Virus record (IMG/VR): IMGVR_UViG_2724679140_000013
Reading direction: 5' to 3' (one strand)
Length of the DNA: 37,432 nucleotides
Source: a virus
Taxonomy: Duplodnaviria; Heunggongvirae; Uroviricota; Caudoviricetes
Below are positions 1 through 37,432 of the stretch, piece by piece. Numbering within the stretch: position 1 is the stretch's first letter; every line of letters starts with the position of its first letter. The translations under genes and the position numbers were made by a program. Below the pieces are notes generated by a model, which did not search any database, was not told where the DNA came from, and saw nothing but the letters and a program-made list of their open reading frames with translations.

Positions 1-1002
1 TTACCCTCTATTGTCAAAAGGGTTCAATTCAACAGCAGCCTCTAAATGACCTGGAGCAAAATGCGCATAACGCATAGTCATTTTTATATCGCTATGCCCC
101 AGTATTTTTTGCAACACAAGAATATTTCCGCCCCGCATCATAAAATGACTGGCAAACGTGTGACGTAGCACATGAGTTAATTGCCCATCAGGAAGCTCGA
201 TCTTCGCTCTCTTAATTGCAGCGTCAAAAGCCTCATAACATGGTGAAAATAGCGCTCCTCGTTTTTTAGGAAGCATAGCCTGCAATTGAGGTGAAATCGG
301 TACAGTGCGGTTCTTCTTTCCTTTAGTTTTGACAAATGTGATTCGACCGGGCAGTACTTGAGATTGTTTTAATCCTTCTGCTTCACTCCACCGAGCACCA
401 GTCGCAAGCCCAATACGAACAACAACCCCCAAATCTTTATTCCGTGACTCATCACACGCAATCAGAAGGCGTTCAATCTCATCTACATACAGAAACGCCA
501 GTTCCTTTTCTTCCTCACGAAACTTGCGAATACCAGTCAGGGGGTTTTCACCAGACCACTCTCCAAGGCGCTTCAGTTCGGCAAAAACAGCATGTAGATA
601 TGACTGCTCACGATTAACAGTTGCTTCACTAAGTTTCTTCTTCCCCTTTGGATTCCATTCACCTGATAATCGCCGCTCCCTGTAGGTGGCAAACATATTT
701 TTATCAAATTGAGAAGCAAACGGATCACCTAACCTAGAACAAATCGCCTCGAGTTTAGCCCTTCGCTCTTCACCGGAAGACAGTGTTTTACCGTACATAT
801 CAAACCAGCGAGCAACCAACTCGGAAAGGTGGGGGCCAGAATCATCCTGAAACTCGCTCCCCAAATTACTATTCATTAAACGGCGCTCATAAGAGAGCGC
901 CTCACCCTTAGTCGCAAACTGTTTACGAATACGCTTTCCCGATGCTCCATACGGGTAACACTCGCAAAGCCATTTACCAGTAGGTAGTCTTCGAACACTC
1001 AT
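1..1002 (-). CDS. int: tyrosine recombinase / phage integrase
   Basis: 333 aa; C-terminal catalytic region with HVLRHTFAS...LGHSDIKMTMRYAH (R-H-R-Y integrase signature); ATG at 1002, stop at 1-3. Confidence 0.9.
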   Translation of the reverse strand: MSVRRLPTGKWLCECYPYGASGKRIRKQFATKGEALSYERRLMNSNLGSEFQDDSGPHLSELVARWFDMYGKTLSSGEERRAKLEAICSRLGDPFASQFDKNMFATYRERRLSGEWNPKGKKKLSEATVNREQSYLHAVFAELKRLGEWSGENPLTGIRKFREEEKELAFLYVDEIERLLIACDESRNKDLGVVVRIGLATGARWSEAEGLKQSQVLPGRITFVKTKGKKNRTVPISPQLQAMLPKKRGALFSPCYEAFDAAIKRAKIELPDGQLTHVLRHTFASHFMMRGGNILVLQKILGHSDIKMTMRYAHFAPGHLEAAVELNPFDNRG

Positions 1003-1007
1003 TCTAA

Positions 1008-1394
1008 TTAAGACTTAATCCATCCCATCATCAACATCAGAGATACCGCCGTATTAGAAACAGACTGATTTTGATATACTTTTCTATTCTTTTTTTTATC
1101 TGCGAAAGGCTCAAAGGCCATATCAAGTTGTTTAGTCAATTCCTCTGCCAACAATTTGAGGTCATCCATATTTTTAACTTGTGTAGACAATTCTGGTGTA
1201 AGTCTTCCTTGATTATAAAGTACAGCTATAAAGTCAGCCGAGGTAGCCAATTTGTTTTTATAAGATGCCTTTTGCCACTCAAGGGCGTTTGCCTTATGTA
1301 ATGTTCCACCTTCATACCATTCAGAGGCATAACCATGAGATGCAAAAACAAACAAGATATAAAAAAGGACTAATTTTAAATAATTACGCTGCAT
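1008..1394 (-). CDS. hypothetical secreted protein (N-terminal signal peptide), low-GC cargo
   Basis: 128 aa; hydrophobic N-terminus LKLVLFYILFVFASHGYA then polar mature region; AAGGA SD before ATG at 1394; AT-rich compared with phage core. Confidence 0.6.
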   Translation of the reverse strand: MQRNYLKLVLFYILFVFASHGYASEWYEGGTLHKANALEWQKASYKNKLATSADFIAVLYNQGRLTPELSTQVKNMDDLKLLAEELTKQLDMAFEPFADKKKNRKVYQNQSVSNTAVSLMLMMGWIKS

Positions 1395-1425
1395 ATCATA
1401 TTTCCTTGCATGTTATTTAACGTAT

Positions 1426-2073
1426 TTACACAAAATAAATTAAAAATGTAATCACCATACCCAAAATGAGTCCAACAATGAACACAATCAAAAATTCTTT
1501 AGTATATTCTGTTAATAGTTCACTAATGCAGTGTCTATTTTTAATATTGCCATTGCTCTGAGATATATTTTTATTAGTCTGCTGATCTAACCACGACAAT
1601 GCAGATTGCAACTGAGAACGAGTAAGATCGTTTAAACGGCCTGTACCGAAATTGATATGGCAATATCGAAGAAGTTTTTGTCTAATTTCATTACTTTCAC
1701 TGTTGCGAAGAAGGAGGCTTACAAGTAATTTACAGGCGTCATGATCCTTGTGTCGGTCAAGCATCGCATTGAGAAAGCTAATTGCGGTTGGATACTGATT
1801 CACCGTCATCTTATCGACACTATCAACACCGATTTCAGCATGAAGTTTACGCCAAACAACAAACGATTCTTCCTTGCTGGCATCAACAATCTTGTCAACC
1901 AACAACTTCAGTTGATGTCGCTGAGCCTTAACTAATGGGCGCTCATCAGGCCTACCAGAAGGGATTGCAATATTGACTGTATGCCGATCATCATATCGCT
2001 CTATCTGAATATTCTTTTCGTGGTAATCACGCCCAGCAACGCGATTGTCTGAACCGTTTGAGTTGACCGCCAT
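1426..2073 (-). CDS. hypothetical C-terminally membrane-anchored protein, co-transcribed with repressor
   Basis: 215 aa; single C-terminal TM helix FLIVFIVGLILGMVITFLIYFV; GGAGGTGA SD 6 nt upstream of ATG at 2073, immediately after repressor stop at 2092-2094; low GC. Confidence 0.6.
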   Translation of the reverse strand: MAVNSNGSDNRVAGRDYHEKNIQIERYDDRHTVNIAIPSGRPDERPLVKAQRHQLKLLVDKIVDASKEESFVVWRKLHAEIGVDSVDKMTVNQYPTAISFLNAMLDRHKDHDACKLLVSLLLRNSESNEIRQKLLRYCHINFGTGRLNDLTRSQLQSALSWLDQQTNKNISQSNGNIKNRHCISELLTEYTKEFLIVFIVGLILGMVITFLIYFV

Positions 2074-2091
2074 GTCACCTCCCTGCTAGAG

Positions 2092-2505
2092 CTAACCCTT
2101 AGTTTCGTTATAGTCACGACCAGCAATACGATGGCCCTTGCCAGAAGCTCTTATTGTACCTGGAGCCAAACTACCAGCGGTCAAGGCTGCCAAAGCCGCC
2201 GCCTTAACAGCCAAAGGTGCAGAGCGATATATTTTAATTAGCTCAATCTCATCTTCAGTGGCATTAGGGATGCCATGTGCACGACTACCAGAAAGTATGT
2301 AATAGACATCTACTCCGCAGCGCCTTCCCAAGAGATTCAGCATAGCTGCATCCGGTGTAGTCACCCCTCTTTCATACTTCCCCCAAGTCTTTGTAGAAAC
2401 TTCAAAAATAGACGCCATATCATCCTGAGTCATGCCAGTTTTCTCTCGTTCCTCCCGTAATCGACGTCCAATAATGACACTTAATTCCTCTTTTTCTGTT
2501 GACAT
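2092..2505 (-). CDS. HTH (XRE-family) immunity repressor, C/CI-like
   Basis: 137 aa; HTH segment GMTQDDMASIFEVSTKTWGKYERG; divergent from the early operon; sits between int and early genes as in P2. Confidence 0.8.
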   Translation of the reverse strand: MSTEKEELSVIIGRRLREEREKTGMTQDDMASIFEVSTKTWGKYERGVTTPDAAMLNLLGRRCGVDVYYILSGSRAHGIPNATEDEIELIKIYRSAPLAVKAAALAALTAGSLAPGTIRASGKGHRIAGRDYNETKG

Positions 2506-2564
2506 AGGAAGTTTTGTTCCCTAAAGTAATTTCACGTGCAATTAGATGATCACAATGTACCACT
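2506..2564. promoter_or_regulatory. divergent lysogenic/early promoter-operator switch region (Pc/Pe equivalent)
   Basis: 59-bp gap between divergently oriented repressor and first early gene; contains repeated tcacgtg / tcacaatg elements; position-based inference. Confidence 0.45.
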
Positions 2565-2771
2565 ATGAATCAAGTTAGTCACGACACCAAGTCACGCATT
2601 CCGCGTAATACCGCCACAGGTCCAAGACTGGCACTTAGGCTGTCCCTCGAGGAGCGAGCCATCATTGATGAAATGGCCGCCAAAGAACAACGCTCATCCT
2701 CTAACATGGCGCGCATGATCTTCCTTCGAGGCCTGGAGCTGACCCAGAAAGAACAAAACAAATCTTCCTGA
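2565..2771 (+). CDS. small early protein at the cox/apl position, possible ribbon-helix-helix DNA binder
   Basis: 68 aa; first gene of rightward early operon; segment LALRLSLEERAIIDEMAAKEQ resembles RHH fold pattern; assignment by position. Confidence 0.5.
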   Translation: MNQVSHDTKSRIPRNTATGPRLALRLSLEERAIIDEMAAKEQRSSSNMARMIFLRGLELTQKEQNKSS

Positions 2772-2787
2772 TCAGGAGGTTAGTGGG

Positions 2788-2991
2788 ATGTCAGGTATAA
2801 CCATCAATATCAATGTGAATGCCCCCTATGTATCCCTGCAGAAATATGCAGAGATAACAGGTATCCCTCTTAATACATGCAAAAAGATGTTGGCTGACGG
2901 TCGAATTATTATCCGACCAAAACGCGCCAAAATGGAAAAGCCAGAAGTAAACCTTGTGGCAATGCTGAAAGACGCTATCGCTAACAGTTAA
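2788..2991 (+). CDS. small early protein with HTH-like segment
   Basis: 67 aa; GGAGG SD upstream of ATG; YAEITGIPLNTCKKMLADGRI resembles an HTH. Confidence 0.5.
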   Translation: MSGITININVNAPYVSLQKYAEITGIPLNTCKKMLADGRIIIRPKRAKMEKPEVNLVAMLKDAIANS

Positions 2992-2997
2992 AACAAC

Positions 2998-3360
2998 ATG
3001 AGCATCGCTATGAATAGAAATGCCACCTCCTCACGTTCTAAATACCGCAACGGGGCGGAACGCCATGCTAACCGTTTCGCTACCAGTGCATCACGCAGCA
3101 GCTCTCGCTACAGCCTGAGCGAAACACACGCAACACCGGATGGCCACGCTGTAAAACAAATCGGCGAGCATGCCTGGCTGATTGAGAAAGCTGGAATCGT
3201 GGTCCATAAATGCCCACGCAATCCGTTTACCGGAAACCGCATTTTTGCATTGAGCTGCGGCGACAATCAATTCGGGCAGGATTTCACATTATACGAAGCA
3301 CTTCGTACGGTTGATCGTCTGCTTCGCGGGCAAAGTTTTATTAAACAGGCTGATTTATAA
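2998..3360 (+). CDS. hypothetical early protein
   Basis: 120-aa ORF, tightly packed in early operon; start uncertain. Confidence 0.45.
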   Translation: MSIAMNRNATSSRSKYRNGAERHANRFATSASRSSSRYSLSETHATPDGHAVKQIGEHAWLIEKAGIVVHKCPRNPFTGNRIFALSCGDNQFGQDFTLYEALRTVDRLLRGQSFIKQADL

Positions 3361-3370
3361 CAGGTGAGTT

Positions 3371-3658
3371 ATGACCAAAGAGCATACACAAAGTGTATTT
3401 ATCCGTTTTATTGATTTTCGCGGTGAACTGTTATTACGCGCATCCGCTATTGATGGAGTGGCTCCGGCGGGTAAAAACGGAGCCGACGAAGCCACTTACG
3501 TTTATCTGAACGGCACGCGACTGCTTGTGGAACTTCCGTACCAGACCGTACGAGAAATCATTAGTGGAGCTGAAAAGGCACGCCAGGCTAATGGCGATGA
3601 ACCTTATATCGAAATTATTTGTATGGATTCAGAAGCAGAAATTCAGAAAGCAGATTAA
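3371..3658 (+). CDS. hypothetical early protein
   Basis: 95-aa ORF in early operon. Confidence 0.5.
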   Translation: MTKEHTQSVFIRFIDFRGELLLRASAIDGVAPAGKNGADEATYVYLNGTRLLVELPYQTVREIISGAEKARQANGDEPYIEIICMDSEAEIQKAD

Positions 3659-3669
3659 AGGGCGTTGCG

Positions 3670-3912
3670 ATGGGCAAAGAATATAAAACTCTCATTAACA
3701 AAGCACTTGAGCGTTTTTATTTTCGCTTAAGTGCATCAGGCGCTCATGCTGAACGTGCAGCCCGTGACTCATTGACCAGGGCAATCCGGAGTCTGTATGA
3801 CGTGGCTTTTTACGCTGATGATCTGGATGCACTTAACGAACTTTCCGAGCTGATCTGTGCCGCAGAATGCGGGGAACATATTGAACCGTATAAGCTGGGG
3901 AATATTGCATGA
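3670..3912 (+). CDS. hypothetical early protein
   Basis: 80 aa from ATG at 3670 (in-frame upstream ATG at 3619 overlaps previous gene). Confidence 0.45.
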   Translation: MGKEYKTLINKALERFYFRLSASGAHAERAARDSLTRAIRSLYDVAFYADDLDALNELSELICAAECGEHIEPYKLGNIA

Positions 3913-4022
3913 GTATATTTATCTCATGGCTTGTTCTGATTATTTCGGTGGCCTGCGCCATTGGGATTATGCGAATTATTCATTCAGTAAAAAAGATTGA
4001 ACGCTTTTTCACTGGCGAATAA
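3909..4022 (+). CDS. possible 37-aa single-TM membrane peptide
   Basis: ATG at 3909 overlaps upstream stop (ATGA coupling); translation MSIFISWLVLIISVACAIGIMRIIHSVKKIERFFTGE; below ORF-track size cutoff. Confidence 0.3.
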   Translation: MSIFISWLVLIISVACAIGIMRIIHSVKKIERFFTGE

Positions 4023-4108
4023 CAGAGCAAATAAAACCACAGGTTAAATAAGAAAATGTAAAAACAATCCGCATTCGCGGAGGTATTCGCACACGCCAAG
4101 GAGGCGTA

Positions 4109-4312
4109 ATGGCAATTAAGCATTTTCCTGTCGTTCGTTTTACCTCCAGAGGACGTGAATACGAAGTCGACGAACGCCTGATTACCACAATCGACAAACA
4201 CCGTTCAGAAAAGGATGCACATCACATCTATCTCACTGACGGCACTTACTTCTGCGCCACGAATGTGGTGCGGGTGAACCTTATCCGACAGGTACAGGAG
4301 TCACGCAGATGA
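4109..4312 (+). CDS. hypothetical early protein
   Basis: 67 aa; strong AAGGAGG SD upstream of ATG. Confidence 0.5.
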   Translation: MAIKHFPVVRFTSRGREYEVDERLITTIDKHRSEKDAHHIYLTDGTYFCATNVVRVNLIRQVQESRR

Positions 4313-4554
4313 CCATTCTGGACTATATCGCCGCCAATCCGGGGTGTAGCGGTGGAGAAATCGCCGCAGCACTGAATACCCCAACCACAGCCATTAATGC
4401 GGAGTTACGCCGACTCTGGCGCAGCGGTTCAGTCATAAGAAAAGAGCGCAAAACAGGCGGTCGCTTTTCTTACCAGATAAACCCGATGCCGTTCGGGTGC
4501 GGCAATCCACTTACCAACATGTTTAACCAGCTACTGAAGGAGGCCAGAGCATGA
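4309..4554 (+). CDS. hypothetical small protein, possible winged-helix DNA binder
   Basis: 81 aa; start overlaps upstream stop; GCSGGEIAAALNTPTTAINAELRRLWRSG resembles wHTH. Confidence 0.5.
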   Translation: MTILDYIAANPGCSGGEIAAALNTPTTAINAELRRLWRSGSVIRKERKTGGRFSYQINPMPFGCGNPLTNMFNQLLKEARA

Positions 4555-4850
4555 GCGCCATCAACCACCAGGAATTACGCGAACTGGCGATTGACCTGCA
4601 ACGAATGGCAACGCATCAAAAATTACTGGCGTTTCGCGCAATGCTCTCGCCGTCTGCCGTGCTGGCACTGCTGGATGAGCTGGAGCACGCCAGAACCATG
4701 TCTCCAGCCATTCGCCTGGCGCTCCATCATGAAATCGCTGATTTCTGCGCTCCACTGGGTTCGCCTGGTGAACCAGAAACGCCGGAAGCAATGCAACGAG
4801 AGCTACTGCAACGCATCGACAAGGTTTTTGATTTCTTCCTTAACCAGTAA
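4551..4850 (+). CDS. hypothetical early protein
   Basis: 99 aa; translationally coupled to upstream gene. Confidence 0.5.
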   Translation: MSAINHQELRELAIDLQRMATHQKLLAFRAMLSPSAVLALLDELEHARTMSPAIRLALHHEIADFCAPLGSPGEPETPEAMQRELLQRIDKVFDFFLNQ

Positions 4851-4861
4851 AGGACCGCGAT

Positions 4862-5065
4862 ATGAACAAAAAGACCTGGTTTCGCGCATACATGTGGGCG
4901 CTGGTATGCGTCCTCGTTTCTCTCATTCTGTATGCAGGACTACTCCCCCGAATGATTTCATCAGACAGCTCCTTCTTGGTATTGCTGGGCATTTTCATTG
5001 CCATGCTGTACCCGGCAGGCGTTGTTCGCCTTTTCAGTAAGTACATCAAGGAAATCAAACAATGA
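4862..5065 (+). CDS. small two-TM membrane protein, possible partner of downstream SPFH protein
   Basis: 67 aa; two hydrophobic helices (WALVCVLVSLILYAGLL and FLVLLGIFIAMLYPAGVV); stop overlaps start of next gene. Confidence 0.5.
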   Translation: MNKKTWFRAYMWALVCVLVSLILYAGLLPRMISSDSSFLVLLGIFIAMLYPAGVVRLFSKYIKEIKQ

Positions 5066-5892
5066 AGAAACTCAAACTCTTTCAGATTATCCCGCTTTTT
5101 GCCGCCATCCTGCTGGTTGGTTGCGATCGCGTTGAGCCAGGTAATGTGGGCATCAAAGTCAACAAACTGGGCGACGACAAAGGCGTCGGTGAAGTGGTTG
5201 GCGTTGGCCGCTACTGGACAGGCTGGAATACAGAGGTTTACATCTTCCCGACCTTCAAACAAATGAAGACCTACGATGAGCCGTTCAGCTTTCAGATGAG
5301 TGACGGCACAACCATCGGCTATCACATCGGTGTGGCCTACAAGGTTGATCCATCCAAAGTTACTACAGTGTTTCAGACCTACCGCAAAGGCGTGGACGAC
5401 ATTACCGACACTGACCTGCGCCAGAAGATCGCCGATGCACTCAACCGACTGGCCAGCAAAATGACCACCGATAAATTCATCGACGGTGGCAAGTCTGAAC
5501 TGCTGGATTCAGCACTTAAAGATATTCAGGAAGAGATGACCCCCATCGGTATTCAGGTCATGAGCCTCTCTTATGTCGGTAAACCGGAATATCCGCCAAC
5601 CGTTATCGACAGCATTAACGCCAAAGTCACGGCAAACCAGAAAACCCTGCAACGCGAACAGGAAGTCAAGCAACGCGAAGCAGAAGCCAACATGTTGCGC
5701 GCAGAAGCTGCCGGACAGGCTGATGCCATTCGCACAAAAGCCCAGGCTGAAGCCGACGCCATTCGTTTACGCGGTGAAGCTCTGCGCCAGAATCCCGGCG
5801 TTATGGAGCTGGAAGCAATCAACAAATGGAACGGCACGCTGCCGCAATACATGACCAGCAATACCGCTGTTCCGTTTGTTCCGGTGAAGTAA
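5062..5892 (+). CDS. SPFH/band-7 (HflC/prohibitin-like) domain lipoprotein
   Basis: 276 aa; lipobox LLVGC after signal peptide; SPFH-like core followed by Ala/Glu/Arg-rich coiled-coil (QREQEVKQREAEANMLRAEAAGQADAIRTKAQAEADAIRLRGEA) and C-terminal WNGTLP motif. Confidence 0.75.
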   Translation: MKKLKLFQIIPLFAAILLVGCDRVEPGNVGIKVNKLGDDKGVGEVVGVGRYWTGWNTEVYIFPTFKQMKTYDEPFSFQMSDGTTIGYHIGVAYKVDPSKVTTVFQTYRKGVDDITDTDLRQKIADALNRLASKMTTDKFIDGGKSELLDSALKDIQEEMTPIGIQVMSLSYVGKPEYPPTVIDSINAKVTANQKTLQREQEVKQREAEANMLRAEAAGQADAIRTKAQAEADAIRLRGEALRQNPGVMELEAINKWNGTLPQYMTSNTAVPFVPVK

Positions 5893-6057
5893 TTAAACCC
5901 GGCCAGTGAAAATCGCTGGCCGGAGCAGTATCAGGATTTTTTAGTATGCCGTTCTCACAAAAAAACCGCTTGCCATGCCGCAATCAGTCAGGTTACATTT
6001 CCGCTGCACCTCATAAAACGGGTGCCGGGATTGGAACCCCGCAGACTAACAGAGCGC

Positions 6058-6080
6058 ACAACCGCGCCAGCGGTTTTTTT
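6058..6080 (+). terminator. putative intrinsic terminator within the SPFH-to-A noncoding stretch
   Basis: short GC hairpin accgc-gcca-gcggt followed by T7 run. Confidence 0.4.
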
Positions 6081-6259
6081 GTGCGTACCGTATCGCCACG
6101 TCTTTTTCGCGTCAAAATTATGGTGGGGCGTACAGGGCCAGCATCAGCTGGGCCGGGTCCTCTGTTAGCCGGTAGTTCCAACCCTGTACGTCTCACCACC
6201 CCGAGCTTGGAACCTCTGGATGGTGAGTTTTCAAAACTGACTAACAGAGAGGCCACACC

Positions 6260-6487
6260 ATGGCAAACCGCAAACAGCGCGCATACGCTGCGCGTCGTCA
6301 CATCCAGACTGAAATCGACCGCAGACTTTCCCGCGCATTCCGCGTCGCTAAAATCATGCACATCAACATGCTGCATGAGCGTAGCTGCGAACTTTCAAAC
6401 CTCTACTCATCCGCTGTTTTCAGCTATCTGGCGGATGATCTGCGCGAGCTTCAACAGCTCATCCAGCAGCAAAACAAACTCCATTAA
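6260..6487 (+). CDS. hypothetical small basic protein
   Basis: 75 aa; GAGAGG SD upstream of ATG. Confidence 0.45.
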   Translation: MANRKQRAYAARRHIQTEIDRRLSRAFRVAKIMHINMLHERSCELSNLYSSAVFSYLADDLRELQQLIQQQNKLH

Positions 6488-6559
6488 TTCCTGTTCCGGG
6501 CCTTTCCTGCACCTTGCGGCGGGAGGCCTTCGCACATCTGTAACAAGAGGATTGCCGCA

Positions 6560-6925
6560 ATGATTCTCGCCAACGACTTTCTTGAATACCTGCTCAACAC
6601 AGAACGTGATCTTGCCGCTCGCGTGCGTGATCGTTATGACATGTACCTGAAATCCCTGCCTGTACCGCAACTCGCTGACGGAAAAATTGTTATTGATGGT
6701 CGCTACATGATTGACAGCCACGAGGGAAATTACAGGCTTTACCGCATTGAAGGTGGCACCCCGTCCGTTATTGGCATTTACCAGCGCCCATCCTCTGCAA
6801 TCGTCGATGTGATTGCCGACAGCATCCGCATCACACATCGCCATGCCGACACAGAAGACACCGTGCTGGAAATTCAGCGGCTGGCTGCCGTCTGCCGCGA
6901 CACCCTGAATGGCATGACGAAGTAA
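6560..6925 (+). CDS. hypothetical protein preceding replication gene
   Basis: 121-aa ORF immediately upstream of A. Confidence 0.5.
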   Translation: MILANDFLEYLLNTERDLAARVRDRYDMYLKSLPVPQLADGKIVIDGRYMIDSHEGNYRLYRIEGGTPSVIGIYQRPSSAIVDVIADSIRITHRHADTEDTVLEIQRLAAVCRDTLNGMTK

Positions 6926-6931
6926 ATCACT

Positions 6932-9754
6932 ATGACGGCAGAGTACATCAGGGACTGGCAACAGCCGCGCCACGCAGTGGGACGTGAAGGAACGGGGATC
7001 CCCGTTCCTGAATCCGCGCTTTCCTCCTGGCTGGATGCCTACCGGGCAGAGAACGAGCGCCGCCAGGAAATGGCTGATGCGGCGTTCTCCGCCACGCCGC
7101 TGGGCAACCTGATTAATAAAAGCCTGGATGCACAGGAAAAACAGGACAAAACCATCACACTGGCAGGAGACGCCAGAAAACAGGTACGCGGTGCGGTGGA
7201 TGAAGCCATGGCCTCGCTGCGCCTGCTGCCGTCCTATCTGCGCGATCCGCTTATTCGCCACCTCTCCTTCCTGCGCAAAAAACAGGAAGCCGATCGCCGG
7301 AAAGGCAAAAAGAGCTGGCAGGCTGAACGCTACGCGCGCGGAACCCTGCGCAAAATATTCGAACGTCTGGACCGCACCGACCACCGCTGGCTGACACCGG
7401 GTTATCGCTCCCTTGCCGGACGCGAACGCCTGGATGATTTGCTTTACCTGCCGCAGCTCAACAAGCACCAGATACAGACGCTGGCCACCATGACGGCGGC
7501 GATGTTCAGCAGCACCTTCGAAAAACTCTGCGATGGCTTTGGCGCGACTGATGGCGAGCTGACCATGGAGGTAACGCTGAAGGCGTATCAGATGCTGGCC
7601 CGCATGGCGTTACACCTGCACGCCATGCCTCCGCATTATGACGCACTGACAACAGACAAAGACCGGAGGAACGAACCGGACACGGAGTTGCTGCCGGGCG
7701 CAATCCTTCGCCTGACCTGTGCGGAATGGTGGAAACGCAAACTGTGGCTGTTACGTTGCGAGTGGCGGGAAGAACAACTCCGCGCCGCCTGTCTGGTTTC
7801 CAGAAAAACATCGCCCTATCTGAGCCAGGACGCGTTAAGCGAGTTTCGAGCACAGCGCGAGAAAACACGCGATTTCCTGAAAAGTTTCATGCTGGAAAAC
7901 GAAGACGGGTTCACGATTGATCTCGAGACGGTGTATTACGCGGGAGTAAGTAATCCGGTTCATCGTAAGGCAGAAATGATGGCCACCATGAAGGGGCTGG
8001 AACTTCTGGCCGAAGCCCGTGGCGACAAAGCGGTGTTTCTGACTGTCACCTGCCCGTCAAAATACCACGCCACAACAGAGAACGGTCATCCGAATCCCAA
8101 ATGGAACGGGGCCACCATGCGCGACTCCAGCGATTACCTGGTTAACACGTTTTTTGCGGCGGTCCGCAAGAAACTGAACCGCGACGGCCTGCGCTGGTAT
8201 GGCATCCGCACGGTGGAGCCTCACCATGACGGCACCGTGCACTGGCATATGATGGTCTTTGCTCATCCGGAAGAAATCGACACCATTGTGTCCCACACCC
8301 GCGATATTGCCATTCAGGAAGATCGTCACGAGCTGGGTGATGATATTACCCCACGCTTTAAGGCGGAGTACGTCGACGGCTCAAAAGGCACACCGACCAG
8401 CTACATCGCCACCTACATCGGGAAAAACCTGGACAGCCGTGCCGTGGATGGCATCGACCCGAAAACGGGCAAGCCACGCGTTGACCACGAAACCGGAAAA
8501 TCAATGGCCGAGAGCGTGGAACGCGCCATCGGCTGGGCGCGCCTTCACCGGGTCCGCCAGTTCCAGTTCTTTGGTATCCCCTCCCGTCAGGTGTGGCGTG
8601 AACTGCGCCGCCTTGCCAGCCAGATGGCTCGCAACCCGGAAGGACCGCAACGGCTGAAGGATGACGCAATGGACGCGGTTCTTGCTTCCGCTGATGCCGG
8701 ATGTTTTGCCACCTACATAGAGAAACAGGGCGGCGTACTTGTTCCACGCAAGGACTACCTGATTCGCACCGCCTACGACCTCGCAGATGAGCTGAACGAT
8801 TACGGTGAACAGAGCGTACAGATTTACGGGATCTGGTCACCGCTCATCGGGGAGTCTTCCCGCGTATGCACGCATCCGGACAACTGGAAGCTGGTAAGAC
8901 GCAAACCGGAAGCGGAAGACAGCGCCCGCGAAAATGGTTTTGACCTTCAGGGCGGCCCTGCCGCCCCTTGGACTCGTGGCAATAACTGTCCCCGTATACA
9001 GGAAACGGGCAACAACGGGACAGAACAGCCGGAAGAACGGCCAGCACCGTGGCCGCAGCTTCCTGACGGCGTTGACGTGAATGAATGGATGCGCTCACTG
9101 AAACGGCACGAACACCGGGCGCTGATGCGTTCGCTGCGTGACAAACAGGCAAAAAACAGCAGTGATGAAATGCAGAACTGGACACAGAGCCGCAAACAGC
9201 CACAGCCTTTGCCTGATAACCACGAGTTACTCGCTAAAGAATGGCGGGAGTCTGCTGAATCTCTCGGCCTGCATATCGGTGAACAGCAGATGCAGCACCT
9301 GTTACGGGGCGGCAGTCTGTACGTTGACGGCAGCATCATTGCACCGCAGGGATTTGAAATTGTACGCAAACCGGATACCCGCCCGGACAGCCGAATCACG
9401 CAGCTCTGGCAGCGCCTGAGCCGTAACCACGGCGTAAGCAGCACGGAGATCCGCCATAACCCGGTCGCCAGCTATCTGGAACAGCTGGGGGCATCAGACC
9501 CCGAAGCCGCCGCACGCCTGGCATCCACACTTCAGCAAGACCAGAACACCATGAAAACACCCGTTACCGTGCTTTCTGACATGCTGCGCGCCATCCGCGA
9601 CGCAGAGCACGCACAGAGAATCAGTGAAACCACTGAACGCGCCCGCCGCAAAGCAGACCTGCTGCGGGGTGGCCTGACCAGTGGAAACAAAAAACAGACA
9701 GAAACGGGATTCACAAATCCCGTAAATGAGCAAAAAACGCGCCGCGATATATGA
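6932..9754 (+). CDS. A: rolling-circle replication initiator (P2 gpA family endonuclease)
   Basis: 940 aa; HUH-type motif EPHHDGTVHWHMMVFAHP and downstream tyrosine motif YIATYIGKN; last early gene as in P2; longer than P2 A (about 760 aa) through a C-terminal extension. Confidence 0.85.
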   Translation: MTAEYIRDWQQPRHAVGREGTGIPVPESALSSWLDAYRAENERRQEMADAAFSATPLGNLINKSLDAQEKQDKTITLAGDARKQVRGAVDEAMASLRLLPSYLRDPLIRHLSFLRKKQEADRRKGKKSWQAERYARGTLRKIFERLDRTDHRWLTPGYRSLAGRERLDDLLYLPQLNKHQIQTLATMTAAMFSSTFEKLCDGFGATDGELTMEVTLKAYQMLARMALHLHAMPPHYDALTTDKDRRNEPDTELLPGAILRLTCAEWWKRKLWLLRCEWREEQLRAACLVSRKTSPYLSQDALSEFRAQREKTRDFLKSFMLENEDGFTIDLETVYYAGVSNPVHRKAEMMATMKGLELLAEARGDKAVFLTVTCPSKYHATTENGHPNPKWNGATMRDSSDYLVNTFFAAVRKKLNRDGLRWYGIRTVEPHHDGTVHWHMMVFAHPEEIDTIVSHTRDIAIQEDRHELGDDITPRFKAEYVDGSKGTPTSYIATYIGKNLDSRAVDGIDPKTGKPRVDHETGKSMAESVERAIGWARLHRVRQFQFFGIPSRQVWRELRRLASQMARNPEGPQRLKDDAMDAVLASADAGCFATYIEKQGGVLVPRKDYLIRTAYDLADELNDYGEQSVQIYGIWSPLIGESSRVCTHPDNWKLVRRKPEAEDSARENGFDLQGGPAAPWTRGNNCPRIQETGNNGTEQPEERPAPWPQLPDGVDVNEWMRSLKRHEHRALMRSLRDKQAKNSSDEMQNWTQSRKQPQPLPDNHELLAKEWRESAESLGLHIGEQQMQHLLRGGSLYVDGSIIAPQGFEIVRKPDTRPDSRITQLWQRLSRNHGVSSTEIRHNPVASYLEQLGASDPEAAARLASTLQQDQNTMKTPVTVLSDMLRAIRDAEHAQRISETTERARRKADLLRGGLTSGNKKQTETGFTNPVNEQKTRRDI

Positions 9755-9799
9755 AGCGCGCATAAAACAGGCAAAAACGGGATTTCAGAATCCCGTAAA
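9690..9799. repeat. two copies of a 37-bp direct repeat, each containing palindrome cgggatt-N5-aatcccg (candidate parC/ParR sites)
   Basis: copy 1 at 9690-9726 (inside 3' end of A), copy 2 at 9763-9799 (36 bp upstream of parM start): aaaacagNcaNaaacgggattNcaNaatcccgtaaa. Confidence 0.45.
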
Positions 9800-9830
9800 C
9801 GATTAATTAATCAACATAAGGAAAAGCGAC

Positions 9831-10790
9831 ATGAAAATTTGTATCGATGACGGCTCCACCAACATCAAGCTGGCATGGACTGAGAACGGCGAACGCCGCA
9901 ACGCCATCAGCCCGAACAGCTTCAAGTCGGAATGGTCTGCGCCGTTCGGTGGAACGCAGCCCGCAAACTACATGCTTGATGGCGTGCGCTATGGTTTTGA
10001 TCCGGTCAGCGATCGCTTTGTCCAGACGACCGACACGCAATACCAGTACAGCGATGTGAATGTCATTGCCATTCATCACGCGCTGGTCAAATCAGGCATC
10101 ACACCACAGGAAGTGGATGTGGTTGTCACCCTGCCACTGAGCGAATATTTCGACACCAACGCACAGCCGGACATGGCCAACATCAACCGCAAAAAAGCAA
10201 ACGTCATGCGCCCGGTGGCGTACCAGAACGGAAAAGCATTCACTATCCGTAACGTACGGGTTATGCCTGAATCCATTCCGGCTGGTTTTAAAGCACTGGC
10301 TGACATGAGTCCGTTTGAATCCCTGCTGATTGTGGATTTAGGCGGAACCACGCTGGATGTGGCAAAGGTTCAGGGACAACTGGCAGGTATCAGCCAGGTG
10401 TTTTGCGATCCACACGTAGGCGTTTCCCTGATGGCCGATGCCGTACTGTCGGTGATGGCCACTAACGGTATGCGTACCAGTCACCACATCGCCAATACCA
10501 TTATCGAACATCGCCATGATGAAGCCTGGCTGCGCCAGCACATCCACAATGACGCGCATTACGCCAGCCTGATGGCGGTTATTCGTGAAAAGGAAGAAAC
10601 ACTGAAACAACGCGTGATCCGCGCGCTGGCGGGTTTTTCGGGTTACGGGCGGGTGATGGTTGTCGGTGGAGGGGCGGAGATTGTGGCACCCGCTATCCGC
10701 GAAGCCTGCGGAGTTAATGCGACTTTCATCGCGGACGGGGTGCCACAGTTTGCTCTGGTTAACGGGCTGTACGCAATGGACAAGGAGTAA
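9831..10790 (+). CDS. parM: ParM/StbA-type actin-like partition ATPase
   Basis: 319 aa; N-terminus MKICIDDGSTNIKLAW and motifs YSDVNVIAIHHAL, IVDLGGTTLD, VMVVGGGAEI closely resemble plasmid R1 ParM as I recall it. Confidence 0.85.
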   Translation: MKICIDDGSTNIKLAWTENGERRNAISPNSFKSEWSAPFGGTQPANYMLDGVRYGFDPVSDRFVQTTDTQYQYSDVNVIAIHHALVKSGITPQEVDVVVTLPLSEYFDTNAQPDMANINRKKANVMRPVAYQNGKAFTIRNVRVMPESIPAGFKALADMSPFESLLIVDLGGTTLDVAKVQGQLAGISQVFCDPHVGVSLMADAVLSVMATNGMRTSHHIANTIIEHRHDEAWLRQHIHNDAHYASLMAVIREKEETLKQRVIRALAGFSGYGRVMVVGGGAEIVAPAIREACGVNATFIADGVPQFALVNGLYAMDKE

Positions 10791-10794
10791 ACCA

Positions 10795-11109
10795 ATGACG
10801 ACACCAACCAGACGGATAAGTTTCTATCTGAAGCCAGCTGCAGTCAAGAGTGAACGGGAAGCGTGTAATTATCTCGACAGCCTGCCAGCCTCCGAACGCA
10901 GCCGCGCGCAACGCGCGGCATTTCTGGCTGGACTGGCACTCATTAAAAACGATCCTGCCTTTGCTTACTGGCTGGCTGAATGGTCAGAGGGGGAAAATAT
11001 GCCTGCCAACAATCACATATGGGGCTGGCATAACAGCGAGCCTGTTGGTTGCAAAAATCAGAATATAAGTCAAATAAAAAAGAATATTCAGGAATTTTTT
11101 CCTGAATGA
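10795..11109 (+). CDS. parR: ParR-like partition adaptor/repressor
   Basis: 104 aa from ATG at 10795 (AGGAG SD 7 nt upstream); RRISFYLKP...LDSLPASERSRAQRAAFLAGLALIKNDP resembles R1 ParR N-terminal RHH region; directly downstream of parM. Confidence 0.75.
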   Translation: MTTPTRRISFYLKPAAVKSEREACNYLDSLPASERSRAQRAAFLAGLALIKNDPAFAYWLAEWSEGENMPANNHIWGWHNSEPVGCKNQNISQIKKNIQEFFPE

Positions 11110-11113
11110 TCAC

Positions 11114-11140
11114 AAAAAGCATGGCTTTCGCCATGCTTTT
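11114..11140. terminator. intrinsic terminator after parR
   Basis: hairpin agcatggc-tttc-gccatgct flanked by A run upstream and T run downstream. Confidence 0.6.
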
Positions 11141-11429
11141 AAATATCAAATATCAGCTTCGCACTAGAAACGCCCAAGCTTTCCAGCCATACTCATGAGC
11201 ATCCAGCTTTCGACCAGAATCACCACGAACCTTACGGTATCGGCAAAACTGCCAACGAAATCCTTTCGGAGCCGGTTTTTTTACAATTGATTTCAAAGCC
11301 ATCCATAATCACCTCCTTACTGAGAATGATTTTTACCTTGATTATCTGCCTGGATTGACTAGAATCACAGTTGTACATGCAAAACATCAAGGTGATGATA
11401 TTTCTCAGACTATCATTCCTTTGTGTTGA

Positions 11430-11465
11430 AAAGCCCCTGACGGTTGGCCCCGTCAGGGGCTTAAT
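11430..11465. terminator. intrinsic terminator downstream of antitoxin gene (bidirectional potential)
   Basis: 10-bp GC-rich stem cccctgacgg / ccgtcagggg with flanking A/T runs. Confidence 0.6.
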
Positions 11466-11467
11466 AT

Positions 11468-11785
11468 TTATGCAACCTGACAGGAATGTTCTGCCGTCGC
11501 AGTAACAACCCCACCGGAATACCCAAACTTAAAATCCCACCCCAGGATGTTTAGCATGATAAACAGTCGATCAATGGTATGATTATCTAACTTACCATTA
11601 ATGATTTCGCTTACTCTTGGTTGGGTTGTTTCCAGCAATTCAGCAGCTTCTCGCTGGGTAAGACCGCGCTCCTGAATCATTTTTCGGATAATAACCATTA
11701 ATTGGGCCCGGATGTGTTTATCACTAGCTTCATTTACAGAGCTACTTGATGACGCATAAGGGTTTTTGACTACGACGAATTCCAT
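11468..11785 (-). CDS. HTH (XRE-type) antitoxin, HigA-like
   Basis: 105 aa; HTH GLTQREAAELLETTQPRVSEIINGK; directly downstream of the toxin gene. Confidence 0.75.
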   Translation of the reverse strand: MEFVVVKNPYASSSSSVNEASDKHIRAQLMVIIRKMIQERGLTQREAAELLETTQPRVSEIINGKLDNHTIDRLFIMLNILGWDFKFGYSGGVVTATAEHSCQVA

Positions 11786-11855
11786 AACTCTCCAGCCTTA
11801 ATCAGCGATGTTGCTGACATTGATTATGTTATATCAGATTTGAGATACCTGCAAG

Positions 11856-12257
11856 CTATCTTAAGCCATTTTTACGACGATACTCCACTAATTGTTTGTA
11901 TCTTGCGGCAGCTGTCTCATATTCTTTTTTTGACACACCATTTGTCTTTTTCTTAAATGTATGAAGTATGTAAACAGACTCCGCAAATTTCGCAACGTAA
12001 ATCATACGATAAGAATCACTACTCTTGATGGTTAATTGCATTGCGTAGCGACCAATCGTTTCCCGCATTGATTTTTTTTGAGCAGGTGGAACCCCCAAGG
12101 CATCATCACCATCCACTGGAAAATCGAAACTGTCGAAAGAATGAGGACAATCGCTCTGCAGTGCAACAAGCTCAAAATTTATCCTTTCTCGAACAGCTTC
12201 AGGATAACTATCAATTTGTTTCTGAATTTTATCATTCCAATATGTGATGTCTTTCAC
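11856..12257 (-). CDS. RelE/HigB-superfamily toxin (Gp49-like)
   Basis: 133 aa; C-terminal signature YRMIYVAKFAESVYILHTFKKKTNGVSKKEYETAAARYK typical of Gp49/HigB-like toxins; GTG start with GAGAGG SD. Confidence 0.75.
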   Translation of the reverse strand: MKDITYWNDKIQKQIDSYPEAVRERINFELVALQSDCPHSFDSFDFPVDGDDALGVPPAQKKSMRETIGRYAMQLTIKSSDSYRMIYVAKFAESVYILHTFKKKTNGVSKKEYETAAARYKQLVEYRRKNGLR

Positions 12258-12349
12258 TCAGAACCTCTCACCAACGTAACCGAACGAAATTATACAAAGA
12301 TCTTTTTTTCGCTTAAATACATCCACTGAACGTTGATTTTAATGCAAGA

Positions 12350-12369
12350 TTGTGCACAAATTTGCACAA
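12350..12369. promoter_or_regulatory. candidate operator of TA operon
   Basis: ttgtgcacaaatttgcacaa: TGCACAA repeated at 10-bp spacing with partial dyad symmetry, about 95 bp upstream of toxin start. Confidence 0.4.
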
Positions 12370-12867
12370 TTTTTTTGAACGACTTTTTGCCCTTCCGGCC
12401 CGCGTGGCGGCTGGATCCGCCAAGGATCCGTGCGTGCACAAAAAAACGCGTTTTTTCTGCGCGCAGGTGACGGGGGAACAGCCCGCGTTTCAGGGGGTAA
12501 ATAGCATTCCCTGAACGATGTCGCAGCGACACAACAGAATGGCTGTATCGCTCACGCTGAGCGTGAAAAATACGTAAGGGGTTCTGATTTGATGGGGTGA
12601 AAGGTAAGGCCGTCAAATCGCAATGAGACGGCGAGAACATGCTGTCAGCTCGATGGGATTGCGTAAGAGTCTGGCCATCGATGATGGCGATAAGTTGGAA
12701 GACGTCGTGAAATTATCTGATTGATACGGGAGCTGGAGAGTCGGGGCATAAATTTTTTATGCCCCGGCGAAGCAGCAGACAAGCGAAGCGCGTCAGTGAT
12801 GCGGCACCTTGCCGACCACACTCCATAAGTGCAAAATACGAGCAAAGAAATCAATGGAGGCTGTTTT

Positions 12868-13392
12868 ATGGTCATTAATTACAAGCAGTTACGAGAAAAA
12901 CGAGAGCAGGTAAAGGAAAGTTTTCGCCGCAATGAAGATCTGACCCCGCTTGTACACCTTGCCCAGGGAATTGTTGATGCTTATGAAATCTCTCTGGAGC
13001 TGCCATCACAGACATGGACGGATAGCGACGGTAATCGCCAGCATTACGTTTCATGCGGACTGGAAACAACTGAAGGGTTTCGCAGAATGCCTTTATCTCA
13101 GATTCCTGCCGCTACCCCCAAAGCAAGGGGCGGCAATGATGAGCGAAAACTGATTTTTAGCATTGAGACAGTGGTTGACGACACACCTGGCGAAGTCGCG
13201 TTCGTGCATACTCCTCTTTCGATCGCAATGTATAACGATGAAATACAGGTTCGCGTTAATAATAATATCGTGCCACTTAAAGAAGGTAATTCACCCTACA
13301 CCACCGTTTGTGAAGCCATTCAATATTACGTTCTCTCTGAAATTGATAATCTCAAGCCTGACGGCACCCAGAAAATGGTTCAACTCTGGTAA
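12868..13392 (+). CDS. hypothetical protein, accessory gene next to portal
   Basis: 174 aa from ATG at 12868 with GGAGG SD 7 nt upstream; followed by intrinsic terminator; no family recognised. Confidence 0.55.
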   Translation: MVINYKQLREKREQVKESFRRNEDLTPLVHLAQGIVDAYEISLELPSQTWTDSDGNRQHYVSCGLETTEGFRRMPLSQIPAATPKARGGNDERKLIFSIETVVDDTPGEVAFVHTPLSIAMYNDEIQVRVNNNIVPLKEGNSPYTTVCEAIQYYVLSEIDNLKPDGTQKMVQLW

Positions 13393-13397
13393 TAAGG

Positions 13398-13425
13398 ACA
13401 GCCCCATCACGGGGCTGTTTTTTCA
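13398..13425 (+). terminator. intrinsic terminator
   Basis: hairpin cagcccc-atcac-ggggctg followed by T6; overlaps last codons of portal gene on opposite strand. Confidence 0.55.
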
Positions 13426-14453
13426 TCAAGAAGTGCATAAGAGTTAAAACGGATCACCTCTTCGCCAAGCCAGTCATTGATGTGCTTCATGGCCTCCATG
13501 ACGGGCATCAGCTCGTTAATTGCGTAAACCCGCGCGGCCTTCTCCACATCACCAAACGCACTTTTTTCACCCGGCATCGCCCCCATCAGTTGCGGCGGAA
13601 CGCGGTGCGCAGCCAGCACATCATCACGGGATGCCGCCTTAACATTCATGAACTCATCCTTTGCGGTGATCTGCTGGAACGGCAAAATTTGCACCCCCTC
13701 TTTGCCCCCGTTGGGCGCATGAATGAGCACGTTTTTAAACGCACCACCACCACGTGCCCCCTGTAGCGTTTCTTTCAGGGAGTCCATGCTTTCGCGGTTT
13801 ACCTGCGCTGCACCGATGTAGATGATGCACCCGGCGTGGGATCCGTTGTCGTAATACAGTTTTCTGAACATGTCCGCCGAATGAGACAGGCTGGCCGAGA
13901 GTAATGCGCCAAGATATTCCGGCATGCCGTAAATTTCCTGGTTAATGTCAGGATTCATCAGGTGGCACACTTTACCAGGGCGAAACTGAAACGCATCCTT
14001 GCCATCCTGCACATACCACCATGATTCAAGATCGCTTCCGCGTCGCATGTATTTCGCCAGGGCGTGCCGTAATTTAAGCGGTTCGCCGAGCATATTGCTC
14101 CGAAGCTCAAGGAATGCGTTACCGAACACAAACCAGTCCAGCGCCAGCGCCGAGAAATCCTGCCGGGAAAGCAGCGGGTGCGGAATGTAGCAACCGAGCA
14201 ATACATTACGCTTAAAGTAAAGCGCAGACTGATGCCAGGACGTTTGCCGGGCAGCTCTTGCCAGACCGTACCAGTCCACCGGGGTTTCATACCACCGCCC
14301 GTTATCAGCACAGTACATGTTGTCCAGCAGGTCATGCCCGGTCAGGCGATAAGGACCATCAAATGTGAATGCACTGAGCGATGATTCTTTCCTGAGCGCA
14401 TCAGCGAGATCAATGCGTGAACTCATGCGCACTTTTTTATTTTTTCTGCTCAT
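13407..14453 (-). CDS. Q: portal protein (P2 gpQ family)
   Basis: 348 aa; length and sequence character match P2 Q; immediately downstream of terminase gene with overlapping stop/start. Confidence 0.9.
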   Translation of the reverse strand: MSRKNKKVRMSSRIDLADALRKESSLSAFTFDGPYRLTGHDLLDNMYCADNGRWYETPVDWYGLARAARQTSWHQSALYFKRNVLLGCYIPHPLLSRQDFSALALDWFVFGNAFLELRSNMLGEPLKLRHALAKYMRRGSDLESWWYVQDGKDAFQFRPGKVCHLMNPDINQEIYGMPEYLGALLSASLSHSADMFRKLYYDNGSHAGCIIYIGAAQVNRESMDSLKETLQGARGGGAFKNVLIHAPNGGKEGVQILPFQQITAKDEFMNVKAASRDDVLAAHRVPPQLMGAMPGEKSAFGDVEKAARVYAINELMPVMEAMKHINDWLGEEVIRFNSYALLDEKTAP

Positions 14454-16204
14454 CAGAACTCCATAACCGTGAAACGCTCGTTTTCTCCTTCGCCGCCAAT
14501 CGGTTCGTTAATGACAGCAAGCATGGTTGCCCACGCAAGGTCGCCGTGGCTGATCCCCCTCGCGCGGTCCGTTTCGTAAGTGATAAAGCCGCCCGGTGTT
14601 TTCACCTTACGCACGGCGTTAAAGGCCGCGACCAGCTCGCGTTCGGCGCGATCGTATTCCCACCGCCCGGCACGCATTATTTGCAGCATTTTCAGTACCA
14701 GCGACCGTTTTGATGACAGCGTGAAGGTGTACGGAATAGCAGCAGGGAAAAACCGTTTCACTATCTGATAAACAGCCTCCCCGTTCCCGCCCGTCACATC
14801 AATGCCGATGTGTTCCACGTTGTAGCGACACGTGAACTCTTCAATGACTCTGGCCTGTTCTTCAAACTCCAGCCCCTGAACGCGTCGCGTCTCCACCGTT
14901 CGAAAACGGCCTCCAGGAACAGCCGGAGGAACCACTACGGACACAGCGCCGCTGTCGCCGTTTCCACTGCTGCCGTTTGCGTCATACCCAATCCATACCG
15001 GACGATTCCCCATCGGGCGGGGAGCAAAAGGTTTCCAGTCTTTCCAGTCGTCGTATCCGTCAACACCGCAGCCAATCAGTATATTCAGGTTAAATGCCGA
15101 TTCCCCTTCGCGGACAAACTCACACATATAGAGATTGCGGAACTCGTCTTCGGTGTTTTCATCACGAATTTCGTCAATATCGGTGTGTTTCCAGCCGTGA
15201 TTAACCACATCTTCCAGCGTGACAATTTGCCGCCACGTCCGGTCAGGGCAGATAAGCCCGTTATGCAGCGTTTTCCAGTCCACAGAAAAACGCTGACGTT
15301 TATGCGTGGCCTTTTTCTCGTTCCAGCGGTCGCCGTTCCAGTAGGCGTATGCCTCGTGCGTTTCGGTGGATGGCGTGGAGAAGTAGGTGCGCCGCAGTCC
15401 GCTGAGGGTTGCCATAGCGCCAGCCACCTTGCGCAGTTCAGCAAAGCGACTGACCCAGAAAAATTCATCAAAATAAAAATTGCCCGTGTAGGACTGTGCC
15501 GTCGCAGCAGAAGTACCAAGAAAATGCAGCTCTGCGCCGTTGGAGAGGATGATTTTATCGCCCCCTTTCAGCTCCACATCAACTTCAGATGCAGCCTTCT
15601 GAATAATGCTTTTAAACTGGAACGCCTGACGACGCGACGCAGACAAAAAAATCTGGTTACGCTGGTAAGGTTGCGCCACATCGTCACGCAGCGCCATCAG
15701 CAGTGCTTCCTGTGCAAAATACCAGGTCGCCCCAATCTGTCGGGATTTCAGGATCATCCTGTTACGTATCCCGGCTTCACTGCAAAGGGTCAGGGAGTCA
15801 AACCAGCCCCGCTGATGCCACTCCAGCCTGCTGATGATTTTTTCCCGCAGTGCGGCAATCTGCTCCGGCGTGAAATGATTTTTAAGTTTTTTCGCCCGGC
15901 CTTTCTTTCCTGTGGCCGTCACATCCGGCTGGCCATCATGCAGTTTTTTAAGCTGCCGGGTCAGCAGGTCTATTTCCTTAAAGTCACCGCCTGTTTTATT
16001 CTGTTTTTCAGTAAGCTGGATGAGGCGCGCATCGATGGACTGCGTGACACGCTGCACGGGTGGCGTTTCATCCCACTGGTCGCGTTTTTTCCACGCATAA
16101 ATCGTGTTCGGGTTTATTCCCATCAGACGTGATATTTCTGCGGGCGGATAACCCTGCCAGTAAAGTTGCCGCGCACGCTGGCGCACAAAAGCGTCCTGAA
16201 TCAT
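14453..16204 (-). CDS. P: terminase large (ATPase) subunit (P2 gpP family)
   Basis: 583 aa; divergent from O-N-M-L operon as in P2. Confidence 0.9.
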   Translation of the reverse strand: MIQDAFVRQRARQLYWQGYPPAEISRLMGINPNTIYAWKKRDQWDETPPVQRVTQSIDARLIQLTEKQNKTGGDFKEIDLLTRQLKKLHDGQPDVTATGKKGRAKKLKNHFTPEQIAALREKIISRLEWHQRGWFDSLTLCSEAGIRNRMILKSRQIGATWYFAQEALLMALRDDVAQPYQRNQIFLSASRRQAFQFKSIIQKAASEVDVELKGGDKIILSNGAELHFLGTSAATAQSYTGNFYFDEFFWVSRFAELRKVAGAMATLSGLRRTYFSTPSTETHEAYAYWNGDRWNEKKATHKRQRFSVDWKTLHNGLICPDRTWRQIVTLEDVVNHGWKHTDIDEIRDENTEDEFRNLYMCEFVREGESAFNLNILIGCGVDGYDDWKDWKPFAPRPMGNRPVWIGYDANGSSGNGDSGAVSVVVPPAVPGGRFRTVETRRVQGLEFEEQARVIEEFTCRYNVEHIGIDVTGGNGEAVYQIVKRFFPAAIPYTFTLSSKRSLVLKMLQIMRAGRWEYDRAERELVAAFNAVRKVKTPGGFITYETDRARGISHGDLAWATMLAVINEPIGGEGENERFTVMEF

Positions 16205-16358
16205 TGCTCCCCCTGAGTAATTACAGGAAGATTACCCGCGCGCGAAACCGTTCTCCTTAACCCCCTGTTCTGGCCGTTTTCTTACAACAAAAGCCCTTTG
16301 TATCAGCCTGTTACGCTTTGCCATCATGACTGAAGAACCAGTCAGAGGGGCAAAAACT
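16205..16358. promoter_or_regulatory. divergent late promoter region between P and O (Ogr-dependent by analogy)
   Basis: intergenic region between divergently transcribed late operons; no clear TGT-N12-ACA Ogr half-sites found by eye. Confidence 0.35.
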
Positions 16359-17195
16359 ATGGCTAATGAAAAAAAGACATCCCGCAAAAAGTTTCGCGTG
16401 GCTGTCTCCGGATCAACTGTTGATGGCCGCGAAATCAGTCCGGTACATCTGCGTGAAGCCGCCGAGAACTTCAACCCGGATGTTTACGCTGCCCGCGTGA
16501 ACGTTGAGCACTATCTCTCGCCATGCCCGTCAAGCGAATTTTCCGCAATGGGCGATGTCACCGCGCTGAGTACGGAAGATATTACGGAAGGCCCGCTGGC
16601 CGGACGTACTGCGCTGTATGCAGAAATCGAACCGACCGAGCGCATGAAGCAGCTTGTCGCTGACGGCAAGAAAATCTATTCCAGTATCGAACTGCACCCG
16701 CAGTTCTCCGTTAACGGGCGCGCCTATCTGGTCGGGCTGGCGATGACCGACACCCCGGCAAGCCTGGGCACTGAGCGCCTGAAATTCACGGCACAGCAAC
16801 GTCAGGCGGTGATGACGTTCAACAGTGTCCAGGGTGAAGCACCGCTTATCTCCGAAGCCATCGAGTCTGAAATCATCGAAATGGCAGAACAACGCCAGGA
16901 AGAAGGCACCCAGTGGTTTAACCGCGTAATGGGGATTATTGGCCGTGGCCGCAAAGCGGATGACGCCAGTTTCTCCCGCATTCAGGAAGCGGTGGAAGGC
17001 GTCGCAACGTCACAGGCCGACATTATCGACCGTTTTAATGTGCTGGAAACCCGCCATCAGCAGGACCGCCAGAAAATCACGTCACTGACCACAGAGCTGA
17101 CAGCACTGAAGGAAAAACTGCGCACGCAGGACGGCGATCCGCAGAACCGCTTCACCGCAACGGGCGCAGCCTCCGACCAGCTGGCTGACTTCTGA
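16359..17195 (+). CDS. O: capsid scaffolding protein (P2 gpO family)
   Basis: 278 aa from ATG at 16359 (GAGGGG SD); N-terminus MANEKKTSRKKFRVAVSGSTVDGREIS parallels P2 O. Confidence 0.85.
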   Translation: MANEKKTSRKKFRVAVSGSTVDGREISPVHLREAAENFNPDVYAARVNVEHYLSPCPSSEFSAMGDVTALSTEDITEGPLAGRTALYAEIEPTERMKQLVADGKKIYSSIELHPQFSVNGRAYLVGLAMTDTPASLGTERLKFTAQQRQAVMTFNSVQGEAPLISEAIESEIIEMAEQRQEEGTQWFNRVMGIIGRGRKADDASFSRIQEAVEGVATSQADIIDRFNVLETRHQQDRQKITSLTTELTALKEKLRTQDGDPQNRFTATGAASDQLADF

Positions 17196-17218
17196 TAAGA
17201 CAAAGGAGCAAATTTTTT

Positions 17219-18271
17219 ATGAATCTGGTGATGTCAGATATTACCCGCAACAAGCTGGGTTGCTATATGGCGCAGCAGGCGTCGCTTAACAATATCCCGG
17301 TTTCCGCACTGGTATCGCGATTTACCGTGGAACCCTCGGTACAGCAGCGTTTTGAAAACGCCTCAAAGGAAAGCACCGAATTTACAAAAAGAATTAACGT
17401 GATCGGCGTGACCGACCAGAAAGGCGAAAAAATCCTCCCGGATACCACCGGGCCGATTGCGCGCACGAATACCAGTTATGACGGCACAAAACGCCGTAAC
17501 CCGAATAACGTGGTTGATCTGAAAAACCGCAAATACCAGTGCGAACAGGTGAACTACGACACGTTTATTTCATATCCGCAGCTTGATGCCTGGGCGGCAC
17601 ACCCTGATTTTCAGTCCCGCATCAGCGCACAGATTGCCCGACAGGTGGCACTTGACCGCATCATGATCGGTTTCAACGGCACGTCTCACGCGGATGAGTC
17701 TAACTTCAGCACCAACAAGTTGCTTCAGGACGTTAACGTGGGCTGGCTGGAGCACATCAGAACCGACGCCAGCGAACGCGTTATGAATGACGTGACGCTG
17801 ACCTCCCGTAACATGGACAACACCGTGGCGCACGCGGGTAAGTATGCGAACGCTGATGCACTGGTACAGGACGCGCGCTCATCCCTGCTGGATGAATGGC
17901 ACAAGGAAGCTGACGACCTCGTGGTGATTATGGGGCGCAACCTGTTTAACTCGCTGCGTCTGCCCGTGCTGAACAGCATCAGCGGCCAGAATCCCAATGC
18001 GGAATTACTCGCCGGGCAGCTCATTCTGTCATCGCGCACCATTGGCGGGCTGGGCGTGTTCCTTGCGCCGTTCTTCCCGGATTCAACGATGCTGATCACC
18101 TCGTTCAACAACCTGTCGATTTACTGGCAGAAAGGTTCAATGCGTCGTCTGATGAAAGACGAACCGGAATACAACCGCATCGCCACCTACCAGTCCATCA
18201 ATGACGCTTATGTCGTTGAAGACTATGGCAAGTGCGCGATGGTCACTGGCCTGAAGTTCGCCGACAGCTAA
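17219..18271 (+). CDS. N: major capsid protein (P2 gpN family)
   Basis: 350 aa; motifs FTVEPSV, NGTSHADESNFSTNKLLQDVNVGWL and C-terminal YVVEDYG align with P2 N; AAGGAG SD. Confidence 0.9.
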   Translation: MNLVMSDITRNKLGCYMAQQASLNNIPVSALVSRFTVEPSVQQRFENASKESTEFTKRINVIGVTDQKGEKILPDTTGPIARTNTSYDGTKRRNPNNVVDLKNRKYQCEQVNYDTFISYPQLDAWAAHPDFQSRISAQIARQVALDRIMIGFNGTSHADESNFSTNKLLQDVNVGWLEHIRTDASERVMNDVTLTSRNMDNTVAHAGKYANADALVQDARSSLLDEWHKEADDLVVIMGRNLFNSLRLPVLNSISGQNPNAELLAGQLILSSRTIGGLGVFLAPFFPDSTMLITSFNNLSIYWQKGSMRRLMKDEPEYNRIATYQSINDAYVVEDYGKCAMVTGLKFADS

Positions 18272-18316
18272 TCAACTCACGGCGGGCATCATGCCCGCCT
18301 GTAACGGAGAGAAAGA

Positions 18317-19117
18317 ATGATTACTCCTGCACAGCAACACTGGCAGAACGTGATGGCACAGCGCGCAGGCCGGGCGAATGAAGGCGTGGACCACGCCGCG
18401 CGTACCGCGCATGAAGAGGTGCTGTATCGTCTGCGTCTGGCACAGGCCCGGCTTAAGGGCGTACAGGCAAGAAGCGCGAAAGCCGCCATCAAAAAAGAGT
18501 TGTTGCCGGATTTTTCCGGCTGGATTGAGGGAACGCTGGAGGCTGACGGCGGGCAGCAGGACGAAGTGATTGCCACGCTGATGGTGTGGGCGATTGACTG
18601 CGGCGATCTTCCGCTTGCGCTGCGTATTGGTGCGTATGTGGTCCGTCACAACCTCATCATGCCGGATAACTTTGGCCGTACTGCTGCCACGGTACTGACC
18701 GAAGAAATCTGCAACCCGGTACTGACGCAGGCCGGGACGGATGCCGACGCGGATTTGTCCACCTTTATCGAACCACTGGACACACTTTGGGAAATTGTCG
18801 CCAACCAGGATATGCCGGACGAAGTGCGCGCCAAATTATGCAAGGCGTGCGCCTTTGCCCGTCGTGGTCTGACCGATGCAGACAACATGGCCTTATCACT
18901 GAAGCTGCTGCGCGAAGCGATGCACCTGAACCCGAACGCAGGTGTGAAACGCGAGATTGCAACCCTTTCCCGCGCCCTGAAAAAAGCCGATTCCGCAGCC
19001 GCACCAGAAGACGCCAGCGCACAGCAGACGCAGGACGAAAGCAGCAAAAGTAAAAAGACAACGCGGAAGCCTGCAACACGAAAAACCACCGCGACGCAGA
19101 AGGCGAAGCGCGGTTAA
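18317..19117 (+). CDS. M: terminase small/endonuclease subunit (P2 gpM family)
   Basis: 266 aa; conserved DMPDEVRAKL motif and basic C-terminal tail as in P2 M. Confidence 0.85.
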   Translation: MITPAQQHWQNVMAQRAGRANEGVDHAARTAHEEVLYRLRLAQARLKGVQARSAKAAIKKELLPDFSGWIEGTLEADGGQQDEVIATLMVWAIDCGDLPLALRIGAYVVRHNLIMPDNFGRTAATVLTEEICNPVLTQAGTDADADLSTFIEPLDTLWEIVANQDMPDEVRAKLCKACAFARRGLTDADNMALSLKLLREAMHLNPNAGVKREIATLSRALKKADSAAAPEDASAQQTQDESSKSKKTTRKPATRKTTATQKAKRG

Positions 19118-19132
19118 CGACTGACCCCGTCA

Positions 19133-19204
19133 GCGGGCGGCGTGCGCGGTGTTCCGGTTTGACTCCGTGACCGTTTACACCGCGCACCCACCGCCCGATT
19201 TTTT
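19133..19204 (+). terminator. putative intrinsic terminator / attenuator after M
   Basis: long GC-rich inverted repeat gggcggcgtgcgcggtg ... caccgcgcacccaccgcccg followed by T6. Confidence 0.5.
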
Positions 19205-19218
19205 CAGGAGTGAACCCC

Positions 19219-19713
19219 ATGAGTATGGTTGCCAGAACCAACCCCGGCCCCGCAGAGGACGACATCACCGATACCGATGATGGTGATACCCGTATTTCAG
19301 CGGGCGCATTCTGGCCGGATATTGTGCTGCGTGAGCTGCGTCTGGCGATACGACTGCCGGGCCGTGTGACCACCTCCCGCCTGCTGCATACCGCCACCGG
19401 GGCCGTGGCACACGTTACCCGCGAGCTGGAAGCGTGGCAGCAGGAACAACAGGCGGCTGGCCATCAGACGCTGGCCGATGTTCCGGCACCCGTAATTAAC
19501 GGAGAAAGCGTCAATCTCTGGCACTGGCGCAATGCCGTTTATACCGCCACACGCGCCCTGATTCTGGAGCGTTACCGCGATGCGGACACAACGGATAAGG
19601 GCGACCGCCGCGCGGACGCACTGGATATACAGACATCGGATTTGTGGCGCGATGTGAGCTGGGCCATCTCTGACATTCTGCGCCGCCCGCGAATCTTTGC
19701 GGAGTTGTGCTGA
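19219..19713 (+). CDS. L: head completion/stabilisation protein (P2 gpL family)
   Basis: about 164 aa from ATG at 19219 (CAGGAG SD); follows M as in P2. Confidence 0.85.
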   Translation: MSMVARTNPGPAEDDITDTDDGDTRISAGAFWPDIVLRELRLAIRLPGRVTTSRLLHTATGAVAHVTRELEAWQQEQQAAGHQTLADVPAPVINGESVNLWHWRNAVYTATRALILERYRDADTTDKGDRRADALDIQTSDLWRDVSWAISDILRRPRIFAELC

Positions 19714-19913
19714 TGAAAGTGAAGGCACTGGAAGGCGACACCGTGGATTCGCTCTGTTTCCGGTACTACGGCACGACGCAGGGCGTCACCGAAAAGGTGC
19801 TGGATGCCAACCCCGGACTCTGTCAGCAGGTATTTCTGGACGCCGGGCAGGAAGTGGAGATGCCGGAGCCGGAGAAGAAGAAACGAGAAATGATTCAGTT
19901 GTGGGGGGAGTAG
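19713..19913 (+). CDS. X: tail protein X (P2 gpX family)
   Basis: 66 aa; MKVKALEGDTVDSLCFRYYG...ANPGL matches P2 X pattern; ATG overlaps L stop. Confidence 0.8.
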   Translation: MKVKALEGDTVDSLCFRYYGTTQGVTEKVLDANPGLCQQVFLDAGQEVEMPEPEKKKREMIQLWGE

Positions 19914-19915
19914 CA

Positions 19916-20239
19916 GTGAGCACCATTCAAACAGGGATCACAGAGCAGGTTATTGCGTGGCTCTTTGACCACCTGCCAACGGTGTATGCAGTAGGCGCGG
20001 CGGTCAGCATTTCCGCGCTGATGAGTCTTTATGACGGACGAACACTGGTTCAGACCGTAACGGGATCGCTGGCGTGCGGCGTTCTTGCCATGGCCGTGGC
20101 CGGGTCGTTGCGCTTCTTCGGAGTTCCTGAGGATGCCGTGACGTTTTTCGGCGCATCTATCGGTTTTATGGGTGCAGAGAAAGCACGCGACAAGGTTATT
20201 GCGGCCTTTAATCGCAGGGTGAAGGAGAAGGACGAATGA
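19916..20239 (+). CDS. holin (P2 Y position)
   Basis: 107 aa from GTG at 19916 with GGGGGGAG SD; hydrophobic helices; first gene of lysis cassette. Confidence 0.65.
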   Translation: MSTIQTGITEQVIAWLFDHLPTVYAVGAAVSISALMSLYDGRTLVQTVTGSLACGVLAMAVAGSLRFFGVPEDAVTFFGASIGFMGAEKARDKVIAAFNRRVKEKDE

Positions 20240-20628
20240 GCGACACATTTAAATTCAGCAGCCGGAGCGAAAAGAATTTACAGGGTGTAAATCCTGATCT
20301 GGTGAAAGTGACCCGACGGGCACTGGAAATCTCGGAAGTGGATTTTGGTATCACCGAAGGATTGCGCAGCCGTTACCGCCAGAAGCAACTTGTGGCCACA
20401 GGTAAGAGCCAGACCATGAACAGCCGCCACCTTACGGGGCATGCCGTGGATGTTGTGGCGTATGTCGGCAGCCAGGTGTCATGGGAATGGCCGCTGTACG
20501 AAAAAATCGCAGCAGCATTCAGACAGGCCAGCCGGGAGCTGAATATTCCGGTGGAATGGGGCGGCGACTGGAAGACCCTGAAAGACGGACCGCATTTTCA
20601 GTTACCACACGGAGCCTATCCGGCATGA
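20236..20628 (+). CDS. endolysin, peptidase M15-type (zinc D-Ala-D-Ala carboxypeptidase/L-Ala-D-Glu endopeptidase fold)
   Basis: 130 aa; metal-ligand pattern SRHLTGHAVDV ... PHFQL; start overlaps holin stop. Confidence 0.8.
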   Translation: MSDTFKFSSRSEKNLQGVNPDLVKVTRRALEISEVDFGITEGLRSRYRQKQLVATGKSQTMNSRHLTGHAVDVVAYVGSQVSWEWPLYEKIAAAFRQASRELNIPVEWGGDWKTLKDGPHFQLPHGAYPA

Positions 20629-21032
20629 AGCTCTGGCCCACGCTTGGCGTCGCTTTCCTTCTGATTGCCGGATGGGGAACATCCATGCGTCTGTCGTGGT
20701 CGCTGGGCCGGGAGAACGCCAGAAACGAAGCGCAGGCCAGCACCCTGAAAAGTACCGCCGACACCCTGAATATCATCAGCGCCGGGGTACAGGATATGCA
20801 GCAGGTGCTGGCGCAACTCCGCGTGGAAAATCAGCAACGCAATCAGGACGGAGAGGTAAGACGTGAACAGCTACGCAACGATATTGCAAAAGATGAATGC
20901 GCCCACGCTTTGCCTGACGCTCGTTTTACTGACAGGCTGCGCAGGCACGCAGAACGCGCCACTGCCAGCGCCGTCAGTCCGGCTTATACCGCAGACGCTG
21001 ACCATTCCGGTAACGCCGCCCCCCTTCCCTGA
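20625..21032 (+). CDS. i-spanin (Rz/LysB-like)
   Basis: 135 aa from ATG at 20625 overlapping endolysin stop; N-terminal TM then charged periplasmic region. Confidence 0.65.
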   Translation: MKLWPTLGVAFLLIAGWGTSMRLSWSLGRENARNEAQASTLKSTADTLNIISAGVQDMQQVLAQLRVENQQRNQDGEVRREQLRNDIAKDECAHALPDARFTDRLRRHAERATASAVSPAYTADADHSGNAAPLP

Positions 21033-21183
21033 CCTTCCCACATGGGGAAATCTCGGTATATGGGGCGACCGCCTTCTGGATGCACTGGAAACCTGTAACG
21101 CGGATAAACGGGCCATTGAATTACTGGAACAGCGCAGGCTGCAACGACTGAACAACGAGGACAACAACCATGCTGAAAACTGA
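20893..21183 (+). CDS. o-spanin lipoprotein (Rz1/LysC-like), overlapping i-spanin in another frame
   Basis: 96 aa from ATG at 20893; lipobox LLTGC; proline-rich mature region. Confidence 0.65.
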   Translation: MNAPTLCLTLVLLTGCAGTQNAPLPAPSVRLIPQTLTIPVTPPPFPDLPTWGNLGIWGDRLLDALETCNADKRAIELLEQRRLQRLNNEDNNHAEN

Positions 21184-21637
21184 TTCCCTGCGTGAAGCCA
21201 TGACCCGTTCATGCCGATGGTGTCAGGCCAACCCGGAAAAATTCACCATTTTCGTGGAGAGCGGCAACATTGAAACGACAGGAGAAACCCCATCGTTTGT
21301 TTACCGCTATCAGATGGTGATGTTTGTCATGGATTACGCCGGGGAGCTGGATGACCTCACGCTGCCGCTGCTGGCGTGGTTATCCGAAAATCAGCCACAG
21401 TTGTTGCTCAACCCTGAGCGTAATCAGGACATCAAATTCTCCGCCGTTATCAATGACGATGACAGCGCCGACCTCCTGTTTACGCTCCCCCTGCGGGAAC
21501 GCGTTCGCATCACGCGCAACAGTCAGGGCACACCGCAGGCAGAACACCTGCCGGAGCCAAAACCCCGTCTGCCCTCTTCCGAAGGCGACTGGTCGCATGT
21601 ATTCCAGGATGTGACGTGGGGTGAAAGCGATGGATAA
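21170..21637 (+). CDS. R: tail completion protein (P2 gpR family)
   Basis: 155 aa; same length and position as P2 R. Confidence 0.8.
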   Translation: MLKTDSLREAMTRSCRWCQANPEKFTIFVESGNIETTGETPSFVYRYQMVMFVMDYAGELDDLTLPLLAWLSENQPQLLLNPERNQDIKFSAVINDDDSADLLFTLPLRERVRITRNSQGTPQAEHLPEPKPRLPSSEGDWSHVFQDVTWGESDG

Positions 21638-22265
21638 GGCATTCACCCGCGTGGATGAAACCTTTGAGGCCATCCGCAACAGCCTGAATCAGCAGGCCAT
21701 CAATAACATCGCCAGAAAGCTGGCACAGGATTTACGCCGCGCCCAGCAGGCGCGTATCCGGTCACAGAAAGCGCCGGACGGGACCGCGTGGACACCACGC
21801 AGACGCCGCGTAACCCGGATACAGGAACGCATTCGCTTTATCTGGAATAACGAAGCACGCACGCTGAAAAACTGGCATCACGACACGGGGAAATACGGGC
21901 GAACCATTACCGGGTGGGATGAGGATAAAAACAATATCCGCACGTTTTACCGGGATGACATCGACCGTTTTCTGGAAATACGCACCCGGCGCATCAACCA
22001 GGACAGCACAAAGCGCGTCCCCATGTTCGTAAAACTGCGCACCGCCCGCTACCTGAAAGCCCGTGCAGATGCTTCCGGTGTGACGGTGGGTTACAGCGGC
22101 GTGGCCGCACGTATTGCCCGCGTTCATCAGTTCGGTGAGCGCGATCAGGTTGCGCCGGGCATTTTCACCGATTACCCGGTACGTGAGCTGCTGGGTATCA
22201 GCCAGGCAGATGAGCGCCTGATTTATAACACGGTGCTGGGCCGGATTGCGGAGGCTGTACGGTGA
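21630..22265 (+). CDS. S: tail completion / virion morphogenesis protein (P2 gpS family)
   Basis: 211 aa from ATG at 21630 overlapping R stop; position-conserved. Confidence 0.8.
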   Translation: MDKAFTRVDETFEAIRNSLNQQAINNIARKLAQDLRRAQQARIRSQKAPDGTAWTPRRRRVTRIQERIRFIWNNEARTLKNWHHDTGKYGRTITGWDEDKNNIRTFYRDDIDRFLEIRTRRINQDSTKRVPMFVKLRTARYLKARADASGVTVGYSGVAARIARVHQFGERDQVAPGIFTDYPVRELLGISQADERLIYNTVLGRIAEAVR

Positions 22266-22843
22266 GCGCAGAACTCATGCGACTGCTGAGCAATATCATC
22301 CGCACCGGGATCATCTCTGAAGTTGATGAGAAGTCCTGGCGCGTGCGCGTTCGCAGCGGCGAACTGGAAACAGGATGGTTGCGCTGGAACACCACGCGCG
22401 CGGGAGCCTTCAATGTGTGGCTGCCGCCATCACCAGGCGAACAGGTGGTAATTGCCTGCATTGGCGGCAACCCGGAAACCGCCATGATAATTGGCAGCCT
22501 GTGGAGTGATGCCAGTCCGGCCCCCGGAAAAAGCCTGAAAGAAATCGTGGTCAGTGCGCCGGATGGCGCGGTGTTCCGCTACGACGCGGACGCAGGCGCA
22601 CTGAGCGCCAGCGGCATGAAAACAGCCACCCTGCAGGCATCCGTCAGCGTGACACTGGATACGCCCGTCGTGGAATGCACAGACCTTCTGAGAACGGCGA
22701 CGCTTGACGTCACAAAAGGGGGAAAGATGAGCGGCAATATCACGCACAGCGGCGGCGATTTCACCTCAAACGGCATCACAGTGCATACGCATAAGCACGG
22801 TGGTGTTAAAGGTGGCAGCGATTCGACAGGAGGCCCGCAGTGA
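22262..22843 (+). CDS. V: baseplate spike protein (P2 gpV family)
   Basis: 193 aa; C-terminal GGxMxGNIxHxGGxxxSNGxxxHTHKHxG matches gpV apex motif; GTG start overlapping S stop. Confidence 0.85.
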   Translation: MSAELMRLLSNIIRTGIISEVDEKSWRVRVRSGELETGWLRWNTTRAGAFNVWLPPSPGEQVVIACIGGNPETAMIIGSLWSDASPAPGKSLKEIVVSAPDGAVFRYDADAGALSASGMKTATLQASVSVTLDTPVVECTDLLRTATLDVTKGGKMSGNITHSGGDFTSNGITVHTHKHGGVKGGSDSTGGPQ

Positions 22844-23190
22844 CAACCCGCTACACAGGAATGAACCCGGACGGGACGGGAAACCTGAACGATATGGACC
22901 ACCTGAAACAGTCAGTCAGGGACATCCTGACCACCCCGCTGGCAAGCCGGGTTATGCGACGGGAATATGGCAGCCTTGTGCCTGATTTGATTGACGAACC
23001 CATGAATAACACCACGCGTCTGCAATGCATGAGTGCTGCCGTGATTGCACTGACACGATGGGAACCCCGCATTGCCCTGGATGCCATCGATGTTGTCTGG
23101 AAAGCAGGAGGCCGCGCTGGGGTGACGCTGTCGGGCACTGTCATGCAGACCATGCAGAATGTTGAATTAACCATCACGCTGAGAGAGTAA
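22840..23190 (+). CDS. W: baseplate wedge protein (P2 gpW / gp25-like)
   Basis: 116 aa; MTTRYTGMN...RVMRREYGSL parallels P2 W; AGGAGG SD before GTG start. Confidence 0.85.
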   Translation: MTTRYTGMNPDGTGNLNDMDHLKQSVRDILTTPLASRVMRREYGSLVPDLIDEPMNNTTRLQCMSAAVIALTRWEPRIALDAIDVVWKAGGRAGVTLSGTVMQTMQNVELTITLRE

Positions 23191-23193
23191 ATC

Positions 23194-24090
23194 ATGCCTG
23201 CCGTTGACCTTTCCCAGTTACCGGAACCCGCCATCATAGCGGAGCCTGACTTTGAGGCAATTCTGGCTGACACAAAGGCCATGATGATTGCGTCCTATCC
23301 TGCCGAACAGCGTGAAGCCGTCTCCGCCGCGCTGGAGCTGGAATCGGAACCCCTGAACGTTATCGCTCAAACCATGTCTTTTCGTGAAATGCTGTTACGC
23401 CAGCGGGTTAACGAGGGGGCACGCGCCTGCATGTTAAGCCACAGCGCCGGAACAGACCTGGACAACCTCGCGGGCAATATGAACACAAAGCGCCTGGTTA
23501 TCACTCCGGCAACGGATACCACCGACGCGGTGATGGAGAGCGACACCTCGCTGAGACTGCGGGCGCAGCGGGCGTACGACGGCCTGAGTGTTGCTGGCCC
23601 GTCAGGTGCATACGAGTATTTTGCCCGCAGCGCCAGCGGTCTGGTGCGTGATGCGCGGGCCATCAGTCCGTCTCCGGCCTGTGTGACGGTTTCCATCCTG
23701 TCCACTGAAGGCGACGGCACAGCAACGGAGGCGTTGCTTAATACCGTTCGCGCCGTTCTGAATGCAGAGGATACCCGCCCGGTGGCCGACCGCCTGACCG
23801 TACAGAGCGCCAGAATCGTGACATGGCGGCTGAATGCAAAACTGTACTTTTACCCCGGTCCGGAATCCGAACCTATTCTGGCGGCGGCTGAATCGTCGTT
23901 CAGGAAGTGGCTGGCTGAGCAGGGGCTTATCGGTCAGGACGTGGCGTTGTCCGCCATTGCTGCCGCACTGCATGTGCACGGTGTGCAACGCGTGGAGATA
24001 ATCGAACCCACACAGAATATGGCCATCAGCGACATACAGGCGGCGCGCTGTGAGTCATTCACCATCAGCGAAGGTGGGCGTAATGAGTAA
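23194..24090 (+). CDS. J: baseplate assembly protein (P2 gpJ family)
   Basis: 298 aa; length and position as P2 J. Confidence 0.9.
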   Translation: MPAVDLSQLPEPAIIAEPDFEAILADTKAMMIASYPAEQREAVSAALELESEPLNVIAQTMSFREMLLRQRVNEGARACMLSHSAGTDLDNLAGNMNTKRLVITPATDTTDAVMESDTSLRLRAQRAYDGLSVAGPSGAYEYFARSASGLVRDARAISPSPACVTVSILSTEGDGTATEALLNTVRAVLNAEDTRPVADRLTVQSARIVTWRLNAKLYFYPGPESEPILAAAESSFRKWLAEQGLIGQDVALSAIAAALHVHGVQRVEIIEPTQNMAISDIQAARCESFTISEGGRNE

Positions 24091-24691
24091 TTCACTGTTA
24101 CCGCCATCAGCCAGCAGTTTCATGCGTTGCGCCGAAGCTGTCGGAGCGCGCATTACAGACATCCCGGTAGACCTCAACACGCTGTGGTCACCGGACACCT
24201 GCCCGGTGCATCTGCTGCCTTATCTCGCCTGGGCATTTTCCGTTGACCGCTGGGATCGCAACTGGCCGGAAGAGACAAAGCGACAGGTGATTCGTGATGC
24301 ATGGCTGATACACCGACACAAAGGGACCATCAGCGCACTGCGAAGAGCCGTGGAGCCTCTCGGCTACCTGATTGAAGTAAAGGAGTGGTGGCAACTCAAC
24401 GAGGAGCCGGGAACATTTCGCATTGTTGTCGGAGTACTTGATCAGGGCATCACCGATGAAATGTATCAGGAACTTGAGCGCCTTATTGCGGATGCAAAAC
24501 CAGTAAGTCGCCATCTGACGGGGCTGGCGATCAGCCTGAGTGTGAACGGAAAGATTTTCGTTGGTACGGGATGCTATCACGGCGATGCCCTGACGGTTTA
24601 TCCCTACACCCCGGAGTCCATTATTGTCGAAGGGGATTATTTCCCTGCCCCGGCCATTCATTTAATTGATAATCTGAGAGTAAACCCATGA
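24083..24691 (+). CDS. I: baseplate/tail protein (P2 gpI family)
   Basis: 202 aa from ATG at 24083 overlapping J stop. Confidence 0.85.
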   Translation: MSNSLLPPSASSFMRCAEAVGARITDIPVDLNTLWSPDTCPVHLLPYLAWAFSVDRWDRNWPEETKRQVIRDAWLIHRHKGTISALRRAVEPLGYLIEVKEWWQLNEEPGTFRIVVGVLDQGITDEMYQELERLIADAKPVSRHLTGLAISLSVNGKIFVGTGCYHGDALTVYPYTPESIIVEGDYFPAPAIHLIDNLRVNP

Positions 24692-26013
24692 CATCAAAAT
24701 ACTATGCCATACTGACCAGCCAGGGCGCAGCAAGGCTGGCAAACGCGACCATGCTCGGCAGCAAGCTGAATCTGACGCAAATGGCCGTGGGTGATGCAAA
24801 CGGCATATTACCAACGCCAGATCCGACACAAACCAGACTGATTAACCAGAAACGCATTGCTCCGCTGAATATGCTGGATATCGACCCCTCTAATCCGGGC
24901 CAGATTATTGCGGAACAAATCATTCCTGAAAATGAAGGAGGTTTCTGGATCCGTGAGATTGGTCTTTACGATGATGAAGGGATCCTTATTGCAGTGGCGA
25001 ACTGCCCGGAAACCTACAAACCACGATTGCAGGAAGGGAGTGGTCGTACACAGACCATCCGAATGCTCCTTATTGTCAGCAATACAGAGTCTGTCACACT
25101 GAAAATTGACCCGTCAGTAGTCCTGGCAACCCGCAAATATGTGGACGACAGGATGTCTGGTGCATCCTTGCAACTGGACAAATTAATAGAGAAACACATC
25201 AATGCAGAGGATCCGCATACCCAATATGCCCACAAAGAATCCCCGGCGTTTAGCGGCACCCCGACTGCACCAACTGCGGATAAAGCGGATAACAGCAATA
25301 AGCTGGCCACGACAAAATTTGTAAAAGGGGCAATCGCTGATCTGCAGTCAAAATTAGATAATAACCAGCCCGTTGACTGCTATACAAAAGCCGAATCAGA
25401 TACCAGGTATCCGGATTCAGGAAGTGTTGCATACCTGACGAAAAGTACAATTCAGCGTTTTCAGGGAAGTATTGAAGTCAGGGATATTTTCAGTATCTAC
25501 ACATTAAATGATGTAAACGGTCTCAGGCTCGAACCGGGACTAAAAAATAACATTGGACTGAAACGCAGAGGAAAATGGACTTATTACAGCTTCCCGGATA
25601 AGGATGGGGAGCTGGCATTAAAATCTGATTTAACTTCGCTTCTGGACGGTCTGGACATATATCCTGTGGGAGCACCACTTCCCTGGCCATTAGCCACACC
25701 GCCATCGGGTTACTTAATCTGTAACGGACAGCGATTTAACCCGTCCACCTACCCCGGGCTGGCTTCTGCCTATCCAGGTGGTGTCCTGCCGGATTTGCGC
25801 GGTGAATTTATTCGTGGCTGGGATAATGGTCGTGGTGTGGATACAGGAAGACGCATCCTCAGTCAGCAATTCGGCAATACCCCAGTTATGGATTATGAAT
25901 ATCCGGTAGGCAGTGGTTTTTCGGTAACGATTCGCACTGTAGGAAATGATGAAGGTGCAAATGAAACGCGTCCGCGAAATATCGCTTTTTTATATATCGT
26001 GAGGGCTAAATAA
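24688..26013 (+). CDS. H: tail fibre protein (P2 gpH family)
   Basis: 441 aa; conserved P2 H N-terminus (MTSKYYAILTSQGAARLANA...); divergent C-terminal receptor-binding region. Confidence 0.85.
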   Translation: MTSKYYAILTSQGAARLANATMLGSKLNLTQMAVGDANGILPTPDPTQTRLINQKRIAPLNMLDIDPSNPGQIIAEQIIPENEGGFWIREIGLYDDEGILIAVANCPETYKPRLQEGSGRTQTIRMLLIVSNTESVTLKIDPSVVLATRKYVDDRMSGASLQLDKLIEKHINAEDPHTQYAHKESPAFSGTPTAPTADKADNSNKLATTKFVKGAIADLQSKLDNNQPVDCYTKAESDTRYPDSGSVAYLTKSTIQRFQGSIEVRDIFSIYTLNDVNGLRLEPGLKNNIGLKRRGKWTYYSFPDKDGELALKSDLTSLLDGLDIYPVGAPLPWPLATPPSGYLICNGQRFNPSTYPGLASAYPGGVLPDLRGEFIRGWDNGRGVDTGRRILSQQFGNTPVMDYEYPVGSGFSVTIRTVGNDEGANETRPRNIAFLYIVRAK

Positions 26014-26633
26014 TGCAAAAATATAACGTCAATATTCAGGAAGGAAAAATTGGTGAGAACGGTCTGGCCAGCGTGGCCGGATGGGTTAAGTGCTACCTTG
26101 CTAATCCTGTAACACGCGAATACATGGGGTCCACCATGGAATATGTCATGTTCGATGTGTCCCTGTCAGAAGGTGCATATCTGGATGAACCTCAGTTACC
26201 AGTAAAAGCCAGTCAGGCGGTTCGACGCACGGAAGATGGAACAGCCTGGGAAATTGTCGACGATTATCGTGGGATGGAAGCCTTTAATACACAAACCAGA
26301 GAGTCCGTAACCATTAATTTTATTGGTCCATTGCCCGAAATATTAACAATGCACAAACCCACAAGCGAATTTGACAGATGGGATGGCCATCGCTGGGTGG
26401 AGGACAAAGAAGCAGCCAGAAAAGCCAGGATTGATGCTGTCAGAAAACACAAAGCAGCGTTATCAGAAGAAGCGGAAACACGCATCGCTCAGCTTGAGCG
26501 AAAAGTTCGTCTGGAACTTGCATCAGATGAAGAAAAAGAACTGCTGAAAGCATGGGAAATCTACACAATAAAACTCGATGATATCAATCCTGAAATAACA
26601 ACGGATATTAAACTGCCGGAGAAGCCAGAATAA
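26013..26633 (+). CDS. G: tail fibre assembly chaperone (P2 gpG / Tfa family)
   Basis: 206 aa; immediately downstream of H with overlapping stop/start. Confidence 0.8.
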   Translation: MQKYNVNIQEGKIGENGLASVAGWVKCYLANPVTREYMGSTMEYVMFDVSLSEGAYLDEPQLPVKASQAVRRTEDGTAWEIVDDYRGMEAFNTQTRESVTINFIGPLPEILTMHKPTSEFDRWDGHRWVEDKEAARKARIDAVRKHKAALSEEAETRIAQLERKVRLELASDEEKELLKAWEIYTIKLDDINPEITTDIKLPEKPE

Positions 26634-26752
26634 TTAATGTTTCCGGCAATCTATCGGATAACCGGATAAAACCAGCCCCGGCAATTCCGACAGTTTCTTT
26701 TTATAAAAACTTACCGCTGTGACCAGACTGGTTATCAGCGGTTCACTTCATA

Positions 26753-27247
26753 TCAGAACAGTGCTTTAACTGAACTTGTCGTATTATTCAGGGATGCGGT
26801 CACTTTTCCCTTTAGCTCTGACACCATATCGCTGAATGAGGAGGACTGAAGGCGTTCCCGCAGATCTTCGTCGCATCGCTCCAGCGTCAGGGAAAATTCT
26901 ATTTTCTTCGCTTTCCCGTAGCGATCTAACTCAGAACGGGTCGTATTCGTTTCGGTCAGAACATACATGCCATAAATATGTCCGACACCATCAATCAGAG
27001 GCCAGGGTCGCCCTGTATACGCCTGTGTGGTCAGCAGCGACAGTGACACTTCGCCACCTGTAATTTCAGGATAAAGCACGCCGGAAAGAACGATGCGATC
27101 ATCACCTGCACCGATATACTGCCAGCTTGCAGAACGGTTAACGCGTTCATTTTTCACATGCCGCCAGCTTTTGTTTTGCTGCAACTGCTGATGCGGCAAT
27201 GTGCGCAACTCAAAAACAAACATACCGTAAATCATCATCATGACCAT
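26753..27247 (-). CDS. U: tail protein U (P2 gpU family)
   Basis: 164 aa; motifs WQYIGAGDDRIVLSGVLYPEITGG and KIEFSLTL match gpU. Confidence 0.85.
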   Translation of the reverse strand: MVMMMIYGMFVFELRTLPHQQLQQNKSWRHVKNERVNRSASWQYIGAGDDRIVLSGVLYPEITGGEVSLSLLTTQAYTGRPWPLIDGVGHIYGMYVLTETNTTRSELDRYGKAKKIEFSLTLERCDEDLRERLQSSSFSDMVSELKGKVTASLNNTTSSVKALF

Positions 27248-27253
27248 GAATCC

Positions 27254-30064
27254 TTAATCTTTATCGTAAAAACGGCCACGTCCGGCACGGTCACGTCGTT
27301 CCATTTCTGTCCTGACCATTTCACCGACCAGTTTCGCCAGTTCGCGGGGATTCTGCGTAACAACGTTATGCAGATGAACATGAATTTCACCACCAAATCC
27401 GGAGGCAACAGGCTCCCGGTTACGGGGAGGAGCAGGAACAGATGCCACTGGCGATCGTATGGCCTCCGCCACCGGGCGGGAGCTGGCAGCAACAACAGGG
27501 ACCAGCGCCGGAGGCAGCGGAGCCGGGACCACGGGTGTGATATTGATTGCGGGGGCAGGCTTACTGACCTGCGCAATCTTCCGCTCCTGCCACTCCCCAC
27601 GAACGGCAAGTGCGCGTGGCAGGTTCTTAAAGACAATATCGCCGGGGCCAATGCGTTTTTTCGTCTCATCAACCAGCTTACCTGTGTTATCAGCAATTTT
27701 GCTGAGTCTGCGTTGCGTACCGGTATTGCTGTCTGTGAGCGGTTTGTTGTCTTTGGGTTTATCGCCTCCGGTGCCATTTTCCGCTGGCTTCGGCGGATTG
27801 ATTTTCGCCAGATCCCCCTGAAGCAAGGCAACCTTATCCTGAAGAATGGCCGCACGCTGTGCGTCTTCGATTTTCTTTCTCGCCCTTTCCGCTTCATCCG
27901 GAAGCACACCGAGCTTTTCAAGTATCCACGCCAGCGTATCCAGCAGCATTTTTGCAGGCGTCAGAACAAGCTGTAGCGCACCACCAAGAACGTTACCAAA
28001 TACCTCGCCAGCACTGGTGCACTTATCCAGTGTTTCCTTGCTGGACTCCATCGGTGACAGCAGCGATTTAAACCAGTTAAACACCTGGCTGATCCCGCTT
28101 CCGATTATGTCAAAAACAGGGCCAAACCGTTCAAAGGTTTCACGCAGCGGAGCCAGCTTTTCCATAATTCCGCTGAACACCCCGGCAAAAAATGCCTTAA
28201 TCGGGTCCCAGTATTTCCAGATGAGAACCGCCGCAGCCACAAGTGCAGCAGCAACCAGACCAACCGGACTGAACAGCGTCCCGAGAGCACCGCCCAGCAA
28301 AGAGACGGAACCCGTCACCATTCCCCATAGTGCAGGCAACACCCTGACAACATTCATGGAACTGGTCAGAAGAGAAAAACCAAGACGCAACGTGGCCAGC
28401 TTCCCGTAAAGCACCCCAACAACCAGCGATAACGAGCCTACGGTTGCTGTCAATGCCAGCAGCGCACCGCCTGCAATCAGCAACTGGCGCGTCAGTACCG
28501 GATGGGCCTGTGCCAGCGCCGTCACCTTTGTGACCACACGCGTGAGCCACTGTGTGACAGAACGCAGCGGCCCATCAATCAGATCACTGATGCGAATACG
28601 CAGCCCTTCCCATGCGCTGCCGAGTGATTTCAGGTCGCCGTCAAGGTTGTCGGCCATAACCTTTGCTGTACGCTCTGCCTCACCGCGCGCAGCTTCAAGC
28701 TCTTTTCTCAGTTTGGGTAAGGAACCGTTACCCGCCGCATCAACGAGCGCCATAAACGATGTGAAAGCCTCTTCTCCGGCAATGTCCTTAAAGAACGATA
28801 CCCGGTCAACTTCCCCGTATTTGCGGGTGGCTTTATAAAGGTCGGCCAGCACATTCTCCATCGGGCGCATTTTGCCGTTCGCGTCAGAGACGGCCACACC
28901 CAGTTCTTTCAAAGCATCAGCGGTTGCCTTTGGCTGTGTTACCAGACGAGCCAGGCTGGCACGCATTGCCGTCCCGGCATCACTCCCCCTGATCCCCATA
29001 TTCGCCAGCACACCCGCCATTGCTGCGGCCTGCTCCAGCGATATTCCCAGCTTGCCCGCCACCGGACCTGCATATTTCATGGTTTCACCCAGTGCGCGAA
29101 GGTCAGTGTTGGTTCGGGTAAACGCTGCGGTGAGTGTGTCACCGACCCGGTCCATCTGGTCAGCAGAAAGGCCGAACTGCGTCAGGATATTTGAGCCAAT
29201 ATCCGCCGTCTCGCCGAGGTCCATACCGCCAGCCGTTGCCATGTTCAGCACGCCGGGAAGCGCAGCCTGAATGGCTTCTGGTGTGAAGCCAGCCATTGCC
29301 AGAAAGCTCTGTCCACTGGCGGCATCGCCTGCGGTGAACTGTGTTTCAGAGCCAAGTTTTAACGCCTGCTCACGCAGCGCCTTAAACTGCGGGCTGTTTT
29401 TGTCGATTCGCGTCAGTGCCTGAACGCGGGACATCTCTTTCCCGAACCCGATGGCAGGCTGTAAAAAACGCCCGGCAGCATAGCCGCCAGCCGCTGCCGC
29501 GCCAATTGCCAGCGCACCACCCGTTTTCAGTTTTCCCGCTGTTTCCTGCGCGCGCGAATACCGCTCACGCGCCCGTGTTACACGCGCAAGCGCCTGCCGT
29601 TCGCGTTCAAGCTGGTTGTTGTATTGTTCGGTGCGTCTGATGGCCTGCTGGATGGTGTTATCGCTACCTGTCAGGGAAATGCCGTGGCGTTTCAGCTCTC
29701 CGCCAAGTTCCCGCATTTTCTGAATTTCCCGTGTGCGCGATTCGTTCAGGCGTTCAAGCCGGGTGCTTAACTGCTGCATCAGCTTTTGTTGTTTTTCGCT
29801 GAGCACTGTCCCCGAGCGTTGTAACTGTTGAAGGGCGTTAAGCTGGCGTCGTGCTTTCACGATGCCCGCATCCGCTTTACTGACAGCGTCACGGGCGCGC
29901 TCAAATGAACGCGCCTGACGCTCAAGATTTTTGATCGCCCCCTGCGTTCGCTGGATGGAGTCACCAAACTGTCCCATCAGACGGCGGGCGCTTTCGACAG
30001 GCCGGGTCAGCCTGTCAACGGCGCTGAAAGCGACCCGGATATCAAGAGTCTTCATTGTCTGCAT
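27254..30064 (-). CDS. T: tail tape measure protein (P2 gpT family)
   Basis: about 936 aa; coiled-coil N-terminus, Gly/Ala-rich TM-like middle, typical tape-measure composition; start uncertain (candidates ATG 30064, ATG 30055, GTG 30091). Confidence 0.85.
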   Translation of the reverse strand: MQTMKTLDIRVAFSAVDRLTRPVESARRLMGQFGDSIQRTQGAIKNLERQARSFERARDAVSKADAGIVKARRQLNALQQLQRSGTVLSEKQQKLMQQLSTRLERLNESRTREIQKMRELGGELKRHGISLTGSDNTIQQAIRRTEQYNNQLERERQALARVTRARERYSRAQETAGKLKTGGALAIGAAAAGGYAAGRFLQPAIGFGKEMSRVQALTRIDKNSPQFKALREQALKLGSETQFTAGDAASGQSFLAMAGFTPEAIQAALPGVLNMATAGGMDLGETADIGSNILTQFGLSADQMDRVGDTLTAAFTRTNTDLRALGETMKYAGPVAGKLGISLEQAAAMAGVLANMGIRGSDAGTAMRASLARLVTQPKATADALKELGVAVSDANGKMRPMENVLADLYKATRKYGEVDRVSFFKDIAGEEAFTSFMALVDAAGNGSLPKLRKELEAARGEAERTAKVMADNLDGDLKSLGSAWEGLRIRISDLIDGPLRSVTQWLTRVVTKVTALAQAHPVLTRQLLIAGGALLALTATVGSLSLVVGVLYGKLATLRLGFSLLTSSMNVVRVLPALWGMVTGSVSLLGGALGTLFSPVGLVAAALVAAAVLIWKYWDPIKAFFAGVFSGIMEKLAPLRETFERFGPVFDIIGSGISQVFNWFKSLLSPMESSKETLDKCTSAGEVFGNVLGGALQLVLTPAKMLLDTLAWILEKLGVLPDEAERARKKIEDAQRAAILQDKVALLQGDLAKINPPKPAENGTGGDKPKDNKPLTDSNTGTQRRLSKIADNTGKLVDETKKRIGPGDIVFKNLPRALAVRGEWQERKIAQVSKPAPAINITPVVPAPLPPALVPVVAASSRPVAEAIRSPVASVPAPPRNREPVASGFGGEIHVHLHNVVTQNPRELAKLVGEMVRTEMERRDRAGRGRFYDKD

Positions 30065-30571
30065 TCCCGCTGCGAAGTGCCGCCCGCTCACGCCAGCTAA
30101 CCACTTCGCCGGGCGTCATCATGAAGATTTCGGCGGGCGACCAGTTAAAAATAACGGCAATATCTGCCACAAAGTCTTCTATGTGCTCAAAGCACAAAAC
30201 TGTGATCAGGCTTCCGTCGCCTGTTCGTTCTTCCCGCCAGAGTCCGCACCGCTCAAAAAATTTACGGCAACCACGCATAACTGAATAAAGTCACGGGATG
30301 CCATTTTTTTGATCGTCACTTCATCCAGTCGCGGTGATGTCACGCGTGACAGCAGCGTAAACATGGATTCCGCTTTCAGATTCAGCACATCAGACAGCGA
30401 CAAATCTCGCAGAGATCCAGCCTGCTCAATAGCCCCGGTGATCTCCACAAACGTGATTTTTTCGCCGCCACGCTCAATGGGTTGGGTAAGTTTTACGCCA
30501 CGCTCACTGGTTTCTTTCACAGTATCAGCAACTACCGTGTTTTCGGTATCGATGTTTTTCGTCTCTTTCAT
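30042..30571 (-). CDS. E+E' fusion product by programmed -1 frameshift
   Basis: second ORF in -1 frame (open from 30290 to stop at 30042) overlaps E; slippery heptamer T_TTT_TTG in E frame at 30260-30254; E' C-terminus overlaps T start as in P2. Confidence 0.6.
30206..30571 (-). CDS. E: tail assembly chaperone E (P2 gpE family)
   Basis: 121 aa; AAGGAG SD; contains slippery site near 3' end. Confidence 0.75.
   Translation of the reverse strand: MKETKNIDTENTVVADTVKETSERGVKLTQPIERGGEKITFVEITGAIEQAGSLRDLSLSDVLNLKAESMFTLLSRVTSPRLDEVTIKKMASRDFIQLCVVAVNFLSGADSGGKNEQATEA
30254..30260 (-). other. -1 ribosomal frameshift slippery heptamer TTTTTTG
   Basis: minus-strand T_TTT_TTG in E reading frame; shifted frame continues KFFERCGLW... 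to 30042. Confidence 0.6.
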
Positions 30572-30625
30572 CAGGAAACTCCTTTCAGTCAGAGGCGACG
30601 CACTGCGCCGCCTGCATATTACTTA

Positions 30626-31138
30626 TCAGCCAAGCCCAAGTGCGGAACGGATGCGATCGGGCACAATGTCCTTACCGTCCTTCCGGTAAATGAAGTTCAG
30701 CAGGTCAATCTCCCACAACGGACGATCGTTAACGCTCAGCTTGTAGTAGGTGTTTTTAATGGCGTAAGTGTGCGACGTGGCTTCGCCCTGCTTGGCTTCC
30801 CCCATATCAATTTCCGTCACACGTCCGCGCATTTCGACTTCATACAGGTCGCTTTCTGCATCGGTGTAGTATTCGCCCGCAAAACGCAGCAGCGTGCCGT
30901 CAATCGTGCCGCCATACTTAAGGAACAGCTCACGAACTGCGCCCCCCATGACAAAGCTCGCATCAAGCGCGGAGTCGTCCAGACCGAGATCAATACTTAC
31001 CGCGCCCATCATGCCACCACCCCGGTAGCTGTCGGTTTTGCGCGTCAGTTTAGGCAGGGTGACAGACGTCACCTTACCCACTTCGTTTTCACCATCCACA
31101 AACAGCGTAAAAAAGCGAAGATGTTTTGGTACAGCCAT
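30626..31138 (-). CDS. FII: tail tube protein (P2 gpFII family)
   Basis: 170 aa; ATG overlaps FI stop (ATGA). Confidence 0.9.
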   Translation of the reverse strand: MAVPKHLRFFTLFVDGENEVGKVTSVTLPKLTRKTDSYRGGGMMGAVSIDLGLDDSALDASFVMGGAVRELFLKYGGTIDGTLLRFAGEYYTDAESDLYEVEMRGRVTEIDMGEAKQGEATSHTYAIKNTYYKLSVNDRPLWEIDLLNFIYRKDGKDIVPDRIRSALGLG

Positions 31139-32322
31139 CAGGCACCTCCCAGAACCGCAAATGCGGGTCCAAAGAATTCATCAGTAAACGACTGGTAAAG
31201 TTCCATGTCTTCCAGTGGAGGAGCTGGCGTATATTTGTAGCGAATACGCACCCGCCCCTGACGTAAATCCGTGGTGCCGTTATCCACCACGTCATACCAG
31301 CACGACGCCCCAATCAGTTTCCCGGCAGTAACCAGTGAATCCAGTTTTGCCCTGACGGCACTGATAACATCCTTCACATTCACGGGTGTTAATGGGCTGT
31401 CAATGGTTTCAAACTGCGCTTCCGCAATCGTGTCAGCCAGGACCTGTGCGGTACGGGTATACACCTCAAAGATGTAGGCTTTTGTTTCCGGTGTGCGGTT
31501 GCCCCAGAAGCGGAACCCGTTGCGACGAATAATGGTCGTGATTTCCTGGTTGTTGAGGCTGTTGGCATCACTGCCTTCGGCCTGCAACGACCAGAACACA
31601 TGTCTGGACATTCCCAGCACATTTTTAACCGGAACGTTGGACAGCGATTTGTGCCAGCCCTGCTCATGGTCAATGTACGCACGAAGGCCGCACGCATAGG
31701 CAGGCGCGGGGAACACTTCGTTTTTGCCACTTTTCGGGTTCCAGGCGATGAAGTCCGGCCATAAGAGCATCACCTCACGTTCGTTGAATTTCTGGCGGTA
31801 GGTAATTGCCTCAGCCATCGTGTTACAGCCGTGACATGAGGCATACACAAACGCGCGCAGTTTACCCGCAATCACGCACAGGGATTTTGTTACCGCCTCC
31901 GTGTCCAGCTCCGGCGCGGCCAGAATACGCGGACGGTATCCGATGCTTTCCTCCTGCTCTGCAACAAGCAGCGCATACATCCCCGTATAGCTGCCGTCAG
32001 ATTCAGAACCACCGATAACCAGTTGATCCTGCGTCTTACCGCCCTCTTCTTTGTGTTCAGCCACGCGAACGACGATCACCTTTGTGCTCACCTGGTCTGC
32101 GATAGCCTTAAGCGCACGATAAAGCGTCCCCGTTGTTCCGCATTTTCCCAGCACGTCATTGACGCGGGTCAGCAGTGTGGGCTTGTTCAGCGGGAACAGC
32201 TTCGCGTCCGCATCATCCGCCGTTGCCACGATACCGATAACACTGGAATCAACATCGTTAATCGCTGTTACCAGGTCGGTATTTTCCGTAACACGGGCAC
32301 CATGAAAACGAGTTTCACTCAT
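31138..32322 (-). CDS. FI: contractile tail sheath protein (P2 gpFI family)
   Basis: 394 aa; multiple conserved blocks (FPLNKP, RILAAPELDT, LRAF.Y, WPDF.AW, QGWHK.LSNV, FRFWGNRT, YTPAPPLE) match P2 FI; AAGGGG SD. Confidence 0.9.
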   Translation of the reverse strand: MSETRFHGARVTENTDLVTAINDVDSSVIGIVATADDADAKLFPLNKPTLLTRVNDVLGKCGTTGTLYRALKAIADQVSTKVIVVRVAEHKEEGGKTQDQLVIGGSESDGSYTGMYALLVAEQEESIGYRPRILAAPELDTEAVTKSLCVIAGKLRAFVYASCHGCNTMAEAITYRQKFNEREVMLLWPDFIAWNPKSGKNEVFPAPAYACGLRAYIDHEQGWHKSLSNVPVKNVLGMSRHVFWSLQAEGSDANSLNNQEITTIIRRNGFRFWGNRTPETKAYIFEVYTRTAQVLADTIAEAQFETIDSPLTPVNVKDVISAVRAKLDSLVTAGKLIGASCWYDVVDNGTTDLRQGRVRIRYKYTPAPPLEDMELYQSFTDEFFGPAFAVLGGA

Positions 32323-32479
32323 AGCTTCAGCCCCTTGTATCCGTTAAATGATTAGGCAACAATCATCACCCACCACGCGCGTAATCTCACCCCTGCGCCA
32401 TTCTCCCGCCACGGCGACAACAAAAAGCAGTAACCCCCTCCGCACGCACATGCGACCATGCCGCACAGGGAGGGAACAG
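32323..32479. promoter_or_regulatory. divergent intergenic region between FI (minus) and D (plus); expected late promoters
   Basis: 157-bp gap between divergently oriented late genes; no clear Ogr-type dyad recognised. Confidence 0.3.
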
Positions 32480-33589
32480 ATGACCGACACCACCATGCAA
32501 TTGCTCAGTCAGGGCACAGACCCTGTAAAAATGCCGGATTTTGATATTCTCGCGGAGGGTAAAACGCTGTCAGGCGTGGCAGAGCGCCTGATGAGCCTGT
32601 CACTGACCGACAACCGTGGATTTGAGGCGGACCAGCTCACCATCACGCTGGATGATGCGGATGGTCAGTTGCAGCTACCGCCACGGGGCGCGCGCCTGAC
32701 GGTTCTCATTGGCTGGAAAGGAGAACCGCTGACAGAAAAAGGCACTTACATTGTTGATGAAATCGCTCACGAAGGACCGCCGGACAGGCTGACTGTTTCA
32801 GCCAGAAGCGCAGATTTTCGGGATGAATTTAACGTTAAACGTGAGGTGTCCTGGCATGATGTGACCGTTGAGCGTGTGGTATCCGCCATCGCTCATCGGT
32901 ACGGTCTGAAACCACAAATCAGCGAAATACTGATGGATATTGAAATCGACCACGCCGACCAGACCGAAGAAAGCGACATGTCCTTCCTTACGCGCATGGC
33001 GGAAATGCTGGGCGCAATCACCACGGTAAAAAGCGGTAATCTGTTATTCATCATGCCTGGCGGTGGCGTGAACGCACAGGGCCAGCCGTTGCCCTCATTC
33101 GCCATCACACGCAGCAGTGGCGATCGCCATCAGTTCCGCATTGCTGACCGCGAAGCGTATACGGGGGTACGCGCTTACTGGCTTGATCTTAATTACGGGA
33201 AAAAGAAAAAAGTCAGCGTGAAACGCCGCAAACCGCCAAAACCCAAAAAGGAGAAAAGCAGCAGCCGTGAAGGTGATTATATGGAAGGCGCGGAAGGCAA
33301 TGTGTTTGTGTTACGCAAGACTTATCAGAACGAGCAGGCAGCAAGACGCGCAGCGGCGGCGAAGTGGCAGCAGCTACAACGCGGAGCCGCATCATTCTCC
33401 ATCACGCTGGCACGTGGACGAGCAGAACTCTACCCCGAAATGCATGGCACGGTAACAGGATTTAAAAGCGAGATTGATAATCAGGACTGGATTATTGCAA
33501 AAGCCGAGCACACCATTGATAACAGTGGTTTTACCACACAGCTTGAGCTTGAAGCAAAAATCCCGGAATGGATAGCAGAAACAGAGTGA
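32480..33589 (+). CDS. D: tail protein D (P2 gpD family, late control D)
   Basis: 369 aa from ATG at 32480 (GGGAGGG SD); typical gpD features including basic KKKKVSVKRRKPPKPKK patch. Confidence 0.85.
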   Translation: MTDTTMQLLSQGTDPVKMPDFDILAEGKTLSGVAERLMSLSLTDNRGFEADQLTITLDDADGQLQLPPRGARLTVLIGWKGEPLTEKGTYIVDEIAHEGPPDRLTVSARSADFRDEFNVKREVSWHDVTVERVVSAIAHRYGLKPQISEILMDIEIDHADQTEESDMSFLTRMAEMLGAITTVKSGNLLFIMPGGGVNAQGQPLPSFAITRSSGDRHQFRIADREAYTGVRAYWLDLNYGKKKKVSVKRRKPPKPKKEKSSSREGDYMEGAEGNVFVLRKTYQNEQAARRAAAAKWQQLQRGAASFSITLARGRAELYPEMHGTVTGFKSEIDNQDWIIAKAEHTIDNSGFTTQLELEAKIPEWIAETE

Positions 33590-33715
33590 ACAACCTCGAC
33601 GTTTTACTTAATATACAATAGCCTTCTGGACACGGTAAGGCAAGAACAAGGGTAAAAGATCCTTTACTGTCAGAGTTACAGGTTATACCTGTAAGCAAAA
33701 ACAAAGGCATATATT

Positions 33716-34474
33716 ATGTTCAGTTTATTTTCGTTAACTGCCGGAGCAAATGTGCGCTGGCATGATTTACCTGGTAAAGGTATTCCTGTTGTTTTTATTC
33801 ATGGGCTTGGCTGTTCCTCTTCTTATGAATATCCACGGGTTGTTGCAGATCCTGCATTTGGTGGACAACGAGCGATATTGATAGATCTCCCTGGATATGG
33901 ATTCAGTGATAAGCCTAAAGGATTCGATTACAGCATATCCCATCAAGCTAAAGTTGTTATTGAAGTAGTAGAAACCTTAAATCTCTCACAGTTCCATATT
34001 TATGGTCACAGTATGGGGGGAAGTATTGCGATTGAAGTGGCCAGACAACTACATGAGAGAACAAGAAAGCTTGTGGTTTCTGAGCCTAATTTTCACTCTG
34101 GTGGAGGTACCTATAGCCGTAAGATAATAGAGAAACCAGAAGCAGAGTTTATTTCGCATATATATAATGAATTACTGGAGTGTGAAACATCCCCATGGAA
34201 AGGTGAACTCCAGAATGCAGCCCCATGGGCAATATGGCGAGGAGCCAAAAGTCTGGTTGATGGAACCACTCCATCATGGAGAGATATATTCCTTAATCTG
34301 CCCTGTTCACGTACACTAATTTTTGGCGAACAATCATTGCCAGACAATGATTTCCAGCAAATAAAAGAATCTGGAATATCTGTTGCAATAGTGCCAAACG
34401 CTGGACACTCCATGTCATGGGAAAATCCATCAGCACTGGCCTCAATTTTACATACAGAATTTTATAGAAAGTAA
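33716..34474 (+). CDS. alpha/beta-fold hydrolase (esterase/lipase-like), AT-rich cargo gene
   Basis: 252 aa; nucleophile elbow GHSMGG, N-terminal HGLG oxyanion-region motif; markedly lower GC than flanking phage genes. Confidence 0.8.
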   Translation: MFSLFSLTAGANVRWHDLPGKGIPVVFIHGLGCSSSYEYPRVVADPAFGGQRAILIDLPGYGFSDKPKGFDYSISHQAKVVIEVVETLNLSQFHIYGHSMGGSIAIEVARQLHERTRKLVVSEPNFHSGGGTYSRKIIEKPEAEFISHIYNELLECETSPWKGELQNAAPWAIWRGAKSLVDGTTPSWRDIFLNLPCSRTLIFGEQSLPDNDFQQIKESGISVAIVPNAGHSMSWENPSALASILHTEFYRK

Positions 34475-34520
34475 AATAACCTATACATAGATATTGTTTC
34501 CACCAACATCATATTATCAA

Positions 34521-34553
34521 AGAGCAGGGCAAATTTACCTCCTGCTCTTTTAC
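34521..34553 (+). terminator. intrinsic terminator after hydrolase gene
   Basis: hairpin agagcagg ... cctgctct followed by TTTT. Confidence 0.55.
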
Positions 34554-34827
34554 TCAAATTAGATGATTTTATAGCACACATTTTATGAAATATTTAAAAT
34601 CTATAAACTTATAAGAACATTTTTTATCAAAACACATACATAATGAACAATCTCTTTTATCATAATTAGTAAATTATCACTTGATAATAAATGACATACT
34701 AAATATGCATCAGGGTTAATTTTTATTAATAGATAAACGTCCATGCCTCAATCTGACCTGATTGTTGATTGGCATATTCACTAGTACAATTTAAAATCAC
34801 GATAGCAGCACATTAAGGGAGGTCGCT

Positions 34828-35088
34828 ATGTTTCGTTGTCCGCTTTGTGGCGCATCTGCCCGTATCCGCACCAGTCGTCCGGAAAATGATTCAAACACCG
34901 TGCGGCAAAAGTATTACCAGTGTAACAACCTGGAATGCGGCGTATGCTTCTCAACACTGGAAGCTTTCCATAAATTCACATCAAAACACGCCTCCGGCGT
35001 TCACTCTTCAGAAGGTATCCCGTGGCATGAGCTGCCAGCTTCACACAGGGGAAACAATCAGATGAGTTTGCCTTTACCTCAGAATTAA
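34828..35088 (+). CDS. ogr: Ogr/Delta-type zinc-finger late transcription activator
   Basis: 86 aa; MFRCPLCGASARIRTSR ... YYQCNNLECGVCF (CxxC...CxxC) closely resembles P2 Ogr; AAGGGAGG SD. Confidence 0.85.
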   Translation: MFRCPLCGASARIRTSRPENDSNTVRQKYYQCNNLECGVCFSTLEAFHKFTSKHASGVHSSEGIPWHELPASHRGNNQMSLPLPQN

Positions 35089-35277
35089 CAGGCAGAATTG
35101 CCGGAGTAACAAAAAAGCGATAGATTACGTGCGGGTGCCTTTCGGCTGATGGTCGGAGGGAATACCCGAAGGCCGGATGTGGAAAGGCCCCGGAAAACAT
35201 TTCTGTTTAACCGAGGCCCTAACCCGTCAACCTAGCAAGTGATAGGTTAGCGCCTCTCCAACAAAGGAGCAAGCGCT

Positions 35278-35418
35278 ATGTCGCAAAAATCGCTTACGGC
35301 CATCACGTTCTGCGTGACGGTAATCCTCATCATCTGGATGCTGCACGGTTCGCTGTGTGAAATACGGATGAGCTTCTGGGGAGCGGAGTTTGCGGCGTTC
35401 TTACAGTGTAAGCAGTAA
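35278..35418 (+). CDS. Hok/Gef-family type I toxin-like small membrane protein
   Basis: 46 aa (below ORF-track cutoff): MSQKSLTAITFCVTVILIIWMLHGSLCEIRMSFWGAEFAAFLQCKQ; N-terminal TM helix and SLCEIR...E.AAF signature of Hok family; AAGGAG SD 9 nt upstream. Confidence 0.6.
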   Translation: MSQKSLTAITFCVTVILIIWMLHGSLCEIRMSFWGAEFAAFLQCKQ

Positions 35419-35607
35419 GGAAACCGCGACGGGGAGGCAACTCCCCGTCAATCGGTTGCCAGGGTAAGGCCGATAAGGCACCCTATCTCATAGGCATGAA
35501 TAACAACCCCACAGCGTAAAAACTGCGGGATTTCTTTTTGGGACTCTCACTAGCTAGTGAGCTGTTAACTGCACATAATGCTCGCACAACAAATCATTTA
35601 AAAGAGA

Positions 35608-35889
35608 TTACTCAGCATTCTCCTGCTTCCATTGCCGGATCATTTCATCGGTAACATCACTTTCATAACATACCACGTCATACCCTCCAGTACGGCTATA
35701 TGCACTGCGTCCACCACATCTACTACCATTCCTTGCATGATTATACGGACACGCACAATTGCCTGGATAAGATTCAATGGATTCTTTAATTATTTCTTTC
35801 TTGATCTGAGCGTCTGACTTTCCTGTTGCTGCATACCCACTAAAAGATACCAAACACAGGCAGATTGCCATTAATAAACCACATCGCAT
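35608..35889 (-). CDS. hypothetical small secreted cysteine-containing protein
   Basis: 93 aa from ATG at 35889: signal-peptide-like MRCGLLMAICLCLVSFSGYAATG then six-Cys mature region; upstream in-frame extension in ORF track unlikely. Confidence 0.5.
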   Translation of the reverse strand: MRCGLLMAICLCLVSFSGYAATGKSDAQIKKEIIKESIESYPGNCACPYNHARNGSRCGGRSAYSRTGGYDVVCYESDVTDEMIRQWKQENAE

Positions 35890-36139
35890 ACCGATACACT
35901 CTATTACTAACCAATCATAGCCCACATCATAAAATCGAGATGAGGAGTACAGCACCTTTAACAAGAAGGTGCCATCACGATAATATGCCGTGCAATTCAT
36001 CAAAAAAAAGATCTATATCAAAGAGATAGAGTTATTATCAGTGCTGCAGACATCAGCATTCGAGGCAGCAGAAAGACAGTAAATCTAACGAATTTGTCTT
36101 TTTCTCAGGATGTTCTCAGATTAAAAAAGATAGAGTAGC

Positions 36140-36260
36140 GTAGACACCTTTTGGTGGATGGTAGGAGGAAAAATGAAGTTGAGTGGGAAGATCCCAGAAA
36201 AAACTTTGGTTTAACCAAGGCCCTAGTTCAATATGCGAAATGCAGATGAGTTGCAGGAGA
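36140..36260 (+). other. second, degenerate copy of the hok-type 5' leader (no intact toxin ORF seen)
   Basis: about 70% identity by eye to 35130-35240 (shared gatggtNggagg and gaaaaacNtttNgtttaaccNaggccctag blocks) but no downstream SLCEIR-type ORF. Confidence 0.35.
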
Positions 36261-36360
36261 GTTTTGCTTCACCCTTAGAGTTTAAACAGACGTGTACTAT
36301 CATTATTTCTGCATATCGCCACACCATCGCCACTTTACCGCCATTTAACAAAATACAAAT

Positions 36361-36390
36361 ACAAAAAAACCACCCGAAGGTGGTTTCACG
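36361..36390 (-). terminator. intrinsic terminator of glyW-cysT-leuZ operon
   Basis: on minus strand hairpin aaaccacc-ttcg-ggtggttt followed by T7; 40 nt downstream of leuZ 3' end. Confidence 0.6.
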
Positions 36391-36429
36391 ACACTGCTTA
36401 TTGCTTTGATTTTATTCTTATCTTTCCCA

Positions 36430-36516
36430 TGGTACCCGGAGCGGGACTTGAACCCGCACAGCGCGAACGCCGAGGGATTTTAAATCCCTTGTGTCTACCG
36501 ATTCCACCATCCGGGC
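36430..36516 (-). tRNA. leuZ: tRNA-Leu (anticodon UAA)
   Basis: 87 nt; reverse complement reads GCCCGGATGGTGGAATCGGTAGACACAAGGGATTTAAAATCCC...GGGTACCA with anticodon loop TTTAAAA. Confidence 0.95.
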
Positions 36517-36528
36517 TCGGGAAGAAAG

Positions 36529-36602
36529 TGGAGGCGCGTTCCGGAGTCGAACCGGACTAGACGGATTTGCAATCCGCTACATAACCGCTTTGTTAACGCG
36601 CC
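36529..36602 (-). tRNA. cysT: tRNA-Cys (anticodon GCA)
   Basis: 74 nt; reverse complement GGCGCGTTAACAAAGCGGTTATGTAGCGGATTGCAAATCCGTC...CTCCA. Confidence 0.95.
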
Positions 36603-36656
36603 AAATTCTTCAGGCCTTTCAGCCAGACATCCGCTTGACGCCGATGTCTTTTAAAC

Positions 36657-36732
<76 letters not shown>

Positions 36733-36883
36733 ATTCATCAAGCAATCAGTTAATCACTTGATTTTATTATCGTCTGGCAATCAGTGCCGCCGTTCGATGC
36801 GTTGCATTCTACTTACCTGGCGCGATGAGTCAACGATATTTTTCACCACTTTTGATCGTTTGCTGAAAATTACGCCGAAACGA

Positions 36884-37432
36884 TCACTGATCAAGCAAAT
36901 CTGCACGCGCAGCGCTCAAATATTGCAACATTGACCACAGAGTCAGTACCGCAGCCACAAAGAAAAGTGCAATACCGGCGTACTCAACCCAAATGTTCGG
37001 ACGCCACAGCAGCCATGCCAACGCCACCATCTGGGCAGTGGTTTTCACTTTCCCAATCCAGGAGACGGCCACGCTACTGCGTTTACCCAACTCCGCCATC
37101 CATTCGCGTAGCGCAGAAATAATAATTTCACGGGCGATCATCGTTGCCGCCGGTAATGTCACCCACCAGCTGTGATAATGCTCGGTTACCAGCACCATGG
37201 CGATAGCCACGAGAACTTTATCTGCCACAGGGTCAAGGAAAGCACCAAACCGGGTACTCTGGTTCCAGCGGCGTGCCAGAAAACCATCGAACCAGTCAGT
37301 CACCGCCGCGACGCAGAAAATGAGCGCGGCGGCAAACGGCGACCAGGTGACAGGCAGATAAAAGACCAATACAAAGAATGGGATAAGGATGACACGGAAC
37401 AGTGTAAGCAACGTAGGGATATTAAATTGCAT
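36884..37432 (-). CDS. pgsA: CDP-diacylglycerol--glycerol-3-phosphate 3-phosphatidyltransferase
   Basis: 182 aa complete ORF starting at last codon of window; CDP-alcohol phosphotransferase motif DWFDGFLAR...[10 protein letters not shown]; 151-bp spacing to glyW matches my recollection of E. coli K-12. Confidence 0.95.

What the first reader, a model, noticed from the sequence alone, without database searches (positions are those of the whole stretch)
1008..2505. Low-GC cargo pair (membrane-anchored protein plus secreted protein) embedded in the repressor-integrase lysogeny operon
Between the C-type repressor and int, where P2 has no such genes, sit a 215-aa protein with one C-terminal TM anchor and a 128-aa signal-peptide protein. 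Both are AT-rich and have good SDs, and the first is translationally adjacent to the repressor stop. Genes co-transcribed with the repressor are expressed in the lysogen, the classic location for superinfection-exclusion, abortive-infection or lysogenic-conversion functions.
Basis: partly seen in the sequence, partly recalled or inferred. Interest (0 to 1): 0.6.

Follow-up and report, generated by a model that had tools for sequence, protein, structure and literature searches.

The report
Prophage repressor's membrane partner plus moron
The gene after this prophage's repressor encodes a membrane-anchored protein whose first ~20 residues copy the repressor's last ~20, a matched pair seen in many phages that probably ties the lysogeny switch to the cell membrane; the second gene is an ordinary swappable periplasmic accessory gene.

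Summary
The sequence features are real. On the minus strand lie a repressor (2092-2505), a 215-aa tail-anchored protein (1426-2073), a 128-aa signal-peptide protein (1008-1394) and int (1-1002). They are tightly packed and low in GC.

The two "cargo" genes are different things. ORF128 is true cargo. It sits in a slot where related prophages carry unrelated genes, and it has a small periplasmic HdeA/YmgD/Tai4-like helical fold of unknown function.

ORF215 is not cargo. It carries one cytoplasmic Flk_N domain and a C-terminal membrane anchor. In every P2-like prophage examined it follows the repressor, including in 516 of 5,426 complete E. coli genomes.

The repressor is an XRE-type HTH protein, not P2 C. 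Its C-terminal tail (IRASGKGHRIAGRDYNE) repeats the N-terminal head of ORF215 (VNSNGSDNRVAGRDYHE). Across 39 distinct loci the tail and head match within each locus. Lineages with a different motif (Q.FHG.VGQ..GD) have it in both partners.

In metagenomes the motif occurs only as an HTH-protein tail or as the head of the next protein. That next protein is Flk_N-type or a zinc-ribbon membrane protein.

Inferred, not shown: the tail and head pair physically, coupling the repressor to a membrane-anchored regulator. The layout resembles amyloid-signalling gene pairs.

The parts
2092..2505 (-). Prophage repressor, 137 aa, XRE-family HTH (not a P2 C homologue)
   Evidence: Pfam HTH_31 E 2.5e-10 and PHROG transcriptional repressor families. 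Only 29% identity over 38 aa with P88 C.
2299..2472 (-). HTH DNA-binding domain of the repressor (residues 12-69)
   Evidence: Pfam HTH_31 / HTH_19 / HTH_3 matches; coordinates. This part differs between prophages that keep the same tail.
2173..2250 (-). Conserved helix of the repressor, EIELIKIYRSAPLAVKAAALAALTAG (residues 86-111), preceding the tail
   Evidence: Present in all tail-bearing repressors of Enterobacterales, with variants in high-GC lineages.
2104..2154 (-). Repressor C-terminal tail motif IRASGKGHRIAGRDYNE (residues 118-134 of 137)
   Evidence: Aligns with the ORF215 head. Within-locus tail-head alignment scores average 53.6, against 19.4 +/- 4.2 for shuffled tails, over 39 distinct loci. 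46 of 89 metagenomic occurrences of the motif are such tails.
1426..2073 (-). ORF215: tail-anchored inner-membrane protein with one cytoplasmic Flk_N domain; conserved partner of the repressor
   Evidence: phrog_5825 E 6.8e-86. NCBIfam Flk E 1.5e-14, below the family cutoff. PF27202 Flk_N recorded for its cluster. AF2 model pLDDT 76.7.
1957..2067 (-). ORF215 N-terminal head (residues 3-39). The core VNSNGSDNRVAGRDYHE (2017-2067) repeats the repressor tail. Disordered in the monomer model.
   Evidence: G7, N10, R11, D16 and E19 are invariant in 51 orthologues. pLDDT is 44-54 for residues 1-40. 8 of 17 aligned residues are identical to the tail, 5 of them through different codons.
1558..1953 (-). 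Flk_N helical domain (residues 41-172)
1438..1494 (-). C-terminal transmembrane anchor (residues 194-212), within the low-GC variable end of ORF215
   Evidence: Kyte-Doolittle 3.11 and GC 26.5% for aa 173-215. Similarity to other E. coli prophages stops near window position 1577.
1008..1394 (-). ORF128: exported small helical protein in a swappable accessory (moron) slot
1326..1394 (-). Signal peptide of ORF128 (residues 1-23, predicted cleavage after GYA)
   Evidence: Read directly from the sequence. Equivalent N-terminal export or anchor signals occur in homologues.
1..1002 (-). Tyrosine integrase, last gene of the operon
   Evidence: Pfam Int_N E 3.9e-32 and Phage_integrase E 2.7e-22.

Best explanation
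The window carries a P88-like (Xuanwuvirus, P2-family) prophage inserted beside yecA. Its lysogeny operon reads: XRE repressor, Flk_N membrane protein, variable accessory gene, integrase.

ORF215 is the repressor's dedicated membrane partner. It is anchored in the inner membrane by its last ~20 residues. By analogy with Flk it faces the cytoplasm. It presents a disordered, G/N-rich N-terminal head that has the same sequence motif as the repressor's C-terminal tail.

Inferred mechanism: head and tail pair homotypically, by beta-strand pairing or possibly by nucleated, amyloid-like templating as in Bab/Agp-type gene pairs. The pool of active repressor is thereby coupled to a membrane-anchored regulator.

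My preferred direction: the membrane protein is the sensing side and the repressor the controlled side. A membrane or envelope cue would capture or inactivate the repressor and give SOS-independent derepression.

ORF128 is separate. It is an exported HdeA/Tai4-like small helical protein in the moron slot, most likely a periplasmic binding or protective factor expressed in the lysogen.

Shown: gene order, domain content, motif identity, co-variation, and restriction of the motif to tails and heads.
Inferred: physical pairing, direction of signalling, the trigger, and the role of ORF128.
For: 1. Linkage. The Flk_N gene lies downstream of the repressor in E. coli, Klebsiella, Erwinia, Kosakonia, Rosenbergiella, Izhakiella, Mixta, Enterobacter, Serratia, Pectobacterium and Symbiopectobacterium prophages, directly after it except in one Erwinia locus (L009) where a YebY-like gene intervenes. 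It is present in 516 of 5,426 complete E. coli genomes. The repressor's HTH part and the downstream gene both vary.

2. Matched termini. Over 39 distinct loci the tail-head Smith-Waterman score averages 53.6 (minimum 36). Shuffled tails give 19.4 +/- 4.2 (maximum 45 in 7,800 trials).

3. Co-variation. Two major motif types exist: G..NR.AGRD[YF].E and Q.FHG.VGQ..GD.NN.G. Each is always present on both partners. Type-A tail against type-A head scores 60.5; against other heads 16-22.

4. Not gene conversion. In the window, 5 of the 8 identical residues use different codons.

5. Positional exclusivity. An unbiased pattern scan of metagenomes found 89 in-frame motif copies. 46 are C-terminal tails of HTH-type proteins, 42 are N-terminal heads of another protein, and the remaining one starts at residue 28, probably because of a mis-called start codon.

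6. The membrane anchor is the constant, not the Flk_N domain. 14 head-bearing proteins lack Flk_N. Of the 7 distinct ones I read in full, 6 are zinc-ribbon or linker proteins with TM segments; the seventh (L098, 94 aa) has a zinc ribbon but no clear TM. Where both motif copies were caught (L078, L106, L108, L111, L121), the head protein follows a tail-bearing repressor. Some of these loci are in Mu-like phages.

7. Some Flk_N relatives are bitopic, with a periplasmic C-terminal domain. That architecture fits sensing.

8. Motif properties resemble those reported for bacterial amyloid-signalling motifs (10.1101/2020.01.06.895854, section 9). They are about 20-28 aa long. G+N+Q+V+I makes up 41-57% of the motifs against 26-28% of the rest of the proteins, and K+P+L 5-8% against 18-21%. 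The head is disordered in the AF2 monomer.

9. An E. coli precedent exists for adjacent prophage genes that share a C-terminal/N-terminal motif and signal through it: Bab/Agp (10.1101/2024.11.07.622273).

10. Flk itself is a C-terminally anchored, cytoplasm-facing regulator that acts by protein-protein contact; it binds FlhA-C in a two-hybrid assay (PMC13344023).

11. The repressor has no peptidase domain.

For ORF128.
Against: - No interaction was tested. I had no complex prediction or experiment.
- The enterobacterial motif is rich in R, D and E, which is less typical of amyloid motifs.
- Partner polarity differs from classical BASS pairs. Here the membrane protein carries the N-terminal copy, and there is no NLR-type receptor.
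- Both proteins come from one operon. A constitutive antirepressor would be self-defeating, so latency has to be assumed.
- One lineage (L058/L059) has an Flk_N protein with an N-terminal extension and a repressor without the tail.
- Co-variation rests mainly on two major motif types. The sub-types cross-score highly.
- The direction of signalling and the trigger are guesses.
Confidence: 0.55

Rival explanations
1. Rex-like abortive infection or exclusion, with signalling in the opposite direction. The repressor, or a repressor-containing complex disturbed by a superinfecting phage, is the sensor. Its tail nucleates the head of the membrane protein. The membrane anchors then oligomerise and depolarise or permeabilise the membrane. 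ORF128 adds a periplasmic exclusion function. This is closest to the first reader's idea.
For: The genes lie in the repressor operon and so would be expressed in the lysogen. The non-Flk_N partners are small zinc-ribbon proteins with two TM segments, which look like membrane effectors. Bab/Agp is an amyloid-triggered abortive-infection pair found in E. coli prophage hotspots (10.1101/2024.11.07.622273). Lambda cI-rexA-rexB is a layout precedent (10.1101/2021.04.19.439022). ORF128 relatives sit next to TIR_2, AbiJ-like and AAA_15 genes.
Against: There are no PADLOC hits. The Flk_N domain is strongly conserved over its whole length (45 invariant columns). That fits a specific protein contact better than a simple pore-former. 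A single C-terminal anchor followed by 3 residues is a poor pore candidate. Nothing indicates how a DNA-bound repressor would sense infection.
Confidence: 0.2
2. Common third-party recognition. The tail and head do not bind each other. Both are recognised by the same host factor, for example a protease or adaptor such as FtsH, ClpXP or Lon. ORF215 would then act as a membrane-located decoy or adaptor that sets repressor stability.
For: The same motif lies at exposed, disordered termini of both proteins. From memory, not checked here: the C-terminal tail of the Mu repressor controls its ClpXP-dependent degradation. Some tail-head pairs found here lie in Mu-like phages.
Against: Two quite different motif types exist, and each is always present on both partners. 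Homotypic pairing explains this directly. A shared host factor conserved from Enterobacterales to high-GC proteobacteria does not. The motif is N-terminal on one partner and C-terminal on the other, whereas terminal degrons are usually end-specific.
Confidence: 0.12
3. Flk mimic. ORF215 is a lysogenic-conversion factor that acts like host Flk on the flagellar type III export gate and alters flagellar assembly or motility. The motif shared with the repressor is incidental.
For: Sequence homology to Flk: NCBIfam E 1.5e-14 and 28-29% identity to each Flk repeat. Both have a C-terminal anchor.
Against: The score of 54 bits is far below the family cutoff of 353. ORF215 has one repeat where Flk has two. 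The family is very common in Klebsiella pneumoniae prophages (P0027 on 754 contigs), and that species is generally non-flagellate (textbook knowledge). This reading does not explain the co-varying motif, or the zinc-ribbon partners that replace Flk_N.
Confidence: 0.05
4. Evolutionary relic. The repeated motif is left over from a duplication or from the split of an ancestral single gene. It has no present function, and ORF215 is an independent membrane protein of unknown role.
For: The genes are adjacent and in the same reading frame in the window. Their ATGs are 432 nt apart, with two in-frame stop codons between them. phrog_17822 weakly matches both proteins.
Against: The motif residues are invariant in 51 orthologues and are kept through synonymous codon changes. 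The motif is retained on both partners across Enterobacterales and high-GC lineages, and with non-homologous partners. No fused HTH-Flk_N protein appeared among the 85 family clusters found in 1.84 billion representatives.
Confidence: 0.08

Closest known systems
Flk / Fluke (RflH), flagellar export-switch brake of Salmonella and E. coli
   Same: Homologous helical Flk_N domain. C-terminal membrane anchor with a cytoplasm-facing body. A regulatory role through protein-protein contact is described for Flk (PMC13344023).
   Different: ORF215 has one Flk_N repeat, Flk has two. It is 215 aa against about 333 aa. It scores 54 bits against a cutoff of 353. Flk lacks the G/N-rich head motif; its N-terminus is Pro/Gly-rich. 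ORF215 is encoded in a prophage next to a repressor, and the family also occurs in Klebsiella.
Amyloid-signalling gene pairs (BASS motifs; E. coli Bab/Agp BASS11; fungal HET-S/NWD2)
   Same: Adjacent genes in which the C-terminal end of the upstream product and the N-terminal end of the downstream product carry the same ~20-25-aa motif. The motif is G/N/Q/V/I-rich and K/P/L-poor, and motif types differ between lineages (10.1101/2020.01.06.895854; 10.1101/2024.11.07.622273). One partner is membrane-associated. Bab/Agp also lies in prophages.
   Different: There is no NLR/STAND or TPR receptor and no Bell/HeLo domain. The upstream partner is a DNA-binding repressor. The membrane protein carries the N-terminal copy. 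The enterobacterial motif is highly charged. Amyloid formation is untested.
Lambda cI-rexA-rexB operon
   Same: Genes co-transcribed with the repressor in the lysogen, including an inner-membrane protein. RexA and RexB are also reported to influence the lysis-lysogeny switch (10.1101/2021.04.19.439022; PMC11077077).
   Different: No sequence or domain similarity was detected, and there are no PADLOC hits. The Rex proteins are not known to share a terminal motif with CI.
P2 / P88 C-int lysogeny operon
   Same: Same genomic position, with repressor and int transcribed leftward beside attL. The rest of the early region is homologous to P88-like phages (DUF4761 region, 91-95% identity).
   Different: P88 has a 93-aa C-type repressor directly followed by int. 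This prophage instead has an XRE repressor with a tail, the Flk_N gene and a moron slot. It also has an Arc-like plus Cox-like gene pair on the other strand.
HdeA/HdeB, YmgD and Tai4/Rap1a small periplasmic helical proteins (for ORF128)

Membership tests
Flk (NCBIfam PRK10715, flagella biosynthesis regulator) | Whole-protein score above the curated cutoff (353 bits) | tested here: not met
   54.1 bits, E 1.5e-14, covering only residues 41-172.
Flk (NCBIfam PRK10715, flagella biosynthesis regulator) | About 333 aa with two tandem Flk_N-type repeats | tested here: not met
   ORF215 aligns separately to residues 17-144 and 144-278 of a 336-aa Flk, so it has a single repeat.
Flk (NCBIfam PRK10715, flagella biosynthesis regulator) | C-terminal membrane anchor with a cytoplasmic body | tested here: met
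   A single hydrophobic segment at residues 194-212 of 215, modelled as a helix at 191-214. Orientation is inferred from Flk (PMC13344023), not tested.
Pfam PF27202 Flk_N domain | Significant match to the domain model | tested here: met
   All 120 listed homologues carry precomputed PF27202, including the cluster of the near-identical P0001. The name Flk_N is given. The model is absent from the local Pfam copy, so the window protein was not scored directly.
PHROG 5825 / PHROG 23065 (phage families of unknown function) | Full-length profile match | tested here: met
   ORF215 matches phrog_5825 at E 6.8e-86 (residues 1-208 against profile positions 1-207 of 208). ORF128 matches phrog_23065 at E 2.3e-41.
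Amyloid-signalling (BASS-type) gene pair | Same short motif at the C-terminus of the upstream product and the N-terminus of the adjacent downstream product | tested here: met
   39 distinct loci, within-locus score 53.6 against 19.4 for shuffled tails. 88 of 89 metagenomic occurrences are terminal.
Amyloid-signalling (BASS-type) gene pair | Motif about 25 aa, enriched in G/N/Q/V/I and depleted in K/P/L | tested here: met
   G+N+Q+V+I is 41-57% in motifs against 26-28% elsewhere; K+P+L is 5-8% against 18-21%. The type-A motif is additionally rich in R, D and E.
Amyloid-signalling (BASS-type) gene pair | An NLR/STAND-type (or Agp-like) receptor carries the N-terminal motif, and a Bell/HeLo-type effector carries the C-terminal motif | tested here: not met
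   The partners are an XRE HTH repressor and an Flk_N or zinc-ribbon membrane protein.
Amyloid-signalling (BASS-type) gene pair | The motif forms amyloid fibrils or transmissible aggregates and cross-seeds its partner | not testable with these tools
   Needs peptide fibrillation, ThT binding or GFP-foci assays.
Known anti-phage defence systems (PADLOC-DB 2.0) | Match of either cargo protein to a defence-system model | tested here: not met
   No families matched ORF128 or ORF215 at E<=1. Only the HTH of the repressor matched generic models.
P2 C-type repressor | Homology to P2/P88 C protein (about 93-99 aa) | tested here: not met
   29% identity over 38 aa of the HTH only. 137 aa with Pfam HTH_31.
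HdeA/HdeB acid-stress chaperones (ORF128) | Sequence-family match | tested here: not met
   No significant Pfam or NCBIfam hit.
HdeA/HdeB acid-stress chaperones (ORF128) | Fold match | tested here: inconclusive
Tai4/Rap1a T6SS amidase immunity proteins (ORF128) | Fold match plus linkage to a cognate effector | tested here: not met

The most novel reading that the evidence does not exclude
The repressor tail and the membrane-protein head form a prion-like (amyloid-templating) switch. A membrane-anchored sensor nucleates a cross-beta fold that propagates to the repressor's tail. This collapses the repressor pool all-or-none and flips the prophage out of lysogeny (or, run in reverse, triggers a membrane effector). 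It would be a new, SOS-independent way to control a lysogeny switch, present in about 10% of complete E. coli genomes, in many Klebsiella, and in Mu-like phages.
Probability: 0.22. Interest if true: 0.92.

Novelty: new variant of a known kind. Interest (0 to 1): 0.72.

Why it matters
How P2-family prophages that lack a cleavable repressor leave lysogeny is poorly understood. This work points to a testable wiring.

A repressor carries a short terminal motif that is duplicated on a membrane-anchored partner encoded by the next gene. The arrangement is common: 516 of 5,426 complete E. coli genomes, hundreds of Klebsiella contigs, and Mu-like phages that use different membrane partners.

If the two termini pair, membrane or envelope state could feed directly into the lysis-lysogeny decision. 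Matched-motif (possibly amyloid-type) signalling would then extend from immune receptor/effector pairs to transcriptional repressors.

The finding also assigns a context to two unknown-function phage families (phrog_5825 and the Flk_N domain). It separates a conserved regulatory gene from the real moron slot, which matters for annotating prophage cargo.

Tried and rejected
- Defence-system assignment. PADLOC gave nothing for either protein.
- Fused HTH-Flk_N proteins. These were suggested by phrog_17822 matching both proteins. None appeared among the 85 clusters from 1.84 billion representatives.
- AFDB50 fold search. The library was not available.
- Isolated phages. Only the degraded record of phage 520873 carries the Flk_N gene. 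P88 and its relatives lack it.
- Internal promoter or terminator that would separate the cargo from the repressor. Nothing exceeded chance.
- Recent gene conversion as the cause of the repeat. Rejected on codon differences.
- Strict co-variation between the ORF215 C-terminal type and the downstream gene. It holds for two E. coli types but not in Rosenbergiella or Erwinia, so I did not build on it.
- Viral-contig scans with P0176, P0186 and P0225 found no loci.
- Literature searches for Xuanwuvirus, for Flk with prophage and repressor, and for amyloid signalling with repressor found no prior description in the held library.
- I did not use the third large protein search. I did not search the window exhaustively for a Tum-like antirepressor.
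Full report
**What is there.** All four ORFs lie on the minus strand.

| Gene | Coordinates | Size |
|---|---|---|
| Repressor | 2092-2505 | 137 aa |
| ORF215 | 1426-2073 | 215 aa |
| ORF128 | 1008-1394 | 128 aa |
| Integrase | 1-1002 | 333 aa |

- The gaps between them are 18, 31 and 5 nt. ORF215 has a strong SD and ORF128 a moderate one.
- No terminator or promoter signal above chance separates the genes. A single lysogenic transcript is plausible but not shown.
- GC is 51.6% for the window, 35.1% for ORF128 and 39.0% for ORF215. The drop is concentrated in the last 43 codons of ORF215, at 26.5%.
- ORF215 has one hydrophobic segment at residues 194-212. AF2 models it as a helix at 191-214.
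- ORF128 begins with a signal peptide.

**Genomic setting.**
- The window is 100% identical to a prophage next to yecA in mouse E. coli strains.
- It is related to Xuanwuvirus (P88-like, Peduoviridae) phages.
- Its right end carries gpD, an alpha/beta-hydrolase gene and ogr, followed by tRNA-Leu/Cys/Gly and pgsA.
- P88 itself has int directly followed by a 93-aa P2 C-type repressor.
- The repressor here is different. It is an XRE/HTH_31 protein, only 29% identical to P88 C over 38 residues. The label 'C-type repressor' is wrong.

**ORF128 is a moron.**
- The slot just upstream of int holds unrelated genes in related prophages. These include YebY/DUF2511-like proteins and ORFs of 87, 102, 198, 213, 244 and 288-295 aa. 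Sometimes the slot holds a decayed copy or nothing.
- The ORF128 cassette is present in only 4 of 5,426 complete E. coli genomes, all mouse isolates.
- Similarity to other E. coli prophages resumes at about window position 1577. The swapped low-GC segment is therefore ORF128 plus the C-terminal linker and anchor of ORF215.
- ORF128 belongs to a small family of 37 proteins (phrog_23065). They share an invariant EWYEGGTLHKA..W..AT..NKLATSADF motif. It sits behind a signal peptide, a lipobox, or a cytoplasmic zinc ribbon plus TM. The conserved domain is therefore extracytoplasmic.
- The AF2 model is confident (pLDDT 90.2).
- Homologues sit in accessory positions of other mobile elements. Examples are a Mu-like phage near a TIR_2 gene, a P4-like element next to an AbiJ-like gene, and an integrase/AAA_15 island.

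I read ORF128 as an exported accessory protein, possibly a periplasmic binding or protective factor. Its function is open.

**ORF215 is not cargo.**
- It matches phrog_5825 over its full length (E 6.8e-86).
- Its residues 41-172 align to Flk (NCBIfam E 1.5e-14). The score is far below the family cutoff, 54 against 353 bits.
- Its database cluster and all 120 listed homologues carry Pfam PF27202, named Flk_N.
- Flk contains two such repeats. ORF215 has one, at 28-29% identity to each.
[quoted passage not shown] It holds the flagellar export gate in early mode and binds FlhA-C in a two-hybrid assay.
- The AF2 model (pLDDT 76.7) has four parts: a disordered N-terminus (residues 1-44), a confident helical Flk_N domain, a disordered linker and the anchor helix.
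- No solved or viral predicted structure is a convincing relative.
- The family is small: 85 clusters at E<=1e-3 among 1.84 billion representatives. It splits into phage-type proteins of about 185-225 aa and true Flk proteins of about 290-370 aa.

**Linkage to the repressor.**
- The order repressor, Flk_N gene, variable gene, int is kept in P2-like prophages of many genera. These are E. coli, Klebsiella, Erwinia, Kosakonia, Rosenbergiella, Izhakiella, Mixta, Enterobacter, Serratia, Pectobacterium and Symbiopectobacterium.
- In one Erwinia locus a YebY-like gene sits between the repressor and the Flk_N gene.
- The N-terminal ~170 codons of ORF215 are found in 516 of 5,426 complete E. coli genomes.
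- The HTH part of the repressor changes between these prophages, but its C-terminal part does not.

**The key observation.**
- Every one of these repressors ends with a conserved helix and then ...I(N)VSG.GNR(V/I)AGRD(Y/F).E.KK.
- Every Flk_N protein begins M.VNS.G..NR.(A/S)GRD(F/Y).EN.IQI....
- In the window the two segments are IRASGKGHRIAGRDYNE (repressor residues 118-134) and VNSNGSDNRVAGRDYHE (ORF215 residues 3-19).
- Five of the eight identical residues use different codons. This is selection on the protein, not recent gene conversion.

**Co-variation.** More distant family members came from IMG/VR contigs.
- They carry a different motif, and it is again present on both partners.
- L025: tail GIGQQFNGPVGTVTTGDVVN, head MNQQQFHGAVEQVAAGDIKN.
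- L026: tail EQVIHGDVLGNVIKGNVTM, head KQTVNGDVGNVVSGDVTI.
- L029: tail EQIFHGSVGQVIKGD, head TQSFHGDTGVVAGGD.
- A 30-locus group has tails such as KQTFHGSVGQSVAGNVTNKSGVTFNVG and heads such as SQDFHGGVGQVAEGDINNYGININL.

| Comparison (39 distinct loci) | Smith-Waterman score |
|---|---|
| Tail against head of the same locus | mean 53.6, minimum 36 |
| Shuffled tail against own head | 19.4 +/- 4.2, maximum 45 in 7,800 trials |
| Tail against head of another motif class | mean 23.4 |
| Type-A tail against type-A head | 60.5 |
| Type-A tail against other heads | 16-22 |

The sub-types of the second class cross-score highly. Firm co-variation therefore rests on two major motif types.

**Test from the motif side.** I scanned the metagenome collection with a degenerate DNA pattern for G..NR[VI]AGRD[YF].E. 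It hit 70 contigs.
- Of 89 in-frame occurrences, 46 are C-terminal tails of ~125-240-aa HTH-type proteins.
- 42 are N-terminal heads of another protein. Where both copies fell on one contig, the head protein is the next gene after the tail-bearing one.
- The remaining one starts at residue 28, probably because of a mis-called start. None is truly internal.
- Fourteen head-bearing proteins are not Flk_N proteins. I read seven distinct ones in full. Five have a head, a CxxC...CxxC zinc ribbon and two TM segments. One has a head, a linker and TM segments. One (L098, 94 aa) has a zinc ribbon but no clear TM.
- Some of these loci lie beside a ~590-aa rve transposase and an SLT gene, which marks them as Mu-like phages.
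- The constant features are therefore a repressor tail, an identical head on a second protein, and in almost every case a membrane anchor. The middle domain is replaceable.
- Some Flk_N relatives are bitopic, with a periplasmic C-terminal domain.
- One lineage (L058/L059) is an exception. Its Flk_N protein has an N-terminal extension and its repressor has no tail.

**Interpretation.** The simplest reading is that tail and head bind each other, tying the repressor to a membrane-anchored partner.
- The layout is the one described for bacterial and fungal amyloid-signalling pairs. There too, the C-terminal motif of the upstream product equals the N-terminal motif of the downstream product, in adjacent genes.
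- Those sources are 10.1101/2020.01.06.895854 and the E. coli prophage abortive-infection pair Bab/Agp, 10.1101/2024.11.07.622273.
- The motifs here share the reported properties. They are 20-28 aa long. G+N+Q+V+I is 41-57% against 26-28% elsewhere, and K+P+L is 5-8% against 18-21%. They are disordered in the monomer model.
- The domains differ from those pairs, and amyloid formation is untested. I therefore treat this as 'works like', not as membership.

**Direction of signalling.** I favour the membrane protein as sensor and the repressor as the controlled element, giving SOS-independent derepression. My reasons are:
- the repressor has no peptidase domain;
- the gene order matches effector-then-receptor pairs;
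- some partners have periplasmic domains.

This direction is inference.

**Rivals.**
- A Rex-like abortive-infection system running the other way.
- Recognition of both termini by a common protease or adaptor.
- A Flk mimic acting on flagella. This is unlikely given the abundance in Klebsiella prophages and the replaceable Flk_N domain.
- A functionless relic. This is unlikely given conservation through synonymous changes and across non-homologous partners.

**Novelty.**
- Both gene families were already catalogued as unknown-function phage families.
- I found no description of the repressor-tail/membrane-head pairing in the held literature.
- I rate it a new variant of a known kind: matched-motif signalling pairs, now involving a prophage repressor and membrane partners.
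- ORF128 on its own is an ordinary moron.

Noticed in passing
window 33716-34474 (+): A 252-aa alpha/beta-hydrolase gene (Pfam Abhydrolase_1, E 7.5e-21) sits between the tail gene gpD (32348-33589) and ogr (34828-35088). It looks like a second moron at the other end of the prophage.
   Followed up: partly
L078:1465-1921, L106:4779-5220, L108, L111, L137, L096:8587-8958, L082, L099, L100, L121: Proteins that carry the same N-terminal head motif but no Flk_N domain. Most have a CxxC...CxxC zinc ribbon plus two TM segments. Where both motif copies were caught (L078, L106, L108, L111, L121), each follows a tail-bearing HTH repressor. L096 and L121 lie beside a ~590-aa rve transposase and an SLT gene, which marks a Mu-like phage.
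   Followed up: partly
L058:1542-2225, L059:1884-3043: An exception to the rule. The Flk_N protein has a ~35-residue helical N-terminal extension before a motif-like VKGNNANINFGTQLNF. The upstream 155-aa HTH repressor ends in a helical ...GKILKLVVNR without the tail motif.
   Followed up: no
L026:2501-3484, L027:2501-3475 and 3635-4162, L029:2501-3454: Longer Flk_N relatives (318-327 aa) have the TM segment in the middle and a periplasmic C-terminal domain. In L027 the lipoprotein encoded by the next gene appears to share that domain (...PGLDKYAA.F...).
   Followed up: no
P0202 (Flk, 336 aa) versus window 1426-2073: Host Flk consists of two tandem copies of the Flk_N unit (residues ~17-144 and ~144-278). 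Each is 28-29% identical to the single unit of ORF215.
   Followed up: yes
L001 (phage 520873, NC_049344) 2459-3065 and 1039-2039: This is the only isolated-phage record with the Flk_N gene. The gene is in three tblastn pieces and is unannotated, and the integrase is split into two CDSs. The record looks like a decayed prophage.
   Followed up: partly
window 2565-2771 (+) versus L002:5572-5709 (-): RefSeq annotates a 45-aa minus-strand hypothetical protein where the plus strand encodes a 68-aa Arc-like protein (phrog_3431, E 1.5e-27). The Arc-like ORF is not annotated in CP054662.
   Followed up: no
window 1426-1557; L063:2000-3064; L064:2501-3525: In E. coli the C-terminal linker/anchor type of the Flk_N protein travels with the downstream gene. 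The window type goes with ORF128 and the LRALELIRLYPKE... type with YebY. The association does not hold in Rosenbergiella or Erwinia.
   Followed up: partly
L061:3179-3563: A frameshifted (pseudogene) copy of ORF128 lies between the Flk_N gene and int in another E. coli prophage. In L003 the same slot is an unannotated ~490-bp gap.
   Followed up: partly
L009:3636-3977: In an Erwinia pyrifoliae prophage a YebY/DUF2511-like exported protein gene is inserted between the tail-bearing repressor gene and the Flk_N gene. Strict adjacency of the pair is therefore not obligatory.
   Followed up: no
window 36430-36732 and 36884-37432: tRNA-Leu(taa), tRNA-Cys(gca), tRNA-Gly(gcc) and pgsA flank the right end of the prophage. 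In RefSeq, yecA flanks the int end.
   Followed up: partly

Follow-up and report, generated by a model that had tools for sequence, protein, structure and literature searches.

All SPFH families with solved structures (prohibitin, HflK/C, erlin, stomatin, flotillin and QmcA) form cages that confine a patch of membrane (PMC12478178). The E. coli HflK/HflC–FtsH cage (PDB 7vhp, 7wi3, 9cz2) is built on a hetero-pair of SPFH proteins lying on the periplasmic face of the inner membrane and anchored by TM helices. In SPFH-NfeD operons, of which QmcA-YbbJ (PDB 8z5g) is an example, the SPFH protein is co-encoded and co-evolves with a small membrane protein; the defining part of NfeD is its C-terminal (OB-fold) beta-barrel, and the classification of these operons by Hinderhofer et al. 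in 2009 contains neither the word "phage" nor the word "lipoprotein" (PMC2636767). The SPFH protein YdjI (SamI) of B. subtilis is dependent on YdjG and YdjH, small co-encoded membrane proteins that are not NfeD, and belongs together with PspA to an envelope-stress response (PMC8581546). PM0222, an HflK/C-like SPFH protein and virulence factor from a prophage island of Pasteurella multocida, is found in outer-membrane vesicles and activates TLR1/2 (PMC9872710). Among phages, SPFH proteins are present in the databases as P88 gp11/gp12, phiP27 L05, the families phrog_200 and phrog_1130, and the Kayvirus pair MbpS/MbpV. Publications up to 2026 term the role of these phage proteins unclear, and our literature search for a functional study of them returned only genome-annotation remarks and hypotheses.

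The window analysed here, a stretch of 37,432 nucleotides, is a prophage about 95% identical to phage P88 throughout the early region, and the element carrying the gene pair is a P88-like prophage of the P2 family. On its + strand lie a gene for a 67-aa membrane protein (4862–5065) and, overlapping it, a gene for a 276-aa SPFH/Band_7 lipoprotein (5062–5892), both where the original prediction put them. The novelty which that prediction implied was overstated: both genes are annotated already in P88 and in RefSeq E. coli genomes, with P88 gp12 99.3% identical to the SPFH protein and gp11 98.5% identical to the small one. The SPFH gene is not new, and phage-encoded SPFH proteins are common. What is added here is a discrete 1.1-kb insertion, a non-NfeD partner with a loop motif, the wide pairing of the two genes, a dN/dS of about 0.01 and a chromosomal version in Dyella.

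The phage pair shares different features with each of the described systems. Like HflK/HflC, which is its best sequence-level match among solved structures, the phage SPFH protein combines an SPFH domain with a long coiled-coil helix and a C-terminal tail that is conserved, and its predicted place is the periplasmic side of the inner membrane. It differs in being held by a lipid or signal anchor instead of a TM helix, and in that a single SPFH gene with a dedicated two-TM partner, phage-borne and predicted to be expressed early, takes the place of a hetero-pair. With the SPFH-NfeD operons it has in common the fold and a co-encoded, co-evolving small membrane protein; unlike them, the partner lacks the NfeD/OB-fold domain, the small gene lies upstream and is translationally coupled, and the SPFH protein is a lipoprotein. 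YdjI likewise works with small co-encoded non-NfeD membrane proteins, and its envelope-stress role parallels the context of the Dyella copy. YdjI, however, is a cytosolic protein that is recruited to the membrane; the phage protein is predicted to be exported and lipid-anchored. We detected no sequence relationship between YdjG/YdjH and the phage partner, and there is no pspA gene near the phage pair. In Kayvirus, too, the gene of an SPFH membrane protein (MbpS) follows directly on that of a small membrane protein (MbpV), but this pair is ~25% identical, has TM anchors and a one-TM partner without the loop motif, and lies in the lysis region. PM0222 shares with the present protein its prophage origin and its SPFH domain, with sequence homology not implied; it is reported as a vesicle protein and TLR1/2 agonist, whereas the gene here sits in a repressed early operon.

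The pair lies at the end of an early operon under a repressor. An HTH repressor gene on the - strand (2092–2505) faces a promoter-like site, TTGACA-17-TAAAGT, on the + strand (2499–2527), after which 11 closely spaced + strand genes follow (Arc-like, Cox-like and others). The pair makes up genes 10 and 11, and this layout bears out the early-operon placement originally predicted. Between 3723 and 5970 the promoter scan found no promoter-like site. That scan is crude, and early-only expression is read from it and from the gene layout, with which a weak internal promoter or read-through in the lysogen would be compatible.

Comparison to the P2-like phage PhiR44_2 shows the pair to be contained in an inserted segment. 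PhiR44_2 aligns to window positions 3046–4850 (95%) and 5956–6579 (87%) with just 18 nt between them, leaving a cassette of 1105 bp (4851–5955, + strand) whose left boundary coincides with the end of the stop codon of an ead/Ea22-like gene. Possession of both flanks without the segment puts the pair outside the canonical P2 early set, as had been claimed, and the alignment demonstrates a mobile cassette. Shae_phiSM matched the query in two pieces only, covering 31%, and no SPFH or membrane-protein feature lies beneath them. No compositional anomaly of foreign DNA was found in the cassette, whose GC content of about 0.49–0.54 is the same as that of its neighbors. Direct repeats at the junctions came down to a single 7-nt match (ACAAAAA), which is unconvincing. 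Just 3' of the SPFH stop codon and within the cassette is an 11-bp GC-rich hairpin (5899–5923, + strand). The RNA fold of 5885–5965 has an energy of -23.5 kcal/mol (z=-3.2; 0 of 200 shuffles were as stable), and the terminator scan did not call the hairpin. Measured against the definition of a moron as having its own promoter and terminator, the cassette has no upstream promoter-like site and a strong 3' hairpin without an adjacent U-tract.

The small gene begins 7 nt beyond a ribosome binding site AAGGA (4850–4854, + strand). Its stop codon and the start of the SPFH gene overlap by 4 nt as ATGA (5062–5065), and the ribosome binding site of the SPFH gene, AAGGAA (5048–5053), falls within the 3' end of the small gene. 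This arrangement, with an AGGA-type site before each frame, agrees with the translational coupling to a two-TM protein that had been predicted. The 67-aa protein matches phrog_1130 "membrane protein" (E=1.3e-22), a family placed in the PHROG category "moron/host takeover". It has two hydrophobic segments, at about residues 9–28 and 38–57, and both of its termini are basic (KK..R at the N-terminus; R, K, K and K at the C-terminus), so that by the positive-inside rule we infer an N-in/C-in hairpin. The loop between the helices, predicted to be periplasmic, carries PRMISSDSS (4946–4972, + strand), an instance of the motif P-x-h-h-S-x-x-[DS]-[ST]. Pro29 is invariant and Ser33 nearly so in an alignment of 12 lineages, and the motif recurs in 110 of 123 database relatives of the partner.

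The same protein does not fit the NfeD-SPFH resemblance of the original prediction, if that is taken as homology. A Pfam search of the 67-aa protein gave no match, NfeD included. Twelve diverse partners, searched with the E-value limit raised to 10, again gave no NfeD match and no family above its gathering score, and a profile of the partner searched against all PDB chains matched neither YbbJ nor any other NfeD chain. Nor could the beta-barrel that is diagnostic of NfeD be accommodated in 67 residues of which two TM helices take up most. From its sequence, the partner is not NfeD and belongs to a family that Pfam does not annotate and whose defining feature is the conserved loop.

The SPFH core that had been claimed for the 276-aa protein is confirmed by Pfam PF01145 Band_7 at E=5.7e-31, with 108.4 bits against a cut-off of 23.6 and an alignment over profile positions 2–176 of 176; the protein also matches phrog_200 "lipoprotein" at E=3.6e-112. 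The claimed lipobox is equally evident. The N-terminus, MKKLKLFQIIPLFAAILLVGC followed by DRV, reads as a canonical lipoprotein signal (5062–5127, + strand) with an n-region MKKLK, a hydrophobic core and L-V-G-C21, fitting the lipobox pattern [LVI][ASTVI][GAS]C. Cys21 (codon 5122–5124) is followed by Asp22 at +2 (codon 5125–5127) and Arg23. A lipobox occurs in 108 of 120 cluster representatives, and 102 of these 108 have Asp at +2; some relatives have Glu, Tyr or Ser there. By the E. coli rule, Asp at +2 is a Lol-avoidance signal and retains the lipoprotein in the inner membrane. The SPFH domain and the coiled-coil helix are therefore predicted to face the periplasm from the inner membrane. 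An Arg at +3 may weaken retention by Asp at +2. Ten representatives from two lineages have Tyr, Trp or Phe in place of the lipobox Cys, and P0116, one of the ten, is found on 175 contigs; such a replacement would give an uncleaved signal anchor and so keep the protein at the inner membrane all the same. More distant phage homologs have a plain N-terminal TM helix.

The alpha/beta SPFH domain spans residues 23–209 (5128–5688, + strand) by the full-profile Pfam match, AF2 and Foldseek. It runs into the single Ala/Glu-rich helix of residues 179–243 (65 residues; 5596–5790, + strand), the counterpart of the coiled-coil wall of SPFH cages, which aligns to the coiled-coil region of HflK and which in the AF2 model corresponds to the coiled-coil tail originally predicted. 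The model shows the SPFH domain and then this helix at a mean pLDDT of 74, as a monomer only, of moderate confidence and from a shallow alignment. Strands and helices in residues 21–176 have pLDDT of 70–90, and residues 250–276 are below 50. The C-terminal tail (5791–5889, + strand), containing NPGVMELEAINKWNGTLPQYM, is disordered in the monomer model and is conserved nevertheless: phrog_38808 matches residues 216–276, and K255, W256, G258 and P261 are invariant over 13 lineages. By analogy to other SPFH cages, the tail may form the cage cap. Foldseek matched prohibitin, HflK/C, erlin and stomatin at E values from 1e-13 to 1e-10 with probability 1.00, and flotillin also; these matches and that to QmcA cover nearly the full length, so the model supports the SPFH fold. 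The top matches, prohibitin, HflK/C and erlin, are outward-facing, protease-associated cages. Assignment to one SPFH subfamily was tried and rejected, as Foldseek identity is 13–18% to all solved families alike and the HflK/HflC scores are far below cut-off. The mature SPFH protein has a dN/dS of 0.011 at dS 0.5–1.0 (versus phiP27 and a P1-like phage), which shows very strong purifying selection on the coding sequence. With this value and the conservation of both frames across phages and bacteria, neither can be a chance open reading frame.

We found SPFH homologs in 765 phage records; of 5426 complete E. coli genomes, 711 (13%) have one. Stx-converting phages and P1-like phage-plasmids are among the carriers. 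They are common in the prophages of pathogenic E. coli, among them Stx phages. Near-identical mature SPFH proteins are found in phages differing widely in hosts and receptors. The partner gene immediately precedes the SPFH gene in P88, P1-like phages, phiP27 (where it is unannotated), Fraca, Cyrano, a jumbo phage, N4-like phages and phages of Pseudomonas, Ruegeria and Burkholderia; in the Vequintavirinae one gene intervenes. In lambdoid prophages the pair is located between the repressor and xis/int on the same strand. When three diverse partners were used as queries, a Band_7 gene was found immediately downstream with a 4-nt overlap in 10 out of 10 places. Gene order in the records shows partner and SPFH gene to be adjacent in about ten lineages of phages and in bacteria of several phyla. 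All relatives obtained from the viral-contig scan were at least 93% identical; the more distant context comes from annotated phage records and a scan of one genome per species. That last scan covered 80 loci in a diverse set of bacterial species, and the strict loop motif was present at 43 of them; at 31 of the 80, mostly those of the most distant homologs, no recognizable partner was found. Phage homologs lacking a partner include those of phiEa104, Kayvirus, an Enterococcus phage and MME. Relatives at 38–74% identity are carried by jumbo, N4-like, Vequintavirinae and Bruynoghevirus phages, lineages regarded as virulent or obligately lytic (PMC8540360). Dyella has a chromosomal pair, syntenic in 12 of 13 species and without phage context, which is divergent from genes for a BlaI-type repressor and a BlaR1-type M56 sensor-protease; the link between them is one of adjacency only.

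We propose that the unit is a mobile, translationally coupled two-gene envelope cassette under repressor control in the early operon. The SPFH protein would be exported through Sec as a lipoprotein and kept in the inner membrane by Asp at +2, with the SPFH domain and the coiled-coil helix in the periplasm. It most likely self-assembles into a ring or cage over a patch of membrane, because every solved SPFH protein does so. The hairpin is most likely a membrane-embedded partner of the cage, whether as an anchor, a fence or a client, and would touch it through the short periplasmic loop, the only feature of the hairpin that is conserved. The pair would be made early in lytic development and would be repressed and not made in the prophage state. 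Arguing from context, its most likely task would be of the envelope-stress type (membrane integrity, proton-motive force or lysis timing), keeping the infected cell's inner membrane protected or conditioned, and setting the lysis–lysogeny switch is less favored. Taken as a whole, this model of an early-made cage with a hairpin partner on the periplasmic face of the inner membrane, acting on the envelope in lytic growth, seems to us about equally likely to be right or wrong.

Several other explanations were weighed. The best NCBIfam matches of the SPFH protein are HflC and HflK, its only sequence-level PDB matches are to HflK (E=1e-4, residues 115–241), and HflK/C is one of the protease-associated cages heading the fold matches. 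Together with the predicted periplasmic orientation common to both, these suggest a mimic or competitor of HflK/C, in which the phage cage would engage the periplasmic domain of FtsH and alter the turnover of phage or host substrates; the very low dN/dS is compatible with a conserved host target. The HflK/HflC scores, however, fall far short of the equivalog cut-offs TIGR01932/TIGR01933 (25.7 vs 134.4 bits and 23.5 vs 159.4 bits). Identity to HflK/C is only 17–18%, at which the published contact of HflK Arg191 with FtsH residues 62–64 does not map reliably onto the phage protein. There is a lone SPFH gene and no K/C pair, its neighbor being a hairpin without an SPFH domain, and no substrate of the CII/CIII type was detected among the early genes scanned. 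The control of FtsH or of lysogeny raised in the original prediction is also weakened by the occurrence of the pair in phages regarded as obligately lytic and by the chromosomal pair of Dyella. We consider the HflK/C mimic unlikely. Superinfection exclusion in lytic growth, for which T4 Imm and Sp serve as models with no homology implied, would have an early inner-membrane complex block DNA entry by secondary phages or lysis from without. The cassette is early, accessory, mobile and envelope-directed, the partner falls in the "moron/host takeover" category, and a small two-TM protein with a periplasmic membrane-anchored protein is predicted to lie where incoming DNA crosses the inner membrane. 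In the Vi01-like phage PhiSH19, moreover, the SPFH gene adjoins a gene annotated "superinfection exclusion protein" (PMC3220722). Against exclusion, no PADLOC defense or exclusion model and no Pfam exclusion family was matched, near-identical mature proteins across differing hosts and receptors argue for a generic target, and the Dyella version lies outside any phage context; we find exclusion distinctly unlikely. A known anti-phage defense system was considered as well and rejected, the SPFH protein having no match in PADLOC-DB and the partner only one of 14 bits over 21 residues (E=0.008).

The remaining two explanations fare worse. By analogy to PM0222, and with its homologs frequent in pathogenic E. 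coli prophages, the SPFH protein might be a lysogenic-conversion lipoprotein, expressed from the prophage and exposed or shed in vesicles to alter host interaction or virulence. The gene is deep in a repressed early operon without a promoter-like site of its own, Asp at +2 and the signal-anchor variants point to the inner membrane, and many virulent phages, which never lysogenize, carry members of the family, all of which makes this highly improbable. A canonical NfeD-SPFH pair of host origin, working like QmcA-YbbJ, would account for a small membrane protein encoded in one operon with an SPFH protein (4-nt overlap, conserved adjacency), and 8z5g is among the fold matches at E=1e-7. The partner, however, is without an NfeD/OB-fold domain in profile searches and too short for the beta-barrel, and QmcA is cytoplasmic-facing whereas a periplasmic SPFH domain is predicted for the phage protein. 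We give this explanation almost no credence.

The inner-membrane cage with its hairpin partner might have a longer history. In a tentative extension that we regard as rather doubtful, the pair would be an ancient non-NfeD two-component membrane-cage module with a bacterial envelope-stress use (linked to BlaI/BlaR1 in Dyella), captured by many unrelated phage lineages for early control of the inner membrane of the infected cell, for example by enclosing FtsH or another conserved host machine, or by making that membrane tight against secondary phages or abortive-infection effectors that target it. The role is experimentally tractable, given that the two genes form a fixed unit with a motif in the partner, extreme purifying selection, a predicted periplasmic site at the inner membrane and a non-phage counterpart beside an envelope sensor, and that so small a cassette can be removed or expressed in E. 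coli. If FtsH, membrane integrity or secondary infection is indeed controlled by the pair, that would mean a widespread function in early host takeover and a new type of partner for the SPFH scaffold family; if not, the unit is an ordinary accessory gene that is annotated already. Two further details bear on the unit itself. DNA homology to the cassette of the Stx/phiP27 type begins at 5122, the Cys codon, and database cluster P0001 is a fusion of both proteins.

The two genes of the pair lie on the + strand and overlap. The 67-aa ORF (4862-5065) and the 276-aa ORF (5062-5892) read as originally predicted; they share an ATGA at 5062-5065, in which the first stops and the second starts, and 7-8 nt before each start lies an AGGA-type ribosome-binding site. 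The 276-aa protein matches Pfam Band_7/SPFH across the whole profile (E = 5.7e-31, 108 bits, cut-off 23.6) and phrog_200, "lipoprotein" (E = 3.6e-112). At its N-terminus, MKKLKLFQIIPLFAAILLVGC|DRV, a basic n-region and a hydrophobic core precede the lipobox L-V-G-C21. Two hydrophobic segments are evident in the 67-aa protein, which matches phrog_1130, "membrane protein" (E = 1.3e-22). The original prediction of a lipoprotein with an SPFH core, translationally coupled to a small two-TM gene, is confirmed by these matches. Both genes are already known, being annotated in phage P88 and RefSeq and catalogued in PHROGs, and the SPFH identification is itself ordinary. Nothing about the pair is likely to surprise a specialist, and the physiology that we infer for it is unproven.

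The window is a P2-family prophage, with the replication endonuclease gene A at 6932-9754 (Phage_GPA, E = 1e-131). Positions 3045-7600 are 94.6% identical to Escherichia phage P88 (Xuanwuvirus, Peduoviridae), where the small gene is gp11, annotated as "membrane protein", and the SPFH gene is gp12, annotated as "lipoprotein" or "putative SPFH domain protein"; the E. coli M8 chromosome contains a stretch 100% identical to the pair. The left part of the window carries the integrase (1-1002, - strand) and a 137-aa HTH repressor (2092-2505, - strand; HTH_31/HTH_3). A promoter-like site at 2499-2527 heads a + strand operon of eleven tightly packed genes, of which an Arc-like repressor and a Cox-like excisionase come first. 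The pair are genes 10 and 11, and the gene layout thus bears out their placement in the early operon. A promoter scan found no promoter-like sites within 3723-5970, and we infer that the pair is expressed only once the repressor is lifted. The immunity and integration region (1-3045) is unlike P88, the homology beginning at 3045. Two - strand cargo genes between integrase and repressor, at 1008-1394 and 1426-2073, match phrog_23065 and phrog_5825, families with no assigned function; the 215-aa product of the second has weak matches to membrane proteins. P88 differs in having the repressor gene directly after the integrase gene, without these two.

The limits of the segment are seen by comparison to the P2-like phage PhiR44_2. 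Its alignment with the window ends at 4850, the stop codon of the ead/Ea22-like gene, and restarts at 5956; between these points PhiR44_2 has only 18 nt. Both genes, with their ribosome-binding sites, lie in the extra 1105 bp of the window (4851-5955), as does a strong hairpin at 5899-5923 (RNA fold -23.5 kcal/mol, z = -3.2; no U-tract adjoins it). The base composition of this segment is unremarkable. Judged from this alignment, the pair is a discrete mobile cassette. Because PhiR44_2 keeps both common flanks without the segment, the pair lies outside the core P2 early set, as had been proposed. The gene on its 5' side (4551-4850) is Ead/Ea22-like, belonging to a lambdoid accessory-gene family, and lambdoid prophages have the SPFH pair in the corresponding accessory region, which lies between repressor and xis/int, a hint that the region has been swapped between lambdoid and P2-like phages.

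SPFH homologues appear by tblastn in 765 phage records. The carriers include Stx-converting phages and phiP27 (92% identity), P1-like phage-plasmids, a jumbo Salmonella phage (74%), N4-like Klebsiella and Erwinia phages (~65%), Vequintavirinae (48-62%), phages of Pseudomonas, Burkholderia, Ruegeria and Caulobacter, and Staphylococcus Kayvirus and Enterococcus phages (~25%). A DNA-level homologue is present in 711 of 5426 complete E. coli genomes, at 418 chromosomal and 386 plasmid places, and the full P88-type pair in 145 of them. Databases name the homologues "SPFH domain-containing protein", "lipoprotein" or, historically, "serine protease". The gene has been remarked upon repeatedly in phages, its role being called unclear (PMC13239085; PMC8540360), and its presence in obligately lytic phages has been emphasised (PMC8540360). 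A literature search for the pairing, or for any function of the pair, found no paper describing it.

The AF2 model of the SPFH protein (mean pLDDT 74, core 70-90) consists of an alpha/beta domain (residues 21-176), a 65-residue helix (179-243) and a low-confidence tail. Foldseek aligns it near full length to prohibitin, HflK/C, erlin, stomatin, flotillin, major vault protein and QmcA-YbbJ, with E-values of 1e-13 to 1e-7 at only 13-18% identity; the outward-facing cages associated with proteases come slightly ahead of the others. Since so many families match alike at this identity, the modelled protein is best described as a generic cage-forming SPFH fold without a specific subfamily. Scores against HflK and HflC models are far below the cut-offs.

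Asp at position +2, an inner-membrane retention signal in E. coli, is found in 102 of the 108 cluster representatives having a lipobox. Ten representatives in two separate lineages have Tyr, Trp or Phe for the lipobox Cys (G[YWF]DRVEPG). These are P0053, P0054, P0057, P0059 and P0115-P0120, all by single-base changes, and P0116 is on 175 contigs. The replacement should give an uncleaved signal anchor instead of a lipoprotein, still in the inner membrane. In distant phage homologues, the N-terminus is simply a TM helix. Together, the Asp at +2, the signal-anchor variants and this helix point to a location on the periplasmic face of the inner membrane.

A small gene lies directly 5' of the SPFH gene, either overlapping it or at most 10 nt away, in P88, a P1-like phage, Fraca, Cyrano, jumbo SE_PL, N4-like Tribble, a temperate Pseudomonas phage, Ruegeria RpAliso and Burkholderia phi1026b. 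In phiP27 it is an unannotated 62-aa ORF (2262-2450 of record L083) that overlaps L05 by ATGA; in several P1-like records no feature is annotated under the partner match. In Vequintavirinae, one small soluble gene stands between partner and SPFH gene. The phage partners are only 16-45% identical to the 67-aa protein, and all are two-helix hairpins with an inter-helix loop P-x-[LMIV]-[IV]-S-x-x-[DS]-[ST]; in their alignment Pro29 is invariant and Ser33 and Gly43 nearly so. Both termini are basic and the loop is near-neutral. By the positive-inside rule the topology would be N-in/C-in, and the loop would therefore face the periplasm, as the SPFH domain is predicted to do.

A partner profile search recovered 120 relatives, every one named "hypothetical" and lacking a Pfam domain, and the loop motif is present in 110 of the 123 family sequences retrieved in all. 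In the reverse test from three diverse partners, a Band_7 gene lies directly 3' with a 4-nt overlap at 10/10 genomic places. When one genome per bacterial species is scanned, a strict-motif partner precedes the SPFH gene in 43 of 80 loci and a relaxed-motif partner in about 6 more. The conservation of the pair is deep: partner-bearing loci span Enterobacterales, Sutterella, Dyella, Pseudomonas, Cupriavidus, Leptospira, Saprospirales and Dependentiae. In this 80-locus scan, the partner was not found beside the most distant SPFH homologues (<=33% identity; Bacteroidota, Cytophagales). By these sequence comparisons the partner is a real conserved family. One cluster representative, P0001 (347 aa, 8 member sequences), has a P1-like hairpin and the SPFH protein in one reading frame, which could be a real fusion or a frameshift in the 20-nt gene overlap of the P1-like type. 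At two loci in Shigella flexneri and E. coli chromosomes (L110 and L111, ~3200-3480), no partner ORF is present, because an apparent IS1 end, recognised by eye, abuts the SPFH start codon; this suggests a decayed prophage.

The two members of the pair are conserved to very different degrees. Over 240 codons from the lipobox Cys, the mature SPFH protein is 99% identical to that of phiP27 and 97.5% to that of a P1-like phage, where the DNA is 91% and 87% identical. The dN/dS is 0.011 at dS 0.5-1.0, indicating strong purifying selection. In the same comparison, signal peptides are 32-42% and partners 22-43% identical, and DNA homology to the Stx/phiP27 type starts at 5122, the Cys codon. So a near-invariant mature SPFH protein would appear to work with very different hairpins having little in common beyond the loop motif, and this combination fits the predicted contact between loop and SPFH protein. 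The constraint on the SPFH protein itself would fit self-assembly and perhaps also a conserved host target. Widely distributed and under strong constraint, the family can easily be tested.

Dyella species (Rhodanobacteraceae) have the pair on the chromosome, with flanking genes common to 12 of 13 species. At locus L141 (348-6604), and at 12 further loci of the genus, the genes lying directly 5' and divergent are those of a BlaI-type repressor (PF03965) and a BlaR1-type M56 sensor-protease (PF05569), and hemerythrin and the ribonucleotide reductase small chain lie 3'; no phage genes were seen around the pair. The pair sits where such sensor-repressor systems have their regulated target gene, and this placement suggests induction by envelope stress.

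Every solved SPFH family assembles into a cage (PMC12478178). By analogy, the lipoprotein would assemble into one on the inner membrane, at its periplasmic side, with the hairpin as a membrane-embedded partner contacted via its periplasmic loop, and the complex would act on the envelope early in lytic growth. We favour a role in membrane protection or conditioning (integrity, proton-motive force, lysis timing), because the pair is in both virulent and temperate phages, is in repressed early operons in the latter, and has a bacterial counterpart adjoining an envelope sensor. We consider the whole chain evenly balanced, with higher confidence in the architecture and lower in the physiology. The original prediction had suggested modulation of FtsH. 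The topology is the same as that of HflK/C, which are also the best, though weak, sequence matches, but the family scores fall far below cut-off, only one SPFH gene is present, a scan of the early genes turned up no CII/CIII-type protein, and virulent phages and Dyella chromosomes also have the pair; we regard this role as unlikely. An early accessory envelope cassette could plausibly serve to exclude superinfecting phages during lytic growth, and the PhiSH19 SPFH gene adjoins an annotated exclusion gene; with no homology support from defence/exclusion model and Pfam searches, this role seems distinctly unlikely.

A lysogenic-conversion lipoprotein like P. multocida PM0222 is very improbable given the operon position of the pair and the inner-membrane signals of the SPFH protein. 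The likeness to NfeD-SPFH pairs that had been drawn fails as homology, and a canonical pair of that kind has almost no likelihood: none of 12 partner members has an NfeD match even at E<=10, the partner profile matches neither YbbJ nor any other NfeD chain in the PDB, and 67 residues are too few for the beta-barrel that defines NfeD (PMC2636767). Unlike NfeD-type systems, the partner here is a minimal loop-motif hairpin. Compared with known SPFH scaffolds having small membrane partners, the SPFH protein of the favoured protective complex is a predicted periplasmic lipoprotein, and the pair, as an early-gene cassette, has reached many phage lineages.

Downstream of the cassette, Rfam identifies an isrK-type Hfq-binding RNA at 6006-6080 (72 bits, GA 50), flanked by a promoter-like site (5970-5999) and a terminator-like hairpin (6060-6075), a C4 antisense RNA at 6116-6203 (78.5 bits, GA 45) and, weakly, an a1/b1 target at 5993-6045. 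A 75-aa "Derepression protein family" gene (PF25738) follows at 6260-6487. The stretch 5993-6487 resembles an antisense-RNA and antirepressor module of the P1/P7-c4 or isrK type, here in a P2-family early region. A 205-aa ORF at 5946-6563, called "hypothetical protein" in PhiR44_2 (3363-3980 of its record, L002), overlaps both RNAs and the derepression gene and was probably called in error. The window's right end has a cluster of three tRNA genes (Leu-taa, Cys-gca and Gly-gcc; 36430-36732, - strand), presumably host DNA flanking the prophage.

Follow-up and report, generated by a model that had tools for sequence, protein, structure and literature searches.

The 367-nt interval at positions 5893 to 6259, located 3′ of an SPFH gene, is very probably an antisense-RNA immunity cassette of the P1 c4 / P4 CI type in the early operon of a P88-like (P2-type) prophage. 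All coordinates refer to the window, i.e., the whole stretch of DNA analyzed, with a length of 37,432 nt. The cassette contains two RNA genes in tandem, both identified by Rfam over the full length of the model. The first is an isrK RNA (RF01394; 6006–6080), scoring 72.4 bits against a GA of 50 (model positions 1–77 of 77). The second, which follows after a gap of 35 nt, is a C4 antisense RNA (RF01695; 6116–6203), scoring 78.5 bits against a GA of 45 (positions 1–87 of 87; E = 6e-14). In all features of RF01695 and RF01394 membership that a sequence can reveal, the window element agrees with both families. All 15 loci scanned in related phages, and P4 too, have the order isrK-then-C4, and in one phage record (GenBank LC710661.1) the tandem has already been annotated. 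Judged by its sequence elements, the layout is that of a1b1–c4–a2b2 in P1 immI and of seqA–CI–seqC in P4. The features are listed in Table 1.

Elements of this type are well represented in literature. The c4 antisense RNA and c4-a1b1 motifs have been listed together for gamma-proteobacteria and phages (Weinberg et al., 2010, PMC2864571). Hershko-Shalev et al. (2016, PMC4825925) regard IsrK as structurally homologous to P4 seqA and compare the processed downstream RNA with CI. Synthesis of Ant is repressed by c4 through pairing around the RBS (PMC12197685; PMC8546580). The cassette described here is a member of this well-known kind and does not represent a new one. It is counted as uncharacterized, because the RNA module is not mentioned in the papers on P88 and PhiSM and is not annotated in the RefSeq record of E. 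coli M8.

Table 1. Features of the cassette and its surroundings (positions in the window)
Feature	Position	Strand	Details
Stable hairpin	5898–5923	+	just 3′ of the SPFH stop codon; SPFH cargo
Through-ORF, 205 codons	5946–6563	+	Pfam Phage_ASH PF10554, 27.5 bits, GA 26, aa 17–108
A-tract arm CACAAAAAAACCGCT	5957–5971	+	exact complement of 6069–6083 (IsrK terminator, its 3′ half plus U-tract)
IsrK promoter (predicted), sigma-70-like	5970–5999	+	TTGCCA, 18-nt spacer, TACATT; inferred start near 6006
IsrK-like leader sRNA (c4-a1b1 motif / P4 seqA leader)	6006–6080	+	RF01394; three hairpins
Box a1 TTGGAAC	6031–6037	+	8-nt loop of IsrK hairpin 2
Box b1 CTAACAGAG	6046–6054	+	IsrK leader, single-stranded
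C4/CI-type antisense RNA precursor	6116–6203	+	RF01695; mature RNA ~6122–6198 by analogy with the 77-nt P1 c4
Box b′ CTCTGTTAG	6160–6168	+	loop of second C4 hairpin; complements b1 and b2
Box a′ GTTCCAA	6175–6181	+	single-stranded C4 junction; complements a1 and a2
Alternative hairpin	6192–6231	+	C4 3′ stem strand CTCACCA (6192–6198) pairs with TGGTGAG (6221–6227)
Box a2 TTGGAAC	6207–6213	+	8-nt apical hairpin loop 3′ of C4
Box b2 CTAACAGAG	6241–6249	+	overlaps the Shine–Dalgarno sequence GAGAGG (6247–6252) of the gene with its ATG at 6260
Epsilon-like gene, 75 aa	6260–6487	+	PF25738 'Derepression' 28.4 bits, GA 27; phrog_3688 1e-41
orf121	6560–6925	+	same operon
Replication gene A, P2-type rolling-circle	6932–9754	+	PF05840 439 bits; phrog_3237

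The two RNAs and their pairing boxes

The presumed regulator, the C4 antisense RNA, was overlooked in the initial annotation of this interval. Its predicted fold consists of a 17-bp closing stem around two hairpins (−47 kcal/mol, z −5.18). This fold is well supported by covariation, as among its 27 pairs in 14 phages, 15 show compensatory changes and none is broken. The closing stem is followed by a tRNA-like tail, which reads ACCC in the window and RCCA (GCCA or ACCA) in P1-like phages, P4 and several lambdoid copies; this deviation is a point against the reading proposed here. The IsrK leader has 15 pairs, seven of which show compensatory changes. It ends in an intrinsic terminator, equivalent to t1 of P4. 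This confirms the terminator-like hairpin with a T7 run that had been noticed in this region, a structure scan placing the hairpin at 6060–6075, directly before the U7 tract. Promoter-like hexamers, with predicted activity, are found upstream of isrK at a constant distance in all lineages examined. Binding of Hfq would be expected of an isrK RNA; what can be seen of it in the window sequence is a 3′ hairpin with a U7 tail.

The two RNAs are connected by short repeated boxes. The initial annotation had pointed to one 11-mer, GACTAACAGAG, which is indeed present in two exact copies, at 6044–6054 and 6239–6249, while by our own arithmetic only ~0.015 exact 11-mer pairs are expected in 367 nt. When one mismatch or less is allowed, the whole window has four matches to the 11-mer compared to 0.33 expected, a number that was reached in none of 100 shuffled sequences. 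One of the four, at 6160–6170, is the 11-mer in reverse complement and lies within the second, larger RNA. It had gone unnoticed, as had a second repeated box, TTGGAAC(C), present at 6031–6038 and 6207–6214 with its complement at 6175–6181. The search of the window for additional C4 targets yielded just a single one-mismatch copy of the 11-mer (4017–4027), which is at chance level. The b2 box adjoins the Shine–Dalgarno sequence in all 14 phages compared.

Besides its role in the closing stem, the 3′ stem strand of C4 can engage in an alternative hairpin with sequences further downstream. Within this hairpin, an inner GAG/CUC helix presents box a2, and UUUU follows at 6228–6231. The same fold can be formed in P4, in the P1-like phage RCS47 and in cdtI, with double-sided changes in the stem: CTCACCACC, GCTACCGC, GCTATCGCC and CCACCGC all have matching partners. 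A local hairpin sequestering the RBS is not claimed, as the region 6186–6262 folded alone is not significantly stable (z −0.79).

The alternative hairpin is of importance for the question how C4 would act. Conceivably, C4 mainly triggers premature transcription termination in the style of P4, using the IsrK terminator together with the hairpin at 6192–6231, instead of blocking the RBS. The gene order is that of the P4 left operon, an intrinsic terminator is located 3′ of a1/b1, and the hairpin with a U-rich tail between C4 and b2 is conserved in the window, P4 and cdtI. In P4, CI reportedly enhances termination at t1, and t4, situated between cI and timm, is said to be the main immunity terminator. 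However, the tail behind the stem at 6192–6227 is merely UUUU and is not U-rich in several lineages, and the 5′ strand of the hairpin is normally locked in the far stronger closing stem of C4. Moreover, b2 overlaps the Shine–Dalgarno sequence as it does in P1, where translational repression is accepted (PMC12197685). Termination as the main mode of action is therefore a possibility that we rate well below even, and RBS occlusion is retained as the working model.

Covariation of the boxes and specificity

If the boxes are sites of RNA–RNA pairing, the C4 boxes and both target copies should change together, which is what was found across phages. Pair counts on a whole-module MAFFT alignment were dropped, as this alignment left the hypervariable boxes out of register. 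For that reason, cognate and non-cognate combinations were compared directly in a complementarity matrix of 14 phages. With both target copies, cognate a boxes always pair over an uninterrupted stretch of at least 7 nt and cognate b boxes over 5–11 nt. For non-cognate combinations, the a+b sum averages 8.

The same picture emerges from close relatives. Approximately 20 combinations of a and b boxes occur in 119 P88-like loci. The pairing of the four boxes is perfect in 56 of the 63 distinct P88-like modules that were parsed; in six others, b contains either a G·U wobble or a single mismatch, while one module, which looks recombinant, has a non-matching a1. P88, the closest characterized relative, differs from the window in both box sets (GTGGAAA and CTGTAGTTG compared to GTTCCAA and CTCTGTTAG), and the targets match in each phage. 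The a and b boxes behave in the way that specificity determinants would.

A reading frame across the RNA module

The interval had been described as a structured noncoding gap. The RNA structures are indeed present, but the gap is not strictly free of ORFs, since a 205-codon frame, the through-ORF, spans 5946–6563. Its ATG precedes the 5′ end of IsrK by 60 nt, with an AGGA Shine–Dalgarno sequence 8 nt before it. After crossing IsrK, C4 and both a2 and b2, the through-ORF overlaps the epsilon-like gene in a different reading frame and terminates in an ATGA overlap with orf121. It is kept together with this ATGA junction in 66 of the 79 distinct P88-like modules. Synonymous recoding of the epsilon-like gene leaves the frame of the through-ORF open in just 5.3% of the trials. 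The match of its translation to PF10554 coincides with the RNA module, as it also does in P4 and in a Stx-phage "antirepressor." In addition, P88-like phages, lambdoid phages and P4 agree in the frame used with respect to IsrK and C4, their isrK-to-C4 spacings (110, 101, and 185 nt, respectively) being congruent modulo 3, i.e., differing by multiples of 3. In copies without the through-ORF, the spacing is 123, 100 or 99 nt. The presence of the ORF follows the genomic setting: it is found in cassettes embedded in an operon that is fed from upstream (the P88-like early operon, the lambdoid PR operon and P4) and is absent in the stand-alone cassettes of P1-like phages, Uetakevirus and F004. The idea that the through-ORF is a pure artefact was rejected in view of its maintenance, the ATGA junction and the frame shared with P4.

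These observations raise the question whether the interval is mainly protein-coding, with the product of the 205-codon ORF being functional and the RNA-like features incidental. Besides the open frame, the ATGA junction and the spacing in multiples of 3, such a view is favored by the match to PF10554 just above its GA, by PHROG 'transcriptional regulator' families matching aa 13–111 and by the annotation of the ORF as a CDS in several P88-like genomes. However, the protein-family matches coincide precisely with the stretch of DNA occupied by the two RNA genes, so that nucleotide conservation alone could produce these matches. Moreover, P1-like phages, Uetakevirus and F004 lack the open frame, yet they have kept both RNAs and all boxes, and a coding function leaves the compensatory changes in the stems and the three-site covariation of the boxes unexplained. 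PGAP gives a partial pseudogene or no annotation, and BLASTP detected no similarity between the ORF of the window and that of P4. A mainly protein-coding interval is consequently improbable.

As coding and RNA functions do not preclude each other, a dual use of the DNA is favored, in which the RNA module is combined with an ORF that would serve as a translated bypass and would have no protein activity of its own. The bypass is modeled on P4. The corresponding ORF of P4 has 214 codons, or 197 when counted from the third Met, with a 65-codon Icd-like ORF nested in-frame. In their sizes, the 214/197-codon ORF and the nested 65-codon ORF match eta and kil, respectively. In P4, translation of eta from PLL transcripts reportedly makes them insensitive to immunity; to our knowledge, such a mechanism has been reported for P4 eta only. 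By analogy, ribosomes would cross the terminator, C4 and the targets, leaving lytic transcripts blind to RNA immunity. That the through-ORF is a conserved translated bypass of this kind, and not an ordinary protein family, is put forward tentatively, with the odds leaning against it. A kil- or Icd-like gene was not found in the through-ORF, the Icd-like domain of NCBIfam matching the P4 ORF only.

The A-tract arm upstream of IsrK

Another noticeable feature is the long-range pairing between an A7 and a T7 tract. This pairing, recorded in the initial annotation, is real in the sense that the arms at 5946–5973 and 6066–6093 are 82% complementary, with an exact core of 15 nt (CACAAAAAAACCGCT / AGCGGTTTTTTTGTG). 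When 5946–6093 is folded as one RNA, the long-range helix is favored (MFE −54.9 kcal/mol, z −4.64). However, the A-tract arm is located at −50 to −36 from the IsrK start, which corresponds to the UP-element and the edge of the −35 box of the promoter. As the arm is in this territory upstream of the start, it is not part of the IsrK RNA. In 118 P88-like modules both arms are near-invariant, with one A6/T6, one A7/T6 and one A7/T5 case, and they are absent from other lineages, so that there is no evidence from covariation either way. 

The candidate sRNA of ~130 nt, for which a 3′ end near 6080 had been proposed, is indeed predicted to end at the T7 terminator, but judged by the isrK model of Rfam and by the promoter, which is conserved, its length is ~75 nt (6006–6080). 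A single ~130-nt sRNA bounded by A7…T7 and ending at 6080 as the regulator, with the 11-mers as protein or sRNA sites, is highly improbable: despite the thermodynamic preference for the long-range helix and the conservation of the exact 15-nt complementarity in P88-like phages, its left arm falls into the −35/UP region of the isrK promoter, which is present in all lineages, its pairing is missing from every module copy outside the P88-like group, its near-invariant arms lack covariation support, and the complement of the 11-mer is located in C4, outside the proposed RNA.

The A-tract may nevertheless have a function on longer transcripts. On transcripts from the early promoter, its pairing would, on thermodynamic grounds, outcompete the terminator hairpin. 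The pairing may thereby be a promoter-specific antiterminator.

Genes downstream and genomic context

The first gene predicted to be gated by C4 is the epsilon-like gene, by which a derepression function is located immediately downstream of the cassette. The encoded protein is 33% identical to epsilon of P4, a helper derepression protein (E = 6e-9). The suggestion that the interval holds regulatory sites controlling entry into the replication genes is in this way correct as to direction, the 11-mers being target boxes and the downstream operon ending in replication gene A, but the directly gated gene would be the epsilon-like derepression gene. The epsilon-like proteins of the window and P88 are 84% identical and the immunity repressors of the two phages are unrelated, from which it can be argued that the phage's own repressor is perhaps not the target of the epsilon-like protein. 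No similarity was found between orf121 and P4 orf151, and an NCBIfam search of the window ORFs gave no match.

By nucleotide similarity, the host element is a P88-like (Xuanwuvirus, P2-type) prophage. The window is 90% identical to P88 over 5893–6563 and 100% identical to E. coli M8 over 5956–6563. A core of ~250 nt is shared, at ~70–74% identity, with over 150 phages (lambdoid/Stx, Salmonella, Klebsiella and P1-like). Among 5426 complete E. coli genomes, 1145 (~21%) contain the module. In the records inspected, the RNAs are unannotated, as in RefSeq E. coli M8, or labeled as a hypothetical or 'ash family' protein.

The cassette does not extend over the entire interval. The hairpin at 5898–5923 was correctly noticed before and is a stable structure (11-bp stem, −21.8 kcal/mol, z −4.08; none of 200 shuffles folds equally well). 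Its inclusion in the cassette does not hold, as only the window and P88 have the hairpin, together with the SPFH cargo. Among P88-like phages with other upstream cargo, homology starts only at ~5955. The hairpin is likely a terminator or an mRNA-stabilizing stem-loop of the SPFH cargo.

Proposed mechanism

With the anatomy and the covariation of the cassette shown above, its regulatory steps can be inferred from P1, P4 and Gifsy-1. The IsrK promoter would be constitutive, and most transcripts would end at the terminator at 6080, yielding an IsrK RNA of ~75 nt. From read-through transcripts, RNase P would release a C4 RNA of ~77 nt by cleavage at the closing stem, which is tRNA-like. C4 would subsequently pair with the mRNA via a′/a2 (7 bp) and b′/b2 (9 bp), by which the RBS of the epsilon-like gene is expected to be occluded. 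Through polarity or termination, orf121 and replication gene A would be silenced as well on transcripts of matching specificity, including those of superinfecting relatives. Binding of C4 to a1/b1 might make the IsrK terminator more efficient, in analogy with t1 of P4, which would result in autoregulation. Alternatively, free IsrK could titrate C4 and thereby activate the operon, in the manner of Gifsy-1. Lastly, when the early promoter fires, translation of the through-ORF, possibly assisted by the A-tract antiterminator, may carry transcription past the cassette despite the presence of C4, in analogy with P4 eta.

Comparison with known systems

The immunity region of P4 is organized in the order PLE, the seqA leader with t1, the CI RNA, seqC, kil/eta, epsilon, orf151, orf106 and alpha. 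The window mirrors this left operon in its order of promoter, leader, antisense RNA, targets, epsilon and replication gene. The same two Rfam models match P4 in the same order, and the same two-box logic applies, with boxes a (GTGAGAA) and b (TTCACAGG), both flanking copies of which are complemented by the C4-type RNA, and with a2 in an 8-nt loop. As in the window, the through-ORF of P4 has its start before the leader promoter and matches PF10554, and its frame with respect to the RNAs is identical. In both elements, an epsilon-family gene and then a replication gene follow downstream. However, there are differences. The window derives from a full P2-type phage of the helper class, whereas P4 is a satellite. 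In the window, the epsilon-like gene is the first one after the seqC equivalent, without an Icd/kil-like ORF, and the through-ORF is read in a different frame from the gated gene and terminates on orf121, in contrast to the in-frame nesting in P4. The replication protein is a rolling-circle gpA instead of the alpha primase-helicase, and the isrK-to-C4 spacing is 110 nt compared to 185 nt in P4.

The immI operon of P1 and P7 has the order P51, a1b1, c4, a2b2, icd and ant1/2. The P1-like phage RCS47 resembles the window in having the isrK and C4 tandem, matching a and b boxes, and a b2 box that adjoins the Shine–Dalgarno sequence. In P1/P7 immI, the antisense RNA gates an anti-repressor function, comparable to the gating proposed for the window, and box differences between related phages form the basis of P1/P7 heteroimmunity (PMC12197685). 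In contrast to the cassette of the window, immI of P1 is a stand-alone operon with a spacing of 123 nt and without a through-ORF. It gates icd and ant, whereas the epsilon-like gene and the replication operon would be gated in the window.

Gifsy-1 contains the founding Rfam isrK member. In its isrK–orf45 (STnc1160)–anrP region, one promoter gives rise to a short terminated IsrK and a read-through transcript. Further downstream, there are a processed RNA with complementarity to IsrK and an anti-repressor-like gene (PMC4825925). The window is similar to Gifsy-1 in these features. It differs in that activation in Gifsy-1, where IsrK opens the RBS of orf45 in trans, is experimentally supported, while the P88-like copy is known from its sequence. 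Furthermore, the downstream gene of Gifsy-1 encodes a protein of the Rha/Ant type instead of an epsilon-like protein. The elements in the window match the motifs c4 and c4-a1b1 described by Weinberg et al. (2010) over the full length, with differences confined to box sequences and genomic context.

Biological significance

The value of these findings is mainly in the annotation of a module that occurs in roughly one in five complete E. coli genomes, in prophage cross-immunity and in the lead provided by the through-ORF. The principle itself is not new, as it was established by P1/P7 heteroimmunity and P4 immunity decades ago. If the through-ORF acts as proposed, a translated bypass would be general wherever an IsrK–C4 cassette is located in an operon that is fed from upstream, such as those of P4 (PLL), lambdoid phages (PR) and P88-like phages, with the stand-alone P1-like and P22-like cassettes lacking the ORF. 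In that case, P4-type RNA immunity and an epsilon homolog would be native to P2-like phages of the helper class, with possible cross-talk at the RNA level with P4-like satellites. Finally, the diversity of the boxes in phages that are otherwise ~90% identical suggests that many RNA-immunity specificities exist among P88-like prophages. Such specificities would decide which relatives are able to turn on their genes for derepression and replication in a particular lysogen.

A conserved alternative helix downstream of C4

The 3′ strand of the closing stem of the C4 antisense RNA can also pair with a downstream mimic of the 5′ strand of that same stem, forming an alternative helix (see table). This helix is conserved and occurs at the P4, RCS47 (a P1-like phage) and cdtI loci as well, and it shows double-sided covariation across the window and these three loci. 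Box a2, one of the C4 targets, is displayed in its 8-nt loop, and a U-rich tail follows the helix in some lineages only. The helix could be the equivalent of the P4 terminator t4, a processing switch or a means of presenting the target. Between genes of the early operon, at 4017-4027, there is a copy with one mismatch of the 11-mer that contains the b box (GAATAACAGAG). As a candidate additional target of C4 it is probably fortuitous, with 0.33 such matches expected.

Domain annotation of the cassette

The Pfam family PF10554 (Phage_ASH) matches the translated DNA of the IsrK-C4-seqC cassette and not epsilon, both in the window (5946-6270) and in P4 (L016, 8329-8704) and locus L002 (2494-2785). 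The same translation is matched by PHROGs 995, 821 and 6928, labeled as transcriptional regulator or repressor, again not epsilon; P4 epsilon proper corresponds to PF25738. PF10554 has served as the epsilon marker in a survey of P4-like satellites (PMC8628076). As this family covers the DNA of the RNA immunity system, that survey in effect detected the RNA-immunity region adjoining epsilon.

Neighboring genes

Features of the window outside the IsrK and C4 RNAs, with the alternative helix
Feature	Position	Strand	Remarks
Immunity repressor	2092-2505	-	137-aa HTH protein; compared with the P88 C gene
Cargo block	4862-5892 and 5898-5923		small membrane-protein ORF (67 aa), SPFH/Band-7 gene and strong hairpin
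Alternative helix	6192-6231		C4 closing-stem 3′ strand and downstream mimic of the 5′ strand
ParM/StbA	9831-10790		full-length actin-like plasmid-segregation protein; PF06406 and PF21523
tRNA cluster	36430-36732	-	Leu(TAA)-Cys(GCA)-Gly(GCC)

The SPFH cargo block is shared with P88; other P88-like phages lack it and carry different genes at that spot. Replication gene A (6932-9754) is an intact ORF of 940 codons (2823 nt) in the window, versus a 2824-nt 'frameshifted' pseudogene in the RefSeq annotation of E. coli M8 (NZ_CP019953.1, 2246428-2249251), which is identical to the window over 5956-6563. Either the two sequences differ by 1 nt here, or the discrepancy stems from the sequencing or the annotation. 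Directly after gene A of this integrated P2-type prophage lies the ParM/StbA gene, whose P88 homolog is annotated as 'recombinase'. The tRNA cluster is located near the right end expected for a prophage of P88 length, possibly marking the attachment region or the flanking chromosome.

Exchange of immunity determinants

The early operon downstream of the window repressor is approximately 90% identical to that of P88, but the repressor itself has essentially no relationship to the P88 C protein (93 aa). Both the region for protein immunity and the boxes of the RNA immunity have been swapped between the two phages. Among the P88-like modules from IMG/VR (L017-L136), a and b boxes assort independently, with about 20 combinations found of some 6 a-types and 11 b-types. 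Moreover, a′ GTCTCAA is common to P88-like modules, RCS47 and Klebsiella Kp4865, and a′ ACGCCAA to cdtI and O157 typing phage 9. This independent assortment, together with the occurrence of some box types in unrelated phages, suggests recombination within the cassette, and cross-family immunity would be possible.

Follow-up and report, generated by a model that had tools for sequence, protein, structure and literature searches.

The locus lies in a 37,432-nt stretch of DNA (the window) that is 100% identical to the chromosome of Escherichia coli IGC_RcoliRes_1.1. It comprises the replication gene gpA, an actin-type ATPase gene (parM), a gene for a ribbon-helix-helix (RHH) adaptor (parR), two palindromic repeats upstream of parM, and a hairpin directly behind parR. 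The coordinates of these features and the matches that identify them are collected in Table 1.

Table 1. Features of the gpA-parM-parR locus (positions refer to the window)
Feature	Position	Strand	Evidence and remarks
gpA, replication endonuclease, 940 aa	6932..9754	+	Pfam Phage_GPA 1.1e-131; RefSeq 'replication endonuclease'; upstream gene, assigned to the same early operon
Repeat unit 1	9688..9729	.	20-bp dyad ACGGGATTCACAAATCCCGT at 9704-9723; centre 117.5 nt upstream of parM ATG
Repeat unit 2	9761..9802	.	20-bp dyad ACGGGATTTCAGAATCCCGT at 9777-9796; centre 44.5 nt upstream of parM ATG
parM, actin-fold ATPase family, 319 aa	9831..10790	+	Pfam StbA_N 6.9e-82 and ParM C-terminal domain 1.3e-68; PHROG 691
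parR, ribbon-helix-helix adaptor, 104 aa	10795..11109	+	Pfam Plasmid_stab_B 9.5e-26; PHROG 2515
Perfect hairpin, 11-bp arms, AAAAGCATGGC-TTTC-GCCATGCTTTT	11115..11140	+	Inverted-repeat search; directly 3' of parR

The original prediction had recognized ParM by motifs that include IVDLGGTTLD and VMVVGGGAEI. The quoted motifs are present, and the protein keeps all nucleotide-binding motifs (DDGSTNIK, MPESIPAG, DLGGTTLD, and GGGAE) in alignment with R1 ParM. The profile searches proposed at the time for both proteins returned clear ParM/StbA and ParR matches (Table 1). Along its full length, ParM shares 46.5% identity with the ParM of R100 (R1/R100), and it matches the R1 ParM structures (1mwk and others) at full length, over residues 2-316, with an E value of 1.6e-92. 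The locus therefore carries the StbA/ParM-family actin-fold ATPase, with intact nucleotide-binding motifs, that is expected of a type II partition system. The gene has a Shine-Dalgarno sequence (AAGGA, 9818-9822). A disrupted parM would have spoken against a working cassette, but our allele survey found ParM intact in 84/84 loci. The dN/dS ratio was 0.055 for parM, compared to 0.21 for gpA and 0.31 for the N terminus of parR. ParM is under very strong purifying selection, stronger than that on the phage's own replication protein.

The parR gene starts 4 nt past the parM stop codon with its own Shine-Dalgarno sequence. In its product, the N-terminal DNA-binding domain and the C-terminal tail (KKNIQEFFPE) are conserved, whereas the linker between them is hypervariable; alleles in the survey were diverse. 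The RHH domain is 43.5% identical to that of R100 ParR over 62 aa, and residues 6-60 match the structure of pB171 ParR (StbB, 2jd3; E=0.0035). The N-terminal RHH is shared with the pB171 protein, whereas similarity beyond it is low and the centromere organization differs. Compared to the 117 aa of R100 ParR, the 104-aa protein lacks the central segment. The tail motif KKNxxx(L/F)(I/F), however, aligns across eight ParRs, the C terminus of R100 ParR among them, in an alignment that covered R100 and four other genera. From the R1 literature, the C-terminal tail of ParR can be taken as the ParM-binding element. A small RHH adaptor with such a tail lies where a type II system would have it, just downstream of parM, and by analogy the tail would bind ParM.

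Does the region upstream of parM contain a centromere? The two repeat units form a 42-nt direct repeat (81% identical), and each contains a perfect 20-bp palindrome, ACGGGATT-N4-AATCCCGT. The dyads are 73 bp apart, and the first sits within the last codons of gpA. Two 37-bp repeats with an N5 palindrome had been described here; two palindromic repeats do exist, but the spacer is N4, the unit is 42 nt, and the N5 pattern has no match in the window. The N4 pattern has exactly two perfect sites in the window, where 0.11 matches are expected at up to 3 mismatches, and a search of the window for further dyad half-sites found none. In Hafnia, a pair of GGG...CCC dyads is spaced by 73 bp at a near-equal distance from the ATG, despite a different open reading frame (ORF) before parM; in Plesiomonas, they lie 72 bp apart, also at a near-equal distance. 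Across genera, conservation of the dyads is confined to the GGG/CCC ends while the inner stem varies, a pattern more in keeping with a dyad bound by protein than with an RNA hairpin. Within the E. coli clade, the dyads are not clearly more conserved than their flanks. On sequence grounds, the dyads belong to parMR.

The comparison with R1/R100 parMRC (the parA/stb locus) shows both likeness and difference. The order centromere-parM-parR is the same, the phosphate-binding and adenosine motifs are identical, and the upstream repeats of both loci share a recurring G/C-triplet core (CCC/GGG). In R100 parC, as read from its sequence, A/C-rich 11-bp direct iterons lie on both sides of a recognizable promoter, whereas the present locus has two inverted-repeat dyads, the first in a coding region, and the upstream region of parM gave no consensus promoter by scan. 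The ten 11-bp direct iterons flanking the par promoter that mark an R1-type parC are not found here. The claim of a complete R1-type ParM/ParR/parC locus thus holds for both proteins and for the gene order after gpA, but only in part for parC. Because the position of the dyads is conserved in other genera, a centromere of an architecture other than R1 parC is likely to lie upstream of parM. Two dyads would, however, accommodate at most ~4 ParR dimers, compared to ten iterons in R1, and they may be mainly an operator rather than a full centromere.

The carrier also differs: R1 and R100 are low-copy plasmids, whereas the cassette here is on an integrating phage, as had been proposed. In the RefSeq annotation of the IGC_RcoliRes_1.1 chromosome, the prophage is bordered by yecA/int on one side and by ogr, hok, tRNA-Leu-Cys-Gly, and pgsA on the other; it is attached between yecA and the tRNA cluster, tRNA-Leu first. 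Its P2-type gene order and near-identical DNA to P88 place it among the P88-like phages (genus Xuanwuvirus, Peduoviridae). Across the gpA 3' end, parM, and parR, the window is 94-97% identical to P88 and to 13 other phage records, and parMR is present in 14/14 phage records with the same gpA 3' end. The annotation of P88 has an identical layout, hok included. P88 is mitomycin inducible and plaque forming (PMC5285337), and the carrier of the cassette is a live phage. Besides parMR, the prophage has in hok another maintenance gene of R1 type; near parMR, adjoining parR, lies a RelE/ParE-type toxin-antitoxin pair.

We found the cassette in 1303 of the 5426 complete E. coli genomes, about a quarter. 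These genomes hold 1443 parM places, of which 1441 are chromosomal, compared to 1536 gpA places of the same type (~94%). A look for the same locus in related P2-like prophages had been proposed, and the locus was found in P88-like phages and in four other genera: in the prophages of Hafnia, Plesiomonas, Serratia, and Enterobacter, the four relatives examined at 54-63% ParM identity (4/4) have the order gpA-parM-parR-variable genes-portal. The three ParM relatives examined at 49-52% identity lie in conjugative-element, F-like plasmid-type, and unclassified contexts. The cassette belongs to the P88-like (Xuanwuvirus) lineage of P2-type temperate phages as a core module and is not rare cargo; in the explanation we favour, it is inherited vertically. 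A place for the cassette among the anti-phage defence systems at the P2 gpA-Q hotspot was rejected on the lack of a PADLOC match and the ~94% linkage to the gpA type.

Could the cassette instead work in the lysogen on other targets, through incompatibility with or exclusion of plasmids and phages having the same centromere, defence at the gpA-Q hotspot, or handling of the host chromosome, or could ParR and the dyads serve purely as a transcriptional regulator? Defence and accessory genes have a documented hotspot in the gpA-Q interval (Rousset 2022), toxin-antitoxin genes adjoin parR, and diverse ParR alleles with a hypervariable linker follow a pattern frequent in conflict systems. However, neither ParM nor ParR matched any PADLOC model, and the hotspot study itself placed the cassette under 'likely involved in other functions', not under defence systems (Rousset 2022). 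Moreover, parMR is kept beside gpA, with variable genes beginning only past parR, and a purely regulatory ParR leaves unexplained the very strong selection on a ParM with all its catalytic motifs. We regard such roles as very improbable.

The position of parMR behind gpA bears on when the cassette would be expressed. Among the early-region ORFs scanned, which are part of the window's ORFs, gpA is the sole replication protein recognized; it also has a weak match to REP_ORF2-G2P. The gap between gpA and parM is 76 nt, and a search of it for a plus-strand terminator and a consensus sigma-70 promoter found none here, in Hafnia, or in Plesiomonas. With neither a consensus promoter nor a terminator in between, the layout suggests that parMR is co-expressed with the replication genes and acts on extrachromosomal phage circles. 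A missing consensus promoter may still be compatible with a weak ParR-regulated promoter active in lysogens, by analogy with R1. The hairpin behind parR is likely a bidirectional terminator of the early operon, a role that we infer because a consensus terminator scan did not call it. In the explanation we favour, parMR forms the distal end of the early replication operon, which has the order cox...B...A-parM-parR-terminator.

What would an actin-type cassette do in such an operon? The explanation we favour, with confidence near the midpoint, is that it is a functional type II (ParM/ParR/centromere) segregation cassette that acts on extrachromosomal phage circles as a core early-operon module. 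The two CGGG-N10-CCCG dyads upstream of parM would be bound by ParR dimers, whose C-terminal tails would, as in R1, capture the ends of ATP-ParM filaments growing between two ParR-bound copies. The substrate would be the extrachromosomal circular phage genome and not the integrated prophage. Such circles would arise after infection and circularization, or after excision and gpA-driven replication, and the operon layout suggests that parMR would be made alongside the replication proteins when circles exist. Sister circles would be pushed apart, dispersing replicating and packaging templates, and both daughter cells would receive a copy if division precedes integration or lysis. Rolling-circle replication by P2 gpA yields monomeric circles, from which DNA is packaged, so the lytic phase does contain plasmid-like molecules. 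Many P2-like phages without parMR (P2, 186, and Fels-2) replicate and lysogenize well, and any benefit must therefore be conditional or modest.

Two actin-type systems of integrated elements provide precedents. AlpAC of the Corynebacterium glutamicum prophage CGP3 acts on circular prophage DNA (Donovan et al. 2015, PMC4446434). As here, the genes for an actin-like filament former (AlpC) and a co-transcribed adaptor (AlpA) are carried by an integrated prophage, the CGP3 adaptor binding its own upstream sites (alpS); the system is induced early and is needed for efficient replication of circular phage DNA (PMC4446434). AlpC is, however, a distant actin-like protein from a Gram-positive host with another gene order, whereas the cassette here is of the bona fide StbA/ParM family. 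The srpMRC system of SXT/R391 integrative and conjugative elements (ICEs) performs actin-type partition of the circular form of an integrating element (Carraro et al. 2015, PMC4489591). That element, too, is normally integrated, its transient circle is replicated by a rolling-circle-type relaxase, and the system has a toxin-antitoxin partner (PMC4489591). SrpM and SrpR are distant from ParM and ParR, whereas the present cassette is closely related to that of R1; the element that carries srpMRC is conjugative and not a virus; and the function of srpMRC is demonstrated (PMC4489591), while that of the P88-like cassette is predicted.

The srpMRC precedent raises the possibility that the main selected role is to keep a circle that has been excised, or has yet to integrate, from being lost at segregation, with less curing and abortive lysogeny and no lytic benefit. 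Besides this direct functional precedent in an integrating element, hok and the RelE/ParE-type pair near parMR recall the pairing of hipAB with srpMRC in R391, and very high prevalence and purifying selection are seen in vertically inherited prophages. Excision in P2-type phages needs Cox, which is expressed from the early promoter that also launches lytic growth, so a long-lived excised, non-lytic state is not expected. The mechanism also overlaps that of our favoured explanation and differs only in the phase selected for. We consider this anti-loss role unlikely.

Finally, does the cassette make the phage a plasmid? A phage-plasmid lifestyle had been suggested for this prophage, and P88 was flagged as a putative phage-plasmid by a hidden Markov model (HMM) screen (Pfeifer 2021). 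In certain hosts or conditions, such as a missing or occupied attB, ParMRC might offer P88-like phages an alternative to integration, namely persistence as stable low-copy plasmids. One complete-genome 'plasmid' record, a circle of 34,461 bp, comprises an entire P88-like genome and has an int/att junction, but it has a 99.9% identical integrated copy in a sibling strain, and the other PLSDB matches are mostly fragments or records of 228 kb to 1.4 Mb rather than circles of phage size. The presence of hok as a second R1-type maintenance gene also fits persistence as a plasmid. Temperate phages with a plasmid partition module are known in the phage-plasmids P1 (ParABS), N15 (SopAB), and Burkholderia KS14 (ParA) (PMC7969092, PMC3091744). 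These are extrachromosomal replicons with Walker-type ParA systems and plasmid-type replication, whereas P88-like phages keep their tyrosine integrase and are integrated almost throughout; even KS14, a P2-like plasmid prophage, differs from the present phage in having a RepB initiator and no tyrosine integrase. The scan of early-region ORFs revealed no plasmid-type theta replicon, and replication through the rolling-circle gpA of the early operon should be repressed in a lysogen. The window copy is itself integrated, and with only 2/1443 parM places non-chromosomal in the complete E. coli genomes, a stable phage-plasmid lifestyle is not supported. We judge a dual lifestyle to be quite unlikely, less probable than the anti-loss role. 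The phage stays an integrating prophage, and the cassette does not turn it into a stable plasmid; a transient episomal or replicative-phase role of the cassette is plausible.

The locus and the speculation about plasmids have been published (Pfeifer 2021; Rousset 2022), and PGAP and PHROGs annotate both genes; being present in about one in four complete E. coli genomes, it is also less unusual than the original prediction assumed. What we add is its context: a lineage-core early-operon module with a two-dyad architecture that is conserved across genera and is almost wholly chromosomal. The question raised is what use an integrating phage makes of a plasmid segregation machine of the actin type. 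An answer would tell whether the active positioning of replicating genomes practised by jumbo phages and prophage CGP3 extends to small temperate phages, and whether an episomal phase is hidden in a large class of 'integrated' prophages, with a bearing on prophage stability, curing, lysogenization frequency, and the calling of phage-plasmids from sequence only. We tentatively suggest, at somewhat short of an even chance, that P88-like phages have in ParMRC a machine for positioning the viral genome. It would be expressed alongside the replication genes, and its R1-type filaments would separate and disperse the monomeric circles that P2-type replication yields, or carry them through a division that precedes integration or lysis, via a minimal two-dyad centromere unlike R1 parC. 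If true, this would provide a genetically tractable E. coli case of actin-driven segregation of phage DNA.

On the basis of profile and structure matches, the two genes that follow the replication endonuclease gene gpA are assigned to the R1-type ParM and ParR families. The Pfam StbA_N and ParM C-terminal domains together span ParM from end to end, and solved R1 ParM structures (1mwk, 4a62, and others) match residues 2 to 316 (E = 1.6e-92), with the phosphate-1 (DDGSTNIK), MPESIPAG, phosphate-2 (DLGGTTLD), and adenosine (GGGAE) motifs all aligned. Identity to the ParM of R100/R1 is 46.5%. The NCBIfam ParM equivalog (PRK13917) and PRTRC_D models scored this protein far below their cut-offs, which does not weaken the StbA/ParM assignment from Pfam and PDB because those models cover other ParM-like families. 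The gap between gpA and parM is 76 nt, and parR starts 4 nt past the parM stop codon, with AAGGAG ahead of it. The N-terminal domain of ParR is 43.5% identical to R100 ParR over the first 62 amino acids and matches that of the pB171 ParR structure 2jd3. When ParR was aligned with R100 ParR and with its counterparts from four other genera, only the extreme C terminus, K-K-N-x-x-x-(L/F)-(I/F), was conserved outside this domain; R1 ParR has its ParM-binding tail at this position. At the level of protein profiles, the original prediction of an actin-type ParM/ParR pair holds (E values in the table).

Features of the prophage and of the parM-parR cassette
Feature	Position	Strand	Details
Immunity region	1008-2505	-	HTH protein, then two ORFs before int
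SPFH/Band-7 protein	5062-5892	+	within early operon
gpA, replication gene A	6932-9754	+	940 aa; Pfam Phage_GPA 1.1e-131
46-bp segment of gpA	8948-8993		cagggcggccctgccgccccttggactcgtggcaataactgtcccc
42-nt direct repeats	9688-9729, 9761-9802		81% identical
20-bp palindromes (dyads 1 and 2)	9704-9723, 9777-9796		perfect; one in each repeat unit
parM	9831-10790	+	319 aa; Pfam StbA_N 6.9e-82, ParM C-terminal domain 1.3e-68
parR	10795-11109	+	104 aa; Pfam Plasmid_stab_B 9.5e-26
Hairpin	11115-11140		3' of parR; perfect 11-bp arms; inverted-repeat scan
phrog_33859 ORF	11153-11302	-	49 aa; PHROG match only, unknown function
Gp49/HigB-like RelE/ParE-family toxin	11468-11785	-	133 aa; toxin-antitoxin-like pair
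HTH_37 antitoxin-like protein	11856-12257	-	105 aa; toxin-antitoxin-like pair
phrog_5091 ORF	12829-13392	+	187 aa (RefSeq product shorter); PHROG match only, unknown function
Alpha/beta-hydrolase	33716-34474	+	between tail gene D and ogr
ogr	34828-35088		
Hok/Gef-family toxin	35278-35418	+	46 aa, ...SLCEIR...; adjoins ogr, near attR

PGAP calls the product of the first gene "plasmid segregation protein ParM" and that of the second "plasmid partitioning/stability family protein," and their PHROGs (691 and 2515) are both labelled "partition protein." The cassette is already known, both as an observation and as a hypothesis, and Rousset et al. and Pfeifer et al. make the point of the original prediction. 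Our literature search, which had most subscription journals outside its scope, found no functional study of the cassette and only these two published remarks. The observation itself stands: it is accurate and has biological meaning.

The window matches the chromosome of E. coli IGC_RcoliRes_1.1 at 100% identity; there, yecA and int delimit the prophage at one end, and ogr, hok, and the tRNA-Leu/Cys/Gly-pgsA cluster delimit it at the other. These flanks bear out the claim that the carrier is an integrated, int-carrying P2-type prophage. By DNA comparison, it is a member of the P88 group (genus Xuanwuvirus). The stretch from the gpA 3' end through parM and parR is 94 to 97% identical in fourteen phage records, including P88, 503458, 520873, P884B11, and Citrobacter phiSM, and the gene layout of P88 is the same as that of the window. 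P88 is a mitomycin-inducible, plaque-forming phage (PMC5285337).

Several features lie outside the cassette. The immunity region is unlike that of P88: the window encodes a 137-aa HTH protein and two ORFs of 215 and 128 aa, neither with a family match, in the place of the 93-aa C repressor of P88. The prophage thus seems to combine the backbone it shares with P88 with a different immunity type. Two accessory genes interrupt phage modules that are otherwise conserved: P88 shares the SPFH/Band-7 gene, annotated there as a lipoprotein, and lacks the inserted alpha/beta-hydrolase gene. In gpA, the Pfam GPA domain covers only residues 179 to 503, and the C-terminal region of >400 aa has no family match yet is constrained (dN/dS of about 0.21). 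Some 70 other P2-like phages (including Fels-2, many Klebsiella phages, and Salmonella phages), whose gpA is otherwise without a DNA-level match, share the 46-bp gpA segment at about 91% identity. The replication origin/nick site of P2 sits within gene A, and this segment is probably the replication origin or nick site. The Hok/Gef-family toxin is also found in P88; with hok and parMR, the phage has a relative of each of the two classical stability loci of R1, parMRC and hok/sok.

Repeats carrying a palindrome had also been predicted upstream of parM. The repeats exist, but the spacing detail did not stand: the proposed N5 pattern matches nothing, the spacer being N4 and the repeat unit 42 nt. 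Each unit contains the palindrome ACGGGATT-N4-AATCCCGT, which has just two perfect copies in the 37 kb (0.11 matches expected at three or fewer mismatches), and all four ACGGGATT octamers of the window are inside the two dyads. Measured from the parM ATG, the dyad centres lie 117.5 and 44.5 nt upstream, with 73 bp between them, and dyad 1 falls within the last gpA codons. In Hafnia, two GGG...CCC dyads lie at -120.5 and -47.5, a spacing of exactly 73 bp, despite a different ORF preceding parM; in Plesiomonas, 72 bp separate two CGGG-N10-CCC(G/A) sites. Comparison across genera revealed that only the GGG/CCC ends are conserved, while the inner stem positions vary. Serratia and Enterobacter have another ParR N-terminal strand (NRKISFYLKP) together with other upstream inverted repeats, which is consistent with co-variation of adaptor and site.

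The E. coli dyad region folds well as RNA (z = -5.2), as any palindrome pair would, and no T-runs follow the dyad hairpins on the + strand. We judged an RNA-hairpin reading less likely than a protein-binding dyad, which fits better because only the GGG/CCC ends are kept across genera. Within the clade, the sequences are too similar for conservation to discriminate the dyads from their flanks. The architecture clearly differs from that of R100 parC, in which a recognisable promoter is flanked on both sides by direct iterons that are A/C-rich, 11 bp long, and built around a CCC core, whereas the window has two dyads and no consensus sigma-70 promoter. Judged by its sequence, the candidate centromere falls outside the R1 parC definition.

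Consensus scans found no sigma-70 promoter upstream of parM in the window, Hafnia, or Plesiomonas. In Serratia, the scan yielded a single weak candidate, which lies too close to parM to be usable, as its second hexamer ends at the ATG. A scan of the window likewise found no + strand terminator between gpA and parM. The simplest reading of these absences is that parM and parR would be the last genes of the early replication operon.

The same locus was sought in related P2-like prophages by protein search and contig look-ups, and it was found. The protein search revealed a gap between the P88 cluster (91% ParM identity or more) and the next group at 54 to 63%. Four relatives at 54 to 63% were looked up (Hafnia, Plesiomonas, Serratia, and Enterobacter), and all four share one gene order: gpA comes first, in some cases accompanied by one or two small ORFs; parM and parR follow; next are variable genes, such as HicAB or a KAP NTPase; and ogr or portal/terminase closes the series. 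The cassette is thus a module of long standing that one branch of P2-type phages has passed on vertically, and the variable "hotspot" begins only downstream of parR. Three further relatives that were looked up, at 49 to 52% identity, lie in a conjugative-element context, in an F-like plasmid-type context, and on a 60-kb contig with an integrase-family gene adjoining. In the window, a toxin-antitoxin-like pair lies directly downstream of parR, and this region differs between related prophages. The phrog_33859 and phrog_5091 ORFs there have neither a Pfam nor a PADLOC match.

Among 5,426 complete E. coli genomes, 1,303 carry parM, at 1,443 places, compared to 1,536 places for the matching gpA type; thus, about 94% of these prophages retain parM. 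All 14 phage records having this gpA 3' end have parMR. Disruption of parM would have spoken against the original prediction; ParM is a full-length 319-aa ORF in all 84 surveyed loci (IMG/VR contigs, three genomes, and the window). Its dN/dS is 0.055 across 67 distinct alleles, compared to 0.21 for gpA and 0.31 for the N-terminal 60 codons of parR. ParR occurs in at least three allelic types, with an invariant N-terminal strand (TRRISFYLKP) and C-terminal tail flanking a hypervariable linker of about 25 aa, which explains the breaks in DNA identity near 10862 in some relatives. This pattern suggests recombination or diversifying change confined to the linker. ParM adjoining the variable ParR alleles (loci L005 to L084) stays 97 to 100% identical. 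A scan of genome contigs with exact ParM peptides gave only 3 near-identical loci. Locus L003, on a 226-kb contig of the Firmicute Vagococcus sp. WN89Y (NZ_JBQPOM010000071.1), encodes a ParM that shares 97% identity with that of the E. coli prophage and is almost certainly enterobacterial contamination of the assembly.

Does the carrier live as a phage-plasmid, as had been proposed? Of the 1,443 parM places, 1,441 are chromosomal and 2 are on plasmid records. One PLSDB record, NZ_CP148288.1 (L001; 34,461 bp, circular, from a complete-genome project), spans a whole P88-like genome, with the circle closing at the int/att junction, and was deposited as a "plasmid"; a sibling strain has a 99.9% identical copy integrated in its chromosome. 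This record may represent excised/replicating phage DNA that was caught in the assembly; it may also be a rare episomal carrier. Most other PLSDB matches were either fragments or records between 228 kb and 1.4 Mb in size, and a portal/terminase query of PLSDB matched only P88-like records and so gave no parMR-negative comparator. The one replication protein recognised in the early region was the rolling-circle endonuclease gpA, with no sign there of a plasmid-type replicon. Transient phage circles obviously occur; however, given the chromosomal copies and the early region, the data do not show a stable phage-plasmid lifestyle, and the carrier does not fit the definition of a plasmid prophage. 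We therefore regard a true dual integrated/plasmid lifestyle as improbable.

Rolling-circle replication of P2 yields monomeric circles, which are also the packaging substrate. We propose that ParR binds the two dyads and that ParM filaments, captured via the ParR tail, would push sister copies of the extrachromosomal circular phage genome apart. ParMR would be made along with gpA and B, when circles exist: once the infecting genome has circularised, or once the prophage has excised and replicated by the rolling-circle route. As a whole, we give this model an even chance. A role in the lysogen instead, in exclusion, defence, or mere regulation, is very improbable: a search for a defence role in PADLOC gave no match for ParM or ParR, and the ParM catalytic motifs are under strong constraint. 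Actin-type systems that act on the circular form of integrating elements have two experimentally supported precedents. In SXT/R391 ICEs, srpMRC makes loss of the excised, replicating form less frequent (PMC4489591), and AlpAC of prophage CGP3 is induced early and is required for circular phage DNA to replicate efficiently (PMC4446434). A purely anti-loss role for ParMR, which mechanistically overlaps with the separation of sister circles, is unlikely. If ParMR does push sister phage circles apart, replicating and packaging templates would be dispersed, and both daughter cells would inherit the phage if division precedes integration or lysis.

Follow-up and report, generated by a model that had tools for sequence, protein, structure and literature searches.

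A Gp49/HTH_37 toxin-antitoxin pair as rare cargo of the cos-proximal hotspot in a P88-like prophage

All Gp49-type toxin-antitoxin modules that have been studied place the toxin gene first, and ribosome-dependent mRNase activity as well as plasmid stabilisation are on record for members of the family (PMC5906591; PMC11980606; PMC9098466). A long C-terminal helix is a described feature of Gp49-like toxins, and two of these proteins, HigB2 and HigB3 of M. tuberculosis, are not toxic (PMC9098466). Regulation has been followed in a few cases: the M. tuberculosis antitoxin HigA2 binds ATATCAC-N6-GTGATAT inside higB2 (PMC11205783), while a predicted internal higA promoter of the A. baumannii Gp49 system proved inactive (PMC5906591). 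In P2-like phages, the interval between gpA and gpQ is a known cos-proximal variable hotspot, at which about one quarter of these phages carry a partition system (PMC9122126).

The locus described here lies in a 37,432-nucleotide stretch of viral DNA (IMGVR_UViG_2724679140_000013), called the window below. The host element is an integrated P88-like (Peduoviridae) prophage, with the toxin-antitoxin cargo between gpA and gpQ (Table 1). This interval, bounded by the replication gene A and the portal gene Q, holds cargo that differs among similar phages. Phage P88, which has no such module, carries other genes in place of positions 10863-12330 of the window and shares with it the backbone block 12331-12801; the queried part of this block, 12328-12500, recurs in about 1100 E. 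coli genomes. A cos-like core is seen at about 12406-12424, its similarity to P2 cos being limited to 10 of 19 positions. On these comparisons the module is a rare cargo acquired in the cos-proximal hotspot of a P88-like prophage, and this hotspot of the P2-like phages thereby gains one more cargo type.

Table 1. Positions of the genes and sequence elements in and around the toxin-antitoxin cargo (numbering of the window)
Feature	Position	Strand	Remarks
gpA	6932-9754		
parM	9831-10790	plus	Pfam StbA_N and ParM domains
parR	10795-11109	plus	Pfam Plasmid_stab_B
49-aa basic ORF	11153..11302	minus	strong ribosome-binding site AAGGAGGTGA; small cargo gene
Hairpin terminator	11431..11462		GC-rich; directly after the antitoxin stop codon
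Antitoxin gene	11468..11785	minus	105-aa ORF
Inverted repeat TCAGCAACATCGCTGA	11802..11817	minus	just upstream of the antitoxin ribosome-binding site
Predicted antitoxin promoter	11826..11854	minus	-35 TTGCAG 11849-11854; 17-nt gap; -10 TAACAT 11826-11831
18-bp palindrome TATCTCAAATCTGATATA	11830..11847	minus	candidate operator of the HTH antitoxin; fills the 17-nt promoter gap
Toxin gene	11856..12257	minus	133 aa; GTG start; N-terminus MKD as in homologues
Predicted toxin promoter	12289..12317	minus	-10 TATAAT 12289-12294; weak -35 TTTAAG 12312-12317; inside the cargo
TGCA(A/C)(G/A)A repeats	12343..12369		10-bp spacing; fourth copy 12435-12441; backbone element beside the cos-like core
Portal gene (gpQ)	13407-14453		

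A first-pass annotation, made from the letters alone, had seen at this locus a Gp49-type toxin followed by an XRE-type HTH antitoxin. Pfam, Foldseek and gene order in related loci agree that such a pair is present and intact: both genes are full length relative to their homologues and free of frameshifts, and the profile search that had been suggested puts both products above the cut-offs of their families. On the minus strand the order is toxin, a 70-nt spacer and antitoxin; the toxin comes first, on the same strand as its partner, in all close homologues, and in 89 of 90 related loci the ORF just behind the toxin is HTH_37-like. In RefSeq the identical pair bears the labels of a RelE/ParE toxin and an HTH protein. 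Across six compared loci pN lies far below pS in both genes (0.10–0.25 against 0.70–0.99 for the toxin); since synonymous sites are saturated among these loci, only pN and pS are given and no dN/dS.

The toxin matches Pfam Gp49 (PF05973) with 50 bits against a gathering threshold of 23.9 (E=3.2e-13), residues 58-121 covering positions 26-90 of the 90-position profile. It is a long-form Gp49 RelE-fold protein, in which an insertion of roughly 28 residues separates helix 2 from strand 1, and it has an acidic disordered insertion of 15 residues (38-52); the N-terminal helices fall outside the Gp49 match because of the inserted sequence. The AF2 model (pLDDT 80.7) consists of a beta-sheet and a long C-terminal helix, the predicted topology being two N-terminal helices, a short N-terminal strand, four long strands and a helix at 110-129, a topology that fits the RelE/BECR fold. 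A PDB sequence search with the toxin alone returned nothing significant and a profile search of the PDB returned a weak HigB match (E=0.038), so that a comparison of folds was needed. The best Foldseek matches are S. pneumoniae HigB, V. cholerae HigB2, M. tuberculosis HigB1 and an archaeal RelE, with modest values (E=2.6e-3, TM ~0.5). Residues R84, F101 and K103 align to R73, F90 and K92, the catalytic residues of S. pneumoniae HigB according to PMC9098466. R84 and K103, the equivalents of R61 and R81 of RelE, are invariant in 20 clade members, as F101 is in the clade.

Three parts make up the antitoxin: an N-terminal segment, MEFVVVKNPYASSS, which is conserved but has no confident fold; a DNA-binding domain of the HTH_37/XRE type; and a beta-hairpin at the C-terminus (AF2 model, pLDDT 80.6; alignment of 23 homologues). 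It matches Pfam HTH_37 (PF13744) with 67.7 bits (gathering threshold 27, E=7.7e-19), and a profile search of the PDB retrieves 2a6c (E=1.5e-14), M. tuberculosis HigA2 (7ewc, E=1e-3) and S. pneumoniae HigA (6af3_B, E=0.017). It is better conserved than the toxin, with 72–90 % identity across loci. The first-pass label of a HigBA-type module holds only in the loose sense of a toxin-first pair of RelE-fold toxin and XRE protein. The canonical HigB families PF05015 and PF09907 gave no match to the toxin at E up to 1 in Pfam, no NCBIfam model matches it, and the antitoxin scores 14.3 bits against the NCBIfam cut-off of 47.7 for HigA (TIGR02607). By its profiles the module is a member of the Gp49/Tad-type, toxin-first RelE-fold class and not of canonical HigB/HigA.

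The module is rare. It occurs in one of 5426 complete E. coli genomes, and no close copy is found in 50,697 phage and 72,556 plasmid records; among the phage records, N15 included, no match exceeds 34 % identity. The same pair turns up in Enterobacter, where it lies in a lambdoid prophage, in Photorhabdus, where its neighbour is an Eco57I-like gene, and in a further two lineages of P2-like phages. Among the 80 loci kept from a scan of genome contigs there are only distant relatives (identity ≤36 %), which served for the statistics of gene order and gap length and not for the close clade. Most Gp49 modules overlap by 4 nt, whereas the clade of the present module has a spacer of 64–81 nt, and the long spacer is confined to that clade. 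The picture is that of a rare long-form Gp49 subclade confined to prophages and islands of Enterobacterales.

The spacer is where the regulatory signals of the antitoxin are predicted to lie. A TTGnnn-N17-TAnnnT element stands at the aligned position in all six compared loci, which come from different genomic contexts, and from this an internal antitoxin promoter is inferred. Each module has a single copy of the 18-bp palindrome, invariably in the spacer between toxin and antitoxin, and in five of the six loci this copy has 0–1 mismatches; no other 15-nt stretch of the module is as well conserved (0.85), even though synonymous sites are saturated. These features make it the best operator candidate, and a strong one, with binding by the antitoxin predicted. 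The inverted repeat nearer to the antitoxin reads GTCAGCAATGTTGCTGAC in L091 and has its penultimate A changed to G in L003 and L092; it may form a hairpin in the 5'-UTR or offer another site for protein binding. An RNA-structure reading of the spacer palindromes was rejected, as the consensus fold of the spacer has no covariation support (covariation term +0.78) and Rfam finds nothing in the locus. Upstream of the toxin, a GTATAAT-like -10 element is present 30–40 nt before the start codon in five of six loci, the -35 element agrees with TTGACA at three of six positions, and no palindrome is shared among the six loci. A consensus promoter scan reported neither of the two predicted promoters. 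Downstream, the terminator has a 13-pair stem with 9 G-C pairs, and L007 has this element behind its antitoxin as well.

A different operator had been proposed in the first-pass annotation, which took the TGCACAA repeat upstream of the toxin for the regulatory site of a HigBA module and joined this module with ParMR into one plasmid-like stability cassette. The repeat itself is real. TGCACAA stands at 12353-12359, 12363-12369 and 12435-12441, with a degenerate TGCAAGA at 12343-12349. The whole window has 5 matches where 9.35 are expected, yet four of the five in these 37 kb fall within 12350-12441, so that the cluster is local and not due to chance. The copies lie 86–112 nt upstream of the toxin start and include a perfect palindrome, TTGTGCACAA, which would suit an operator. 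However, they belong to the backbone block shared with P88, which has three perfect copies and no toxin-antitoxin module, and in four other contexts (L003, L006, L007, L092) the homologous modules have no such repeats upstream. In the P2-like lineage L091 all copies are changed together to TGAACAA/TGAACAG at the same place in the backbone. Seen across these genomes, the repeats are an element of the phage backbone and not part of the module, best described as a conserved cos-flanking repeat that changes in concert between lineages. They were also considered as a centromere for ParR, a reading rejected because L091 keeps the variant repeat element without ParMR. As for the cassette, the pair does lie in a prophage beside parMR, as had been said, the ParM and ParR domains being directly to the left of the locus, and Gp49-type modules can stabilise plasmids (PMC5906591). 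The proposed union nevertheless fails: ParMR belongs to P88 itself and is a frequent occupant of the hotspot, L091 has the same toxin-antitoxin cargo at the same place and lacks ParMR, and in the window the two units are convergent, with terminators and another gene between them. ParMR is, on this showing, a separate and common resident of the hotspot, and the combined reading of operator and cassette is very improbable. A reading made from sequence alone, in which a repeat becomes an operator and a neighbour a cassette, can be checked by following one cargo through several backbones and one backbone through several cargoes.

It is also conceivable, if quite unlikely, that the toxin is catalytically dead or weak, and that the pair serves chiefly in transcriptional control, exerted by the HTH protein together with a co-regulator. 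The non-toxic HigB2 and HigB3 set a precedent among Gp49-like proteins (PMC9098466), and M. tuberculosis HigA2 regulates several unrelated genes (PMC11205783). The GTG start of the toxin and the stronger conservation of the antitoxin point the same way, as does the acidic insertion, which lies close to what in HigB1 is the rRNA-contacting face and might interfere with ribosome binding. But counterparts of the residues that HigB2 and HigB3 lack are present here (K62, R84, F101 and K103), all invariant or nearly so, the C-terminal helix is basic, pN of the toxin is far below pS, and the two genes are strictly inherited together. A system of three genes, with the 49-aa basic protein (phrog_33859, E=5e-24) serving for instance as chaperone, sensor or additional regulator, seems highly improbable. 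This ORF does lie 3' of the antitoxin in the P2-like contexts L007, L089, L090 and L091; three distinct contexts of this kind have it in the orientation of the antitoxin, at 77–82 % identity. It has a strong ribosome-binding site and a pN far below its pS (0.11–0.19 against 0.75–0.82). Against a part in the module, it does not stand beside the pair in the lambdoid, Photorhabdus and L092 contexts (L003, L006, L092), 10 other viral contigs and one phage record have the ORF but not the module, and between it and the antitoxin lies a strong terminator. As an obligate third component it was rejected on the grounds that it is lacking beside some modules and found alone in those 10 contigs.

The preferred reading, to which we assign a probability of roughly 70 %, is that of a genuine and intact type II module, composed of a Gp49 toxin (Tad/HigB1-like) and an HTH_37 antitoxin (Ata/HigA2-like), carried as rare hotspot cargo and regulated as follows. 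The toxin would be a RelE-fold, ribosome-dependent endonuclease cleaving mRNA at the A site, with R84, F101 and K103 probably taking the part that the catalytic residues play in S. pneumoniae HigB and M. tuberculosis HigB1. The antitoxin would neutralise it by direct binding, probably via the conserved N-terminal segment MEFVVVKNPY, and an antitoxin dimer would bind the 18-bp palindrome through its HTH domains. The two genes would be uncoupled by the clade's 64–81-nt spacer, which is predicted to house an antitoxin-specific sigma-70 promoter with the palindrome as its 17-nt gap; since the palindrome fills this gap, the antitoxin would act there as an autorepressor. A weak promoter of its own, within the cargo, would drive the toxin gene, with translation in the present copy beginning at a GTG codon. 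For toxin-antitoxin biology this yields a clear regulatory prediction that can be tested: an operator placed within a promoter that serves the antitoxin only.

As to the role of the module, a function in defence or in prophage retention is possible, with about equal weight on abortive infection against phages and on addiction to the prophage. PADLOC-DB 2.0 gave no convincing defence model, only weak partial matches to NsnC for the toxin (E=0.0026) and to PDC-M64C for the HTH protein (E=5e-5). It appears rather unlikely that the small enterobacterial long-form Gp49/HTH_37 clade is a prophage-borne abortive-infection system with a regulatory design of its own (uncoupled genes, an autoregulated promoter for the antitoxin only and an acidic toxin loop that may be autoinhibitory or trigger-sensing), selected in phage cargo hotspots for inter-phage competition and not for plasmid-style addiction. 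The old and tin genes of P2 (Rousset et al. 2022) are hotspot cargo at the same genomic position and, like the module, are transcribed leftward, away from cos. Any anti-phage activity of the module is hypothetical; among the entries examined in the supplementary tables of Rousset et al. there is no Gp49 entry and neither protein accession.

Among toxin-antitoxin systems, the best structural matches of the toxin are HigB1 of M. tuberculosis, the toxin of a TAC system (7nbu/7awk), and the HigB of S. pneumoniae HigBA (6af3/6af4). They share with it the long basic C-terminal helix and the catalytic Arg, Phe and Lys, at an identity of 13–18 % and a TM of ~0.5; their structures lack the acidic loop, and the present locus has no gene for a SecB-like chaperone. 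For the antitoxin, the nearest solved relative with an antitoxin label is M. tuberculosis HigA2 (Rv2021c, 7ewc). Its binding site resembles the palindrome in lying between the toxin and antitoxin starts, not upstream of the toxin, and in its ATATCA/TGATAT half-sites. The hexamers are separated by 8 nt in the HigA2 site and by 4 nt here, and the former is in the toxin coding sequence whereas the palindrome, for which binding is predicted, is in an intergenic spacer. Canonical HigBA, as known from Rts1 and P. vulgaris (HigB PF05015) and from E. coli K-12 (HigB PF09907) with HigA of TIGR02607, is also toxin-first and also combines a RelE-fold mRNase toxin with an XRE-HTH antitoxin, but the present toxin has no match to those HigB families and the antitoxin is far under the HigA cut-off. 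Both partners belong instead to the Pfam families of Tad-Ata of Paracoccus pAMI2, gp49-gp48 of N15, HigBA2 of A. baumannii and the Gp49/HTH_37 pairs of Tn3-family elements. These modules, like the one described here, are toxin-first and reside on mobile elements, including a prophage, and the relationship is visible through profiles only. The present module departs from them in its long-form toxin and in the 70-nt separation of its genes with a promoter-like element of its own, most of the relatives having a 4-nt overlap. The locus is an intact but otherwise ordinary toxin-antitoxin pair, and a further case of a known class.

The window represents an integrated prophage of the P2 family, with host genes past tail gene D (alpha/beta hydrolase, tRNA-Leu, tRNA-Cys, tRNA-Gly and CDP-alcohol phosphatidyltransferase). 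Among named phages, Escherichia phage P88 (Xuanwuvirus, Peduoviridae) comes closest to it. The two are homologous over gene A, parM and the first part of parR as far as window position 10862, again in 12331-12801 and again from 13432. The gap in this homology places the toxin-antitoxin pair within a replaced segment, 10863-12330, where P88 has two unrelated plus-strand genes. This segment is the gpA-gpQ, cos-proximal hotspot of P2-like phages, about a quarter of which have a partition system there (PMC9122126). A second cargo insertion, which separates the backbone block from the portal gene, is missing in P88 and in E. coli EC21Z-048, a strain that carries an identical gene pair, and is found in a viral contig (L089); its 187-aa protein has no Pfam or PADLOC match. 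The integrase and the HTH repressor candidate are separated by two ORFs (128 and 215 aa) that lack a Pfam match. This interval is unlike that of the EC21Z-048 prophage and may be a further site of variable cargo. Upstream of gene A, in the early region, Rfam models detected isrK (72 bits) and C4 antisense RNA (78.5 bits) in tandem. RNAs of this kind regulate antirepressor expression in P1/P7-type phages.

Features of the prophage and of the toxin-antitoxin module (window coordinates)
Feature	Position	Strand	Remarks
Integrase	1-1002		
ORFs of 128 and 215 aa	1008-2073	-	
HTH repressor candidate	2092-2505		
isrK and C4 RNAs	6006-6203	+	
Replication gene A	6932-9754		
ParM	9831-10790		
ParR	10795-11109		
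49-aa basic ORF	11153-11302	-	MALKSIVKKPAPKGFRWQFCRYRKVRGDSGRKLDAHEYGWKAWAFLVRS; phrog_33859; strong ribosome-binding site
GC-rich hairpin	11431-11462		3' of antitoxin ORF; 13-pair stem
Antitoxin ORF	11468-11785	-	105 aa; after 70-nt spacer
Second inverted repeat	11802-11817		just before ribosome-binding site
Predicted internal promoter, TAACAT	11826-11831		
18-bp palindrome	11830-11847		
Predicted internal promoter, TTGCAG	11849-11854		
Toxin ORF	11856-12257	-	133 aa; GTG start
GTATAAT-like -10	12289-12294		within cargo
10-bp palindrome	12300-12309	-	AAAGATCTTT
Backbone block	12331-12801		
TGCACAA cluster	12350-12441		
cos-like core	~12406-12424		CGCGTGGCGGCTGGATCCG
Palindrome in backbone block	12440-12456		AAAAAAACGCGTTTTTT
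Second cargo insertion	12802-13431		
Second-cargo ORF	12829-13392	+	phrog_5091, E=9e-67
Portal	13407-14453		
Terminase	14453-16204		
Tail gene D	32348-33589		

Both genes of the module are full length (toxin against 20 homologues, antitoxin against 23), and the toxin N-terminus, MKD, agrees with the homologues. Pfam profiles place the toxin in Gp49 (PF05973; 50 bits, cut-off 23.9) and the antitoxin in HTH_37 (PF13744; 67.7 bits, cut-off 27), which bears out the first-pass annotation of a toxin-first Gp49 gene with an HTH antitoxin beside a partition locus, ParM and ParR lying directly to the left on the opposite strand. The label of HigBA type, also given there, suits the layout and not the families. 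Since the toxin had no match to the canonical HigB families in the Pfam search and the antitoxin fell far short of a match to the NCBIfam HigA model, the module is, as judged from its profiles, HigBA-like in layout and Gp49/HTH_37 (Tad-Ata) in class. Every studied case of that class is toxin-first (PMC5906591; PMC7157771). RefSeq annotates the pair in EC21Z-048 as a toxin of the RelE/ParE family with an HTH protein.

The AF2 model of the toxin (mean pLDDT 80.7) comprises a pair of N-terminal helices, an acidic, disordered stretch (residues 38-52), a short N-terminal strand followed by four long strands, and a long C-terminal helix (110-129). The best PDB matches found by Foldseek are HigB1 of M. 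tuberculosis (7nbu, 7awk), HigB2 of V. cholerae (8a0x), HigB of S. pneumoniae (6af4) and an archaeal RelE (1wmi), with E-values from 2.6e-3 upward and TM of about 0.5. Published work on HigB1 treats such proteins as Gp49-like toxins that have a long helix at the C-terminus, and lists their catalytic residues (PMC9098466). In a profile alignment, toxin R84, F101 and K103 align to R73, F90 and K92 of S. pneumoniae HigB; their counterparts in HigB1 are R77, F93 and K95, and R61 and R81 of RelE correspond to the Arg and the Lys. All three are invariant within the clade; when short-form relatives are included, H99 and F101 are invariant and K62, Y83, R84 and K103 nearly so. An insertion of ~28 residues at the junction of helix 2 and strand 1, acidic and variable in length within the immediate clade, marks the long-form subclade. 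Toxin divergence is 0.10-0.25 at non-synonymous sites and 0.70-0.99 (saturated) at synonymous ones. We infer that the toxin is an active ribosome-dependent mRNA endonuclease. The antitoxin model (pLDDT 80.6) has a low-confidence N-terminal segment (residues 1-16) in which the motif MEFVVVKNPYASSS is conserved, then a long helix with the HTH, and last a C-terminal beta-hairpin (83-100). A PDB profile search matched it to 2a6c (1.5e-14), 2o38, M. tuberculosis HigA2 (7ewc, 1.2e-3) and S. pneumoniae HigA (6af3_B, 0.017).

The DNA of the module occurs in one of 5426 complete E. coli genomes, that of EC21Z-048, and the adjoining backbone stretch in ~1100 E. coli genomes. Among 50,697 phage and 72,556 plasmid records no toxin was more than ~35 % identical. 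A word-indexed protein search returned 22 toxin and 29 antitoxin clusters, all the named ones from Enterobacterales, while in an exhaustive profile search the clade amounted to one 50 %-identity representative, with few long-form and 1645 wider Gp49 relatives. Close copies are known in four other settings: between replication genes and the Q antiterminator region of a lambdoid Enterobacter prophage (L003), next to an Eco57I-like gene in a Photorhabdus chromosome (L006), with a cos-like sequence on one side and the portal gene on the other in a P2-like phage (L007), and, in the position and orientation seen in the window, in a more distant P2-like phage (L091). The locus is a rare, intact example of a familiar class of toxin-antitoxin systems, located in a prophage hotspot that is itself well known, and only its clade-specific uncoupled layout, with a predicted palindrome-bearing internal promoter, and the acidic toxin loop are mildly unusual.

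The proposal that ParMR and the module make up one stability cassette did not hold: the two units are convergent, P88 has ParMR without the module and L091 the module without ParMR. By this distribution they share a hotspot but reside in it independently of each other. Compared with P88, ParM is 99 % identical and ParR 54 %, and DNA homology breaks at 10862/10863 inside parR; the cargo swap therefore has its recombination junction in this gene, and the variant of ParR moves with the right-hand cargo. The 49-aa ORF lies 3' of the antitoxin in all P2-like copies and is missing beside the module in the others. It occurs without the module in ten other viral contigs and, with or without it, in at least 13 in all. 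Its pN is far below pS, RefSeq leaves it unannotated in EC21Z-048, and its occurrence marks it as a separate small cargo gene.

The TGCACAA repeats, previously read as an upstream operator of the toxin, do cluster, with four of all five matches across the 37 kb lying together, yet they sit at the left edge of the conserved, P88-type backbone block between the two cargo sites. P88, with plus-strand cargo and no module, has AATGCACAATAGTGCACAAATTTGCACAAT at the matching place, L091 has two tandem copies of TGAACAA with a distal TGAACAG, and the repeats were not found in the 200 nt that precede the toxin gene in four other copies (L003, L006, L007 and L092). They are therefore a backbone feature, and the operator reading is rejected. 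Neither are they a ParR centromere, since L091 has the element but no ParMR. The joint change of the L091 repeats suggests a binding site co-evolving with a backbone protein. Within the block, the repeats flank the cos-like core on both sides, and the motif CTGCGCGC is present, which P2 has just right of cos; P2 also carries TGCAT-type repeats left of cos, near the old-tin transcript starts, a place equivalent to that of the TGCACAA repeats. The latter are probably tied to packaging or hotspot-edge transcription. A separate palindrome is found in the same block (Table).

As to the role of the module, defence and retention are about equally likely. Its place within a hotspot rich in anti-phage genes speaks for defence, as do the cargo position in a lambdoid prophage and the restriction-like neighbour seen elsewhere, and the link of a Gp49-family toxin in a three-part system to abortive infection (PMC11980606). 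PADLOC found no matching defence model. Retention by addiction, just as probable, draws on the published plasmid-stabilising activity of Gp49-type modules (PMC5906591).

A better operator candidate is the palindrome in the toxin-antitoxin spacer with its predicted internal promoter. When six modules of differing genomic context were aligned, their most conserved 15-nt stretch fell in this spacer (mean pairwise identity 0.85 versus 0.7-0.8 in coding sequence). It is part of the 18-bp palindrome TATCTCAAAT(T/C)TGATATA, which has 0-1 mismatches in five of the six loci (perfect in L006), is present in a single copy per module, at no locus upstream of the toxin, and in all six fills the 17-nt gap from a TTGnnn to a TAnnnT hexamer. 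As a consensus RNA fold of the spacer gained no covariation support, the second inverted repeat can be read as a DNA site no less well than as an RNA hairpin. In 89 of 90 Gp49 loci the toxin is directly followed by an HTH_37-like ORF, mostly with a 4-nt overlap of the two genes; a gap of 64-81 nt is confined to this clade. Upstream of the toxin, the shared element is limited to the GTATAAT-like -10. In the window copy, the predicted toxin promoter has in its spacer, directly before this -10, a perfect 10-bp palindrome with a GATC (Dam) site that is absent from the homologues. Among known systems, A. baumannii offers a counter-example, its predicted internal higA promoter being inactive (PMC5906591). 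M. tuberculosis HigA2 sets a precedent: it binds a palindrome, ATATCAC-N6-GTGATAT, inside higB2 and not upstream of the operon (PMC11205783), and the half-sites of this palindrome resemble those in the window.

Follow-up and report, generated by a model that had tools for sequence, protein, structure and literature searches.

The DNA analyzed here (hereafter the window; 37,432 nt, IMG/VR record IMGVR_UViG_2724679140_000013) is, from position 1 to approximately 35,000, a P88-like (Xuanwuvirus-type) prophage of the P2 family. It runs from an integrase gene at one end, through gpA, the cargo genes, and the portal and terminase genes, to gpD and an Ogr homologue towards the other end (Table 1). 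It is a prophage of Escherichia coli, and the element itself is of an ordinary kind. Its terminase, portal, and capsid genes have homologues in P2 and 186, but at a considerable distance: identity to the P2 proteins is 36% for the terminase small subunit (TerS), 44% for the large subunit (TerL), and about 45% for the portal. In tblastn searches against phages, the portal was 100% identical to that of vB_EcoM-569R5 and 45–47% identical to P2-type portals. The scaffold and capsid genes lie between the genes for TerL, the enzyme expected to cut cos, and TerS, its expected recognizer. The gpA–gpQ interval is a published cos-adjacent accessory hotspot (PMC9122126). Its last cargo in the window is a toxin/antitoxin-like pair (11468–12257), which adjoins the left edge of the putative cos described below, and sequence likeness to relatives begins only at approximately 12331–12352.

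Three other regions of the prophage carry genes or RNAs of separate interest. Directly after gpA, at 9831–11109, are genes for ParM (StbA_N/ParM) and a Plasmid_stab_B (ParM/StbB-like) protein; finding an actin-type plasmid partition system here hints that a P2-like prophage may pass through a plasmid-like stage or be stabilized in this way. Upstream of gpA, Rfam matches at gathering score to isrK (6006–6080, plus strand) and C4 antisense RNA (6116–6203, plus strand) suggest that this P2-family prophage has an antisense immunity module of the P1/P7 type. An alpha/beta-hydrolase gene (33716–34474), flanked by gpD and the Ogr homologue, probably represents cargo at a further prophage hotspot.

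Table 1. Coordinates of the prophage genes and of the putative cos region in the window
Feature	Position	Strand	Basis or remark
Integrase	1-1002	-	One end of the prophage
gpA	6932-9754		
HTH antitoxin-like gene, 105 aa	11468-11785	-	Pfam HTH_37, 8e-19
Gp49/HigB-like toxin, 133 aa	11856-12257	-	Pfam Gp49, 3e-13
Putative cos block	12352-12508	+	Sole DNA common to the window and satellite L245; conserved island in the 29-locus alignment
Left arm, TGCACAA repeats then T7-GA	12350-12378	+	Near-invariant in phages and satellites
TGCACAAAAAAA box	12435-12446	+	Invariant in alignments A1 and A2; positional counterpart of P2 TGCATTAAAA
Putative cos core, GCGCGCA-GGTGACGGGGGAACAGCCC-GCG	12459-12487	+	Only segment recovered by BLAST in distant phages
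Variable noncoding spacer	12509-12741		Polymorphic without codon periodicity, 1-nt indels; absent from the satellite; no Rfam match at E<=1
Hairpin, 11-bp stem	12742-12766		Conserved in the E. coli P88 group
Cargo ORF, 177 aa	12859-13392	+	PHROG 5091 match; no Pfam or PADLOC match
Portal gene (P2 Q homologue)	13407-14453	-	tblastn against phages
Terminase large subunit (P2 P homologue)	14453-16204	-	44% identity to P2 gpP over 593 aa
Terminase small subunit (P2 M homologue)	18317-19117	+	Pfam Phage_term_smal, 1e-36; 36% identity to P2 gpM
gpD	32348-33589		Towards the other end of the prophage
Ogr homologue	~34831-34995		

The initial annotation had delimited 12371–12867 as a GC-rich, structured noncoding stretch of about 500 bp and had proposed it as a candidate cos or packaging region. 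The stretch has a GC content of 52.1%, close to the 51.6% of the window in full, and so is not GC-rich overall; the GC-rich part is confined to 12390–12500 (64%). The statement that it contains no credible ORF was borne out. Polymorphic sites counted by codon position in 60 distinct relatives (25, 20, and 24; 13, 13, and 17; 15, 13, and 15) show no three-base periodicity, frameshifting 1-nt indels occur among these aligned relatives, and the antisense ORFs have no match in Pfam, PADLOC, or PHROG. The window itself lacks one base after 12614 (A3 rather than A4) that is present in 59 of the 60 aligned sequences, at a site in the spacer, outside the cos block. A match to a known noncoding RNA, which the initial annotation held would speak against its proposal, was sought in Rfam over 12250–12900, and nothing was found either at gathering score or at E ≤ 1.

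The structural elements described are all present in the sequence. The perfect 16-bp palindrome AAAAAACGCGTTTTTT (A6CGCGT6) is present, at 12441–12456 rather than at about 12443–12460, and there are two GGATCCG repeats (12413–12419 and 12424–12430, 11 bp apart). Both the palindrome and the repeats occur only within the E. coli P88 group, other sequence standing in their place in the satellite and other phage groups, and the palindrome folds no better than shuffled sequences. The middle of the block was also searched for a conserved dyad or hairpin, and this idea was rejected, as the best inverted repeats were 3–6 bp long, lay in differing places, and had p values of 0.06–1.0 against shuffles. 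The hairpin in the right part of the stretch has the 11-bp stem and 3-nt loop ascribed to it, and lies 12 nt further left than annotated (12742–12766, not 12754–12778). Its predicted stability is −22 to −29 kcal/mol (z −5.3 to −7.7), and its single polymorphic site is in the loop. In relatives it stands approximately 25–30 nt past the portal stop codon, like tQ of P2; tQ and tW of 186 are annotated at the equivalent place, just after the portal stop. By its position, the hairpin is a possible terminator of the portal–terminase operon; no T-run follows the strong stem on either strand, and a terminator scan for it was empty.

Between the hairpin and the portal gene of the window, an insertion of approximately 0.6 kb (12806–13410) bears the 177-aa cargo ORF and replaces the last three portal codons. 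It is found in 396 complete E. coli genomes, the ORF is missing from most relatives, and it is not part of cos. The insertion sits on the portal side of cos and thus outside the published gpA–cos hotspot; approximately a third of P88-type prophages have cargo on this side as well. We propose that the part of the annotated interval beyond the cos block consists of a variable spacer and a terminator-like hairpin left from the end of the portal operon.

The segment 12343–12801 is 90–93% identical to phage P88 and other Xuanwuvirus/P88-like phages, and was found in about a fifth of the complete E. coli genomes searched (1139 of 5426). P88 and PhiSM, both of which carry the cos block, are active phages (PMC5285337, PMC6456863). 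An alignment of 29 diverse phage and satellite loci reduces the conserved part to a block of approximately 157 bp (12352–12508), which begins 19 bp before the annotated start and is much shorter than the 500 bp first delimited. From left to right, the window has TGCACAA repeats, T7GA, a variable GC-rich segment, the box TGCACAAAAAAA, 19 nt, and the core. The TGCACAA copies overlap (12350–12356 on the minus strand, 12353–12359 and 12363–12369 on the plus strand), and four of the five copies in the 37-kb window are clustered within the 92 bp of 12350–12441. These repeats are candidate binding sites for TerS; TGCAT repeats occupy the place of the TGCACAA arm in P2, 186, and P4. The TGCACAAAAAAA box stands 19–21 nt before the G-rich core in the aligned loci, and the corresponding interval in P2 and 186 is 18–19 nt. 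A common block composed of TGCACAA repeats, a T-run, TGCACAAAAA, about 20 nt, GCGCGCA, and a G-rich core lies beside the portal gene in divergent P2-like prophages of Enterobacterales.

The core of the window is located between the toxin–antitoxin cargo pair and the portal gene, and this setting is widely retained. A scan of IMG/VR viral contigs with the core pattern yielded 120 loci, in which the invariance of the core is partly by construction, since they were retrieved by that pattern. In approximately 100 of them a portal gene (67–100% identity) lies on the opposite strand, 172–330 nt to the right of the core; the few loci without a portal gene are chance matches in unrelated genes or contigs that end too soon. 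The same arrangement is shared by 17 of 23 genome loci from other Enterobacterales, to which the same reservation on core invariance applies, and these 17 genomes and the approximately 100 contigs together span portal identities of 63–100% at distances of 172–330 nt. The core-to-portal distance is 922–927 nt in the window and about ten contigs, and 322 nt in relatives without the insertion; the 922 nt of the window is due to the 0.6-kb cargo insertion.

Conservation was also seen in searches that did not use the core pattern, in which BLAST aligned only part of the block in otherwise diverged phages. A BLAST search of E. coli genomes with 12330–12560 recovered a diverged P2-like prophage in strain AMSCJX04 (portal 72% identical), which is alignable only over 12434–12504 and whose core, GGTGACGGGGGGAAAGCCC, matches the P2 end at 15 of 19 positions. 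In a search against phages, only 12461–12487 matched Enterobacter phage phiT5282H, again between cargo genes and the portal gene. Two Klebsiella phages were fetched solely through their portal proteins (67–68% identity), independently of any motif. Both Kp4845-1 and Kp4878-3 contain a G-rich core preceded by GCGCGCA, approximately 250–300 nt from the portal stop, and the former (portal 67%) reads GCGCGCA/GGTGACGGGGGGCAAGCCC.

The strongest argument that the block is a packaging signal comes from an element with which the window has nothing else in common. The 8.7-kb element L245 (E. coli GCA_012251525.1, 1–8700) has neither portal nor terminase genes, and a blastn comparison with the whole window gave a single hit, 12352–12508, with 79.7% identity over 158 columns. 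Since these otherwise unrelated replicons share only 157 bp of noncoding DNA, and one of them has no packaging genes, the shared block is best explained as a packaging signal. The genes of L245 are ordered as Toprim primase, integrase, iteron field, cos, Ogr/Delta, a 236-aa coiled-coil protein, and a capsid homologue, followed by a PemK toxin–antitoxin pair and then the host hpt/can genes; its cos reads CTGCACAAAAGTGCACAAATTTGCACAATTTTTTAGAG...GTGCGTGCACAAAAAACGGTGAGTTTTTCGCGCGCA-GGTGACGGGGGAACAGCAC-GCGTTTCAGGGGGTAAAT. The element is carried by 57 complete E. coli genomes, and approximately 400 others match only its cos block.

Syntenic elements containing the block were found in Izhakiella, Apirhabdus, Erwinia dacicola, Kluyvera, and Enterobacter, and the family members identified are L245, L238, L228, L222, L221, L232, and L235. 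Six of the 23 loci from other Enterobacterales have the full left arm and core, no portal gene, and a common, different right flank. To the right of cos, Izhakiella and Apirhabdus have an Ogr/Delta gene and then ORFs of 71 aa, of 264 aa (a protein with no family assignment), and of 432–468 aa; the C-terminal 300 residues of the last are a P2-family capsid domain. The capsid homologue of the satellites carries an N-terminal extension of 120–170 aa, and a 764-sequence cluster contains its E. coli homologues. A prophage with this core (L240, L227) is present as well in the genomes of Izhakiella and Enterobacter hormaechei B17-3. Two loci bear Firmicutes labels: a contig of Vagococcus sp. WN89Y (L226) has an E. 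coli-type P88 cos and a 98% identical portal, and a 'Bacillota' MAG (L235) carries an enterobacterial satellite. Both labels probably reflect contamination or mis-binning.

These elements resemble P4-like satellites in being small and integrative, in having no portal or terminase genes, and in carrying the cos of a helper beside an Ogr/Delta-type activator gene, and the sharing between L245 and the window resembles the relationship between P4 and P2. However, the shared block is approximately 157 bp in the P88 type and its satellite, as compared with 55 bp in P2 and P4. Unlike P4, the P88-cos elements have no homologues of Sid, Psu, or P4-alpha, and their products include a P2-family capsid homologue with an extended N terminus and a coiled-coil protein of 236–264 aa. 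Apart from the Ogr/Delta zinc finger, L245 is unrelated to P4. The P88-cos elements look like an undescribed type of satellite, and our literature search found no paper on such a family. P4-like satellites were also considered as carriers of the P88-type cos and rejected: 74 of the 80 retrieved have a readable 19-mer, all of the P2/186 type and none of the P88 type.

The cohesive ends of P2, 186, and P4 are 19-nt 5' extensions (GGCGAGGCGGGGAAAGCAC / GGCGTGGCGGGGAAAGCAT), and P2 and P4 share a 55-bp homology (Ziermann and Calendar 1990, as cited in PMC9122126 and PMC3931495). In this 55-bp homology, the left edge is TGCATTAAAA, followed by a GC hairpin of 18–19 nt, the 19-mer, and (T/C)GCGCGC, with TGCAT repeats further upstream; the heptamer (T/C)GCGCGC is the last conserved element in the 74 P4-like satellites. 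The annotation of P2 and 186 agrees with the initial placement of the P2 cos, which lies between the accessory genes (old/tin in P2, tum/orf97 in 186) and the portal gene, with the cohesive end 167–176 nt from the portal stop. The initial annotation had further pointed to a resemblance between the 19-mer GGTGACGGGGGAACAGCCC and the P2-family ends. The 19-mer is indeed present at 12466–12484 and matches the P2 end at 13 of 19 positions without gaps, but this likeness alone is no better than chance. In a Hamming scan, the P2 19-mer was found with at most six mismatches at 12 sites in the window, compared with an expectation of 8.1 from shuffled sequence, and a closer match than GGTGACGGGGGAACAGCCC is found at two other sites. 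A relation of the core to the 19-nt consensus GGCG(A/T)GGCGGGGAAAGCA(C/T) is suggested by its common register with Kp4878-3 and SEN5 and by the AMSCJX04 variant, whose core has 15 of the 19 positions of the P2 end. Alignment to known P2/186 cos regions, which had been suggested as a check, was carried out with an nhmmer profile of ten P2/186/P4-type cos regions and gave no hit at 12466–12484. The combined pattern TGCAYWAAAA-N15-25-GGYGANNNGGGG was likewise without hits, the P88 core being 2 nt shorter. As the likeness of the 19-mer is by itself at chance level, the case for cos must rest on comparative evidence.

The architecture of the site provides such evidence. As in P2, 186, and P4, an accessory hotspot is followed by cos and then by the portal gene on the opposite strand, and TGCA-type repeats precede TGCA(T/C)(T/A)AAAA, 18–21 nt, and a G-rich core with GCGSGC-type boxes. 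As in P2 and P4, the block common to the satellite ends a few nucleotides past the core. Nevertheless, the window differs from the P2/186/P4 type in several respects: the core matches at only 13 of 19 positions in a register 2 nt shorter, its GCGCGC box is 5' and not 3' of the G-rich run, and its spacer is A/T-rich rather than a GC hairpin (CCGCCCCG..CGGGCG). The (T/C)GCGCGC heptamer is absent 3' of the core, where GCGTTTC follows, and GCGCGCA stands immediately 5'. Kp4878-3 (Reginaelenavirus; portal 68%) combines the two types. Its left arm is of the P88 type (GTGCACAAATTTGCAC...), and it reads GCGCGCA/GGCGAGGCGGGGGAGCAAG/CGCGCGC in the same register as the window; its 19-mer resembles the start of the Salmonella phage SEN5 record, GGCGAGGCGGGGGAACGAG/CGCGCGC, and SEN5 shares CGGGGGAAC with the window. 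Both SEN5 and Kp4878-3 differ from the window, which has GGTGACGGGGGAACAGCCC and then GCG, in having a P2-like 19-mer and a 3' CGCGCGC box. As judged by alignment A2, Kp4878-3 is a bridge between the P88-type and P2-type cos in one register, and the proposed homology of the core to the P2-type end is supported by the architecture and by this bridging sequence. In function, the predicted site is also comparable to cos of lambda, where a nicking site with partial twofold symmetry lies beside repeated binding sites of the small subunit. There is, however, no sequence or gene homology to lambda, and whereas cosB of lambda is on the side packaged first, the conserved arm here, as in P2 and P4, is on the other side of the core.

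Taken together, the position, architecture, conservation, and satellite sharing of the block support the proposal of a packaging region and make it highly probable that 12352–12508 is the cohesive-end packaging site (cos) of this P88-like prophage. It would be a cos of a known kind in a version of sequence so far undescribed; our literature search found no paper giving the cos or the ends of P88-type phages, nor the core sequence in that context. The core appears to have been correctly chosen at or around GGTGACGGGGGAACAGCCC, and is the probable site of two staggered nicks. Replication as circles would precede packaging, and the terminase would then recognize the left arm, comprising the TGCACAA repeats, the T-run, and the TGCACAAAAA box, and introduce two staggered nicks into the G-rich core GCGCGCA/GGTGACGGGGGAAC(AGCCC)/GCG. 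From these comparisons we infer a left nick at 12464–12466 and a right nick at 12479–12484. They can be placed only within these limits because of the 5' GCGCGC box, the A/T-rich spacer, and the 2-nt shift in the alignment. The product would be linear virion DNA with 5' single-stranded cohesive ends of approximately 14–19 nt, and we somewhat favor a location of these ends within 12464–12484. By analogy with P2, the 'left' end would be the one facing the portal gene, and the small integrative elements with the same block would presumably be packaged by the P88-like terminase. The records of P88-type phages are prophage-ordered or permuted, and no end-mapped genome of the P88 type was found among them.

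One of these permuted records bears on where the block is cut. The virion-derived record LR595891 (Escherichia virus P88_4B11) begins at window position 12388, 78 nt upstream of the core, and ends at 12387, and a start so near cos is unlikely to be an arbitrary choice. In a sister record, LR595869.1 (Escherichia virus P2_2H4), the first 30 nt begin with a Nextera adapter remnant (CGTGGGCTCGGAGATGTGTATAAGAGACAG) and the record ends with CTGTCTCTTA (last 10 nt). The genome break thus falls after position 9 and before position 10 of the P2 cohesive end, a break inside the P2 19-mer that implies adapter contamination at physical ends and, hence, that the ends of records in this series can reflect physical ends. 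It is therefore conceivable, though improbable, that the block is correctly identified and the cut lies elsewhere in it, near 12388 or in CGCGTGGCGGCTGGATCCG (12401–12419), which matches the 186 end at 11 of 19 positions and has GCGTGGCGG in common with it. However, the P88_4B11 record has no adapter remnant, and 12384–12432 is only moderately conserved and largely replaced in the satellite and other phage groups, whereas 12458–12503 is almost unchanged. The cohesive ends of P2, 186, and P4 are at the right edge of their shared block, as is the G-rich core here, which favors the core over the upstream candidate; moreover, the P2-type 19-mer of Kp4878-3 is exactly at the G-rich position. Some anomalies affect the core itself. 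At the place of window 12474–12486, phage Chuche lacks 7 nt (GGGAACA) and P88_4B11 lacks 5 nt (CCCGC), in both cases in or at the edge of the core, and prophage 503458 has one G fewer. These deletions could be variants that are tolerated or could stem from assembly errors at DNA ends; should they be genuine, the core would accommodate changes that might not be expected of a nicking site. In another contig (IMGVR_UViG_2681813261_000011, motif at 12834–12851, minus strand), different DNA, GGTAATGACTCCAACTTATTGATAGTG..., abuts CA/GGTGACGGGGG. This flank is apparently a terminal repeat of IS1; if so, an insertion sequence has landed precisely at the core in a P88-like prophage. Contig ends were considered as possible virion ends and rejected, as this flank was read as an IS1 end and the other ends near the motif as draft-assembly breaks.

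Functions other than packaging were also weighed. The stretch could be an intergenic regulatory or terminator region only, with the packaging site elsewhere or with headful packaging. The strong hairpin just past the portal end of relatives, a promoter-like site for the toxin gene (12253–12226, minus strand), and the best, albeit weak, hit of the P2-type cos profile, which fell elsewhere (4622–4653, E = 0.03), would all fit such a reading. It is nonetheless very improbable: a regulatory region would not be the sole sequence common to an unrelated small element with different neighbors, the promoter and terminator scans were at chance level, and the profile hit is a 14-nt match inside an early-region ORF, taken as chance. 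In addition, TerS and TerL of the window are of the P2 family by Pfam assignment and by identity to gpP, respectively; to our knowledge, P2-family terminases are cos enzymes in every studied member (P2, 186, and PhiCTX). More improbable still is that the product of the conserved block is a small RNA or protein, even though the region is conserved and annotators of related phages have called short hypothetical ORFs in it. These ORFs differ in frame and strand between records, and such a role is also opposed by the empty Rfam and protein-family searches, the lack of codon periodicity, the frameshifting indels, and mid-region inverted repeats that are no better than those of shuffles.

Read as cos, the block shows where the genome of a very common type of E. 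coli prophage naturally ends, and it fixes the boundary of the cos-adjacent defense and cargo hotspot. A cassette of 157 bp should render plasmids transducible by P88-like phages. The block further brought to light a family of small elements that encode a capsid protein and apparently depend on the P88-type cos. Because this cos differs from that of the P2/186/P4 type and is carried by none of the 80 P4-like satellites, it predicts which helpers mobilize which satellites. We suggest tentatively, and with somewhat more doubt than confidence, that the P88-type cos defines a second packaging-specificity group among the P2-family phages of E. coli, with its own family of capsid-bearing satellites distinct from P4. 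If this is true, P2/186-type and P88-type helpers, each with their satellites, would constitute two separate piracy networks in one host species.

Follow-up and report, generated by a model that had tools for sequence, protein, structure and literature searches.

A mobile single-gene cassette of family PHROG 5091, very probably a moron, beside the portal gene of an E. coli P2-family prophage

The DNA analysed here (the window, 37,432 nucleotides in all) is an E. coli P2-family prophage of the P88 type (genus Xuanwuvirus), and the features that concern us are collected in Table 1. Beyond the terminase gene P follow the scaffold gene O, the capsid gene N and the remaining late genes. ORF174, the gene under study, lies between the accessory region behind gpA and the portal gene Q.

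Table 1. Features of the P88-type prophage around ORF174 (positions in the window).
Feature	Position	Strand	Remarks
Integrase	1-1002	-	
gpA	6932-9754		
ParM (StbA)/StbB partition pair	9831-11109		Right after gpA
Gp49/RelE-like toxin and HTH pair	11468-12257	-	PF05973, E 3e-13; HTH_37 antitoxin-like
Conserved non-coding block	12330..12801	.	Between variable cargo and cassette
Strong hairpin GGGGCATAAATTTTTTATGCCCC	12740..12768	.	-21.5 kcal/mol, z = -4.9
630-bp insertion cassette	12802..13431	.	Putative promoter, Shine-Dalgarno, ORF174, terminator, last 5 portal codons
Putative weak sigma-70 promoter TTGCCG-17 nt-CAAAAT	12809..12837	+	8/12 consensus positions
Shine-Dalgarno GGAGG	12856..12860	+	7 nt before ATG; read from sequence
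ORF174	12868..13392	+	174 aa, 19.8 kDa, pI 5.0, PHROG 5091
Intrinsic terminator of ORF174	13394..13424	+	Hairpin 13394-13422, then T-run
Portal gene Q	13407..14453	-	Convergent neighbour of ORF174
Terminase P	14453-16204	-	

A preliminary description of this DNA had presented ORF174 as an open reading frame with a GGAGG Shine-Dalgarno sequence, and this was borne out by the dN/dS values and by the Shine-Dalgarno sequence and start codon that are common to the homologues. The gene opens with ATG at 12868 and closes with TAA at 13390-13392. The ORF listing also offers a longer frame of 187 aa from GTG 12829, but on comparison with the family the true start is ATG 12868, because all homologues start M-V/T-I-N/T-Y there (their N-termini read MVINY or MTITY) and because it is the sole start with a Shine-Dalgarno sequence. 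GGAG is unchanged throughout the alignment of the regions upstream of ORF174 and its relatives, and a strong Shine-Dalgarno sequence precedes every family copy scanned (n = 19). Pairwise dN/dS is 0.06-0.09 among the E. coli alleles of ORF174 and 0.17-0.19 between the Salmonella and Trabulsiella copies, and values from 0.06 to 0.19 indicate that ORF174 is a real gene under purifying selection. A spurious or decaying frame without function could be considered, since a few genomes contain truncated or fused copies (45-74% coverage, for example P0011-P0017); in ETEC H10407 (NC_017633, 2142392-2142779) the copy is cut to 74% coverage. Such incomplete copies indicate occasional decay of the cassette. 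As an account of ORF174 itself, however, we hold the spurious-frame reading to be refuted by the selection and conservation data, with a probability close to nil, in view of the low dN/dS, the 88 mostly full-length clusters, the pLDDT of 83 for the predicted structure, and the conserved Shine-Dalgarno sequence and terminator.

The gene has its own intrinsic terminator, as had been proposed, in the form of a hairpin (-18.8 kcal/mol, z = -6.2 against shuffles, GC core at 13398-13418) that is followed by a T-run; a consensus scan missed it, and it was picked up by a separate scan for hairpins with T-runs. The loop of this hairpin contains the portal stop codon (13407-13409, minus strand). In the Salmonella copies the pairing is preserved via compensatory changes, and a hairpin with a T-run occurs within 90 nt downstream in 15 of the 19 family copies. 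On the other side of the gene, 31 nt before the ATG, the motif TTGCCG-17-CAAAAT can be taken as a putative promoter, weak by consensus and scoring under the threshold of the consensus scan. TTGNCN-17-CAAAAT is also present 31-34 nt before the ATG in the Salmonella copies, where the upstream DNA has otherwise diverged; across the family, promoter scores are not clearly above background, and none stands out in the distant homologues. That a terminator follows nearly every copy, even inside late operons, suggests solo transcription in the lysogen. ORF174 would then be transcribed alone in the lysogen while the neighbouring late genes are silent, and its promoter would be weak and constitutive, as with P2 old, tin and fun. 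Expression from the prophage is in our judgement somewhat favoured, although most copies outside the P2 group are co-oriented with late genes, so that late lytic expression fits too.

The place of the gene is best seen against close relatives. Compared with E. coli EC21Z-048 (L003), the window shows 98% identity on both sides, as far as 12801 and from 13432 onwards, and the 630-bp cassette takes the place of 17 bp; EC21Z-048 shares the toxin-HTH pair and the non-coding block with the window and is without ORF174. In the record of P2 itself, cosL occupies 1-19, the terminator tQ 160-181 and Q 187-1221, and the interval from cosL to Q contains no gene. The two proposals of the preliminary description, that a gene had been inserted between the accessory region and the portal gene and that P2 has only cos-proximal sequence next to Q, are thus both upheld, the former by the near-identical phages as well as by P2. 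ORF174 is carried by 396 of 5426 complete E. coli genomes (about 7%). The empty junction was used as a query, for which a match in one piece denotes an empty site and a match in two pieces about 614 bp further apart denotes an occupied one. About 1070 E. coli records have both flanks, and they divide into about 396 occupied and about 670 empty, roughly 1:2, so that the mapping of presence and absence in related prophages that had been suggested puts the cassette in about one third of P88-like sites and leaves about two thirds empty. The junction query found no third allele at the portal-side site in these approximately 1070 records, which marks the site, as far as these genomes represent it, as one with two states rather than a swap site for many alleles. 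Among isolated phages, PhiR44_2, vB_EcoM-705R2 and vB_EcoM-569R5 carry ORF174, and P88 and P88_4B11 are without it at the site. Since these last two are viable without the gene, ORF174 appears to be dispensable for phage growth.

In composition the cassette departs from its surroundings, with a GC content of 45.9% against 51.6% for the whole window. ORF174 has a GC of 45.5% and a GC3 of 43%, compared with 53-58% and 63-69% for gpA, ParM and the capsid gene, a low value that is not extreme, as 18% of 525-nt windows are as low. The boundary of the cassette falls inside the portal gene (13407-13431), and the portal protein ends in ...LLDEKTAP when the cassette is present and in ...LLDTQPTS when it is absent, the last five residues being EKTAP in the one case and TQPTS in the other, at equal length.

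Rousset et al. (2022, PMC9122126) documented the interval between gpA and gpQ as a hotspot for anti-phage cargo. The earlier statement that the A-to-Q interval is a known variable region therefore stands as regards the interval, but not as regards ORF174, which is found outside the hypervariable cargo as a separate two-state insertion. Cargo between StbB and the non-coding block varies independently of the cassette, the alternatives being the toxin-HTH pair in the window, DUF4760 with a hypothetical gene in ST131, a 90-aa hypothetical gene in O111 and Ead/Ea22 in M8. The toxin/HTH_37 pair at 11468-12257 is thus the variable gpA-side hotspot cargo of the window prophage; it also occurs without ORF174, and in EC21Z-048 it bears the RefSeq label of a type II toxin-antitoxin system. 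About one in four P2-like phages was noted to have ParM/StbB (Rousset et al. 2022, PMC9122126), and in a chromosomal P2-family prophage the pair may permit plasmid maintenance. Table S5 of the same study gives WP_000236495, WP_001407222 and WP_000236489 as 'hypothetical' in gpA-gpQ gene arrangements; the ORF174 accessions occur in that table only and are absent from the tables of tested systems (PMC9122126).

The non-coding block that separates this cargo from the cassette is 91-98% conserved among phages with differing cargo and probably holds the cos packaging site. The GenBank record of P88_4B11 (LR595891) begins at window position 12388, inside the block, and this position may be a cohesive end. 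A candidate cos core is a 67-bp island (about 12733-12799) with the hairpin of 12740-12768 and GGCGAAGCAGCAGACAAGC, which a diverged P2-like prophage retains at 94% conservation; where the site is empty, this hairpin lies about 35 nt past the portal stop, as read from EC21Z-048. Either candidate, the position 12388 or the island, would put ORF174 on the portal side of cos. The P2 cohesive-end sequence GGCGAGGCGGGGAAAGCAC (a 19-mer) has no match in the window at up to 3 mismatches, and BLAST of P2 positions 1-200 against 12290-12870 returned nothing significant; the cos of the window phage is therefore not P2-like in sequence. The diverged prophage is that of E. coli E7-1N7 (L045, 7001-7067), whose portal gene is not DNA-similar, and an Ogr/Delta-like zinc-finger gene lies there between the island and the portal gene, so that the slot from cos to Q would hold a gene in this second case as well. 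A search of 11000-13600 against Rfam returned only two sub-threshold chance matches. One is to the His operon leader (11425-11562, minus strand; 28.6 bits against a gathering threshold of 49, E 0.056), probably by chance, and a 13-bp GC-rich terminator-like hairpin at 11431-11462 overlaps it.

The preliminary description had recognised no family for the product. This holds for Pfam and NCBIfam, in which the ORF174 protein has no match, and for PADLOC-DB v2, where 0 families reached E <= 1; it does not hold for PHROGs, in which the protein is catalogued as a member of PHROG 5091 (E = 6.8e-67, residues 1-168 against positions 1-164 of the 164 in the profile), a phage protein family whose annotated function is unknown. 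An exhaustive profile search gathered homologues in 88 representative clusters, mostly of 155-175 aa and matching over their full length, and 64 of 64 aligned relatives match PHROG 5091. Pfam searches with these 64 relatives gave only scattered single matches above E 0.003. Close relatives occur in E. coli, Salmonella (62% identity) and Trabulsiella (46%) and are all named 'hypothetical', as are the members of the other clusters in their sources, apart from one obviously mislabelled 'integrase'. Literature searches by accession number, PHROG id or genus name returned no paper on the protein. Near-invariant positions in the family are Y39, S42, L43, L45, W50, G55, Y60, V61, F97 and T101, with D104/D105, C148 and K/Q152 frequent.

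The ORF174 product is a soluble, acidic protein (pI 5.0, net charge -7, with a family median pI of 5.1), and neither a hydrophobic or transmembrane segment nor a signal peptide was found in it. AlphaFold, run on the 64-sequence alignment, gave a model with a pLDDT of 83 and a pTM of 0.71, whose predicted layout is alpha2-beta8-alpha: a helical hairpin, an eight-stranded antiparallel sheet and a C-terminal helix. Carrying out the Foldseek comparison that had been recommended, we obtained no significant relative of this model in the PDB (best E 0.39) or in BFVD (best E 0.023, to an uncharacterised protein at a TM of 0.25). Matches of residues 125-169 to de novo designed helical-repeat proteins in the PDB (E 4.7e-10) appeared with a narrow profile of 9 sequences (A1) and were gone with the 64-sequence profile; they are therefore set aside as an artefact, probably of the shallow profile. 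Nor was there significant sequence or fold similarity to characterised anti-defence proteins (Acr, DNA mimics, DarA-type). A soluble acidic alpha/beta product of about 20 kDa without a catalytic motif would act stoichiometrically, by binding a protein or a small ligand; binding is the most likely mode given that no catalytic signature is present.

Relatives of ORF174 are spread over several kinds of phage and several kinds of site. In the Salmonella P2-like phages, which carry the 62% identical copy, the gene is likewise convergent with the portal gene, 15-33 bp apart, and these phages lack ParM and have different cargo, while in Trabulsiella the homologue comes right after gpA, ahead of HicAB and Phd-Fic modules. 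Distant homologues, at 25-33% identity, occur in quite different temperate phages. Five loci have the homologue between the tail assembly chaperone and the tape measure gene, and three, one of them in phage CharmingMan, have it between antiterminator Q and holin; elsewhere it separates baseplate hub from wedge, or Ant from a tail-fibre gene, or follows Rz. The CharmingMan copy stands among TerB/TciB-like morons in the Q-holin interval. Neighbours differ in every context, with no conserved partner gene. Among 50,697 phage records, PHROG 5091 relatives turned up in one lambdoid and four P88-like phages only, and the virulent phages of this collection yielded no member of the family.

The constant place beside Q in the E. 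coli and Salmonella P2-like phages, together with the homologues between tail genes in another phage group, could suggest an accessory packaging or virion protein that is tied to cos or to the portal. The chaperone-tape-measure junction, which inspired the structural reading in particular, was compared in 15 related viral contigs: 7 have nothing inserted there, 4 carry the homologue and the other 4 carry different small cargo, so the structural reading was rejected there, and the family is accessory at that junction too. In the Xenorhabdus-type myovirus group (L031-L033 and L042, about 3900-6400) this junction is a small variable site, with a putative lipoprotein of 158-163 aa, or short paired ORFs (an 'MKFEEL...' protein of about 65-120 aa and a convergent one of about 95 aa), as the alternative cargo. 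Further evidence against a packaging or virion protein comes from the absence of ORF174 from two thirds of near-identical prophages, from P88 and P88_4B11 and from P2, from the homologues in lysis and regulatory regions and after gpA in Trabulsiella, from its being one of several alternative cargoes at the tail junction, and from the lack of a match to any structural PHROG or Pfam family. Clear homology to a conserved structural or packaging protein of P2-like phages, which the preliminary description had named as the finding that would overturn its view, was not found. The presence/absence data largely refute a packaging or virion role, and we consider it highly improbable.

What these comparisons support is that ORF174 is a moron. 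Insertion between sequences that are adjacent in close relatives, by which morons are recognised, is seen in the exchange of the cassette for 17 bp in EC21Z-048 and at the chaperone-tape-measure junction as well, and the gene also has the terminator of its own and the deviating composition that are expected of morons. On the comparative evidence ORF174 is a moron and not a structural or packaging gene, and its identification as an accessory moron is one that we make with high confidence. Taken together, the genome comparisons establish it as a self-contained, dispensable and horizontally mobile one-gene cassette.

The role of the product is a separate matter. We hypothesise that it would be made from the prophage and would exclude or interfere with other phages or mobile elements, a conflict role that is favoured because of the location in a hotspot of such functions (PMC9122126). 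An anti-phage or host-interaction role, as first proposed, is a guess from that location, and against it stand the absence of a PADLOC match and of any structural relative. Most known superinfection-exclusion proteins are membrane proteins, and the ORF174 protein is cytoplasmic, which argues against exclusion. Defence or exclusion specifically is hence put forward tentatively, as a possibility that we rate below an even chance.

A different form of conflict, counter-defence, would have the ORF174 product counter an immune system of the host, whether as a protein inhibitor or by sequestering an immune signalling molecule. A small, acidic, soluble and non-enzymatic single-gene module that moves between phages is compatible with this, as is the near-invariance of Y39, S42, W50, G55, Y60, F97, T101 and D104/D105 at 25% identity, which would fit a ligand or target, and most copies are oriented like the late or lysis genes around them. 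However, the family is missing from virulent phages in the searched collection, no Aca-like regulator is adjacent, a net charge of -7 is quite unlike that of a DNA mimic, and a terminator directly after the gene in late operons is more easily explained by expression in the lysogen. We consider counter-defence rather unlikely, a little more so than defence or exclusion.

Lysogenic conversion outside phage conflict, in which the gene would benefit the lysogen through host physiology, stress tolerance or virulence, could also be considered. It is compatible with the moron architecture, with the restriction to temperate phages, with the TerB/TciB-like morons around the CharmingMan copy and with the frequency of the gene in the pathogenic lineages ST131, O111 and O145. 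At the same time, the protein has no signal peptide or membrane segment and no similarity to known effectors or toxins, and commensal and environmental strains carry the gene too, so that we regard lysogenic conversion as improbable. The best explanation overall is then a mobile PHROG 5091 moron that directly abuts the portal gene at its 3' end, with a conflict function expressed from the prophage as the preferred role, an explanation to which we give about an even chance.

If the product blocks phages or disarms a host defence, a compact family of 174-aa proteins with an unfamiliar fold would join the toolkit of the arms race between phages and bacteria, and relatives within PHROG 5091 are already widespread in clinical E. 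coli lineages. P2-family phages would also have a portal-side insertion slot by the conserved block, the probable cos, apart from the hotspot on the gpA side. The broadest form of the proposal is that PHROG 5091 is a new family of single-protein immunity or counter-immunity factors, one whose fold has no solved or annotated relative, which travels as a self-contained cassette among temperate Enterobacterales phages and is carried by about 7% of complete E. coli genomes, ST131 among them, and that there is a second P2-family insertion slot, between cos and the portal gene, that is distinct from the gpA-side hotspot; we offer this with some reserve, as a proposal somewhat short of an even chance. 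For the present, ORF174 is of use as a well-delimited candidate, with natural carrier and non-carrier strains, for the hotspot screens already under way, and interest in it should be moderate to low until a phenotype exists.

Several known systems resemble ORF174. With the morons described by Hendrix and Juhala, such as lambda bor and lom and the cargo of the Q-holin interval, it shares the arrangement of a single gene between otherwise adjacent sequences, as well as the terminator of its own, the atypical GC, the dispensability and the presence of relatives at standard moron sites. It differs from lambda Bor and Lom in that its product is cytoplasmic and not of the envelope, and in that its putative promoter is only a weak, conserved match to the consensus. 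The genes old, tin and fun(Z) of P2 are non-essential exclusion genes of the P2 family that are expressed from the prophage; like them, ORF174 is apparently non-essential, lies in or beside the gpA-cos-gpQ interval, has a terminator and a putative promoter of its own and is variable among relatives. Unlike old and tin, which are on the gpA side of cos, it probably lies on the portal side, which is geneless in P2, and the comparison of proteins gave no kinship, with an hhalign probability below 1% against P2 Tin and Orf91 and no Old-like match in PADLOC. The cargo of the gpA-gpQ hotspot (Rousset et al. 2022, PMC9122126) has its position between gpA and gpQ and its entries in Table S5 in common with ORF174, which differs from it as a two-state insertion beside Q that co-occurs with several cargoes. 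From PHROG 5091 there is no difference, as ORF174 is a member of this family. ORF174 is thus one more uncharacterised phage moron, of a kind already known and in a known hotspot interval of P2.
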